The notes under the pieces are model-generated. The model saw only the letters and a program-made list of their open reading frames with translations, made no database searches and was not told where the DNA came from. Below, one piece after another: positions 1 to 64,000 of a stretch of 64,000 nucleotides of DNA. The stretch comes from Iphione sp. A-MEVVRFRX5 (Eukaryota): NCBI GenBank assembly GCA_976226885.1, contig OZ320322.1:25482001-25546000 (forward strand), written 5' to 3'. Position numbers and translations under genes: made by a program. How positions within the stretch are numbered: position 1 is the stretch's first letter; each line of letters starts with the position of its first letter.

Positions 1-1539
1 TTCTTGACATATCCAGTACATTCCAACATGAAAATAAATACATGTATCTGAAACTTGGTTGAAAGGAAATTGGGCCTAGGGTCACTTGGACAATTCGGAC
101 ACGACCAGACGGATTAAGTTTAGACCTTTCTTTGTTCGGATTAATGAGCTTCCACGGTATCTGCACTGTACACAATGTAAATCCTCCATAGAGGTAAGCC
201 TGCACGGAAAGAATCAAGAATACAAATAGACTGGGACCCGTATATGAGGTGCAGCTGATGTGACGTTTTCATTTTCGATGCGTCCTTCTGTGTTTGGTGC
301 GTTTGAACGCAAGAGGAAAAGACGGTTCAAATATCTAATAAATGTATTCACACCAAGCTACGTGATTGATACGCCCCAGCAGGTATTTCAATGCTGACTG
401 CTACTTTCCAGAAAGGCGCTTTTTATCCTTGAAAAACAAATCGTATGCATATGCAGGGCTATATATTTTTTTGCTTATTCAGGATCGAGTTATTGCAATA
501 CCGCTTATGACATAAAATGTCAAAAGCTAATGAAAATTTATGAAACTTTGGAAGTATTTACATGTGCCTTTGAGAGACTTTGAGCCAGACCAACGGTTTG
601 AAAATACAGTAACAGATGTGGCGAGCCTCAGACATGTTTTCACGCCAGGATGAATTACTGTCCTCTCGTCTGTTAGGAATTTGTACCTGTCATGAATTAT
701 CTTCTAATGGCTTCCTGTAATCCAATCCGTATATGTTCAACATCATAAGCCATGGACTGGGAGCGTTAATTAATAGAGTGAGTTTCTTTTTACACAGATT
801 TTTGTCCGTTTGAGGACCTTCTCCCATAGACACACTGACGCGCCAGTTGATTGACAATGAAGGGATGGATATTTGATTCCCTTTGTAAGTTGGACATTAA
901 TTGTCCCTAATCTAAAGCTCCAGCCATACCTCTCAGCAGATAATGAGCTTTCGCTGTATTCACTGGATAGAACACAACTAGCTATGTGGAGGTACAGCTC
1001 ATATTCAGTAAAAATCATCTCTGACGCTAAGCCGGAAAGAATGATATTAACCATTAGCCGATCGTTAGTCAGCGGATCCTGTTTTCAGTTGCATTCGAAA
1101 GATACAGTACTGAAGGAATGATAGTAAATCCACTAAAAAGATATACATCTGTGAGCTCCATGGAGAATTCAGTTTAAAATTGTGCTTAGTACACTCGAGG
1201 AAGTGAAATATATACATGTAGTTCTGACCTGATTGGCGTTGACAGTTCCATACATTTCTCGCTAAATAGGCTTATTCCGTCCAAGGTCACTGACTAAGAT
1301 GTTGACCGAATGACAGACTTGTGCCAATTAGATTTTTGCAAAGAGTGGTATAAAATAATAGGATGATTTAGGACGGTCTGCATGGCAGAAATGCCAAAAT
1401 TACTGCAGCATAAACATATTTGATTACAACCCTGCTACTGCAGATGAAGAATTTCAGGATAAGATGAATATCTCAGTACAGAGGGTGAATAACCTTTTCA
1501 GGAAATTCAATAGTCAGTTTGGAATTTACACACCAGCTA

Positions 1540-4190
1540 CGGTGTGACCAATTCGCCAATGGTCATGGTTAATGTCAACAAATAAAGCATGCGACTCATG
1601 AGCAGGGCAGTTGTCTTGATCATATTTATACCTCAGTCCAAAAGGTTGTAAGAGCTGGAGTATATGTGACTGGCAATAGCAATCATTAACCTGTGTATGT
1701 GAAGTTTACTAGTGGGAGGGAAAAATGTAAGAATGAGCCAGAATGGTCAAAGGGCCGTGTGTATGTGAACTACTCATATGAAAAATTGAGAGAGGGCATG
1801 GAAAGGTGCAACTGGGAGGTACCTGAGCCAACGGACGTGAATGAGAGATGGAACATCTGGTGGTTGAACTTTCTGTCTGTTTTGAACAATTTAGCACCAT
1901 TCTATGAGAGTGTAAGCCGGAAAAGGAATTGGGAAAAGGAATGTTAATGGTGGAAAAAAGGATAATTTCAGGCGGAAATGGAATAGGACATGCAATGTTG
2001 ATTATAAAAGGATGTTTGCTATTTATAGAAATAGGGTCAACCAAGCGGTACAAAAGGTTAAGCAAGAAAGAGCCCACCGGGAAGTGAGTGATGCACTCGG
2101 TAATGATCGAAAACTATGGGAAATTGTGAACTATCATTTGTTCAGTAAAGTAAATATAAATAAATCAATCACTTTGTGCACTGACAATGGTATTATTGAT
2201 AGCAACATGGTGCCAGACACCCTGAATAACTGGTTCATTAATGCGGTGGAAAGCCTGGCCTCAGATGCCAACTTAGTCATACCAGAAATGGCAGCACAAC
2301 CATGATAAAAAATTACCAAATTTAGGAAGGTAACAGAGACTGAGGTTGCTAGACTTATCAAACAAGTGAAAAACAGTAAACCATCAGGATTACCAGACGT
2401 TAGGTGTTCTGTCCTGAAGGATGCATTAATGTTGACTCTACACTATATCACTGAACTTTTAAATGACTCTCTGGGTGGGGGGTCTTTCCCTCGGATTGGA
2501 AATTGGCAACTATTACACCATTATTGAAAAAGGGCAGTCCATTGAAACCCGAAAACTACAGGCCTATATTGCTGTTGCCGGTACCCGATAAGATTGTCAA
2601 AAAAATAGTCTGGTGCCCGCTGTCAGAGTTTCTGGAAAATAACAATTTGTTAGGGCAGCGGCAGTTAGGATTCAGAAAGGAGAGAGGAATACAAGTAGCC
2701 TGTTGGGTAGTGTTGGAAGAGATAATGAAGCATGTTAACCAAGGGAGATATGTGAGTGCCATCTATTTGGACATGTCTAAGGCCTTTGACTTGGTCCATC
2801 ATTGCTTACTATTGGCAAGATTAAAGGAACTGGGAATAACTGGTATCCTGCTTAAGTGGTTATCCTCCTAATTAGACTCTCATCAACAGAAAGTGTTGTG
2901 TAATGGAAAATTATCTTGTTGCCAAGCTGTATGCAGAGGAGTTCCACAGCGGTCAATTTTAGGCCCCTGGTTATTCACAGTGCTGATTAACACAATCTTT
3001 GCAGTGGAGTTCCTGAGTAGAATATATCTATACGCAGATGTCATCACCGTGGTTACCCAGGGTGCCAATGGACTGAGTCTGATGAAAAAGGCTCAACACA
3101 ATTTAGACAATGTCAAGGCTTGGTGCTCAGACAATGGCCTTCTAATCAACAGAGGAAAAACAAAATACATGGTGTTGGGAAAGGAGAAAAACTAGATCTT
3201 GATCTGAGACTAGGTGGGGAAAGGATTGAAAAGGTCTGCGAGTTCAGTTTTTAGGGCACATTGGTCGATACTTGTCTTACCTTCGAACCTCTAATCCAAG
3301 CAAAAATCAAAAAGATAAAGAGAGTTTTGTTTCTTATCCAACGGGCAAGATTCTACCTGCCAAATGACCTATGGACAACCCTTTTCAAGGTATTAGTGAC
3401 TCCCCACTTTGATTATGGGTTGTTTCTGACATATGGATCAAGAAAAGGCTCGCTTAGGGATATAGAATGGTTATGGTTCAGATCTTTAAGAAATAGTGTC
3501 TTGCAGCCCTGGTCTAGTAGAGATGAGATAAGTGAGTGGCTTAGAGTGGAGAATGTACTGGGACTATGGGAAAGGAGAGAGTACCAACTGCTATTATTGG
3601 TGAATGATTTGATCTATCATTCATTCCTTGAGTTAAATTAGTCAAGAGGGACCCATAGTGGATCTGGGAAAGTCATTGCTCTTGAAAAACCCAACTCTGC
3701 ATGGCTCAAAAATAGTATTTTGTATGAAGGGATATCTCAATGGAATCTTTTTCAAGCTTCAATGAAATAAGCAGAAAGAGCGGCTTTCAAAAGTGCAATA
3801 AAAAGTTTTGTTCAGTGACAAGAAATCAATTTATGTGAGTGAATACAAATGTGATAGGGGGTACGGGCACAGGCAACTTGAGGAGAAGCAGTAAAGAGTG
3901 TCTGGTAATACGATCAACTATACAGGTAAAAGCTATTAGTTTAGGTTTATCTCAAGAACAATATTTTGTAAAGCTGTTTTCTCTTACACTAAAATGTTGA
4001 AAAGATAAGAAGAAAATGCAAGATGTATGCTGATCTTTTTTGATATATTATCCAGTGTTGGGTATAAGGCTGTACTTGTTCTTCTTAGTTCTTAAGGCAA
4101 GTTGTCCACTATGTTGAGTTGAGTTTCTTTGTAACATCAACCTGTGGTTGATTCAGAGGCTCAATAAACATTCAAATATAATATATAAAT
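1540..4190 (+). mobile_element. 5'-truncated, decayed non-LTR retrotransposon (CR1/L2-group LINE): end of AP endonuclease, linker, RT, C-terminus and 3' UTR
   Basis: Manual translation gives an APE C-terminus (QQIKHATHEQGSCLDHIYT...GNSNH*PVYV, ~1570-1705). RT motifs follow: WKLATITPLLKKG..PENYRPI, QLGFR, AIYLDMSKAFDLVHH, GVPQRSILGP, YADV, and WCSDNGLLINRGKTKYM. Stops and frameshifts are present. AATAAA and an AT-rich tail lie at ~4163-4190. Boundaries are approximate. Confidence 0.88.
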
Positions 4191-5364
4191 ATACTGCTCG
4201 GCCATACTTTAAGCACATTGTTTAAATAGAAAATTACCTGTGATAGAAATATTTTATCCATTTTACATGGTATCTGTAAACATTTCTCGAAGTGCTATAT
4301 TAACTGCTACTTTAATCTGACCGAATTAGAGAGATGAAATGACTTCAAGTTTCTGTCAAGATGGTGGTTTGTTGACACAATGTGAGTTGTAAATCTTTTA
4401 ATTTTGTAGTTTCAGGAGATTACAAGTAGAATAAGCTGGATACCATGTGAAAGTACCACTTAGATTTTATAGTTTTGATCAATGTGTAGCAAAACCACTC
4501 ACCGCTCAGAGTGGGACTGTGTACCAGCCCCTAGTGATCATGATACCACCGTAGGTATCATTTGATATCATAGTGAAAAAGTTAGACTCTCCAAATTGTG
4601 TGGCCATAAAATATGTGGGATTAGCCACAACAAAGTCTGTTTTATGTTGCTCATTCTAAATATTTTGAGCATTAAATTTTTTTTTAAGTGGTGTTTCTAT
4701 GGATCTTTCCAACATCTCTGAGTGGTAAACAAACCAGTTACAAGACGACTGTTCAATGGAGTCGTGGAAATGGTACATTCTGATTGGTGAAATATCTACA
4801 ATGACAGCACAAAAAGCAAACCATACCACGCTGCAACTGGTTGACTGACATGCCTTAAGTAGTGTCTCAGTATTTATCAGTTCTATCAACATATACAACT
4901 AACCTTCCTTTGGTTAATGTTGCCTTTAAGTAACATAATCTGGTCTACCCAGCGATTACGTCAATGTAACGGGCCACCTATTGTCTATCAAACTACAACC
5001 AGTATAATTAGCTTTTAGTCTGTTAATGGGAGGCCAAAGGAATAACAACGCACAATATTATGGCGGAGGGTAGGCTGGGAGGATACACACGGGGTGATAC
5101 AAATGTTTCAGTAGAGCAGATCCGTGAGACTCCCAGAGTGCTAATGCAGATCATGTGCAAAACAAAGTGTTTTACAAATACAAACGAGCAAAACATCTTT
5201 GCTGTTGCTTTTCATTATGCGAAGTAATCCTCTTTATAGACCCCATGCCAGGAACACTAAGAAAGGCCCGCTGAGATCCTTATAGAAGGGACCGGCTATG
5301 TACAAACACGAACACCTGATTCTGACATTGTAGACTAGATCGCCCTGGGCCAGATATATGTGTA

Positions 5365-5525
5365 CAGTGGAAAGCCATTCTAGTGACACAAAAAAAGAGG
5401 GGCATCCTTTCTATAGGGACACTTTGCGGAAGGAGAGATTATATTTTCTGCATATTGTTTCAATAGGGGAACATCTCAATTGGGAACAGATTTGAAGGGG
5501 TGTCCTGACTGGAGACTTTCAACTG
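5365..5525. mobile_element. ~160-bp MITE, Tc1/mariner-pogo-like
   Basis: Imperfect terminal inverted repeats: TA|CAGTGGAAAGCC at the left and GACTTTCAACTG|TA at the right (reverse complement CAGTTGAAAGTC). Flanked by TA on both sides. Confidence 0.55.
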
Positions 5526-7719
5526 TAGTGTAAGTATCTTCTCTAAAGGAGAGGGATAGTTTGAGAATAGCCTTAAAGAAACGTATCTTGCTTTAAGAGG
5601 TTCATGTAACTCACTCTCTGAAAATATCACCCACCACAAGGGATAAAGTTAAACAACAGGCCCCGTTTGATTATCTTAATCTTGTTTGTGATCTTCCCAG
5701 TGATTATTGAGTAATTAATCAATAAAGAAATAAATATGTCAGTTATTGTAGATCATATCATTAACCAGGATATGAGATGTCGATTTCGTAATGCAAAGGG
5801 ATAGGGCCCTTCAGACATTAGGGCGCTCTGCTGGGCCTAGTGCTCTTACCTAGCAGACTGTAAAGTACATCATTGAGGTAATGAAAGTGATCTGCAGAGG
5901 AGCAATTATCATCCTCGTTAAAGCAAAACTATCTCAATTTCAAGATGAAGACGGATTATGATGTTGGGTTTCAGGCCGTCACCAGCTAAGAACCCTTTTA
6001 TTCGAGTAGCTAGGGAAACTGGTTCCGAAAACATTGTTTTTTCTTCTCCGTAGGCCTGTCTTAATCCTTGTATTTGTCAGATCTAATTAATCTGTGACAA
6101 CCTTGGGATCATGATAGATAGAACTAGTCCCCCATTTAAAGGCAGGAGAGATGGCTTAATAAACTAGAGAAACAGTATCTTTTGAAACACACGGAAAACA
6201 TGATCTAAAATGACAAAAAATGTGGATATTAAGATTACCAAATTTAGCGATCTTCAAGCAGTGACCATGTACTAATAAGTTGTTCAAAATTTATGTAACC
6301 CTGCGATAAATCTAATTTCTTCTATCCAAGAAAAATGACAAGTACTATAAAATGTGCGTGCAATCACTGATACAGTTCATCATTGCCTTTACACAAATCT
6401 AGCTTTCAGAGTCGACATTTGTCTTTCTCTTGCCTGGTTGACTTTTCAGGAGTGTCACGACAAGGAGGGATTCTTGGTCCCAATGGATCATGTGTGCTAG
6501 GAACAAGGTAGCTGCTCGCTAAAACATATAATGGGATCCTTGCATTCAGTTTCAGTAGATGGACATTTTCACCTTGAAGGATTTTATCTAGCAGCCTGCT
6601 GACAGGACATCAACATACGGATCGAATTTAGTTTCACTAATCTTATTGTATATTGGACTCAATAATGCCTACTTTTAAAATTATCTGTGCTTCCCGTAAC
6701 ATGACTGACCCATATTCATGTTCTAATGGGGCATGTTATTCTTTCTTGTTTTGTGAATATCTTTAGCATAAGTAAAGCGAGAAATCTATAAATTACATGT
6801 ACACCATTTTGTTCTTTAGGTCACTAGCTTCCATATGATATCAGTGCCATTAAGATCCAAGCAGTAGAAATGATAGTTCCAAGATTGATAATTCTAGCCT
6901 TTTCATTGGAGAATTAGTGTGATAAAAAAATTCACCAATCTACCGACCCTATCATTTGTCAACGTAAACGGGAATACATTTACTTTTTTGCTAATTCTAA
7001 AAGCTTAGTCCTTCTAATTTCTCAGCTGGCTAAGAAACGATCTTTAGCAATTTCTACAAATGTATTATTGAAACTGTGTTGTAGTTCTCAAATTATGAAT
7101 ATATTTATGATGAACAAATGACCTCCAACAGCTTAACGCACATTCAACCAGCATGAGCCACGGCATAACATCAAACTCAACCGAGTCGTAATGAATTTAG
7201 GTTTTCCCACTAACTTTCGAGATTCGGGTCAAAGCATTATAGATGCTTAAATGTAAAAACAATAATTTATGTATGATTACAGAGGATATGTCATCATCGG
7301 GATAATTCCTGATGAAATCTGTCATATCTATGACATCGTTTCAGAGTTTACTCATTTTTCTATGGCTATATTATGACGAGGGTATTTCTTTTGAATTTGT
7401 TTCAATTCGGCTGCACAATGCTACTACTTTTTGGGTAATGTAAGTTGTATATACATTGATTTTGCACCACTCAGAATTACTAGAAAATAATGGCCTTGAC
7501 CTTGGACTAGATTCTCAACCAATCAGCATTAAGTAATATGACACCATGGCTTCCAGTTGTACCGGAAGTCAGACACTAAATTTTCACATCTCTCTTTATT
7601 TCATAGTAATTCTGAGCGGTGCAAAATCAACGTATATACTACTAATATATTTAGAGCAAGGCACTGGGTGTTGCCTGGTAATGGTGGACCCCATAGAGTG
7701 TGTGATGGTAGACCCTCCC

Positions 7720-8050
7720 AAATAGTCTATAGGGAGTCTGGAAGTACAGGGAATGTAGGTAGACGCTTCGGACCTCCCAGGGTTTGCTGGAAGTTAGTAT
7801 CATGCGTACATACTATAGATTGGTCCATGTTACATGCTTAGTATCCTATCCCTTTAGACTGGGGCCTGGATATCCAGGTCAGTTTTGACCATACAGTTAA
7901 TATCAGGGCTTTAACAGGCATGAGGGAGCATGGGGACAGAAAAGTACCAAATGTGCAACGGTATGTTTATTTAGGTACTGGAGGTCCATATTGGAAAATC
8001 TCACTACCAAGTTGAAGTGGATTCCGGACCGACTAACATGTCGAGGTATT
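7720..8050 (+). pseudogene. Possible highly decayed RNase H of a DIRS/Ngaro-type YR retrotransposon
   Basis: Across frameshifts and stops: VDASDLPGF, then W-GLDIQVSFDHTVNIRALTGMR, then KWIP. These loosely follow the DAS..GxG / W...I.V.CDN..V.AL..GR / HIPG..N..AD.LSR order of this RNase H class. By eye only. Confidence 0.25.
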
Positions 8051-8789
8051 TACTTTTGCGGGCAGATTGCGAATCAAAGTATCCATCCTAGAAAAATACA
8101 GCAACACAGATTATTTGTGCTCGACTAGGCCTTAAGAACCGGATCATCGCGGAGAACAGACCCCAATTGTGGCAAGATTTTAACACTACCGACCACATAC
8201 GTTTCGACACAGAAAGAGACACCGAAGAACCTTAGATAACAATAGAGACCAAGTTTATCAGGTCCAAAAAGCGGTCTTTTAGTTGAGAGTTTACTGTACT
8301 ATATTTCATACAAGTGGTACACAGTCCACTTTGGACTAATGTGTTTCGTCTTGTCTTAGGTCCCTTTGAGAATAGTAAAGCACTGTTCGGTAAAGACTAA
8401 ATAAAGACAAGATACTAAACAAATGAAGCCTGCAAAACTTTTTGACACCAATACTTGCAATTAGAATGACAAAATGTATATTAATGAAAGGTGAGAGATT
8501 TACATAGGTAAGCCTCAGCACTCTCTCTTTAAAATATAGCTAGGGCAAAAAAACAGATAAATACATGTATATGGGCGAGAAAGTAGCTGTGCATAACAGG
8601 TACTTCGTATTAGAAGATTTTATATGCAATGGTCCATATAATGATAGTTTAACTTACAAAAAATTTGAGCTCTTTGGACAATACTGGAGAACAATGCGAC
8701 AAAGTGTTGCACATGATATGCATTAATCCTAAATAAAACCATTTTCATTTCCTCAGGGGACGCACCAGTTTTCTTTTAGTTTCTTTCAG

Positions 8790-9545
8790 AAATATTCCTT
8801 TAGATATGAATTGAGGGACTTTTTATTGAATGATATTCCGGACTGTGCTTGGAAACAGTTATATTTGGTTTGATTGTACGTATCAGAGATATTCTCATAA
8901 TGCAATTCTATTTTTAGTACTCGGGAATTCGTAGCTGATTGTGATGCTATAGTAATGGATATGTCCTCCTAGGGATATAATTGTGTACTTTTGTAGAAGT
9001 CTAGGTGATTCAGTTGAGAAGTCCTTTGAGGCTATCCTCAGACCCTAAATAGTTCGTTTTGGAGTCTTATAGAGAGAGGACACTGGTGGTTTTTTAAATA
9101 AATCCGATGTCCTAATCCGCTATCGGGACGAAGTATGTCTTACAGTATGTCTGTGCTGCATTTTTGAGGATATGACGTCTTTCTAAGACCATCTTCATTT
9201 TCTCTTTTATAATATCAAGATTTCTGTCGGATATAAGAAGCACAGTATCATCAGCATACACGATACCATCACTGTGTATTAGGCCGTCCAATGCTGTCAA
9301 GTAGTTAGGCCTTTTTATAAAGAGCGTAACTGAGGTGGGCCCTAGGATGCTTCCTTGGGGTACTCCATCTGGTATGATTATAGTTTCTGATTTTGTACCG
9401 TTAATATTAGAAAAATTCCTTTTATTTATATGTCATAGCATTAACATCGTTCTGGAAGTCATGACCAAAGAAATAGACTATTTCCCTATCTATGTTTTTT
9501 TTATAAAGTCCACTCCAAACCACACGCCCTACCAAATCTAGAGCT
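8790..9545 (-). mobile_element. Decayed, internally deleted LINE fragment (RT domains and ORF2 C-terminus)
   Basis: The minus strand reads INGTKSETIIIPDGVPQGSILGP...GIVYADDTVLLISD in one frame (~9410-9230). It later reads KSLNSYLKEY (~8790-8820), resembling a LINE ORF2 C-terminus. Confidence 0.78.
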
Positions 9546-10431
9546 GACGTGTATGCTCCAGCCGGCAATTTGCTCTCAGTTGTAATTCTGGCTCTATCCA
9601 CCTGGAGCAGCGGTATCGGCTTAATGAGGCATTATCAGAAGTGGCTTTCTCCCAAAGCCACGCAATGTATTCCGCTCCGAATTATATTTGAATGCTCAAT
9701 GGCCACTCGCATTCTATTTGCAATTATAGCCTATCACGGAGAACAAAGAATGCAAAAAATACACTGATAGGAATGTTAGTACGGAAAAAAACTAACAATG
9801 AGCCAGATGTCAATAATCGTTTATAAAACATGGCCTTATTTTTCTCATTCTTGTCGAAAGTTGCTGCTGACCTTATAACGATGTTTACTAGAAAGATAGA
9901 TGCATCAGAAATTAGATGGAGATATTGGAATTGTTGCTGTCTTTTCTTTCGTATTGGATGGAGTACGTTGTATGTCTCTTAGATGATATTAACCTAATGA
10001 AATATGAATCGACTGGAGGAGGGACGTCACACGATATGAGACCTGCGGGAGCACGATTCTGTTCTCATTAAAAAGGAACGCTTTCTCGTTGTTCTTGATA
10101 ATCAAATATAGAACTTTTCAAATCATCTTGAATGCTGTTGGCTTCGGTTTCAGCACCTGTTAGTCCTCGTAATTTCAAATAATATAGCTGAATGAATAGA
10201 ACATCACACAGCGCCTAAAGAATGATCGAAGTTAATTTGCACGTTCATTTTTGGTACAAAGCACAATTTCCTCTTATAGCTATGTCTAGCATACTCTGAG
10301 GCCAAAGCATAATAGTAAATCAGATCAGAATTTGGCACAATTAGCGCTAGGGAGGGCTTGCGCTATAAATTGTATAATTATATGCTCTAAAAATGTTTTC
10401 ATTACAAGTGACCAGTATACATACGAAATTT

Positions 10432-10479
10432 TACCACTATATATAAGGAGGTGTATATACCACTATATATAAGGAGGTG
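10432..10479. repeat. Local tandem duplication, 22-bp unit with period 26
   Basis: TACCACTATATATAAGGAGGTG at 10432-10453 and 10458-10479. Confidence 0.9.
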
Positions 10480-13130
10480 AATATCTGATGGATAGTTCGG
10501 CCGATGTGAGCCAGAGTAATGCTTATGCGACAATCTGAATACAGAGGTTGAGTCCTGCAACAACATCTGAATCAAGATGATTTTTTTTACACATTTTGTA
10601 AATTAACATTGGACGAATTCGTTAGCGAATACAGATGGCTGTTTCTTCGCAAGGATGAACATTTCGCAAGAACAGGTTTTCCCAACGACTGACCACTGCG
10701 ACGAGCCTGCCTGAACCGTATAAATGACCGGCTGGAAATGATTGCCCGAGGTGTAGTCTATTGATTATCTAGGAAAGACCCTCAGACACGCCTGACAGAA
10801 AATCCTCTTGTAATTTCCTTCCTGTCTTCTTATATATTTCATGGAGTTCGTGCGGAGAATCCGCCCTGGCCATTTTTGTCGAGCAAAGCTGAGAGAAGCG
10901 CCCGCTTCTACTTATCCACTACGGCTTGCCAACCAACATCTTGGCAGCCATTGGGAGCAAATAAGCTAATTCTCATAAGTTAACAATTTCTTAACGTCAC
11001 CGAAGTTTATCAGATAATAATATGACTAATGGACTTGTAGGCTTAAACTCAGCAGAAACTAATGATATTAAACACCGATGAAAAAACATCATACGTATAG
11101 CTTAGGATTATGGTAAGTTAGTTGAAAAAAAATTATTTCAGATGGCAGGGTTTGTAACGAACTGGAGGAATAAGGCCTGTAACTGGACATCATCTGAGTA
11201 TGCAGGAGAATAAATCTAACACGAAAAGCAGACTGAAGAATGTTGAACTTTTATTTTCTTCTCGAATAGATTTCGGAATTCATGGTAATTTCATAATGAA
11301 ATAAATATGACCGTTACCATTGTATAAGCACATGTCAGAGTGTCTCGATCTTACAGACGGTCATTCGTTATAAAGCTCACCCTATATTGCTTCTTTTCTA
11401 CCCAACATTTATCCTCCAGATATATCTTCTACGAAAAAGCTGCCTTACCAGACATCCTTGTCCCTATACCGACGGTATGCGTTTGAATCCGGGAGAGATA
11501 GGACACTGTTCAGTACACTGCATTCTTCGAAGTTCCATTTGTGTTTTACTAGCTCTTGATTTATCTATGCTGCTCTAAAACCTCGTGGTCCATGTATCAT
11601 CCGAGTTAGTGAATATATGTCCCGTTCCGTTCGTCCATTGGAGAAAATCGATTGTCTAAATTCCGTTTTCCATTCTTTGTTCAAACGGTATGTCTTCCCA
11701 TTGTTTCCAATCCATTATTGTCTTTTTTCAGTGACTGATTTCCAATTGTTCTCGTTGTTGTAAATGGTAGCTCTGCTTTTCCTTCTGGCCCTATATATGC
11801 AAAGCCATTTGTGTTCGTCATTTCGTATCACTCTCTCACATTTCACAGATAACCAAGTCGGGATAAACCTGAAGTTAAACAGCTCGAATAATGATTCCCT
11901 TCACCAATTTAGGGGTAGCATTGTATAATGACCTGCTTCAGAACCTGGTCCAGCATCACTTAGTGTCGTTGGTTTGGCGCTTGATTAGATAAAATGACTA
12001 CGTCCTGTTCATAGTGATGAGTTTGTTTTTCCCTCATCCACCCGAAAGCTTATGTACATATATAACAAGTTGCATACACAATATGTTTTGTTCCAATATA
12101 AGTTCCAGGCAATCACCGACGAATCGATATATAAAAAATGCATGTATGATCCAGTAATGTGCTGCATTAAACTACAACTGCTAAACTACACTGATCATGT
12201 TGCAAATAATTCTCAAGATAAATGCAAGGGTAAAAACTTCTTTAGCAAGACGGATATTTACATCATTAGTATGAGTAATATATATGTTGATTCTGCACTG
12301 CTCAGAATTACTGTGAAATACTATATTTCACACTTATTTCTACGTTTATCAGCCACATTATCCTCTATGGAATATTGTTAGGATCAAATTATTTTCCAGG
12401 CAACGAATCTCTTGTAAGCTCCTGTAATTTCAAAAATTACAACTTTCCACACTGCCCTGAACTATCCTGAACCCATTTCAGCAACATGAAGTGAAATGAA
12501 CACAAACTTGTGAATACCACCATAGATAATTAAATCCTGTGGGGGAATACAGGTCAGTGTTCAGGTTTAACCCTACAGAAAATATCTGTCGTATGATACG
12601 GGTGGCCCTCGGGATGGACTAGACTTGCAAACGGGCTGAACAGAGTAATTGCATGGCTTAGGCCTCAAATACTTTAGGTCTAAGATCTCGGAGAACGTCT
12701 GCAAATATTTATAGTAGAGGTTGGTACTATTTCGTCCCTGAAGGCAAACTGCTATATGTGGAGCCAAGGGATGAATATTCACCTCATATTGCTAGTGTGA
12801 GTACATCGTTCACGTGTTACACACTGAGTAAACACTGAAGCAGATATTGGAAGCTGACCGACTCTGACCCCGCATTACGGCATGTGTGAGGAAGCCTTTG
12901 CATTGCCGGAGACACTTACTTTATCCAGGGCGTCAACTCCGTCAATCTATCACCTTGCGGGCTTCGTTCTCTTTCGATGTGTATGGTCTAAGCTGACTAA
13001 GATATCCAAAAGCCTGAGATGCATCCATCAGGACTTGGCCAACTTGAGTGCTGAGTGATGGAAGGGTTTCTGGACCGCAATCCCATCCATTGGGCTATGG
13101 GCCTGCGGTGTATGTTAACCTTCTTACATA

Positions 13131-13202
13131 GGGAGGGAGGGAGGGAGGGAGGGAGGGAGGGAGGGAGGGAGGGACGGACGGACGGACGGACGGACGGACG
13201 GA
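13131..13202. repeat. Compound microsatellite (GGGA)11(CGGA)7, followed by purine-rich low-complexity sequence to ~13500
   Basis: Read directly. It explains the PSVR/PPSL ORFs in the track. Confidence 0.97.
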
Positions 13203-15587
13203 CGAAGAAGGGGGGATAGAGAAGAAACAAAAGAAAGGCAGGGAGAGGAGAGGGAAGAATGATACAAAAACATAAGGGATAGGGTAGAATCTTTGAAAAG
13301 GAGAGGGGAGCACAAGGGCATACCGAGAGAGTTGAAGATACTGGGACCGAAAGAGAGAGAGAAGGAGACGGAGAGAAGTGCGAGAAAGGTGGACAGAGGG
13401 AAGAGAGAAAAGCGAAAGACAGAGTGAGATTAACAGACAGAGAACGAAGAAGTGAGAGAGAAAAGATGCAGATATAGGTAGAGATAGATCGCCAAAGACA
13501 AATGCGACATGAACCGATAGACAGTGATGTTGTCTGGAGTGTAATTCCAAAATCAGCAGGTCCTTTACTGTATATTTCCATTATTACTTGACCAAAGAAA
13601 CATTTGGTGATAGCGAAGTGATTAAATGCACAACATACATATTTGAGAAAATATTTGACGCTGAAAATGAAGCGAAGGGAATACAACTGGAAAGATACAC
13701 ATATAAATATAGGGTAACAACTAAGGAATTAAGACTGCCAATGGGGCCACATGATTTTTCCACTAACGATGCCTTGCCCTACCACCTGAGTTAGTTGTTT
13801 TATAGAAAATAAACCCTTGAGGCTAACATATAGCTTGCCCTAATCTCTGAGTTGATCTCCTGGTTCGATTGCGGACAAGGTCCCTTGCTACTGTGCATGT
13901 GTACTTTTTATACAAGTAACTTTATTGCGTAATTCTGTCATAGAAGCAACATTTAATACAGTATTACAGTATTGCTGACAAATGGTAATGTTACAAATTT
14001 GTTGATACACAACAGTATGCGCATAATGCAGAAGATAGACGGTTCTTCTGTTTGTAACTACATTTCATATTAAAAGGCACACATAAGTCAAATAATGTAT
14101 TCCGGATACGTTTGTGCCTAGGAACACTTACACAGCATCGCAGTCTTTTTCAATGCAGAAGACTAACAGGAAATTGACATCAGCAGGTACCTCCTCACAA
14201 CATGGGTACATAATGTAGTCTTTCACAAATTAAAATTAACATAGGTCAGGGTATTGCTTAGAATAATCAAGTTTGGATCCAAACGACCTAGACAGCTTAA
14301 AAAAAGGACCGGATCCAGCATGTGGTCAATTCAGCAGATTTTGTTTCTCTGTAGATCTAGGCGTGTGAAAGACATTTTCAATAAGTGAGAAACATGCAAC
14401 TGGTTTGCCCTGGGTGCATCCCTACCGCTATCGACCATCTGAAAATGAGCCAGTGTCCGTCCGCGCACGCGCAGACCCGTGGCCCGAGAAAAGCGCCATC
14501 GCATTGTCGGACGGCATTGACAGGAATAGTGACGTCACGGTTGTCAAAATGACACAGGACATGGGAATGTGCACACGCTTTGCAAACACTGCATTCAGCA
14601 ATTTCTCGTCATAGACTGACCGCTGGAGTCCAAGCAGAATGAATACCATTCAAGGACAGACGGGAAAAAAATCGCTTTCGGTGTTCGCAGATCATCTTCC
14701 CGGATGTGAGTTGCGCGCAACAAAGAAGTCTTTGCTTTGTAACCCTGTTTGCTGACATCAATATTTAGGATGGAACAATTTACAGTAATGTAACTGAAAG
14801 CATAGGCATTTTCAGCTCAGTAGTATGATTCTGTGCAATTTCGAGACTTTTTTTGTAACTTTATCTACGAATTCTTTATATGTGTATAAAATTTGGAGAA
14901 ATTTTAGTTTCTATGTACAAATTGTCACATGCAGAATGTTCCAATCATAAAAAAAAACGTTTCTTTTGTCGAACCTCTCGTTGCGCTTTTGGTTTGCAGT
15001 CAGTCTCATCAGAAATGTCCGCTTTGCGATTTGGAACATCCGGAAATGAAAATTCCCCTGAGAAGCTCATTTTCTACTGCAAAAATTGATAGTTGCAGAG
15101 CAACGGCAATCTGTTCCTCGAGAACAGGAGAGGGTGTCCTGTTTACTCAAATAGTGGCCAAATGATATCCTACCCATCAATCTGTTCAACACAGAATGGA
15201 GCACACCACTTCACCCAAAATAAGTTGCTATATGCTTGACTTCCACGTCAATTCGGGTTGGTTTTCACATTCGGGGCATATCACTGTTTTTCATTTTTAG
15301 TCCTCCATTGAACTAGCCATATCATCCTAACACTGTCTAGTAACCCTTTGATGCACAGTAGGCAGTGTATTTTAAACCTTACAGGGTAATTTAAATATGA
15401 TATCGGATAGCTTGACAACGCTCCTCTTTCTGTTTAGCTCTGGATCGCAAAATCTTACACTTATGAAAAAAAAAACATGATTAGACAGAATTTGCCACTT
15501 GATCGCTGTAAAATTGACTCGCGATGCCTGTAATCGGAAAGTCATATTTTGATTGTCGAAAACCAAACTACCGCCTACGGAGGTGTA

Positions 15588-15892
15588 TGGAAAAATGTCT
15601 TTGCTTCTGGTAACCAAACTGAATCATTTTGGTCCGAATGATTTTTTAAATTTTTTTTCTCGTTTTGTGAACACCTTTTGAGTTATTTACGATAGTGGGA
15701 CGTGCAATACACTATCGTATTCCTCATATTGCTAGCTTTGATCTGATTAAGGTTTCATTGTCTGAGCAATAAAAGTGGCATTACCATTTACATTTGTTAC
15801 TTCCAAGACTTCTTTGAAAAAAAGGTAATACTACCTATCGACCGACCCTGTATTTTTCAGCATGTCACTGGAAACAGATACTTTTTAAGGCC
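15588..15892 (-). mobile_element. MITE copy of the GGC(A)n..GTGTTTCTGG / GGTAGG family
   Basis: The right end CTACCTATCGACCGACCCTG...TGGAAACAGATACTTTTTAAGGCC (15831-15892) is the reverse complement of the family left end seen at 58217. The left boundary is approximate. Confidence 0.4.
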
Positions 15893-16529
15893 TGATTTGG
15901 ATGTTGTGACCTTACCATCCAATGATACTTTTAACATATTATCTGCCTTCTTCTCATGTGTAGTTGATGGTATTGTCTTTTTATGGTGATGTTGAAGGTT
16001 GCATTTTTGAGGTTGTGCATATAAATTGTGTTTAAAATGAAGCTGAAATGATGTGCTGCCGGGTATGTAACCGACAAACAAGCTATTTTCTACTTTTTAG
16101 GCAGAAAGAGACACTTTTAAGAGGACATGAGTGAGGATACGCTTCTGGCAATTAGCCATGTTGTGGCCCTCTCTGAGAATATTTCCTTGAAAACTATTAC
16201 CTTACTTTTTCTACCTAAATTGATTGCTGGCAAGTCAAAATAACCGTAATACAAACTATAAAAGCATAAGTGCTTTGAAGTAATACCTTTTATGCCTTAA
16301 TCTAAATAGACTAAAAACGTTGCTGGTACAAATATAATGACCTTCACTTCTCAACAAAAGTTTAATATTCTTGCTTATATTGGGACTGTTGTATACACAT
16401 TTCTGCAAACAAGGCTAAATGCTCATTTGGTCAGAGGGTCAGGCAGCAGTATTGCTATTTTTCTCAGGGAAAATTTCAGGAACCTAGAGATGGACGTAAA
16501 GGCATACCCATGTCGTGTGTAAAGCAGTA

Positions 16530-16650
16530 GATAGCTGACGAACTGGACGGTTCGGGGTTATTGCACTAGAGGGCGATGCAGCAGAGGCTTATATAACAGT
16601 TGACCCAGTCTCCCCTCACTAAAACGAGGGCCTCTGCGTGTCAAGTAAGC
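16530..16650 (+). repeat. Split direct repeat A1
   Basis: 116/121 identical to 18186-18306. Confidence 0.97.
16590..16620 (+). promoter_or_regulatory. Putative TATA box plus initiator inside repeat A (also at 18246 in A2)
   Basis: TATATAA at 16590-16596, with CTCACT about 28 nt downstream. The ORF start context ACAATGG at 16698-16704 is Kozak-like. Confidence 0.5.
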
Positions 16651-16700
16651 ATCGGTAGCGCCAGTAAACAACCGCCAACCGTTATTTCAAATTCGAGACA

Positions 16701-18029
16701 ATGGCAGAGGCGCAGCTGTCTGAACATACCAGGCTGTTAGAGGACATTGTTAGGAGGCTCCAAGCACTGGAGCAAGGATCTAACAAGAAGCCAGGACCCT
16801 CGAAAGAGAAGAAGTCAACGAAGACAGGTGTGTTGATGAGAAGCAAGGCAAAGGACGATACAGGAAAGGCGAAAGACGGGGCAAGATCGGAGGACCCAGA
16901 TGATACAGATGATCCAGAGGACGAGCCACCGACTGATTCGGATGAGCAAGATGAGGAGTTCCTGCCACCTGAACACCTCAAGCAGACGGGCACCACTCAC
17001 ATCCAAGAAACACTAAGCGTGATGTACCCGGACTTGTCGTCGGGTGCAGATCCCAGGCTTAAGAAAATGGCACAATGGGCCGTAGAGAGGCAACAGGAGG
17101 ACGTTACCCGAGAGTCACACTCGAGGAGACTCTCACACATCTCGACCTTTATAGCATTCTGCTATCACTATGACATAGACATTTATAAGGTTGACTACCC
17201 AGACATATTAGTTTTTCTGGAGTATCTGGTCATGACAGGATTGAGTCCGAATGTTATCTCTCAACACTTATCTTATGTGAAGCTGGCCTTGAGGAGGCTG
17301 CATCTTCCCAATACCATTTGTGAAAATGTGTTTGTCAAAACAGCATTAAAGGGTATTCACAAATCGTCTGATCATGAGGTGCAGAGGAAATTGCCAGTGT
17401 TGTTAAAGCACTTGAGTAGCTTGGTGAATGCTTTGGCTAAATTAGGCCCTATCGGGGATACCCTTGCTACAGCCTTTCTATTTCTGTTCTATTCCTTGAT
17501 GAGGCAGTCGAACCTGGCACCCCGGTTCCCCCACAGGTTTGACCCATTGAAGCAGTTAACAACGGATGATATACATTTCGGTGACGACTCAGTGAGAGTG
17601 CGCGTGAAGTGGTCCAAGACAATTGACAAAAATAATAAAAGGTTCATTTTTCTCCCTAAAACAGGTACCTCTCTCTGCCCATATGCAGCTTTAGAGAGAA
17701 TGTTCGAGCGAACCCCCAAGGTGTCTACGGCTCAGCCGCTATTCTTGGATCCATGTACCTTCTTACCACTTACTACTAAGCAACTAGCGGATACCTTTTC
17801 GCTAATCAATAAGCAACTCGGGTTGGATTATAAGGCATTCTCCCCTCATAGTTTCCGTAGGGGAGGGGCAGTAGCATTACAAAAAGAAGGGGCCACATTA
17901 CCTCAGATTATGGCGCAGGGCACGTGGGTCTCCACCCCCTCAGTGCTGGTATACACCAAACGCGAGCAGGACTCGGTGAAAGCGGCAGCCCTTTTGAGGG
18001 CTGTAGCTCAGGCTATGCCTGCTGAGTAA
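16701..18029 (+). CDS. Tyrosine recombinase (phage-integrase superfamily, DIRS/Ngaro-type) with an N-terminal charged extension
   Basis: Uninterrupted 442-aa ORF. Catalytic motifs: LMR268QSNL, WSK306T, H383SFR386RGG, GTW409 and VLVY418. It also has the CP..A and PLF motifs and a helical core-binding region from ~aa 118. Confidence 0.95.
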   Translation: MAEAQLSEHTRLLEDIVRRLQALEQGSNKKPGPSKEKKSTKTGVLMRSKAKDDTGKAKDGARSEDPDDTDDPEDEPPTDSDEQDEEFLPPEHLKQTGTTHIQETLSVMYPDLSSGADPRLKKMAQWAVERQQEDVTRESHSRRLSHISTFIAFCYHYDIDIYKVDYPDILVFLEYLVMTGLSPNVISQHLSYVKLALRRLHLPNTICENVFVKTALKGIHKSSDHEVQRKLPVLLKHLSSLVNALAKLGPIGDTLATAFLFLFYSLMRQSNLAPRFPHRFDPLKQLTTDDIHFGDDSVRVRVKWSKTIDKNNKRFIFLPKTGTSLCPYAALERMFERTPKVSTAQPLFLDPCTFLPLTTKQLADTFSLINKQLGLDYKAFSPHSFRRGGAVALQKEGATLPQIMAQGTWVSTPSVLVYTKREQDSVKAAALLRAVAQAMPAE

Positions 18030-18039
18030 CCTTGGCTTG

Positions 18040-18189
18040 GCGGGTTTTGATATTTAATTTCGATGGATTTGTCTTGGTTGACATGCCAATTGTATATCTA
18101 GAGGTCTTGAAATGACCATTGCACAGGGAAGAGAAATAAATATCCTCTGTGTTGTCGCCACGTATTCCGGAGTTTGTGTTTGTGTGATA
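18040..18189 (+). repeat. Split direct repeat B1, containing AATAAA at 18135-18140 and a downstream GT-rich tract
   Basis: 147/150 identical to 18410-18559. Confidence 0.97.
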
Positions 18190-18306
18190 GCTGACGAACT
18201 GGACGGTTTGGGGTTATTGCACTAGAGGGTGATGCAGCAGAGGCTTATATAACAGTTGACCCAGTCTCCCCTCACTCAAACAAGGGCCTCCGCGTGTCAA
18301 GTAAGC
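18186..18306 (+). repeat. Split direct repeat A2
   Basis: Copy of 16530-16650, directly joined to B1 through a shared GATA. Confidence 0.97.
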
Positions 18307-18409
18307 CACCAACCCCCCCCCACAACTCTGGCAAGACTTGGTCTTAATTTCGTTCATAGTCTTGTAAAGAGAAGCGTATATTTATGTAAACGCGGTTGCT
18401 TAGACAAGA

Positions 18410-18559
18410 GCGGGTTTTGATATTTAATTTCGATGGATTTGTATTGGTTGACATGCCAATTGTATATCTAGAGGTCTTGAAATAACCATTGCGCAGGGAA
18501 GAGAAATAAATATCCTCTGTGTTGTCGCCACGTATTCCGGAGTTTGTGTTTGTGTGATA
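18410..18559 (+). repeat. Split direct repeat B2, containing AATAAA at 18505-18510
   Basis: Copy of 18040-18189. It forms the right end of the element. Confidence 0.97.
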
Positions 18560-19769
18560 AACAACCCATCATGATGAGTGCTGTATTTTCCCCTCCAGGT
18601 CTCTAATTGTGTACGCTTTAGAGGTACTTCCTCCCCCAGCCTTTGTCCACACTCAGGCTAACCATTGACAATGAAAGCCGTACTTTTTCTTGAGTTGACT
18701 TTTGAAGTAGAAACCTGGTTGGGTTTTTATTTTCGACGTTCTTCGAACACCAATGGAAGCGGTGCCACAGTGCCACGAGGCTGTACGAGACATTCTATTT
18801 CCATATCCGTGCCTCTACAACTATTTCGGGTCTGCTTTCCCTGGCCCAGAAACAGATTGAAAGGGAGAAAAACCCAGGTCGCCGTTTCTTCAGAATGAGG
18901 GCTCCCGACTGGCATACTTGCCCAGTAATGAATTATGTCTGTTCATAAGATCAATGCTGTCAGTTGTGCCACTCTTCAACTTAAACAAAGTACTTGAAAT
19001 GTATATGGATGAAGCTTCCCTTGTTAAGGTACTGTTTAAACCGTGCAGGCGTAAAGGTTACTTCAATATTCTCAAAACCAAGAACGTCACTAAGTTTACC
19101 CGACGGTAAAGACTCTTTAGAACAATTCATTTATATTTCGCTCTGTTTAGTCGTAGTGTCAGTATCACTTCCAATATACACTACCACAGTGTAATTGTCC
19201 GACAGTGTTTTTTTTTCAATTCAAAAATCTGATGATATCGGAAAAAGATTTTATCTACACAAATCTCTGTAGCTTTAATTTCCTGAAACATCAAGTACCT
19301 GCTCAAGCTCCGACAAATGACCACCCGCGGTCTTAAAGCCTTCACCATCACTTCACAGGCTCTTACAGCAGATTCAGGGATCCTAGGGAAGTTATGCATT
19401 GGCGGCACTTGCTCATGATATTTTTTATTTCGGTGAGGACCAGACATGATCCAATGCGTACAGGATTTTCCTTCACGAGCCTACGTTGGTCAAGTGATAT
19501 CCATTTTGGTAAGAGAAGAAAGACGCTACATGGGAATATCTTGGCAAATGCTAGATTACATGTACTTCCTCTCGCATCACTATCAGGGTTGTACATTAAT
19601 AATAAATGCATTTCGGTACAATCTGTTAAAATGGTGTTGCCTTCCAGATGTTTTGATGCCAAAATCAGTGTTCTGTAATGTTGCCTCCTTAACAGTGTAG
19701 GTGATTTTGGATTTGTTCATCAGAGGATGAGCTTATGAGGTACTGGAATTGGGAAAAACCTAAAACCTG

Positions 19770-20033
19770 CTAATAAAGAGTGTCTTTGCTATAACCCGAT
19801 CGATCCTGATTTTTTACCTCGTGGAACATTCTTTTTATAATTGTTTTTTAAATATTTTCAGAATGGATCCAAGGCAGTAGAAGTGACAGTACCAGGCTTG
19901 AAAAAAGACTGACTAGCTTATTCACACTGACATTTGTATGTAAAAAAACAGAGACCACCTACCTACCAAATATACATTTTTTCAAATAATGCTACCAGAA
20001 ACACAATTTTGGTTTTTTTTGGAGGAAAGGGCC
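19770..20033 (-). mobile_element. MITE copy of the GGC(A)n..GTGTTTCTGG / GGTAGG family
   Basis: The right end ACCTACCTACC...CCAGAAACACAATTTT...GGGCC|TAA matches the reverse complement of the family left end. ACCCGATCGATCCTGATTTTT lies near the left end. The left boundary is approximate. Confidence 0.45.
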
Positions 20034-22629
20034 TAACCATCCTTGTTAATGAATCATATAGTTATCTGGATGGCAACCACCTTGAAAACTAGGCAAGGCG
20101 GTGCCCAATTTATTTTAAGAGAGGCGCAAACTGCTTTAAACAATTTAGAAAGCAATTAACTCTTGGACGAGTCAAAGGCGTTGGCCAGCTGTGGCCCAAC
20201 TGGAACCCAGTTCCGGTTCTGGCTCAGGAAACAGAGAATTACTCTCAAGCAAGAGCAAGTGCTATAAAGACAGCGAAGCTAAGACCCTTAAGTCAAATCT
20301 TAAACCTGATGGCATTTTTTCTATCCCAAACAACACCATAGGAAACATTCATACGACGAAGGTATTTTAAATCTAATCTGACAATGCAAGGAGCTCAGAA
20401 CACTTTATTTGTTACAAATAGTAGACTATCCATTTGGAAGTGCTAATGAAAACGTTATTTGTTCAGCACCGTGAAATCAATAATGAGGCAGTGAAAGCCA
20501 TTGGGTTTCATTTTGATAAAATGTCATTCAAAAATTCTGCTCTAACCCAAGGAACTTTTACGGCTCCCTTGAGTCAATTAATTTACTGATCGATTTTCCT
20601 AGATGGCTCTTCTGCCTGCCAACGGGCGGCACTGGGGAGTTTGCTTTCCGGGCTCCACCTCAAAATCCACCCTTCCATGAGAGCACTGCTGTCGTTTCAG
20701 TTGAAAATGGATTTCTTAAATGTGTCCCAAATTTGGGTCAATGTCAGATAAATCTCTCACCTTGCAGGCTAAATACTATTCCGGTGTCAGTATCAAAATG
20801 TGTGTATCTACACATTCAGTTCTTCAACCTTTTTCGCTAACGTAATGACCGATTCTACGGATTTCAAACTCCTTTCCTCATCGCTGACGACACACTTGGA
20901 TTGAAAGGGTGATGATGAGAACAAAGTCAACCATTCTCATAATTCATTTTTTGCTCTTATCTTGATGTTCTCTGACAGCGAAATCAAATAGGCTCATGTA
21001 CTTTAAAAACTCCTGATTCCCAAAATTCTCTAGACTTCAGACAGTCTCTCTCTTCGTTCGCATTACTTTGTTAGACAACGGTTTAGAAATTACAAAGGTA
21101 CTAAAATCCTCTCGTAGCATTTCACTAGTTTAATGACCCTCCTTGAGAATCATTCACTGCAGCAGAAATCGCTGCCATAACGAATGCTTCTAGCTGTCGC
21201 TGTCATGCTCCAAAGAAGAATTTACGGCAGTATGTGTTTAAATATATGTCTAAGCTGATAAAGAATATTGTGAAGATGATGCGGCTTTATCGAATTATTC
21301 TGCACCCACCAATTCCAACTTAAGAATATAAAAATCTACTTAGGCAGGCTACAATGGTGTCATTTACTTCATAATCTCATGTACGAAATATGTTTTTTAT
21401 TTACAATAAACAACGATATTCCAAATAATATTAGGGTCGAGCAATCCCCTCTTTTCACCAACTTTGCTTGTCTACATGACCTTGAACACCGGTAACACAT
21501 TTGAAACCTTAGCTGCTGTATGTCCGTTTCACTTGATAATGTTCCTGTATCAATTTTCTTCTCCTCAACATGAGCGGCCTTCCTTTGCTAGTATCTGGAA
21601 AATACATACAGCTCAGGAATTAAAACATTCGCTGAAATCACGTGTAGTACTTTCAAGCTGAAGACACCATAGTCCATCGCTTTCAAGAGGGCACCCTTAT
21701 TAAAGTTTCACTTCTCCAATATCTTTTAAATGGCTCTATTGTTATCTTGATCAAATGTGTACTTATTCCCATCTTTACCTCAAAATCCGGAGTCAGCCGA
21801 GGCGTTTCGACCGCTTTGATTCAGGGCATTGATTGAGTCTTTTCCCTCGAAGATTTCAATATCTACACCTGTTGACAAACTGAGAGGCTGTTTGACTGAA
21901 TTCTAATCAAAACGTGGTGTAATGAACCACCAGTGGCGTCGGATTCAAATTACAACGGCACCCAGGCATCCAGGTAAAAGATGATGATTATAATAAAAAT
22001 TGCCTGCTCAGTCATCCAGAAATTCTCAAATAGCCTTCAGGTGCAACGATTTTCTTATTTCCCATAAGAACCAAGGAAAATTCAAATTAATGAAAAGATG
22101 AAACCAAGGATGCGAAGCATTTGCGGAGTGAAAGGAAAGGATTCACCTTTAGCTGATGGAAAGGGTAGTAAGCGTCTGCCTTTAAGGTCATCGAAACGTG
22201 AGGCTGAAGCAAGACCGCCGCTGATTTTGCTCGCAATTCATCTCTTGCTTCAATATGACCTCACGAAATATAGCCGAAAACCGTTGATATGTCTTTTATA
22301 CTAACCTTTTCTGTGGAGACGTTACACGTACGAAAATGAAGATTTCAGATCGTGCTCCAACAAAGGTACACGTGTTTTCTCATAATCTCTCGTCACCTTC
22401 GAATTTCTCCTCATTCGCCAAACATTTAAATGGATTGTGTACCTGAGCTTGGCAAGTTCCTATATAACCGGTAGATTTGAAAGTACAGTCAATTTCCCCT
22501 TTGAAAGTGGCCTTCTCTTGCCATATATAAGGGATTATTCTCATTTCCATTTCTGATCACAATTGCCACTTGGGTTGAAGCAACTGTCTCTCCAATTTGC
22601 CGCTCTATAGAGAATGTAGTGTAGGAGTG

Positions 22630-22861
22630 TTCGTGGTACCACCAGCATAAGGCTAAGTAAGTCTGTATCTATAACGGTTTGTGGCACCACTGGCATAAGG
22701 CTAAATAAGTCTGTATCTGATGTACTCTGTAATGGTTCGTTGTACCACCAACATAAGGCTAAGTAAGTCTGTATCTGATGTACTATAATGGTTTGTGGTA
22801 CTACCAGCATAAGGCTAAGTAAGTCTGTATCTAGTATACTATGATAGTTCGTGGCACCACA
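22630..22861. repeat. Minisatellite with a 49-58 bp unit, four full copies plus a partial one
   Basis: The core GTGGTACCACCAGCATAAGGCTAAGTAAGTCTGTATCT recurs at ~22633, 22681, 22739 and 22795. A partial unit lies at ~22849. Confidence 0.93.
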
Positions 22862-23001
22862 AGGGTTTGGGGGTGTACCCAATGACCCCAGAGAGCCTGC
22901 TTGTGGCACCACAAGTGATGTATAGGCAAAAAATTGCACTCAATGCCCCTGGTTAGCTAGAAGGTGACCTTGGACCCTGTAGATCCAGGCCATTACTACT
23001 T

Positions 23002-23493
23002 TGTAGCTAAACAGCTATGAGCTGATTGGTGGACAGTAATAACACAAGTCAGTTTGTAACCATTTTATTCCATCATGTGATACATTGTTGCTATCTGGCC
23101 TTGAAAGTTACTATAAATATAGCTCCTGTGTGGCCAATAAACCAGTCTGCACTTGGATACCATTGTGGAACTTGTCTCTTCAGGGGAGTTGATAGGAACA
23201 CATACCCATTTGGAATACCTTAGCCGAAGACTTTGCACATAGCTACTAATTAGGAATACAAGGAATAACCAGGCAAGGATTTAATCAGACATAGTTGGAG
23301 TTTCTTGAGTGGAAGTATTAACAGACAAGCTACATTAGATTAGCCAAAGTAGGACTAGACATATCATAGTTGGAGTTACCAAGTGGGGGTACAAACATGC
23401 TTATTACAGTAATACTTTGAGGCTATTCCCCGTTATTTCTGTCAAGTTGTACTCTTCTTAGTGCTTGAGTGCCTCGTTCATAAGCCTGTTACA
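23002..23493 (+). mobile_element. Probable solo LTR (492 bp)
   Basis: Starts TGTAG and ends GTTACA. It contains TATAAAT (~23112) and AATAAA (~23136). The flanks TACTT (22997-23001) and TACAT (23494-23498) look like a 5-bp duplication with one mismatch. Confidence 0.42.
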
Positions 23494-25422
23494 TACATGG
23501 AGGCTATTCAGAAATATGACACGAGGATAGCTTGTCGAAGTTGTTTATCTGTTGTTAATTTAGGGATCGTGGGTGTCAGTATAATTTCAAAAGTTTCCAA
23601 TAACAAACTTCGGAAAATTATACCCAGCGTGAGGCAATTGAATGTTATAATACAGTTGTCTAGAAAGGTACTGCTGATTTCAATTGACAGCAGTGGTGTG
23701 TACTTAAGTTCTTACTATCACAAATGTGAGAAGATTGTGTGAAATTAATATATAATTGGAGCTTACTTTGAAATCTCTGGTCGATTAGCTGCTTTGAATA
23801 TCCGATCGAGAATCCCTTAAACCTACTTCACATTTACGAGTTTCCTATGGAATCCATTTTTGTCACTGGACATTCGATATTCTTTCTTAAATTTTAGCCT
23901 TGCAACGTGCATCAGAATAACATTAACCTGAAAATTCATCTGCATTTGATTTCTTGTCTTTTTCTTATTTTCTATATCCAAACAGGAATCTCTGTAATTA
24001 AACTTCATACACAGAAAAACAACCAGCGATTCTGCAGCCGTACGATTTGAAATCAAAGTTAACTGCAAAGTGACAGGGTAATACAACCTCGAACAGTTTT
24101 AATATTTCAAAGTAGACACTGTTCAAATTTCCTTATTTGATAAGACGTATAACATTGGATATGAAACCTTTCGGATGGCATGTAGAAGGCACCTGGAGTA
24201 ATGACTACTTTCCCCTGTTTCCAACCATGTTATTACACGATAACCTGTGTTATACAACTGACATCCAGTCTTGATATACGAGACCCGGAGCCAACACTGT
24301 AACATGAGTATTTCAAGCCTGCAATATATGTCTTATTGCACGGTGTACAAATAAAAGCAATATAAGCCAGGCCTAATATGTGTGTTTACATACATGTCTG
24401 AACGAGTCTTTCCAGGAAACTTGGCCGTTTTTGTCTCACGATACATATAATGATAATACCGCAGCATGTATGATAAATTACCCACCGTCTCTATGAATAT
24501 TACACACAGTATATCATTGAGAGCTTTTCCCAAATTGTTTTAAGGATTATTTGTACACCTCCTTGGGGTGTCGTGTTATAATACGTATCCGTATTATTCT
24601 TACCTCATGTACAACAGGTATATATGTTCTAAGTCCATTGCGTGTCGCGCACACTGCACAGAAATCATATGTTTATGCTGCTGCTGCAGATCAATACAGG
24701 TGGAAAGTTTATATTTGGAGCGATGCATTACATGCAGCCTTGTTTCGCAAGCTGGGCACTCTCCCATGCTAAGAGACCTTCTTACGGTGAGGAGGTGAAT
24801 CCTTATGCCACGTGATATGTAAATTATGAAAGTTTAATTAGAATGATCCTGGTAGTAAAACATCAGAAGCTAATCAATAGGTAACAAAATGAGGAAACTA
24901 CCGTAATAGATCCGTAGTATGCAGTTCTACTGTACGATGCTCCTTTATAATCAAAATTCACGTAATTTCACCTGGAAAAGGTGAAGCAGTAGAAGAAAGA
25001 TGAGAAAGATGAGGTAAGGGGGAAATGCCTTGCTGCTTAAAATCATATTCGTGCCAATTCTGCTCTCTACAAAAATAAGAGGTTGACAAGCAGTGGAACC
25101 AAACACGAGGGAAGCACACATCGTGTATTGCACGGTGGGCCTGGTCAGATAACATCAGTCGGCAAACACATTTTGGGGCGCACTAGTTTGGGAGTAGAAA
25201 CGAACTTTGTTCGTCTAGGGGGGGGGCATAAAGTGCACTTGACTCCAAATTGAAGGGTAAAAATTTGGCTCACCCAAACAGTGGTCACCCCTGTCCACCG
25301 CCAGTGAAGTCGGGTGCGTGATAATTACACATCATGTACTGTATATTTTACTTTTTCACCCTGAAACGCACGGAGATCCCATGTCTCATAAACCATTTTA
25401 AATGAAGATTAGCAGCTGCTTC

Positions 25423-25457
25423 CCAGTCTTTACCCGGCATAGCGGGTAAAGGACTGG
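25423..25457. other. Isolated strong hairpin
   Basis: CCAGTC-TTTACCCG-GCATAG-CGGGTAAA-G-GACTGG: a 14-bp stem with a one-base bulge and a 6-nt loop. Confidence 0.7.
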
Positions 25458-26181
25458 ACTGGCAGGGTTTCCTCGTACTTCACCCGACCAAGTATTGTAG
25501 CATGCATTAGTATGCATCAACATACATTGTACATAACACAGATTGTCGTCACAATCGTCACTTTTCTACTTTTGTACGTTATCACGATTCATTTGTTCCA
25601 ACTATCCAAGGATATCTTTATATACTGAACAGAGAAAGGTCAATAAAACATTGAAAGATTGAATGTGTGTGCCGAATTTGAGCCTGTCTGGTGACTCATG
25701 GTGTGAGTAATTGACTGAAGATGCTTATGAGTGTCGGGATTAAATTGAGTGGTCTATGTGTGTACATGACATAACTAGGAGACTGTGTATACAATGTCAT
25801 GTCTACATTCTGTGAATAGGACACAACCCGATATTACATCATGTGGTAAAACAGATATGACTCTGTTATTTACGGGGTGTTGGACTGAGTTGTGTTAGAA
25901 TGACCTTTAACAATAATCGATACAGTTATACGTGTGACATGAAGAAACTGACATAAGCTTAAATTGCAATCACCAGCAGCGATAAGCATACTTTATTTGT
26001 TACAATATTTAAGTAGCTATATAGATTTGAATGTCACCTGTAATAGTCGCTTGTTACAATTGTTGTATAATACTATCGTATGTTTTTGCCCACTGTTTGC
26101 AATTATTAACTTGCTCACATCATATTAACCAATATTCTTGTGAAAAGCCCTGTACAACAGTGAAGACCTTGAATGAACAGA

Positions 26182-26201
26182 TGAATTGAATTGAATTGAA
26201 T
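26182..26201. repeat. (TGAAT)4 pentamer run, probably the 3' tail of a decayed LINE or SINE upstream
   Basis: Read directly. The upstream element identity was not established. Confidence 0.6.
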
Positions 26202-29200
26202 TCGACCGGTCACATGATATACAAAAATCACTCATGTCTTCTTAGTTGTGATCCATATTTATATTAGTAGCGGGTTCGCTTTTTGTCTGTCGGTATACAT
26301 GCAAGGTACACACGAAAGAAGTGGGCTTGAATTTTAACATTCAATCAATTAAGGACTAACAGACATAATTTCCATGCCTGCATGTTTTCACCGTTGTATT
26401 GCTCTATTTCTCTGGGTTTTTTTTTAAACGTCGCTTATCAACTGCTCAATGTATTTTTCCATGTCGCTGTGACCCTGTGCTGGTCTTAGCTTGTCCATGT
26501 GATGGTGCTTTCAGAGAGGGCCTTGCAATTTTCATGGCCATGCTGCCATTTTGTTATCGTGTTTTTGTAACTTCGAGTAACAACAGGAGTGACGTAGGGA
26601 GGCATAGTTGTTCACCATCATTTCCCATCATCGCCCATTGTTTCCTCGTGTAACCTCTGTGTAAACAGTACACGTTTCCCATGAAATTAAATCCGAGACA
26701 GTGTCTACTTGTATAACAAGGTGTTAATAATGAGGAAAAACTAATCAGAAAATTTGAAAGTTTGTACCCCGTACAAAGTGCAATCTACAGTACATTCACG
26801 TGTGTAATCTTATCGCCTGCGACGATGTAAAAGTTTCTTTGACATCAGTATAATTACGTTACAATGGCAGTGCACGGATACGTCCACATCATGTTCGCTA
26901 GAGAACTGGGAGTCCTTCCCATACTTCCCGGCATGAAGAAATGGCTCGAGGTGAATAAATGAATGCTCTGGAGGGCGGCGCTGAGGAACTCGTAGCATTG
27001 AAATCTCCCATGAAAGGCGACACACGGTCTTAACAGGAGCATGTATTCTGCATGCTCAGGTAGATCTGGCCGTGTCCATGATCTAATCGCTTTGAAGCAA
27101 GCATATCCCGTCTATACCCATCTACTCACAGGGAATCCATCCATGGGTGCCGGTTGGATTCCCCTCACGAGAACACTTTGATGCTTCACACCCTCTATCT
27201 TTATCCTTCATGCATTCACATTCACACCGCTCCCAAGTGCTTGTCGGAAGTACCTTTGACGGCACAAGCCTTGCCTACTTTCTTTCTGCCATCATCGGTG
27301 GTCCTCTGGGAGTGTCATTCTGCGGTTTCCTTTATGTTTCGAGCCTTGATTCGTACTTAGACTTATAGTCCACTCTCCACCTTTTTTTTACATTGCCTAT
27401 CTGAGGGGGGTCCAAGCAGTAGTGGTCCAATTTAGGCGACGGTCCCCGCTGGCGGACGTCTACATACATCATCTGTGCAGGAGAAGTGATCGCCTTTTCT
27501 GAAATGGACCCCTGCCGAGGTTCCCCGCCTAATGTAGTATTTTATTTGGTGCTTTCCATCTCTGTCATTGTCCTTTGTCCGTGTTGAATGTTCGCACTCT
27601 TGGCGGCGAGAATACAGGCGGACGCCGCCAAACCGGTCACCCTCTGTGTTTTTTTTTCATTGTCGCATTTTGGATATATTAACTATAGAGATTGAGCTAC
27701 TTTTGCCTATATCATCAACATTTGGCACATAGCCGCGATACGTCCCATAGGGGATGTCGGACTGTGTACTTTGTTCAACGATAACTTTAATCCAGCATAT
27801 CCTATTTTAATGACCAAAAAAGAATAAAAACAATTAACACAATGTGAGGCTACCCTCAAGGCTAAGCCAATCTTCCGGTTTTGCAAAAAAAGGAGACCAC
27901 GTGCATATACATATATATAATATATATAGAGACAAACACCAAAGTGGGCAGGCTCACTTCACAATTTGAGCTTTATTCAACAGGGAGAAGAAAAAATTTC
28001 AAGTTCAATGAAGGTTGTCACCCTAGATGTTCCAATGCTGACAATGCGTTACCAACGCGTCAGCCTGTTGGCTCGGTGAAACGATACATGATACTCGTTC
28101 CTATGCCAATATGCAAATTATCTTTATTTGCGATATACAATAATCGGCATACATCTCTGTTGGGATGATGGAGCAGCGTGCTCATCCATGGACTGGCAGT
28201 CCGGTAGAATTCGATCTGGTGTCGATCTGGTGAATCTGGGAATTTGGATCATGCTTTGTACATATTATGAGAATGTGAAATAATTATGTTTTATTTTGAA
28301 AGGTACTTGGGCAGGAGTAGTAAATAATGGAGGAAGAGATGAAATAAACTGATATTTATACTTTGTATACATTGAGTGGACCAGATCCTTGAAGGACGTT
28401 TTTTTTATATTTCTTCACGAGAAACAATTGATCCAAATGTAGGACAAACTACAAAATGTATTACAAAGCAAGAGATTTCTTAACACCGTAATTCATGCAC
28501 CTTCAGGACTTGCTAATTCTTACATTCATCTTAGAACCCGAACCTACGTCTACTTCACTGCCATACACCATACGAAATATTTCGTAAATAGTATTCATAA
28601 CATTTCCTCAGATATCAACGAATACCCAGGGATCGAGTGAGGTCTTACAGATGTTCACCCCCATTAACAAATGCCTCGGGTAGTATACGCGAATGTTAAA
28701 ATCGGGCCCTAGGTATACCCTTTATTTCACATTCTGTCAATCTCTCACCACCTGCAACCTTCCCATAAAATGGCCTCTTACTGGGTTCTACTTAGATTCT
28801 TCGCCATTCAGGAAGCTCACCCGTAGGGGACACCTTTCAATGGCACCCGCCGACTCTAATCACCGACCGATGCGGGAGATGGCTACCAGCTAGTGGCTTT
28901 TGACAGCTGTGCCAATCTCCTGCGCAGGTCACTGTGCTTGGTGGACTTCACGTTGCTATCCCTATTGCACCGCAGGGCGCCCTGCTCATGTTAGGTGGAA
29001 GGTGCAGTTGGTTGGGGCCGTTTTCATTCAGCTCGACATGTTACCTGTGTCCAGGACAAGTACAGGACACCGGTACATCATCAAAGGTCACCCTCCGCGT
29101 GTCACTTGCTACACAGTTGCCATTGGGTCGACAAGTCCAGGCATAACTGGAGAAAAAAGGGAAACGAGAGGCTTATGCACTCAAGTCTGAGAAGGAATAA

Positions 29201-29639
29201 GGGGATTGGAAGAAGTAGGATATGGAGGATGCTAGCGAGGGAAATTGTGGCCATCATGACAACAAAAGGGTCTGCGAACAAGCAGTGAATGACAAGTTTT
29301 AACACAGGTAGTTGGGATGTGGTGCGGGGCCCCGGAAGGCAGCGAGTGCTAATTTCCTGTGATCTGCCGAGAGATAGTTGTCATCAAGTGCCACTAGCGG
29401 AGATGAATTCTTCTGATACATCGCCGCTTCTGAGGACGAATCATTTCCCTCTCTAATAGGCTGCATTCCTTGATCACCTTACTTAGGCTCTGGATCGCAT
29501 GAATATCTTGCGAACTTGCCGGGCGATTAATGAACAAATTGCGGCATTATTTCCGGAGACATAACATAGCACAGAACACTTCTATATTTTTCATGATTGT
29601 ATAGATACATCGCCAACATATCTGAACACGCGAGGATGA

Positions 29640-29900
29640 AAACACGAAAGTCTCATTCAGGAAGAACTAGGCACTGACAGAATATGTTCTGTAAGCGAGA
29701 GATTGCCAAAAACAAAGGAGTGGAAATGTAGGAAGATGGAGATAATGCTTCATACGGAAAGCATCCCATGTGCGTGTGACACGCAGGTGTGTGAGAAATA
29801 GGTGGAGGCTGTGAAAGCTGCCTGGAGATGAGGTCCATTTCACATGCGAGAAATCTTGCCTTTTTTCTGTAAAATGAGGCCCCTGTACGGGAAATCTATA
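29640..29900 (+). pseudogene. Possible decayed C-terminal CCHC region of a LINE ORF2
   Basis: Remnant motifs GNVGRW and LPGDEVHFTC across frameshifts resemble the GR...C..C...GDE.H...C pattern. Confidence 0.33.
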
Positions 29901-30734
29901 AGAGGGTACAAATGAAATATCTACAGCAAAGAAAAACCACACATGTGATCATAAACTAATGCCAGATGTAATAAGCTCTACTTTTGATGAAAAAGGGTTT
30001 GCGGGAGGGTTTTGAGAACGGAAGCAGGTCTAATACTCAGAAGATTAGCAGGAGGTAACCATAAGGTAGTAGTTTACATACAACTTTGTACGACGATTAT
30101 TTCTTCCATGGACAAAATCATCAGACAAAAATATACTTCTTTAATATATTGTGTAATGAATGGATCTAATTGTTTAAATATATACAGCATCACCACCAGG
30201 TGTGTGACAAAAACTATCACTTTAGAATAGTGTACTCATTTGGTCAGTTTCCCGAGGATATATTCTACCTAGGAACAATTCTTGTAAACAATTGATTGCA
30301 TGAGCCTATTTCCATCTAAATTAGAATAATGCAGAAAGGAAGAGAATATCTAGCAAAAAAATGTTTATGTTTATGTATGACGATGCAAAAGAGAATGTTT
30401 TGCACAAACTGCAAATGTTTGTCTTTTCACGGATAGATAACGGCGAGATCATCAAGGTAATTTATTCCGAAAAAAAAACAAATGTTTAACTATCTCCAAA
30501 AATCAGCGTCAGATAATTATTTGCCTACAAATATTTAACTATGTCCATTATCGTCAGATATATTCACAGCTGAGGCAGTATCTGTTGAAAAACAAGACGT
30601 ATTTGTAAGAGCCCTTGTAATTGACCGAATATTTTGTCACCAACAGTGCAAAACTGATAGTGTTGTACATTTAGATACCTTTACCACATGTAAGTTGAAA
30701 TATTATTTTTTGTTTTTAAGATCTTATTTTTTCT

Positions 30735-31145
30735 GCAGCATCCCATAGATAACTCCCATCCAGCTCGATATGCCCTCATTTACCTTTGTCCTTTTCCCCT
30801 CCCTCTCAAATAATCCCAAAACCAAGCGATATCCTCAACTGCCCCCTTTGTCTTTAATTTGGTCAGTATAGCATTATGCTTGATCGAATCCAAGGCTTAT
30901 CTATTGTCTATGTAAGCCACTATCTCGATTTTGCCATCATTAAATGCTCTATGGATTACGCTTTTTAGTGTTGATATTGGTCCTATCCTGGTACTCCCTT
31001 CTCTGAACCCATATTGTTGTAATGCTAACTGCTTAGTATTTCCCAAGAACTTGTATAGATGGCTGTGCTAGTAGTTCCACTTTAATTTGCCTAGTAGGGA
31101 TTACATCTATGCCAGTGGACTTGTTGTTACTTATTTTGGTAAAGA
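30735..31145 (-). mobile_element. Decayed LINE RT fragment (CR1/L2-group)
   Basis: The minus strand reads KISNNKSTGIDVIP, then LQQYGFREGST...AFNDGKIEIVAYIDNR*ALDSIKHNAILTKL...WFWDYLRGR, then KVNEGISSWMGVIYG after a frameshift. Confidence 0.82.
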
Positions 31146-31699
31146 GTAGGAGACAACCATGGGTTTTCTGGTCTGTGATAGGTAGTTGTAGAAGGTAGTG
31201 TCCTGCCCCAGGACAGCATAAAAGAACTGATGAAAGAGGGCCGCAATATTGCATACACGTACCTGTATGCACAAAAGTCGTACCATCCCTGAGTGTCCTT
31301 GACATGAAATATGCAATAATATGCATGCCACGAGACCAAACATGCTTACTGCACTTTGAGAGTTGTTTATTCTTCTAGGAGCGAGTTTATTTTAATTATT
31401 CAGCTTGAACAGGCTAGCGAAGCTTTACTATAGTTCAAATAAACACTTCCTAATGATCGGATTCTATGTTTGACCTTTATTAATATCCCTATCTTGAACC
31501 AGTTCGAACAATAAAATACAATGTAGTGTAACGTGTCGGTCGTCGTCAGGCCGGATGGCCACTGTGAAATAAAGAACTTCCACACAGAATATGCGTTGTT
31601 GCTCTCACTTCCAAGTCTGGATGAGAACTGTCTTTATTCAGGAAATCAGTGCCCTTATATACAGAGTCTGGCTCTAAAATTAGCCATGGTACAGTCTTA

Positions 31700-31970
31700 A
31701 AAATAGTAACACCCTCCCCCAGAGATCTTTCTGGAGGGGTGCTTCTGGAACCTTCTACAGCACATACTACCTTTCTCTATAGGATCCTTCTGGAAAGATC
31801 CTTTCCAGAACCTTCCATAGCACATACTACCTTGGATCCTTCTAGAAAGATCCTTTCCAGAGCCTTCCGAGCTATGCTCAGTACACACGTACTCCCTTCT
31901 AGGAGAGTTTCCAGAATGTTCTACCCACCCCACGCCACCGGTGGCTATTTCGGAGGACTATCCTCCGAGA
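31700..31970. repeat. Palindrome-rich tandem repeat cluster
   Basis: Repeated unit ..GAACCTTC..AGCACATACTACCTT..GGATCCTTCTGGAAAGATCCTTTCCAG. Hairpins at 31788-31810 (perfect 10-bp arms), 31840-31862, 31934-31945 (GCCACCGGTGGC) and 31951-31967. Confidence 0.8.
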
Positions 31971-33954
31971 ACCCTTTCGGAGGAAACACTCTCAATGTGC
32001 ATTTTGTTCGTACCAAACACCGAAACGCTACAGTAGTATAGCTTTATCCAAGCATTACATATAAACGTATACTAACAAACCACCCTTGCTTCCTTCATTA
32101 AGTATGGCAAAACAATGTACAGAGATACAGAACCGTCACAAGTAATGAGCTACAACACGTGCCATTGCCTTTTTTTCTGCCTGTGCTTTTCTTCGGGGTT
32201 TGAACTGAGACACGATGGTCAGCGACAGGGTAGGTTCAAGGGGATAAGGGAACTATCAACCAGGATTTATGGTGATGCATGCCTTGTCTGTATGCATGTG
32301 TGGTGCACGTTTACTTTAATCTTCGTACTTCTGCTTCTAAATATATAGGTCGGCTCGCAATCTCCATTCCCTTCATGGTGCCACCTCTTTTTTGTGCCCC
32401 CTCACTCCCACTGCCTCTGAGCCCTCACACATGATGCCTCTGCTCACAGAATCCCAAGCTCCGACATCCCCTTTTCACCTGTCCTCTTGAAGAATAGGCT
32501 CCTTCTACCGGAATAAGCATCTAGGAACTAAATTTAATTTATGTTTTCATTCGATATCCCAGAATTATTAGTGCTGTATACTGCTCATGTCCTAAATAGC
32601 TTAAGGTCTCGATAATATTTTGTAGACGTTGGCAAAGAAAATCTTGTGGACAAGTTTATGCGTCGCATTAAGTTATTGCCCGGGATATATACTCAACAAA
32701 AATAGAAATGTACCTCTATATAAACGTAAATATTACAATTTCCTCTATAACAGTAACATATCGAGAGAGAGAAAAATCATAGATTACTTTATGAGAGAAA
32801 CGGACTTCTGAAATGTCAAAAACTTAACCATTAATGTAAATGTAATTCAGACCGAAACCATCAAACTTTTCCGTTAATTCTCAACGAGGCTTACATTTGT
32901 CGACCGTTGATCCTCAGGAAAGTGACAAATGCCAAGACGGCTTTCCATTTATGCACAACAGTTTGTAAAACCGGGCTTGTACCCTTTGGTAGATTTAGGA
33001 GACCTTGTAGACTGAGGAGTTGAATAGCCTTCCATGACAGCCATTATTCCTAGTGATTCCACTGAGACTTTTTGCATAACGTTCTGGTTTTGATTTCGGT
33101 GTGTTTTTTGCACTCGCCTGCTCCCTAAGGAACAAAAACGAACCTAATTTGATAAGAGCGGCTTCTTTTACCCAGGAATTTTCATTTTGAATGATCCCCC
33201 TTTTCTGACAAGATTTTCACTTGCCCTCGGTCTTGGTGAACGGTTCTCACGACAGACGTGCCTTTACCGTGTCTGGAGGCTCTCTGTGCGGCTTTACTCG
33301 TCAAATGTCGCTTAAATTTGTATTCAGGTCTTCAATTATGTATCTGTCAATGCAACTGGACGTATGTGTTAAAAGCAATTTTAAGTGACTGAGACTTTGT
33401 AACAAAAGCAGAACGACATTTTCAAAAGGCTTTCGGCAAGTTTATCATTCGTCGCTTTACAAAACGAAAGTGACTTTGGCATGTATATATTTTCTTGATT
33501 GAAGAACAAACGCCGGACGAAAGTGCAAAAGAAAAACAGGCAAATACGATGGTAAATGGAGAGGATATTTCTCCAATCAGAAATTATTACTACACATCTA
33601 TTTGGTGTTACCTAACAGACTACATGTCAAAACTAATCACAGGACGAGGCTGGGTAGGAAGAAAAGACTCGAAGTCTGTAACAAAGGTACTAATATGGTT
33701 ACGCGTCCTTCCGTGGAATGTGTTAGCTGAGAAAAATAAAGCATTAACCGCAGTGAAAGTATTCAAAAAAAGACTGATTGTATAATAAATGTGTAATCAG
33801 TATCTAATACAATCGATGTTTCAACTGTTATCTACCATTGATCAGTTAACTAATTACTGTCTCCATCTGAAAAGCTTTTTGCACATAAAGAGTTGAGACA
33901 AATGTTATTATTATATTATGTGCTGTGATACAGGTTTAAATATGACCACCACGC

Positions 33955-34032
33955 AGTGGCGGTTGATGCATCAACATTCGGTTTCACATACAGCACTCAG
34001 CCACAGCGAATGCCATTGCCTCAACTGCCACT
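33955..34032. mobile_element. Possible 78-bp miniature inverted-repeat remnant
   Basis: AGTGGCGGTTGA and TCAACTGCCACT are an 11/12 inverted match. A perfect palindrome GTTGATGCATCAAC lies at 33962-33975. No TSD was found. Confidence 0.35.
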
Positions 34033-35648
34033 AAGTGCGGTCTTATTTTTATTCCACACCGTGTTATATTTCATACATACATACTGATTTTCAGATATTT
34101 ATGGATGTAATTCTCTGTTATTTCAACTTGTTGGCAGTTTGTTTACGCAAAGTGTCACATTAACCAAGCATGGTGTGCCTGTTTGTCCTGGGTCAAGCAT
34201 GCACACTAAACACAGGTTAGGTTGTCTTCAGGTTTCTAGCTAACAGGACACACTAAACTTAAAGTGATCACATAAAATTGAATATAAGTCTAAATGACTT
34301 GGGGACACATCAGAAGCGTGTGTTTATGATTAATTTATATAATTATTGTTTGGTTGCATTCAAAATGGTCTAATCTATAAATAGTATGATGAACAAAAAC
34401 TGAGTCAACAACCATCCGCCATTTTGATTGGGTCAAGAAAGAACATAAGTCCATATGACATCTTACATTCAAACTTTTGTCCTCATGGCACACTATTGCG
34501 GTATGCACTCACATATTTGCATGCTCTGAGACTGTGGTCTTGTCAAAGAATACTGCACGAGCGGGGAATAAACTCTTTTACCAATGCAGAAATAAGCACC
34601 GTATATCAAATCATAATATCATTGTAACCAGCTGGTTTTGAAGAATGATCAATCTTGATGTGTACTCAAGCCAGCTGTACTGCACCAAAAGTAACGTTTT
34701 GTCCTGAAACAAAAATGGAGACGAGGAACTATCATTTGATATCAACAGGAAAAACAGAAAAAGAAGATATGGTTTTATAGATCAGAAGATTCAGGATACA
34801 CGCAGATAATAGTTCCAACACATGGTGATAAGGCTTAGTGAATGATGTACAGTTTAATCTCTATTTCCGACCACCTCATTTTGTAACATTACTCATTAAG
34901 ACAACCGTCACAGCTAGGTACAAAAGCTTGGATTTCTATAATTAACAATTATCGATTGGCGACCAAATTCACTAATACGACCACTTTTGCTGAGCCTGGG
35001 AGCTGGTCGCAAAATAGTGTTTCGACTGTATGTGTTTCCAGTAATCGAATGCATCCCGATTTTTGTCTTTATAGAGTTTTTTTAATGTTTTACTGTTTTG
35101 TGAATATTCTCGGAACGAATTATGCTAGAGACAAATTCAAGTTACTGTCCCGTTTCCTGTATCATTACCTTGCACATGGTACCAGTTGCATTAAAATCTA
35201 AGCAGTAGAAGTGATAGTAGTTATTATACCAATTATCACTGGAGGAAACCTCAGCTACCTTCTGACTCTATCCTCCTTTAAATACAGATATTCCGTTTTA
35301 GGCATAGTGTGGTTGAATGCATTTTCCCCACAGAACACATTGGACATCAAAGACAGAGGAGTAAATACAAAAGATTTGTGACAGGCTACGCCCAAGGACT
35401 TCTGTATGTCTGTCTATTAAATGGACTGTCAGAAATGATGTTTTACAGTGACAGCATAAGATTCCGGTGAGGTTTACCCTTAAGCAGTGCAATAATAAAC
35501 AAAACCTTGGAAACACTCTGAAATCCACCTCGTCTGTGAATACCTATTAACCTATCCCATCAGATACCCTAAGGATGCCTTATGCACGGTACTTCGATTT
35601 GTTTTAAACTCCACGCCGCACCTGTCTCAAACTCTTTTAATGATACAA

Positions 35649-36000
35649 GGGTGGGGAGTTAGCTCAGTGGTAGAGCACTGGTCCACTGATTGAGAGGTCG
35701 CAGGTTCAATCCCGGGCTTGGGACTCTTGATCACAACCAGACAGATTTACTGTAGCCCTAACCCAGAGTGGTCCACAACTCGTAAAAAGGCTGTGGGTGT
35801 ATAGGAGTCTGTCCCCTATGCACAAAAAGACCCCAGAAACCTATTCGAAATAAGAGTAGAGGGCAACTCCGGGTATTCTGGTCTTTCAATTCTCAATAAT
35901 AGATGGTAGTATGCTACCCCAGGAGGATATGGAACAGCTCTGTCATGTGATAGAGAATTTCTAGTTCCTGGTTAAAGATACAATGAAATGAAATGAAATA
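35649..36000 (+). mobile_element. tRNA-derived SINE with a probable Meta-type central domain and a (TGAAA)n tail
   Basis: Pol III A box TAGCTCAGTGG (35660-35670) and B box GGTTCAATCCC (~35703-35713). The central TGGTCCACAACT...TGCACAAAAAGACCCC...TCGAAATAAGAGTAG resembles my recollection of the MetaSINE core. The tail is ATGAAATGAAATGAAAT. Confidence 0.82.
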
Positions 36001-39000
36001 CTGATATCATGATCATGTATACTCGTACTACGAAATTGTTCTCTTCGCCTTTCCATCCAGTCGGTCAGAGGTTGTCTACGTAGGTTGGAGCTTTCCTGCG
36101 GCACGCCACTGAAGGAAGGGGCTCATTACCTTCAGGCTCACCCCTAATTAAGACGAAATATGCTGCAATGAATATTGTACAGGAAATCCCCAATCCTCTT
36201 TACAGAGTTATGGTGTTTTCAGAACGTGCCCTCAACAGATCATTTTTTAAGTTAACGACTTTCCGGAGGTTGGATTAATGATGATTTTATTTTTACCCTC
36301 TCATCTTCAAGATTTGTCAATAAATTTGGTTAATTTTGTTTTGTCTTATGAGTCCTAGGTATGAAAACTGTTTCAGAAGCCACCAATAGGCAGAATGAAA
36401 CTGGTGGTGAATTCCGTGAAATTAACTTAAGGTATAATATAAGAAAAACAATCGATAGCCTAGCCTTTCCCACCAAAACCTACTCATGCAACTCTACTGA
36501 ATTTTTTTTAAATAATGGTGTCAAAAACAACATAACGAATGGCGGGCGGGTAAACTTTCACACATTTGCAACACGTTTATCGCTGTGGCTGATCCCAACT
36601 GTGCAAACTGTATGCAGGAGCATACGCCTACGAAATTGTAGGCAATTCGAAAATGTGATATTTATGAGCCTACTTGCCATAAGGCTAATAGAACGCAAGG
36701 TTTCCACAGAAGGTCAGGGAGTCATCAGGTGAGAGCAAAGGACAACAGCACCCCACTTTAAATCTGTGCCTTCAAAGCGAGGTCATACTGTAATAGGCAA
36801 GTCTTTGCCAAAACAGGACACAACCCCAGTATGTAGTTGTACAATATTCTGAATATTTAGATCTTAAACGTTCTGCCCGAGAAAACATTCCAAAGACTGC
36901 TGTACAACAAACTGTATATAAACGCCGAGAGAATCAGCTGTAAAATTATACCTCATACGCAGTATGATTACATATGTAAATTTAAGATCTTAATCATCCT
37001 GAGTTCCAGTCCTCGTTCGATGAACGCCCCTGCCCTTACATCGGAATTGACATACGTTACTGTTCGCATTTATGCCACCCAAAATGGCATGGTGATTGCT
37101 GGTAATCAGATGGCCTATGAGAGCGAATACCAGTTTTGGTGTTTGCATCGCATCTTTGGCAACAAGTCCACTTAGCAACGACAGAACAACTTCATGTAGT
37201 TTGTAGTCATCGTAAAAAGATCGGCGCCAAAGTCTATGTCTAATTTACCTTTACGGTTAACAAAGCTCTGAACGAAGTCCACTGAGCAAGGCTGAGATTG
37301 GAGCAATCATTCATACAACGGAGCTCGACCTATCCATGGGAAAAGAGCTTAATACGTGAAAGGAAAGGCGACAATGACAGAAACCGACAACCGAATAGAC
37401 AACCGATAGAGAAACAAATGAAGCAACCGCCAGGCAGGGCTAGAGAGGAACATGTGACAAGTCCCGTCTAGGCGAGAGATCACGAAATATTTAGCAGGCC
37501 GCTTGGTGGCAGCACCCGTTGATCACCGCTGACAAGCGGACATTGTCTGTCACTGTGACCTATACCAACGAATGGTGCTAATAGGGGTCGGCCAGGGATC
37601 GTGCTTGTTCAAGGGGATTTAGAGACCCACCTGACCATTCTCAAGGGCCCATACCAACTCGCATGCCTCCGGGAGAGCTTAATAAGAAAAGGTCAAAGGT
37701 TGCCGTTCTACCAATACCCTACCCCCATCCCCAAGCAGACGGGAGAAGACAGGAGGAGCCTGGAGCGATGACAACCTCTGAACAGGAGACATATTCCGAT
37801 GCCACTTTCGAGCAGACAGGGTCAAATACATGTGGCGCAGAGTTTACTCACTCTAAATCACGATGGGCACGGCGACCAACCTTAGGCACATCAGCCGAGA
37901 CAATGTGCCGCGCCTGCTAAAATAACCTCATTTCCGTCGTCGGGGGGCTGACTTTCGAAAAGCAATTGACTTAGGCAGTTGCAGAAGTTCAATTTGAAAG
38001 GAAAAGGTGCCAGAAGGAGGATGAGGAGAAGGGAGAAGGGAGACGGAAGGATAAAAAGCAGGTGGTAGGGAAAAACATAGCAGTGGGCCAAAAAGTGGAA
38101 AGTCCATTTCCCTTAGTACGGTAACAACCATGTCCTTTTCAAAGTTAACTGAAGTATACAGGCACTCTCTGTTCACAGCCTAATTACAGCCGCTTTGGAC
38201 TTTATGGAATGGCCAAAATATCGACAAATGGAAAACCGGATGACACTCCAAGTGCCGAGACCATGTTGTCCCAATCACGCAGCAGGTCTTTCTAAAGGTT
38301 GTTGTCATCACGAGAAAAATTTTCAGTGGAAATATTGTCCCTACTCAAGACAAGCAATGGACAGACGTTTTACCGCCACTTATTGGTACCAATTATCTTT
38401 TCTCCGTTGCTTCGACAGAGGAGACATTAGTACATCCTCTACAGAAAGTCGAATAGAGGAGATAATAAAACCACGGTATAGGAATTTAAATTTCTAGTTG
38501 GTATTTGTGACGTGTGTTCCAAGAGTAGGACCTGATAATCATTTCCACAGAGAATGGTGAACTGACAATCGCATTAACCATTGAAAACGAAGCTTAATGC
38601 ATAGCCCAAGCCGCAGTGTGTAAACGTCGGTCGTAATTTCTTTACTAACATACAGATTGTCTGAACATATTTATCATGTATTGTATTGCGTTGTCTAAAG
38701 AAAAGTGCCTCGTGCTAGATAATCTACTAAGTACTAACGAGGATAATTGACACTCTGTTATCATATTTTTGCAGTCTGGCTTTCAAAAGACTGATTGCAA
38801 AGAACGCATAACAATAACTGCGACGATATTCTGTAATTGGTTGGTAAAACCAAACGGTACGAATGGGTTTTATCACATCTATAAACGCATGGACTAAAGG
38901 AAAGCCGAGTCGTATCTTTTTTTTACACTTTACATGATTATTGTCTGTCAATTGCGGCCGAGGACATTGGGGGGGGGGGGGGTTGGGCTTTCATTGGCAA

Positions 39001-40889
39001 TCTCTATTCTGGTTCATTCAGTCTCATAGAAAAGCTATGGGTCATAATTGATAACTCCGGGAAGTCTCCACCGCACAATCCAGTTGTACACTGTTCAGTT
39101 CAATATATTCCTTGGCATCACACTAAAGGGATCACTGTTTCTTCTTGGAGAACTTCAAAGATGTTGCCACGATTTACATGGTATAAAGTATACGCGAGGA
39201 GTTAGCGATAGAGAAACATGATGGTGTGTTAACGCTGCTTGATGATGCTGCTTATCGCGAGTGGATGGCAGATCGATTAAGGGACGTGCGACTGCTAATG
39301 AGCGAGCAGAGACGTCCATAGCGTAATGCAGAGCAGATTATTTCGCATAAAATGATCATCTTGTCAAATTAACTATGTGATAAACGCATCGATGTACATC
39401 AACTCAAAGTTACGGTACCGGAAAAAAAATCGTGAACCCAAGTGATATCCGCTTGTAGAATATAAATGAGGCAACGTTTACGAACTGTTAGTAGCTAACT
39501 TCGCTGTTTAACAGGTATAAATCAGAAACAACCACAGAATAAATACGCAGTACCATAACTATGACTTTTAGTTCAGGTTAACAGAAGTTTCTGAATACAG
39601 ATGTCACAGTTTGTCTCAAGCCGTCCATACTTGTCAATACACTATTTATCATTTTCTTAATGTCCTTGTTCATTTCAAAAGCTCTGAAAATAATTCACAA
39701 AGTAGTTTCCCTTTAACCAGGATGCTTTGTTAGGTTACGTTGATCATAGCAAACACGTGATATATATTATTGAAAATTCCAGGAACTGTAGTGTGTTGGG
39801 TTATTCGTCTAGAATTGAATTCCCTAGAATGGCGCCCTGCAGAGATGATATTTTTCATATTTACATCGATGGTGTTATTCACCATGTTAAGAAAAAATTA
39901 TTACATTTATTTCTACATGTTATATCCAAACATCTGAAATGCCTATCAGTCATAAATGTGTGCACTATCTTGTTGAAACAGATATTGTACATTATGTAGC
40001 GTTCTCAATGCAGTCCACCTGACGAGAAATGTGCGCTATATCTTACATTCTCATCCTTAGATACTGGTGTTAAGCTACAATCAAATGTGATTCTTACATA
40101 ACCTCTACTTGTTCACAAGTTTATGTTCACTGTTCAATTTTTAGTGACACCCATTTACCATCATCAGAAGGATTGCTTGCCTCTAATACATGGAACTACC
40201 TTCTTGAGTCCAGGAGTCAGAGCAGGGTCTAAGGTGTGTAGGCTGTATTCATGGGCAGGTAACACCTCATGACAGAGATTGTGCATTTGCACCGGGGTTC
40301 TACACTAGAGTACCACGTTCAAAACATCTCATGTTCACTGTTCTATATGTATAATGTGTGTGCGAACCATACTAAACTATGGCCCCACAAAAAACGGAGC
40401 ATTTTCACATTGTGCATATCCAACATATGTCTGTTGAGCTCGTCAGTGATATGTATGTTACCTATCCTTTGATCAGATGAGGGGCTGTCTGTCCGGGCAC
40501 AAGATCTATACTTGACATGCCTAGGTAGTGCACGCACAAACAAGACACGTCAATCACTGCTCCCCGTTTGAACGTCCCTTGTTTTTCTTTTTTTTACCAC
40601 AAACGCAAATTCCTCAGATAATGAAAATATCAGCCTTATTCTTGGCTGTCGTACATGAAAAAACAGTGTATATGTTTTGAAGCGTATGGATTTTAGTTTT
40701 CCGTGTTTGTTCTAGAAGGGAAAACTGGCTCTTTTAACACGGTTATAAAAGAAATCCTTACAGACGGTTGTACGTTCCTAGGAATTTCTAAAGTGAAGAA
40801 TGCTTGAGGATATATCGATGGCAAAGGATATGGATTTTTATCTCATCATTTAAGCATCTCGCAGTCTTAAAACACTGTTATCTGAAATG

Positions 40890-40937
40890 TCTATCTATCT
40901 CTCTATCTCTATCTCTATCTATATATCTATCCATCTA
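40890..40937. repeat. Imperfect (TCTA)/(TCTCTA) microsatellite
   Basis: Read directly. Confidence 0.9.
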
Positions 40938-42427
40938 CCGGCACGTATTCAGTATAAAGATCCGTGCATTTATGTTGTAATTGTTCTCTGCGGCCCGCCT
41001 CTCCGGCGGCATGCGCCCAAACGACCATCACTGTTAAACATAGAGAAAGGTATCATGTCAATGTAGAATAACGTTATCCCACTTAATCTAGACTCACAGA
41101 TATGGTACGTTCCAAGTGATCTCGTTTGAAGTTGAGAAGACGCTGCATGTTGTGTCATGTCCTATCCACATCTGTAATGCTGAACACGTTTGGACAACAA
41201 GGCAGCGGAGACTCCTGATAAATATGTAGATTATAAATAACAGTTATGGCGTCTGTGATCGAAATCTCCGTTTTTTTCCAGGCCTTGCTCTGCATCCGTT
41301 TCGAGGCGGAAAGACAGAAGCCGGATCGCCAGCTCAGTATTCCTTGATTGAATTAGTCCAATTCTAGTTTGTTTCATCATATACTAAGAGAAATGTTATC
41401 TCCAATGTGAACAGCCAGTGTCGTTCAGAGAAGACTTAGGAAAGCTTTCCCTTTATTAAGAATGTCTCCAGACCGGTAGTCCTGGCTAACGTTCATTACA
41501 CTAATTAGAAACGTATTTATAAAAATCGATGGGGATCTGATTTCTTCACTATATAATGGTTGTATGCAGTTTCCATTACCAAACAAGAAAAAATATATAT
41601 TGAGGAAGAAAACTTGGTTAAAACTTCTCCTTAAATCTACACTAAATGAACTTGTGGCGATCGACAAAAATTTTAACCATATTTCTGAAACATCTGGACC
41701 ATCATATTTCCACCCTGCGCAGGCCTTTGGTTCTATTTCTCTTCATCTTGTAGTTTTTAGGGCACTGAGGACATTTTATCATACCAAATGGCGTTCTTTC
41801 CTACAATTCTTGATGATTGGTTTGGTTATTGTGTCATGGGCGGACGCCTAGAAATATGGTACGTCCCTTTCGTGCTTCCCTCCGCCGAAATGGTGCTTCA
41901 AATCGCCAAATGGCTTTGCCACAACACCAAACACCAAAGGGAACAGCGGCATCCGTGGAAAGCAATTCCCGCCATGATGGATGAGGAATGACCTTCTGCC
42001 TGTCAGCCTAAGGTCGACTGGAAACAGCGAAGGTCATTGACGAGGGTCATATGAGAGGCCTTTGCATGCCATATGCATTATAAATACGCTGACTTCAGAC
42101 GTAGATCAAACAGATCACACCAGCCATATTCCATGTGCATACCTTGAAATCAGGAGATTCCCCAATCAATTGGTTTTATGATGGATGGAGTAAGAAATAT
42201 GAAAATAGGGCCGCGATTGTCATTTTATTGCTTTTATTTGTCTCACCTGTCTGACAGGAGCACTTTAGGTTAACCTTTGCCTGATCTTGACGACAGGTCA
42301 TTCCGGTTTGTGCATAAGGAAAATTCATTTTGTAAGTATTTCCATTGAAGATGCGTGAACAAGGCTATCGTTCAGTTTTTTTTACTTCAGGCTCCAATAT
42401 GGTCACCCAATTTTCTATCACTACGTA

Positions 42428-42476
42428 GGGCGTGGGGTTTGCGCCCCCACCCGTAAAACCTACATCCACAGAAACC
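42428..42476 (+). mobile_element. Possible RTE-clade LINE 5' UTR remnant
   Basis: GGGCGTGGGGTTTGCGCCCCCACCCGTAAAACC...ACAGAAACC resembles the recurring RTE leader motif (GGG...CCCCACCCCGTAAAA...GAAAC). No downstream ORF was recognised. Confidence 0.33.
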
Positions 42477-43248
42477 AGCAATACAAGCTGGCCCTATGTT
42501 CCGATCGGAATGAACAAGGAATCATACATCACTACATAACCGAAACATCAAGACAAGAAGAAGCTGCAGAAGTGAAGCCTTACTTTTGTTGGTTCTAGAA
42601 GTTAGAGTTCCCACACAGCAAACCCCAACTGAATACATAAGGTTCGATAGTGCTACTTCAAAGCATTTGTTTTATTCTATTCAATACGATGGAAATGTTA
42701 ATATGCGGAGCCCTGTCGTTTATTTTTCTGGCTGTCTTTTTCTCTCCCTCTCTTGTTCCATTAATATCGTGTGTGATCCTAAATCAATTTTGTCCCGGCC
42801 CAGTATGTCATTTGAGTTGGATCCTCTATAGTTAATCAATGTATCTCTAGCAACGATGTACACCAAATTACAAGTGGGATGTCGAAAGTCCCTCGCTCCA
42901 AACGCACCTTCGCTGTCATCGCATGCATTATGTGTTGTGTGCCTGTGTGTCTGTTTGTTGATGTAGGTATCAGCTCTACGTGCTGGATTGGGAAGGAACA
43001 AGAGATGGAGGAACTTGTTTTCTAGCAAAAAGATTAACGATGTTTCTAGTGTGTTTCTGTCTGGTCTCTTGGCATATAACTTCTTGAAGGGCTCCTGTTT
43101 TGCATATTTTTCTGGTGGTAAAAAGTGTATTTAATGGCATGGACAAGTAAAAAGGAGCAGTTCATCCAAGTAAATGACGTATTGGATAGCTGGAATCATA
43201 AAAACAGAAATGTCCAGAGCAGCATTGCTAGCTTTCCCTGCCTTGACA

Positions 43249-43444
43249 GGATCAGATTATTGGTCCACACTGGAGATGATTGGAAGATGGTTCTTCTCAC
43301 AACAGAGCCTTCATATACCATCCCTCCAGACAGTTATCTGTAGATGAATCAGTGGTAGTATTCAAAGGATGTGTTAGTTTTTGTCAATATTTGCCAGCTA
43401 AACCCACAAGATGGGGCATAGAATATTTGATGCTTGCTGAAAGC
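43249..43444 (+). pseudogene. piggyBac-family (PGBD-like) DDD transposase fragment
   Basis: DYWST, then YHPSRQLSVDESVVVFKGCVSFCQYLPAKPTRWGIEYLMLAES. This matches the piggyBac LSVDE..FKGR....QY.P.KP.KWG.K motif around the first catalytic Asp. Confidence 0.88.
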
Positions 43445-44615
43445 TTCACGAGAAAGAACTTATTGGTAGTTATATGGTATATGCTAGTATATTCATTGCC
43501 AATGAATAAAATGTCATTGTTATTGTGACAACCTTAGGTTCAATACAGAACTACTGCCATGAATTATTTATATAATGAAAAATAATGTTTTAGGATATAT
43601 TTCGTTTTACGATATATTTTTGCCCCGTACTATGTTCTCGAAGATTTGTCAACAAACCATTTTGCAGTCAGAAATTACTGGATGGTACAAATACTATAGG
43701 AAAAAACAATCACCGATACCTACATAATCATTATACCTCCACTCCAGTGTTTGCGTATTTGAAATCAGTCAATATCTTTGTACGCAAAAACTCTACTTAT
43801 TCATAGGAAATATCAGAATCATTTCCATCATTTTCATCATCATCTCCAATCCATTGACGTAGCAGTTCCATTAACCCAATGGAAGTTGTTCAGCGCACTC
43901 TTCCTCTGATAATGAAAAGTCAGTATCCATTCCTGCTGATTTGCAGTGGTAAAAGACTGTCATCTGTCACACTGAAAAAAAAACATGTCATTAAATACAT
44001 CATGATAGTTTGCTATGTATACCTATGGTCGATGTAATTTCATTGGATGAGGCAGAAATACATGCTCTTTATGTTCACCATATAACACGTGAGTAAAAAT
44101 ATTTACTTTGAAAATAAATCAACAGTGGAAAACCCTCCAAAATATGCTAAAAGTCATTTGTCGCCCCTTATATGGTTATGCTTTGAATCATATATCGCTC
44201 TGTACTTGGTAATGCCTCCTGTCTCCTACCACCAGCAATGAGTTAGAGGAACGACCTGTTGCTCAATAGTAAAGATGCCAGATCATTAAACTCCGGAGAT
44301 TAGTGCAATTGTTCCAAATCTGTCATACATCACTTATCATTAACCACGAATGCCTGCGATTGTTCAGTCCCACCAAGAGAACATTATGCGCTTCACGCAA
44401 AGCTGTTATTCAATCTTTGTCTCGATTGTCTAGGCGACCTCAGCATTGCACATATTAATAACGTTATCCATGAAAACTATATGGGTAGCTAGCTAGATTC
44501 GCCTCCGTGTGACGAACTCTAAGATGAAGGCAATATGAGAAGAAAAGTGGACAGGGACCAAAGTGAAACAGGAAAATGCATGAAGATATGCAATAAAAAT
44601 ATCCACTGTGACTAA

Positions 44616-45244
44616 GGCCCGGTTTCCTTGTGTCCGGAGATTTTTCCCGCAGCACAGACTCCATGCTCCGGGAAATAACTGAACTATGATATTGTACTAA
44701 GGTGTTTCCATGCAGCTGGAGATATTTCCTGGAGCACGGAGCCCATGCTCCGGGAAATATCTCTGGCTTTTTTCCACACCACGCATGTACACAGATGAGT
44801 AGGATAGAGAAATGGGTGTTTTAAGAAAGAAAAACATTGAATGGCATATCTTAGATGATGTGAATTATTTTGTAATTTGCATATCATTTGCATAAAAACT
44901 ACACAATTTCCACAGGAATGCTTCAACCTCCGCAAAACAATGCGCAATTTCCACCAATATGCTTCGACCTCCACAAAAAAGCACAATTTCCACTGATATG
45001 CTTCGACCTCCACAAAAAGCCGCAAAATTTCCGCTGATATTCTTCAACCTACATACATGTATGTCTCTCTATTTCTCTATTTCTCTATCTCTGATGGTAC
45101 TCTTCAATACTGTATAGTCGTCTCTCTTTATCCCTCTCTCCCATACACAGGGGACCTGGGTCTCCGTGCTTGTACAGAAAACTGCCCATTTTCGGGACCT
45201 ATCATGCAGTACGGAAAAATCTCCGCGTACATGGGTACCGGGCC
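44616..45244. mobile_element. PIF/Harbinger-like MITE (629 bp) with a TAA target duplication, internal hairpins and a minisatellite
   Basis: TAA|GGCCCGGT...ACCGGGCC|TAA. The imperfect TIR extends ~38 bp (CGGAGATTTTTCC is shared). A four-unit ~37-41 bp tandem repeat lies at ~44902-45050. Confidence 0.8.
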
Positions 45245-45822
45245 TAAGCATGGGGCTAGCCATTTTTAGCTTATCCTTTTAGCTGGTCTCCTGGGAGAAC
45301 TGATAGAAAGATCTCAATTTGTTATGACTTATACTGTTAAAGTATTTCCAATGGATTGGCCTCATAAACAGTCTAGACTTCATGCAGGTACCAACCATAT
45401 GGACGAAGCGAGTAGCTATATTCTGCTAAGAGCCAAATCATTTCCTCTCCGAATCAAAGCATGCGTTATCATGCAGACCAATACGCCACTCGCTTCGGAT
45501 GACAGCCTTGATATGGCGAGGCTTTCTACCTCAGAACATACAATGTGTGACTACGTCAAAGGTCTCAGCTCAGGACGTAGGCTTGCTCGACAGCAGGACC
45601 CGCTCGAGTTCAGGTCGTCAGGGGCATGAAGGGTGCCATAAACTCCTCTTGACGCCCTGGTATATTTTTTTCCCGAAGGATGGGGCTCCTACCTCACGCC
45701 GCCTGATGATACTACTCTGTATAGACGCGGTCATCTGTGCGCTTGCCTATTTTTATCTGATGCATCCCGTCGGACAATAGGTTACACATAAATTATTTAG
45801 GCACTGGAGATGAGGGATTCAT

Positions 45823-46080
45823 TGTCACAGGGGAGTGCCAACCGCCCCTGATTGCTGCGCCAGAGGGGTATAAGCTGGTCGACACTCTGTCGCTCGCCTT
45901 GAAATACGACGTGGACACCACCAGTCATCCGTTCACTGCGATTTATCTCATCTTGTCCATATCATACAATACTCCAGGGATCTCATCTTGTTATCACATC
46001 CTACTCCAAGGATCTCCCTCCCTGTAAGTACGTCTTAATGAAAGCCTACGTATCCAAATAACGACGCGATTCGTGCAACA
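45823..46080 (+). mobile_element. Probable 3' LTR (258 bp) of a truncated LTR retrotransposon
   Basis: Starts TGTCACA and ends TGCAACA. It contains GGTATAAG and TGTAAGTA motifs and short internal duplications. A purine tract GGAGATGAGGGA lies just upstream. There is no matching TSD. Confidence 0.42.
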
Positions 46081-47559
46081 GATAGCGAGGGCGTGTGACT
46101 TTGAAATAACGATGATAATAGTTTTTATTGAAGATTTTGTGTCTATTTTCCTGGATAATAGTGGAACGTCAAAGGAAAACGAAAAATGTCATTAGTAGTT
46201 GATTAATGCGAATGAGTCTCGAGAATATGTAGCCCGCAATACATGATATTCTTATTATCAATGCATGTAAAATGTCATCCAAAATTGATTGTCGTATCAC
46301 AGACATATCGTAGACAGCAAAAGATGATATCATTTGTTCAATGCATGTTGTGCAGTCAACCCGTTAACATGGTAATAGAACCCAAGATTAAGAGACTCAA
46401 ATAAGTTTTAATAGCAGTGACAGATACTTTGGTAAAAAGACTTGCAATATAGAAGTTATAACATAAGAGTTCTGCACTGGAAGTGGAATTGGAGAAAGGT
46501 GGTGACGGAAGTAGGCAGTTGAATAACATCATCTCCACTTTGGTAACACGTAGTTATGTATTGGTGGAGGCTATATCACAGATCATATCACTAAAGCTAG
46601 ATCAGATCACAAGCAGAAGAGTGTGCAAAGCATTAAGCAAGACACCAAGATTAAATACAAAAATCGCCGAATCAGGAGGAATTATAGTCAGTAGTATGGC
46701 CCATACCTGCTGCTGACAGAGAATCAATGTCCGAGAGTCATATCCCCCTCCCTCCTAAAATAGTAGTAAATTATCTATTACAAGCATTATGTAACACTGT
46801 GGATATAAACCCCATGTTTTTCTGAATAAACAGACCCTTTCTCCTTGCATGCATGAGAGATCATCCCATGCACTACAATTTTAGTGTAATTGGAGTGAAC
46901 AAGATTCTTCATCTTTGTTATTTTGTTCAACCCTTGGTAAGCCAGAGCTCATCCAGACTTTGACACGTTACAGCAAGGCATGTTGCAGTTTGATTACAAA
47001 TCAGGCAGTCACAACTAAATATACTATGTAAGGTGTCCAGTTGTATATGGATTAGAATTTAAAGATCATTCAATCAATAAATAGTGATGTCTTGGGTAAG
47101 AGCCGCATTGGCAGCTGCCAGAATATAAATGACCATCCTGTCTTAGGTATACATGGCATGCCAGCAGGGCGAATAATACACGAGGGTATGTGCGCTAGAC
47201 TATTTGATTAACATCTTATTCATCTGGATGAAAAAGCGCCGATTAAAATTAACTTCCGAGGAATGAGATTAACCGAGTTAAGATGTTGCACGTGAGACTG
47301 ATGTTGACATAGACATTTCAGGGGCCACTAGCCCAGAATGTATTTTAGCTAATAAGAAGGCCCATGAAGTGGTGTCAGCCCCAATAATAATTGGAATCAG
47401 GGGGAATCATCTAGTTCATACATTTGTTACCATCCATGGTGAAAAAGGCAATGCCATTGGTGGACATTCGACAGGTAATTCCACGGTGGATGTCTGGACC
47501 ACATGCCAGATGTGACTACATGTATTTGAGTAGCAGATGGGTGACCTGAGCATCTAGCA

Positions 47560-48370
47560 GCCTGCTTGCTTAGAAGAAACTAATTCTAGGCTGATACTGC
47601 CTTGTACCTCAGGCTGTTAGCGAATTTCTTACTTTTCGGCCTGTTGATTCGCCCTTGACTAGTTTCCCTGACTCTGGTCCTTGCCCTAGGAATAAAACCT
47701 AGATGCATGTGCTGGTTAATTGCAGCCAATCCTCTGTGAACAATAGTTGTGAGGACTCTTTCCATGTTTAGCTTTGAGCAGATGACTCTGGCCAAAAGAA
47801 ATTGGCCAGATTGCACACACACGTCTCACATCTGTTTAGGTGTACCTGTAGATTGCAGATGTCAGATTGTGAACACCCATAGAGCAAGACGGAACTATGG
47901 AGGACATTCGGGAGAACCAGAGCCATGAACAATTTGACCTGTGTCTCGTATGGTAGCACGTGCATTGCTTTTCCATCTTTCATAACGTTGTCCACATCTT
48001 GGTCTCACCTCTCTTAGACACTCCTTGAATGTTAGTCGAGTGTAGGGAGCCTGGTAATTTCAGTCGCATGGCGCGTTCAAGATGGATTAATGCTCAGGGT
48101 GATGTCCGAGGGAATCCCGGCCGCCTTGCCTAGGGGTATATAGCAACATTTATTCTCGTTCAGAAGTAACCCTGTTTGGTCACACCATAGGGAAACTGTG
48201 TTAACAGCGCGTTGAGCAGCTCCACGAAGGCTGAGTAGCTCGCCAGCATAGATGAGGATGGTTAAACCATCTGCCTATAGCACCGCCCTTGTATCTGGCG
48301 GGAGTGAGCATGCGATGTCGTCAACAACCAAGTTGAATGCAGTAATATAAAGACCAGGAATGTGGAGTAC
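47560..48370 (-). mobile_element. Decayed LINE RT and C-terminus fragment (CR1/L2-group); the 3' UTR probably continues toward ~46900
   Basis: The minus strand reads AFNLVVDDIACSLPPDTRAVL*ADGLTIL...WCDQTGLLLNENK, then LPYETQVKLFMALVLP...LQVHLNR, then RINRPKSKKFANSLRYKA. Confidence 0.82.
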
Positions 48371-51300
48371 TGGCAGCCTTGAGAAGTTAGTCGCATGTAC
48401 CTCAAAAATCTCTACAGTAAACAATGTTCAATTACATCACACAAACCTTGCAAGCCCGAACTAAAAACCATCGTATCCGGACAAAAACTGAATGAAATGA
48501 AAATAATTTAACTTAAACAAGTAGTACCGGTACTTGTTATGAGCATTGTATGTTACGTCATACAAAGAGGCGGCAGTATATTACTGGTTTACATAAAGCA
48601 GCCAATAGCTCCCAAAGAATATGAGGTAAGAGAAGCGTTTGATATTGGGACAGACTTCCTGTGCCTCGTTATTACCTAATTGTGGCTATTCGCATCAGTG
48701 CGATCTTTTACCATATAGTGTCTTCTATGTTTTGCACAATGCCTCAGGATGTAGCAATCTGTTATAATGCTACGAGTAGATTGCTGACAGTGTGCCTTCT
48801 TTTGCTCGGTGCTGGCTTGTTAGCTGCGACTATGTGAGCGGTGTTCCTAATTGTCGAGTGTTTGTGAAGTAGGTAGGACAGGGCAGACCACAAGGGCGCT
48901 AAAGATAGACGGTACAGAAATGCACAAGACTTGGAAGTCCTGGAGAGCTGGAAAAATAAATGACCAGTATAAAGAACGAGCTCCTGCTATTATTCCGGCC
49001 AAATCTTGAGATAGGCTATTTTTGACATTTCCCACCCCAGGCCTTTTTGACATTTGCCCACCCTTGGCTAGCTAATATATAGTTGCCTCACTTGTAGATT
49101 GTATCTTTTTGACATACCTGGAGTATATTATTTCGGTTTGTTAAGTAATAGAAACTCCTACTTTAAGGCGAAAACACTTAGGAGACCCTTGTTTGTCATG
49201 CAGATCCTCAACAACCAAACATCTTTCATCGTACCACCAGTAAGATGCACATACGAAATAGATGTGTCTGCATTTTCATTATCTTCTAAGACTATGCCTC
49301 TTCTGTGCCTATTGTGGACCAATCATTATGTTGATTTATATGAGGATTAAGTTTAAATATGATTCATGCTTGTAATTAGTACCTACACGATGAAGATGTC
49401 TACTGAAGTCTGAATGATCAAAGAGGAAAACTTAATTATGACAGAGCCCTCTCTGTGACCGATAAGCAGGCTCGTATCTGGTAGGTGATAAGCATGGATT
49501 GCCTTTTATCTTGGACTGAATTTAAAATCGAATATTTTGTAAACATTTTCTAAGGTTTGCGGTACTAAAGCTCTGGCTGAAAAGAAGAAGGAGGCAGCTT
49601 TCTGACATTTCCGTAGGGTCTTATAAGACGGATCAAGATGGATGCCGGTCCAATTGAAATTCAGCAGGTCTACAGACCCATCTGCAACCTCTTCCCATCG
49701 CCACTACGAACAGTACCCCCATCCACTGCAAGGAATAACCAGGTAGCTGGAGCATGAGAAAGGGAAATAGACGGGTTGAAAATGAGGCGAAACATAGTCA
49801 TGGATCCTTAGGGTAAGTCCAGTCGTGTAACAAAAGGAAACAAAGGGTAATGCGTTGCCATCATGACGGCGATAAAACAATGAACGATGACGAAGATTGC
49901 TTTCCCTCTCAAATATGCTTCAATGAAACAACTGAATATTCAATCACACGTTCCACTTACAGATAAAAATGGTAAAGCATGCGCTTCGCATCTAAAACGA
50001 ATACTGGCCTTCCTGAAATATTCGCATGCGAAATGTCAAAGAATATCCTCTAATTCCGCATAAAAAATGAATTTCCTCGTTGCCATAGTGACAAACACAA
50101 TGGCCCAGGGACTCGTCTTTTTAAATAACGAACGCCATGAAGACTCCTTTTTCTTTGGTATGTGTAGGCCTTATAGTGGTACTAAGTGACAATGCCAGGA
50201 ATACAATTCTCTCTACCTGTTTTGGCTGTAGGAAGACATTTTTATGTGTCCAGAGAGAAATATTGATGAAAGGGTGCGGCTTTAGCGTTTAAAAAATCTC
50301 AAGATCCTCCTCTTTATGTACACAGAGAAGCCTTAATAATGGAGCCTTGCGAATAAAAAATGTACGGTACGATGAGTGCCCGCAGCACAGAACAAAACCT
50401 ATTTCTACTGCGATTCGCTCAGCCTGAGCTGCGTTTGAGAATTTGCAGCAAAGGAACAAAACATTGTAATATTGCCTATTGGGGCCGGTTTCCTTATGTA
50501 CATTTTATCAATTATACTGCGTTTGCATTGTGTTAGCACTGCTTTTATTTTTGTTTGTGAACAGGTGATACACAATGGAGATGTTTCCGCACCTGCATTG
50601 TGCAAGTGCATTTGTCTTGCAGAATTTCTGCAGAATTACTTGTAACACGTGCCACTAATTTGATGTTTAATTGTGAAATTTGCCCGTATTCAGATGATTG
50701 TTTTTATCAAATTTGCCACTAATTAGATAGTTGATCATAATTTAAATGACTTAATAATGTATGTTCACACAATCACTATCTCTCATACTACAATCCTCTG
50801 ATGCAATACTAACCAAAAGCTAGCAAATAAGACAACCCTTTGGTTATATTGCATAGGTTACTAATTGGAGTATCGCAACACAACACATGGACACATACAC
50901 GTGTGGAAGTCGACCATTACTGTCTAAAGGCATTATATATCACGCCCTTACTAAGATTTGAAATATTGCAAGTATGGCATGCGTAACAGTTGATTCAACC
51001 AAAGTTAATATTGTGCAATGGAGATTGAATTGTTCACTTCCATTTGGGGCTTCCCTCGTTAAATCTGTCTGCTAGGTCTTCTCAACAAGGTGCTGCAACT
51101 CGAGACTTTTTCTTAGCCCTTTCGTCCATTATGCTTCTCTAGAACAATGTTCAAATGGTAGAAAAGGGATGATTTCTCCCTAGACGCATTAATAGAATGA
51201 AGTCCACAAAACTCCAACCTTTCCCCTTTCCCTACCTTCCCAGCAAGACTCCATCTACCTCTTGTTCACACCGGCCAATTATCTCTCTTTACAGTCGCCT

Positions 51301-51829
51301 TCTCTTCTTCTTCTCTGCCACATCTCCACTGCCCTTACAGAAAAAACGTACCTCTGCCAACGCACTAGCTTTGACCATTGTTCTCAAAGTCTGAAAATGT
51401 TCCTCTGTCCTATGCCATCTTACGACGCTTAACAATCCTCGCTCAAACTAAAGTCTACACAGCGAGGAACAAATTATCCGAAGTTCCTGTCACCTGAAGA
51501 ATTCACTTTTTAATTCTTAAATAAGACCGTTCAGTGCAAGAGAATAAACATTAAATCGGCATCCCCCTTAATTTGCATCTAATTTATTCTAGTAGCCTTC
51601 TTGTATCCTCTCCTCCCAAGTTCATCACAAATGGATACTTTGTTACAGTCCAGTATACCCCTCCGGCTGAGACCTACCAGCGGATAACTGTCCATAAATT
51701 AGTCTACACGTTTCGTTTACAAAAACAGAGTAAAGATAGCTGTTCTACTGTAAACATATAGACATGTACGGATTTATCTATGTCCCTAATATGGACAATA
51801 GGCAGGAAGGACATTACATGGGCGTATTC

Positions 51830-52130
51830 ACCGCTGGCCGCTCAGCCGTTGTAGCTGGCTCCTTTCCTGCGCAGGCGCAGGAAGTCCATTGATACGCCAC
51901 GCCGACAGAATAGCCGTCAGCGAGATGACACTGCTCACGTCACGCACTTCCGGCCTTCTCGCACTGTATCGCGTGGCGGTGCGAGAGGGCTGAAACGCCG
52001 CCGGTAAACACGGGGTGAATGTCAGGCCATGTCGCGGGAACTTCAGTCACCTGGATGCCGGAGAGGAAGAGCAGCCGCGGCCAGTACTAATCGACGTTTC
52101 AGCCGCCGTCACGCTGACACATTGTAAAGG
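51830..52130. promoter_or_regulatory. CpG-rich island-like segment with NRF1-like and ETS-like motifs and several inverted repeats
   Basis: High GC and CpG content relative to the flanks. It contains TGCGCAGGCGCA (51868-51879), CACTTCCGG (~51945-51953) and CACGTCAC. No associated coding gene was identified. Confidence 0.4.
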
Positions 52131-54056
52131 TGAAAAAAATAACGAGGGAAAACACTGTCTTCGTTGGGCACTATGAAATATTGAAGGGAAATATTTGTAA
52201 CACAATTGTCAGATATTTATGGACACCTGACTAGGGCTAATATTTGGGAGGGGGTGATTGCAATGAAGTAGGATGATAAGATGGGAAGGCGATTGTTCTT
52301 GCCTGATATTTCTAGGGGGCAGTCCTTTCAGGTAAAATTGAAAGATGTATGCACCACGTGAAGGCACACGCACACATTTAAAATTCTCTGTTATCACGCA
52401 AAGGAACGAAGTTTTCATGGTAAGTTAGGTATTCCCTAACCCAGCGGAAACACATAAGGACGGAAAGATAGTGGATACATCTGTGATGACTTGTTTTTCA
52501 CGTCTTGTTTTGTCGATGCTCTCGGGCTTTAAACTCGTCTGTAAATTTCAGCTGACGCCCGTCCTCTGGCTAGCCTCTTTTTCCTTCCCCGAACCTTCAT
52601 GATTTCCTGTCGGAGCAAAAAAAAATGGGAACAATGGAGTGATGTTGTCTCTGAGCGGCTCATACGTTATTGGCTTTCTACGTGATCACGTGATCCAGCA
52701 TTATTACGTTTCAGACACAGTTCTTCGTTTGAATGAACTCGGAATTGGTTGGGTCGCATTTTTTTTTCTAGGTGTCCGTACGCTGGGTGGGGTGTATACC
52801 AATGGACCCTTTGCTGAGTGGTTAAAAAATGCGATCTTTAGATAGTTTTCTGATGGTGTGAAATCCTGCGTTTCGGTTGACGCAATCCCAATTACGGCGT
52901 CGCAAAAAGCAACCACCTCTGTACTCTCCATGGGTTGCTGACAGTTTGGCCAACGGTCCATTGTCGAAAGGATGTGGGAATCGTGCAATCGTGTGTACCG
53001 GATCGGAACCCTTTAACATTCGATATTTGAGGAAACACTATATATCACGGAAAGAGAAATGTGTTTTGTTTCAACTAACGCCTACGGTAGTTGCATTTGA
53101 TTGGTGATATCATGGCTTTTCCTTATTGGTAGTATGAGCATGCCGTGACACGCGACTAAACACATTGCCCTGTCGGCCTATTGGTTCTACAGGCGCGTGC
53201 AAGTAATACGTGGAAATGTCCACAACCCTACAAACGGTAGGCTGGGCTGATTTTTGTAAAGAGGATTTCGATAACTCCTCACATACAGAGAGGGGGGGCA
53301 TAGAGAAAAATTGTCACTATTTCCTCATTAGACTTCTTTCTTCCTGTGGAAAATTAGTGTTTTCAGCCCACAGTATGCCATGTTTTTTGTGTTGTCAGTT
53401 TTTACAGTTATTTACGCTATTGAAGAGAGAAGGTCGGCATAGTGTTTCTGACAACGTGTCCAGTACCAGAGACACAATATTTACTTATTCACCCTTTCCT
53501 GTAAGACTCTCTTCATATTAGTCTATAGTACACAGAACACGGACAGCTGCCGACAAAAACTGACCATCATTAGACGTAGTACTATGGAACGAGCGGAAAA
53601 TAGTCACAAAGATAAGAAAGCAAAAGAGGATTGGATTTTTACAGATTGGAAAGTGTATGTACGCTTGTTTAGGTATCGTGTAGTGTATGGTGTTTGTGTT
53701 CCGTCACAGACATGTAGTTATTTTAAGTGTTCTTCAAATTAGCTATGAGGGAACCCGACGTGAAAGTATGCTCGAATAAGTTTAACATTTACCATTTACA
53801 AGAAAAATTCTTCATTAGTTTAGAAAATAAAATACTAACGTCACTTTTAAGGAGTAAATATTGACCTTATATTAAACACACTTGGATACCCAGACGAGGA
53901 GAAAATCTTCGAGTCTGTTTTTAAATACCCCTCACTGGTCAAAGTTCACTATGGCGTTTTTTTCCCAAACTGATTAAAAATCATCATATCTCCATATCAC
54001 AATTTAAGGGATATGATTTCTTCTAATTCTATGATCATGAAACCCCCAAACAAAAC

Positions 54057-54336
54057 TAAGCCCAAAAAATCGGTGTGTTTCTGGTCATGACCAACCAAAA
54101 ACCTAGGTAGGGAGGGGGGGTATCTTTTTTTAAAATTTGATTCCCCTTTCTTCCTCTGGATCTCAACAATAATAAAGATAATGATAAGAATTTTGACCAA
54201 TCTGTATGAGTTTTACAGGTTTTTGGTGAATTTCCATGGATTTTTTTGTTTTTCTACTTTTTTTGTTTTTTTTCTACTTTTGGGGGTCTGCGTACTTCGG
54301 TGATCCAACAACGATTTTCTGAATTTTGTTCGGCTA
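54057..54336 (+). mobile_element. MITE copy of the GGC(A)n..GTGTTTCTGG / GGTAGG family
   Basis: TAAGCCCAAAAAATCGGTGTGTTTCTGGT...AAAACCTAGGT...CTTCCTCTGG...CAATAATAAA aligns by eye with 58214-58340. The right end is degenerate. Confidence 0.6.
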
Positions 54337-57300
54337 TTTTTTTATATTTCTGGCTTTAGTATCTGAAAAATAATTGAGTATGGAACAATTTAGATACCTG
54401 GTATCAATGTGTACTTAGCCTTTAACTTTAGGAACGTATGGTTAGGCTCCTTCGCGTTCTTGAGTCGTGGGTGGACATTCCCTGACCGGATATCGATTGA
54501 AAACCTACTACAATGCTCTTGAATTACACTAGATAAGCCTAGTCGTTTCCGCTTTAGGTACGTATTCTTTCATTCTGAAAGCTCCTCGGCCCCCGCGGGA
54601 TATAATTAGAATTGTGGAGGCCTTTACCGACTCGGCTGCTTTTCACCCGACGATCCTTCCCTCTGAGGCCTTTAAAGCGACCTGGAAGGGGGAAATAGTA
54701 GGCAAAGGGTTAATATAACTTAGGAGCATAGAAGTGACAAATACGGGTGGTATCACAACGTCAGACCGGGTGAGCAAGGATCATTCGGGGGAAAGCTAAT
54801 GAGAGATGAATGAAATACGTCAGGGAGAGGATGGGACAGAATGCATAGAGGAAAAGTTCTAGAGCCAATATTTTTATACCATATTTTTTCGTTTGTTTAA
54901 TCGTCAGCCATACACGTGGAGTACATCAGGTTGCCGTACTTGTTGGTGTGGCTGCCTTTAATCAGGGCTTTACAATAACAAACTTCAACATTTACTCTTT
55001 TTTTTCAACCCCCCCCCGACCCTTTGTCTCTAGGTCAGGCTAATATAGGTACATGTGTGAAGGCGGCGGATGGGGAAGTAAAACAAGACTCCAATTCTTT
55101 CCTTAATTTGAGAAGACAAAGGAGCCTCGCAGTCTAATTACCATGAAGGCTGCAGCTTGTACTTATAATAATGCATAATGTTAATAGGCACGACAGAATA
55201 CCAAAATACGGGCATACCTGGAATTTTGATTATGAGGGACGGAAGATCAGAGAAGGTGAGACTCATCGTGGGGAAATGCTACCTCCAATGGGGGCAGTGT
55301 GGTTCTGAACAGGAGACCGTCTTCATGGCTTTCTACCGTAATCCATTTTATAGCTACAAATGCAATCACGCGGTTTGAAGTGCCTCCTCACGCTCATCCT
55401 GCCTTCAATCTTCGACTTTGCCTTTGTTTAAAAGATTTCCAACTTTGCTGTAAAGAAAAGAACTTTAATGAAAAGACAAGATGTTTCTTTTCGGAGCATT
55501 GTCCATCGCCTGCGTTTGGCTCCCTGATGACTACGGTCCGTTCTCTTTCATCATCACGAACCTATCCTTTTATTCCACCAATGTCACAACGTTAATTAAT
55601 TGTCCATTCAAAGAAATAAACCAAGCCACACCCCGTTCCACATCCCCCGTCGAGCAGTCAAATGGACGTACCAAAATTTTGTGTTCATCGCCTTCTGATT
55701 CGTAGGCAATCATAATAGCGACAGATAAGGGAAGGCGGTTGAGGGGATATCTAAAAAAAAGAACATACGGCTAAATCCAGTGTGTGTCTGACAGCTGACA
55801 GCAGGAGAAGCCGGTGAACTTGCGCCATGAGTCGACATTTGCATTTCTATAGCACGCCCCTTTACGTTTTTGTCTACTGACATGCCCATGTGCTGAAAAA
55901 CCATTTACGATAACATTACTTTATATTATGGTGTTATATACGGGATATCAGATGAGCCTTGTGCTTGAAATTAGAGGGATACCGTGTTTCTTCTTTTGAT
56001 CTTATTCAGAAGGTAAGACTACGATTATGATACCTAATAAACTGACAAGAACATGCAAACAGACTTTCCTGACCTGCTTAGCAGGCAGATAAAAATCGTT
56101 CTATGTGAGCGGGGTATGTTAGATTTTAAAGTTTTTATGTTATGAAAATTATTTTTAGCAGTATTTCGTCCACTGGGGCTTACCACAGGACAAACAATTT
56201 GGGAAGATGTTTATCAGTTAAAACCTTAACCCAATTACGAAAATTCATTGGATCCCTAATCTAATTTCAATAGTTCGATGGAAAGAAGCAGGCTTTTATA
56301 TGGGACGAGACGAGATGAATATTAACCACTTGGCAGGTCTTCACATGGTTCGTACCACTGCGTTCTATCACAGGACAGAAGCCTTCGCTCGAAATACGGT
56401 TATTCTTAATAACGGTGGGAAATTTACCCGATACCACTAAGTAAGAAATCCCTGCATCACCGGATCAAGAAGGATTCGATAAACCCATTTTACCTAAAGT
56501 AGATTTAAAGCTCAAAAGGATGTGCAGGTCTAGCCTCTATCCACTACCCATCAGAGACCGTCCTTCATAGTCGAGCGGTGAATTCACAAAAAAAAAAACC
56601 GACGGCCACCAGCATAAACGGGGACATCGGGATAATAGCGCTGCCGGAAGTCCTTGTCTCAACTTCCTGGTTGCTCATCTTTTCATCAATGAAGGCTTCA
56701 TTGTGGTAAAAGCCAGGGTCGTGCATTGCCTTGACAGTTTATTGACCGCTCTATCAGCCACCCAATAAATGGAAGTTTGATCCGTGTGGGCTTTTTTTTC
56801 TAACTGCGCTTTTCTTCTGCTTCATATGGCATTTTTAATGCCCCCCCCCCTTCTGTGTGTTCTCGAACGTCCATAACTCACAGTATTCGTAATGAGTAAA
56901 TGGAACACCAGGCCAATCTACCGAGCGCAGATTCTTTCTCCGAAATGTTAAAAGCAACTTTCTGCACGTTCTCATTTTTGGCCGCGAGAGGTCACTGTCA
57001 AATGTCGACTGACGAATAACAGAACTCTCCCCACCCCCACCCCGTCTGATAAATGGGGCTCTCATTCTGGACCGCTTGCTCAGATTGATGTCAATATCAT
57101 GCAGGAACATGTGGCTGGAACCCTTACAATGGCTGATGCCGTGAACGTCCATCACCTATAATGGGAACGCAATGCAATAAACCAATCTGGTACATGCTGT
57201 ATACCTATCCTAACTAAGGGAGGGGGTGGACAGGGGCGTTCATCCTTGGGGTGCAAACAAAAAGAAAATGCCCGGTAGATTTCACCAGCACCAAGAAGCC

Positions 57301-58216
57301 TACTAGCAGCACGTTTCCTCCCTGGTATTTATTTAGCGAGTCCTCACAACTAAGCCTTATAGCACCAGCAACAAACTGATCATCCTAGGATTATGCCTCA
57401 GAATGCAAGGACTAGACGCAGATTTGGAGGACAGATAATGTTTGCATAATTAAGCAATGGTCGGCACTCACGAACCTGACCGTTTTGTATTTTATGCAAC
57501 TTCTGGGTCACCACCCAGCAAATCACTATGACCTGCAAGAGTTTGTGACGCAGTTGCTACTCCCTGGTAAAATCTAACCGAGGACAAAGAAGAAGCAAAC
57601 AGATTTTTGGACATATCCATGCCACTGTATTCGAGGATTCAATTTTTATGAACAGCAATACGCTAAACATAGGCAAATCGTAACAGTTAGTAGATCCTAT
57701 CCCAGTAAGTGCCAGTCACTGTTACATGCTCTGAGAAGAAAACAGAGAGACATAGTCTGTTTGACCATATTCAGCTTGTATATCTCCACATTCGCAACCA
57801 TGTATAGAGGCTGATGCAGGAATGTAAGATGGAAGTCATGGGAAAGATGTTGCCTATCATCAAACACCCCTAAACAACAGTGTATTCTGTATTATTGCGT
57901 ATTACTCAAGGTAGTAGTCGTCTAATGCGCCTGTTCTCTTTTTTTCGGTGGCTCCACGTGATGTTCTGATGATAAATAGTTAATGAATAATCTATGTTGT
58001 TTACGTGACAAGTCTATTGCAGTACGCCACTCGGACCGCGTAAACTTGTCCATAGGGTGCTGTTTTCCATTAATACAAAACAAATCAGCATACAACCACC
58101 TGCAAACCGAAGATATATGACTTTCTGCATCTGTGTTAATGGCGCAATCGTTTATAGACAGAGTGTGCCTGCACATATTTCACTGGAGTTCGTTTTATGG
58201 ACTGATAAATATGTTA

Positions 58217-59294
58217 GGCAAAAAAAGCAGGTGTGTTTCTGGTTACAACCAGCTAAAACCTAGGTTGGGTAGGTAGGTAGGAGGAATTTTATATAAATTT
58301 AATTTTTTTTTGTACTTCCTTCCTCTGGTTTTCAATAGTAATAAAAACAATGTGAAGAAGGCCTTGCATGGGCCAGCTTCATCACTGAATGCCTCATACA
58401 CGGGGTACACAGGCTAACACTTCTCCAAAAGAGAGTTACTCCTTTCTGTACATCAGCCAGCACAATAATAGTAAATATAATATCAGTGAATAAAGAGAGA
58501 CAACACGTAGGATTTCCATGAGACCCTAACAAATCTCTCTAAAAATAGGGTAAAAAATGGACTTGCACTCTATGCAAATAAATTACATTGCTTTACTAAA
58601 TGTTAAGATTTAAAGTCTAGTCTGTATTTGCCTTGTGTATTTCCCTCCTCTTCTATCTCTTACCTTATTTGTGAATTTCTTTAGACATAGTTTTTTCTTA
58701 GCTGTGACATTGGGTATTTCTGGGAACTATGAGTCATACAGAGACTGTTTCCTTATACATGTATGTATGTATGTATATATGTACATGTATATGTATTCTG
58801 TAGTGTGTACAGTACATGTAGCATGTTTTCATGGACATGCTGCTGTGTGTTATATTGGAAAGCTGCTCAATTACCATGGCCATGCATGCATGTTTTTGAA
58901 AAGCACTAGAGGAAAAGTGGGGTTGAAATAGCCTTGTTAGCTATGTATAATGGAAAAAAAATATATTTCCATATATATCTCACTTGTTCTCAAACCTGTT
59001 CAGCATTGTTGCCATTTTCCTACCAAATTGGAATAATTTTCCTTTTTTTCTAGCCAAGTTTACATGGATTTACCATTTTCTTCGAATGTTTGAACAATCA
59101 TATAAGTATTGCATATTTTTACTGAAGTTGCATGGATTTTATGGTTATTCTGTTGAATTTACCAGAAACATGTGCTGTGAAAGCAGGTATCTAAGGAAAT
59201 TCAGCCTTGGGAAATCTTTGAGGCAAAAAAATATTAAGGAGAATTAAGTTTATTAGGTAGGGGTGGGTAACCAGAAACACACCTATTTTTTGCC
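58217..59294 (+). mobile_element. Non-autonomous TIR transposon (1078 bp), PIF/Harbinger-like from its 3-bp TTA duplication
   Basis: The left TIR GGCAAAAAAAGCAGGTGTGTTTCTGGTTAC (58217-58246) and right TIR GTAACCAGAAACACACCTATTTTTTGCC (59267-59294) are inverted near-copies. TTA flanks both sides, and there is no internal ORF. Confidence 0.82.
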
Positions 59295-61864
59295 TTATTA
59301 TATGCAGATACCCTGTTTATGAGGGATTTAATTCACCCTAGTGCAGCTGACTCCATACCTTTACAATGTTGCCGATATTTTCTCCGACTTTGCATGTGTG
59401 TTTCTTTTCTGTACAGTCTGCTTTACTAGTCCAGTTTCCAGTAGAGATGGTATGCAAGGAGAGTCTTTCATGCACTCTTACATTATCTAATACACAATCA
59501 TACGAAGTAAAAACCACCCCGGTTACGTGACAGTGCCTCCAAAAACCATTCTTTTGAACCAGCTCCACGAGAAACAACCTGGCAGTGAGTATAAAGGATA
59601 TTTCAAATCCAACACATAAACATCACAATACAGTAAATCGTACATCTACAAACTGCCGTGCCTGTTCTCTCTCCATCATCCCTCCCTTGCAATTAGCCCG
59701 AAGTGTAATTCACTGCCTCCCCCTCCGTGCGAACCGTAATTTGATTGATATACCGCAGTTGACGGAAGGATATTTTTTCCTACGTTGTCTTATTGCCCTG
59801 GAAATTGTGAATACTTAATGAAATATTGCCCCGCGATATAGTCATTGAGTTTCTATGTGAACTTTAGATAACCATGGAGAGTGCCAGCCAGTCTAGCCAA
59901 TGAGATTTTAGTGAAGACATAGAGGGATGGCTCCCTGTTGAATAATAATCATTCAGGGGGCTCAGCTTAAAACCTAACAGTAGCTTGGCATTCTGATACT
60001 GGCAGCCATTCTTTGCTTGTTTGGCTTTTAGATGAGTTCCCCGTACAGCGTAGAAACGGAGGGGGGTGCATCATTGTTGCACCACAAATTCCAGCCGATA
60101 TGTGATATTTGGCTGGCGGGCCTATTAATGTGAGCCTTTCCATTCCCACGGAGGTATTTAATGTGTCTTTGTCACTTTTGGAATAAATTATAGGAATCGT
60201 AGATTTTTTCAAGATGAACGTTCCAGATTCAGTGAGTAATATAGGCGTTCGTATGTTTACCGTTGAATGTATCACCCAAACGCCCCTGACTAAAATAAAC
60301 TTTGTCCTTTTATCCAAAGAAAGTCAGCCTGCATAGTACGAAATAGGTGCCTTTCAATGTATGCATTCATTTTAGAATAAATACATTAGAAAGTTAGTTT
60401 TACTTGGAGCTTTAAAAGCAGAGGGCTTTTGATAACTCCGTGAAGCGTGTATTCATGTGATTGAAAATCCATAAACTAAGCAGGATATAGACTTAAGGAC
60501 ATAACCATATAATCCTGTAAATTTCTTCAATACGCCAATGGAAATGCATTGTAGTGTTTCCTTTGGGACAGAAACTTTTTATTAGGGAATATAATTTCAA
60601 TTCACTGTGATCAACTCTGCCTGTTTCAGCAGATTAACACTGATCCAATAAATCTATCTGATGTACATGTACATGTATTAATAATTTGATTGAAAAGCTG
60701 GCCCAGGTGTAACTTTGCTATGCGGGCTTCAGGAAAGGACATTTGTTATATCTTGGAGATAGAGGAATAGTATGTGATAGGATTATCACCATGATTAGTG
60801 TACGAATAGTTCAAATCTTTCTCTGCCATATCTCAGTATATTTGTTTGCGTTGATTTCCCCTTCCATGTAGTTTCCGTTGATAATGAAAACGATATTTTT
60901 GGTTGATGCTACTTACAGAGTATAGTATTCGAAGGGATATTAATATTGAAGTGGTGGCGGTGTAATAGTCAAAAATGAGCACCCCGCGTTGTTTGTGCCC
61001 GTTGTCCGATGACCAGAGCGTACCGTAGGCCTATGTTAAAAGAGTGGTTAAACGAAATCCTTTTCGGATGTGCATTGCACACTGATGCAACATTTACAGG
61101 GTGTGCACACGTGGGCGTTGTATTTCTACGAGTTGAAAGACGCTCTGACATTTAGCATTGATCAAACATAACACGGACGTTCTGTTGTACGCTTCACGTG
61201 CCACAGCGATCCACGCAGGTAGAGGCTCGACGATGATCTGAAAGACCTCGCGTTCACTTGTATGTGTTTCGCCTGAGAAAAAAACAACAACACCGAGCAG
61301 CATGAATTCAGATGATCTCAGGTGTGTAAAATAGAAAAGCATCTGCGTCTTCTATCTGCAAAAAGGCAGGTCGACCTTATAGGCTGACAATGAAATACTG
61401 CCGGCGGGAGACACCTCACAAGGTCGCGGCGTAGCTTTTGTTCTCACGAATGACTTAGAAAGTGCCATATTAGAACTCTAAGCTACAAGATGATAAGGTA
61501 TGCTATGCCTGCGGGAGACCGAGCGGGAAAGAGCTGCTCCAATAGCATCAGGAAAGGACTTTTCCCTTCGATTCTACTATGGGAGCGGCGTAAAGGGACA
61601 AGACTAACCCCGGCCACGCAAGCGACCGTTGTCACTACCAAAGTAATTTTCCAGTCGCCCACACAGTTGTCAGCGCTACTGTTAAAGATATCGATGTCTT
61701 TCCCCTCACTGACATTGCACAGGTCCGTTTTCTTTAGGGACCCGAGTCAGTGGTGTGAGGTGCTTTCAGAGCACCCACCATGCTCTCAGTATACATTAGT
61801 GCTCCTGATGTATTTTCACTATCACCTCGAATGGACAAAGTGGTCCCTCAGCAGGTTAAGGTGA

Positions 61865-61910
61865 CGGCGGCGGCAGCGGCGGCGGCGTCGGTGGTGGTGG
61901 AGGAGGTGGG
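61865..61910. repeat. Imperfect (GGC)n(GGT)n(GGA)n trinucleotide run
   Basis: Read directly. Confidence 0.88.
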
Positions 61911-64000
61911 GTTTGTGGGGAGAGACAGCAAGAGCCCCTGCTATCTTCACTATGTCGCAGTTTCATTCTGCACGCGACAAGTATGCTACCTGAACCTTTC
62001 CTAGCAGGATCTGGTCCTTTCAATCTTCGCCTATGAAGTAATGGGCTAAAGTACGGAAGACTGAGATTTGCATTACAAACAGCACCCTGATCGCTTAACT
62101 GCATTATTTATGTACCTTACTTGCGAGCGTTATACAACACACTCATCGATTTCCTTTCCATACAACATAATTGCCATATAGGTTGCCTTTGTTCCCCTGA
62201 GAAAGAGTCAAGTGGCACGAATGTGTAGCACAAGTCCGGGAACAGGAAGAGGTCGTCATAGAGCCTGGATTCTCCCGTGAGAAACACGGACGCAATGATC
62301 GTTAAGTCTCTCCTGTTGTAAGCCGCACTTAATCCCAGTTAGGAAATATGTGAATGCTTTTTGATGCATGTTTCGTGCACTACTTTCTAATCCAGGTTAT
62401 AATATTCTAATAAAGGTTATGTAGAAATGTACCCGTTTAAATGGGTCTTTCTTTAATCACATAGAAGTTTCGTTGTTAGTGACTGGGAAGCTTGAGTACT
62501 GTGCAACAATGTATAGACTTTCCTACACGTCCTATATGATCTCTTTTTTCCGTAAAAAAAATCCCCCCTAGATCGCTTAAGCCGTGTATTATGTAGGTAT
62601 TTTCCCCTCGTGTGTCATCTTCGAGTGCGTCGTAATGGAGTGTAAATGTGAATGAAGTCGGGCTTCTTCGATGTATGAGACGTTAGGGACCAAAGCTAAA
62701 AGTAAATGCAACCAGAAAAGCCGACTGCATTCTAACGAGTAGTTTTCATCTCCGATTGTTTTTTTCCATTGAAAGGCAGCACCATGCAATATCAATTGCT
62801 TAATATTGAGAAAGAATCTTCATTACTAGAATAAGAGGTCTTCATGTTGAGAGATTTCAGACCGCGAGTCGCTTATCAATTTGGGAAAATTTCGCGAGAC
62901 TCGCAACTTCAGATTATTCACAACTTAGAGCATTTCAGGCAACGTCATAGATCATTTACATTATGATTCAATACTCCACATTAATCAGTACCTCAGCCTT
63001 GGAAGTAGCGAGGTAGGACTGTATTTGAATACTCGCCACATAAGAAATATACTCGATCTGTAACTGAATATGTATCCTCGAAAAGTTGTCTGATTGATGG
63101 GACTAGAAACCTACGGGCTGATTTCAGACCTGCTATTGCAGGGCGTCGATTCCCTGTTAGCATGGGAGAACAGTTGCCAACTTCTCACACAGCAGGTGGA
63201 CATTCTTCACTGGTCTATTAAGTTAGACTGCATGATGCTGGAATATAACAGGTCAATTATGCTCAAGCTGAGTTTTCAAGACAAAAATTTAACTCCATAA
63301 AAGTTGTGATATTTGCCCATTCGATTACTCATGGAAAATTAAATGAAGTTCCCTGTTTAAGTAGCGCAAGCGATATATGTGGGCTAGATTAGGCAATGCC
63401 GATTGACGCTTGGGCTGTTTGTCACTGCCAGAGAACCCGTGGTAAAGGGCCTACCTTGATGGTTCCCGGTAGCATGTTTGGGTGGAAAGTGTTCTAATGG
63501 CCGCGAATTGATCGCCTGCGATCCATTAATCACGAGGGGAGAGGAGGGTGAAGAGACCACACATGGACTCGAGTGGAGGCACTCTGTCCTTCTATGGAGA
63601 AGGAAGGCTTGGGCAAGAAAGTGTTCTTGTAGCCGGACCTGGTGGTCCAATTCAACAACAGTATGCTTCTAAATATGTATTTTAATGTGAAGTGTCATCA
63701 CGGAAGGTAGATGTCATGTACATACATGCTGCCAGGTGACAATTACAATGCTCTTTTATGACATATATAAATATGGTAATTTATATGTGGAGAGGGAGGT
63801 GTGTTTATATGTGTCTGTGCTTTAGTAGACTGGAAAGCTACCGTCAAGTCCTACTAATTACGAATAATTAGGTTGCCTTCTCGCAGTGATGAGCCGCGGA
63901 ATACCGCCGCTCGCCAGGAAATGTAGGGGGAATTCCTTTCCTGCCATATACTTTCATGGACGCCATTCAGCTATTCCTGCCCCCTCATCAAGGTTTTATC

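What the first reader, a model, noticed from the sequence alone, without database searches (positions are those of the whole stretch)
16530..18559. Recombinase-only element with retrotransposon-type split direct repeats
Seen: a 2030-bp unit A1-ORF-B1-A2-spacer-B2. Its only ORF is an intact 442-aa tyrosine recombinase. Only 50 bp separate A1 from the ATG and 10 bp separate the stop from B1, so there is no room for gag, RT or RNase H. I found no RNase H remnant in the overlapping frames I checked (~16965-17150). Known: this repeat layout belongs to Ngaro/PAT YR retrotransposons, which encode RT/RH, whereas YR-only Cryptons lack such long split repeats. Inference: either a semi-autonomous retroelement that brings its own integrase and borrows RT in trans, or a YR element that has shifted to a DNA-circle cycle while keeping the repeats. 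I cannot verify novelty without a search.
Basis: partly seen in the sequence, partly recalled or inferred. Interest (0 to 1): 0.85.

Follow-up and report, generated by a model that had tools for sequence, protein, structure and literature searches.

The report
Spliced retrocopy of a Ngaro retrotransposon
This 2-kb "recombinase-only" unit is a re-inserted copy of the spliced RNA of a larger Ngaro-type jumping gene; with four similar copies elsewhere, it shows these elements carry a conserved intron joining the start of their first gene to their recombinase gene.

Summary
The anatomy is real: A1 (16530-16650), a 442-aa ORF (16701-18029), B1, A2, spacer and B2 (to 18559). The repeats are 96-98% identical and the ORF is a tyrosine recombinase (YR).

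It is not a new recombinase-only class. The same genome holds 86-90% identical full-length relatives (C4, C2) with ORF1, RT and RNase H. They carry 2.2-2.5 kb extra at window position 17049|17050. That segment starts with GTAAGAAG after GCAG and ends with a pyrimidine tract plus CAG, which is a canonical in-frame intron. The 442-aa protein is therefore ORF1 residues 1-116 fused to the YR.

I found four more short elements from other families with the junction at the homologous site. Each is single-copy and each has long relatives with about 2.4 kb extra; two long counterparts are 97-100% identical. The acceptor CAG is invariant in 31 long loci.

Best reading: a retrotransposed spliced subgenomic RNA that was copied in trans and went no further. 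No RNA run was listed, so splicing is inferred. I found no prior description, but key Ngaro papers were not held. Other first readers noted full-length Ngaro elements in this genome.

The parts
16530..16650 (+). A1 split direct repeat. It contains a TATA-like TATATAA at 16590-16596 and starts with the shared core GATA (16530-16533).
   Evidence: 96% identical to A2. Core shown. The TATA motif was read; its function is inferred.
16651..16700 (+). 50-bp leader between A1 and the ATG.
16701..17049 (+). Exon-1-derived coding part: ORF1 (gag-like) codons 1-116 plus the first base of codon 117.
   Evidence: 86-90% DNA identity to the 5' ends of long copies L031 and L032, where ORF1 continues past this point into GTAAGAAG. 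dN/dS 0.18 against L031.
17046..17053 (+). Splice junction GCAG|ATCC. Exon 1 ends at 17049 and exon 2 starts at 17050.
   Evidence: Long copies read GCAG|GTAAGAAG on the left and TTTCCATCCGCAG|ATCC on the right. The junction sequence is unique in the genome.
17050..18029 (+). Exon-2-derived tyrosine recombinase coding part (residues 117-442 and the stop codon).
   Evidence: Pfam PF00589; motifs; 89% aa identity to the L031 YR; dN/dS 0.12.
18040..18189 (+). B1 split direct repeat, with AATAAA at 18135-18140.
   Evidence: 98% identical to B2. The motif was read; its function is inferred.
18186..18306 (+). A2 split direct repeat. It overlaps B1 by the core GATA (18186-18189).
18307..18409 (+). 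Spacer between A2 and B2.
18410..18559 (+). B2 split direct repeat. It ends with the core GATA (18556-18559), with AATAAA at 18505-18510. No poly(A) tail follows.

Best explanation
The unit is an integrated cDNA copy of the spliced subgenomic RNA of a full-length Ngaro-type tyrosine-recombinase (YR) retrotransposon, whose gene order is ORF1/gag-like, RT-RNase H, YR. In full-length elements a spliceosomal intron of about 2.4 kb runs from inside ORF1 (after codon 116) to just past the RNase H stop codon. Removing it joins the ORF1 start codon and N-terminal 116 residues in frame to the YR. All the repeats needed for replication (A1, and B1-A2-B2) lie in the two exons. The spliced RNA could therefore be reverse-transcribed by RT and Gag supplied in trans, have its termini regenerated from the internal B1A2 junction, and be integrated by YR recombination at a short GATA core. 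Shown here: derivation from long relatives, the exact GT..AG boundaries, recurrence in other families, and single-copy status. Inferred: that the loss happened at the RNA level, that the spliced RNA is the element's normal YR messenger, mobilisation in trans, and the dead-end fate.
For: (1) Long relatives L031 (C4) and L032 (C2) match the window on both sides of 17049|17050 at 86-90% identity and hold 2466 and 2226 extra bases there. The extra segment carries the rest of ORF1, RT (PF00078) and an RNase-H-like ORF.
(2) The boundaries are GCAG|GTAAGAAG and pyrimidine-rich ...CCGCAG|AT, with phase 1 on both sides, so the join is in frame.
(3) The same donor is present in L066 and L009, which belong to other families.
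(4) CAG is invariant at the acceptor in 31 non-redundant long loci, lying 7-19 nt (two outliers at 43 and 85 nt) after the end of the RNase H match, with 77-97% pyrimidines at positions -10 to -6.
(5) Four further short A1-ORF-B1A2-B2 elements (L064, L065, L067, L068) have the junction at the homologous MYP(D/Q)-x5|D(P/D)RL site and open fusion frames of 386-451 codons.
(6) Each short form is single-copy, and each has long relatives with 2.40-2.43 kb extra at the junction.
(7) The long counterparts of L067 are 99-100% identical to it. They read exon-1 end + GTAAG (C19 and C15) and TACAG|exon 2 (C19; also a 93-94% relative on C17).
(8) On the YR tree the short elements are dispersed among long ones, and the window copy is sister to L031 with 100/99 support.
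(9) In 16 of 31 long loci the first in-frame ATG of the YR frame lies 43 or more codons downstream of the acceptor, so those families need a start codon from elsewhere.
(10) The termini are complete, with a shared core and no poly(A) tail, which indicates the element's own replication route and not LINE-mediated retroposition.
(11) DIRS-1 RT acts in trans, and an engineered intron is lost in retrotransposed copies (PMC7192593).
Against: No transcript evidence is available: no RNA run was listed, so splicing is inferred from DNA alone. The donor lies in ORF1 coding sequence, so its conservation could be partly due to coding constraint. In the window's family a 4-nt microhomology (GCAG) flanks the missing segment, which also fits a DNA-level or template-switch deletion for this one copy. 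In L066 the RT/RH and YR frames are the same frame separated by one TAG, and 15 of 31 long loci have an ATG near the acceptor, so splicing may not be the only route to YR.
Confidence: 0.87

Rival explanations
1. A one-off internal deletion at the DNA or cDNA level (microhomology-mediated end joining, replication slippage, or RT template switching between the two GCAG tetranucleotides) removed gag-C/RT/RH from a full-length Ngaro copy. The GT..AG boundaries would then be coincidental.
For: A 4-nt microhomology, GCAG, lies at both boundaries in the window's family. The short form is single-copy.
Against: The boundaries match the extended donor and acceptor consensus, not just GT..AG. The same junction recurs at the homologous site in four other families, where the shared letters shrink to AG. 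The acceptor CAG and its pyrimidine tract are invariant across 31 long loci. All five joins are in frame.
Confidence: 0.05
2. A semi-autonomous YR-only retroelement lineage: short elements that encode their own recombinase, borrow RT in trans, and propagate as a family of their own.
For: All cis repeats and a complete YR reading frame are retained in five of five short elements, and a start codon in at least four. RT can act in trans in DIRS-1.
Against: Every short form tested is single-copy. Each one's nearest relative is a long element, up to 99-100% identical. Open frames are expected by chance at 0.3-3% repeat divergence: about 40% of simulated ORFs stay open after 20 substitutions.
Confidence: 0.05
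3. A Crypton-like DNA element that cycles through a DNA circle and keeps Ngaro-style repeats, or a host-domesticated recombinase gene.
For: It is YR-only and has an intact ORF.
Against: Relatives 86-100% identical to the short elements carry RT/RH at the junction, so the origin is RNA-mediated. Split direct repeats of 121-150 nt are unlike Crypton ends (PMC13465315). There is no amplification. Complete element termini and 3% repeat divergence are what a decaying insertion would show. dN/dS of 0.12-0.18 reflects divergence between active lineages (dS 0.40, against 3% divergence within the element).
Confidence: 0.02

Closest known systems
Ngaro-type tyrosine-recombinase retrotransposons (order DIRS; A1-[ORFs]-B1A2B2)
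   Same: The split direct repeat layout, the YR type and the short shared core at the ends are the same. Long relatives in this genome have ORF1 with a zinc-finger-like motif, then RT/RNase H, then YR, and no methyltransferase ORF. This matches published descriptions.
   Different: This copy lacks the C-terminal part of gag, RT and RNase H. Its single ORF is an ORF1-N::YR fusion made by intron removal.
L1 SpIREs (spliced integrated retrotransposed elements; PMC5860796)
   Same: Both are integrated copies of a spliced retroelement RNA. Both keep the element's own integration hallmarks, are bounded by the element's own donor and acceptor, depend on proteins supplied in trans, and are evolutionary dead ends.
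   Different: SpIRE introns lie in the 5'UTR or ORF1, are regarded as harmful to L1, and produce non-functional ORF1p variants. Here the intron removes the whole replication module, is conserved across deeply diverged families, and creates a complete in-frame recombinase ORF, which suggests a programmed subgenomic mRNA.
Subgenomic spliced mRNAs of retroviruses (env) and of plant Ty1/copia elements (shGAG; PMC5580714) and BARE (PMC3735527)
   Same: Alternative splicing of the genomic RNA yields a shorter mRNA dedicated to one product, and the splice event is conserved across a family.
   Different: The product here would be the integration enzyme fused to the Gag N-terminus, not Env or Gag. The evidence here consists of genomic fossils, not transcripts.
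Cryptons (YR-only DNA transposons)
   Same: A single YR gene and no RT.
   Different: Cryptons have only short 4-6 bp direct repeats. This unit has 121-150-nt split repeats and RT-bearing near-identical relatives.
SIRE, the truncated non-autonomous derivative of VIPER (PMC6681497)
   Same: An internally shortened derivative of a YR retrotransposon that keeps both ends.
   Different: SIRE is non-coding. The short Ngaro copies here encode YR and are single-copy.

Membership tests
Ngaro-type YR retrotransposon | Split direct repeats in the order A1-[ORFs]-B1A2B2 | tested here: met
   A1/A2 121 nt at 96% and B1/B2 150 nt at 98%; B1 overlaps A2 by GATA.
Ngaro-type YR retrotransposon | Tyrosine recombinase with R..K..HxxR..(H/W)..Y | tested here: met
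   PF00589 at 31.7 bits (cut-off 27.1). Motifs MRQSN, KWSKT, HSFRRGG, GTW and LVYT.
Ngaro-type YR retrotransposon | Encodes RT and RNase H | tested here: not met
   Absent from this copy. Present in long relatives: PF00078 in L031, L032 and L066, and RNase-H-like D/E/D/D motifs in L066 ORF2, read by eye with no Pfam hit. The window copy is therefore a defective derivative, not an autonomous member.
Ngaro-type YR retrotransposon | No methyltransferase domain (this separates Ngaro from DIRS-like and PAT-like elements) | tested here: met
   Long relatives of 4.4-4.5 kb hold only ORF1, RT/RH and YR, with no methyltransferase hit in Pfam.
Ngaro-type YR retrotransposon | RT or YR groups with reference Ngaro sequences in a phylogeny | not testable with these tools
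   No reference Ngaro, PAT, DIRS or Crypton sequences were available. The tree contains only this genome's own copies.
Spliced retrocopy of a retroelement (SpIRE-like) | Differs from the parental element by exactly one segment bounded by donor GT and acceptor AG | tested here: met
   for the window's family; for L067 and its 99-100% identical long counterparts.
Spliced retrocopy of a retroelement (SpIRE-like) | Carries the hallmarks of the element's own integration route | tested here: met
   Complete A1 and B2, a shared core at both ends, and no poly(A) tail.
Spliced retrocopy of a retroelement (SpIRE-like) | The spliced RNA is observed | not testable with these tools
   No RNA run was listed, so read laying could not be used.
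Crypton | YR-only DNA transposon without long terminal or split repeats and without RT-bearing close relatives | tested here: not met
   Split repeats of 121-150 nt. RT-bearing relatives at 86-90% identity.
Amplifying non-autonomous derivative family | Multiple dispersed copies of the short form | tested here: not met
   One copy each for all five short forms among the scored candidates. These counts are lower bounds.

The most novel reading that the evidence does not exclude
Ngaro-type elements run a retrovirus-like two-RNA programme. A conserved spliceosomal intron spanning gag-C/RT/RNase H yields a subgenomic mRNA whose product, the Gag N-terminus fused to YR, is the working recombinase. 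Everything needed in cis for reverse transcription, end regeneration and integration lies in about 0.5 kb at each end, because spliced RNAs complete the cycle in trans. If this holds for Ngaro elements in other animals too, it would explain how the downstream YR frame, which often lacks a start codon, is expressed.
Probability: 0.55. Interest if true: 0.6.

Novelty: new variant of a known kind. Interest (0 to 1): 0.45.

Why it matters
As an object, the window element is a defective single-copy derivative of a known kind of retrotransposon, and I do not treat it as a new class. Its value is as a natural record of RNA processing. Five independent intron-less copies, plus an invariant acceptor in 31 long copies, point to a conserved intron in Ngaro elements. 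They also point to a Gag-N::YR fusion as the recombinase messenger, a feature I did not find described in the papers held here. The copies further delimit the cis-acting sequences sufficient for a full YR-retrotransposon cycle to the two short exonic ends. On the practical side, such copies can be mis-annotated as Cryptons or as novel recombinase genes.

Tried and rejected
- RNA evidence: the look-up of sequencing runs on the long element L066 listed no RNA run, so read laying was never used.
I did not try to fetch them another way. I used only place-reporting similarity and pattern searches.
- My first acceptor pattern found nothing. It failed because of one exon-2 mismatch and an A at position -4, and the looser pattern matched.
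- The search for homologous proteins returned only four weak, unnamed hits, which said nothing about host or relatives.
- Pfam did not recognise RNase H in the long copies. That assignment rests on motifs read by eye.
- The bacterial-type promoter and terminator scan gave no more matches than chance and is irrelevant for a eukaryotic element.
- The look-up of earlier findings near this place returned nothing.
- L070 (C22:49.06M) looked junction-spanning but is a long copy read through the RNase H stop codon.
- L069 (C4:104.8M) is probably a sixth, degraded short copy but was not resolved.
- Goodwin & Poulter 2004 and Poulter & Butler 2015 are not held, so prior description there cannot be excluded.
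- The ORF at 12997-13686 has no Pfam match.

Full report
**1. Observation**

The 2030-bp unit is exactly as described. A1 (16530-16650) and A2 (18186-18306) are 121 nt and 96% identical. B1 (18040-18189) and B2 (18410-18559) are 150 nt and 98% identical. The only long ORF is 16701-18029 (442 aa), starting 50 bp after A1 and ending 10 bp before B1. It matches Pfam Phage_integrase above the curated cut-off and carries the R, K, HxxR, W and Y signature residues. A 4-nt core, GATA, is shared by the B1/A2 overlap and by both outer ends, and no poly(A) tail follows B2.

**2. Where it comes from**

The source is a 1.18-Gb eukaryotic assembly, and the window is C22:25482001-25546000.

- A DNA search with the unit found only itself at full length. 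Two other loci matched in two pieces that meet at query position 517-520.
- I fetched these loci as L031 (C4) and L032 (C2). They are longer elements with the same A and B repeats at 83-90% identity.
- Their ORF1 begins with the same N-terminus as the window ORF. An RT ORF (PF00078), an RNase-H-like ORF and then the YR frame follow.
- The window lacks 2466 nt of L031 and 2226 nt of L032 between window positions 17049 and 17050.
- The 442-aa "recombinase" is therefore ORF1 residues 1-116 fused to the YR.

**3. The breakpoint is a splice junction**

- In L031 and L032 the missing segment begins GTAAGAAG directly after GCAG. It ends TTTCCATCCGCAG directly before ATCC. This is a consensus donor, a pyrimidine tract and a CAG acceptor.
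- Both sites are in phase 1, so the join is in frame.
- The same donor is present in L066 (an element with all three ORFs open and 99-100% identical repeats) and in L009, a third family.
- I examined 31 non-redundant long loci whose YRs are only 51-89% identical to the window's. CAG is invariant at the acceptor, 7-19 nt (two outliers at 43 and 85 nt) after the end of the RNase H match. Positions -10 to -6 are 77-97% pyrimidine, while neighbouring positions vary.
- The A of that CAG is a third codon position of the YR-frame extension. Its invariance is better explained by a nucleotide-level signal than by coding.

**4. Recurrence**

The genome holds thousands of Ngaro-type YR genes: 6757 first-look candidates. 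Nearly all protein matches start at query residue 109-117, which is the acceptor.

| Short element | Place | Length | Fusion ORF | Repeat mismatches (A + B) | Closest long relative |
|---|---|---|---|---|---|
| window | C22 | 2030 bp | 442 aa | 8/271 | C4 and C2, 86-90%, +2466 / +2226 nt |
| L064 | C10 | 1899 bp | 428 aa | 2/258 | C4:47.9M, 78-80%, +2396 bp |
| L065 | C4 | 1895 bp | open frame 386 | 2/248 | C13, 97-98%, +2428 bp |
| L067 | C11 | 2205 bp | 445 aa | 1/343 | C19, 99-100%, +2412 bp |
| L068 | C15 | 2092 bp | 431 aa | 4/336 | C15:21.4M, 74-75%, +2417 bp |

- All five short elements have the A1-ORF-B1A2-B2 layout, and the junction lies at the homologous MYP(D/Q)-x5|D(P/D)RL site.
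- Each short form is single-copy.
- Pattern searches built from L067's own exon ends found exon-1 end + GTAAG at the two near-identical long counterparts (C19 and C15). They found TACAG|exon 2 at the C19 counterpart and at a 93-94% relative on C17, while the short copy reads CAAAG|exon 2. The reversed-pattern controls gave zero matches.
- On a YR tree the short elements are scattered among long ones. The window copy is sister to L031 with 100/99 support.
- These are therefore independent events in different families. They do not form one YR-only lineage, and chance deletions would not recur at the same site.

**5. Mechanism (inferred)**

A TATA-like motif in A and an AATAAA in B fit the usual Ngaro model. 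In that model the RNA starts inside A1 and ends inside B2, and the termini are rebuilt from the internal B1A2 junction.

Both exons together contain A1 and B1-A2-B2, so a spliced RNA keeps every repeat. It lacks RT, RNase H and most of Gag, so it must have been copied in trans. RT acting in trans, and loss of an intron on retrotransposition, have both been shown experimentally for DIRS-1 (PMC7192593). The complete ends, the shared core and the absence of a poly(A) tail argue for the element's own route and not LINE-mediated retroposition.

**6. Is the spliced RNA the normal YR messenger?**

For:
- The acceptor is invariant.
- All five joins are in frame.
- In 16 of 31 long loci the first in-frame ATG of the YR frame lies 43 or more codons downstream of the acceptor.

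Against, or neutral:
- 15 of 31 loci have an ATG near the acceptor.
- In L066 the RT/RH and YR share one frame interrupted by a single TAG, so readthrough is an alternative route in that family.
- Exon 1 is part of gag, so it would be constrained in any case.

I put this sub-claim at about 0.65.

**7. Status of the window copy**

- Its repeats differ at 8 of 271 positions, making it the oldest of the five.
- dN/dS against L031 is 0.12 for the YR and 0.18 for exon 1, with dS 0.40. That divergence therefore accrued between active lineages before insertion.
- An ORF of this length stays open after 20 random substitutions in about 40% of simulations. Its intactness is not evidence of selection.
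- There is no sign of domestication or of further mobilisation.

**8. Literature**

Searches of the held library found no description of natural splicing in Ngaro or DIRS elements, or of YR-only spliced retrocopies. The closest analogues are:
- L1 SpIREs (PMC5860796);
- the spliced gag-only RNAs of Ty1/copia elements (PMC5580714) and BARE (PMC3735527).

The founding Ngaro papers are not held, so prior mention cannot be excluded. Two other first-stage notes report full-length Ngaro elements elsewhere in this genome, which is consistent.

**9. Limits**

- No RNA run was listed.
- Copy counts are lower bounds, because only the best candidates are scored.
- The host organism was not identified.

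**10. Verdict**

The proposed new class is not supported. The unit is a spliced, trans-mobilised, dead-end retrocopy of a Ngaro-type element. The interesting residue is the evidence for a conserved intron and a Gag-N::YR subgenomic messenger.

Noticed in passing
L032:2222-2611 (- strand; G000:C2:83530221-83530610): The long C2 copy of the window's family is cut off about 95 codons into its YR by foreign sequence. That sequence carries a GIY-YIG nuclease ORF (PF01541, 22.6 bits, at the cut-off), followed by LINE-like RT-looking ORFs (L032:363-1017) that have no Pfam hit. It may be a Penelope-like or other retroelement insertion.
   Followed up: partly
L066:3792-3794 (G000:C2:39872791-39872793): In this long element the RT/RNase H ORF and the YR frame are the same reading frame, separated by a single TAG (…IINS*VLSTDPRL…). 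One search reports this and several other loci as open frames of 956-994 aa. Stop-codon readthrough may be a second route to YR expression in some families.
   Followed up: partly
L067:1-755 (G000:C11:64804300-64805054): Just upstream of the short element L067 there is an RT-like tblastn match ending at L067:725. This short copy may therefore have inserted into or beside another Ngaro-type element.
   Followed up: no
G000:C4:104809416-104809763 (L069): This is probably a sixth, degraded short copy. The junction-spanning match covers query residues 14-131 at 42% identity with two stop codons, next to a 47-bp tandem array. No A or B repeats were recovered.
   Followed up: partly
window 12997-13686 (- strand): This is the only other ORF of 180 aa or more in the 64-kb window (229 aa, TTG start). 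It has no Pfam match. The window is otherwise poor in ORFs, as expected for intronic or intergenic animal DNA.
   Followed up: partly
L065:4428-4691: A degenerate tandem array of CTCTACTAGTG-like units, with alternating 12- and 20-nt spacing, lies immediately upstream of the short element L065.
   Followed up: no
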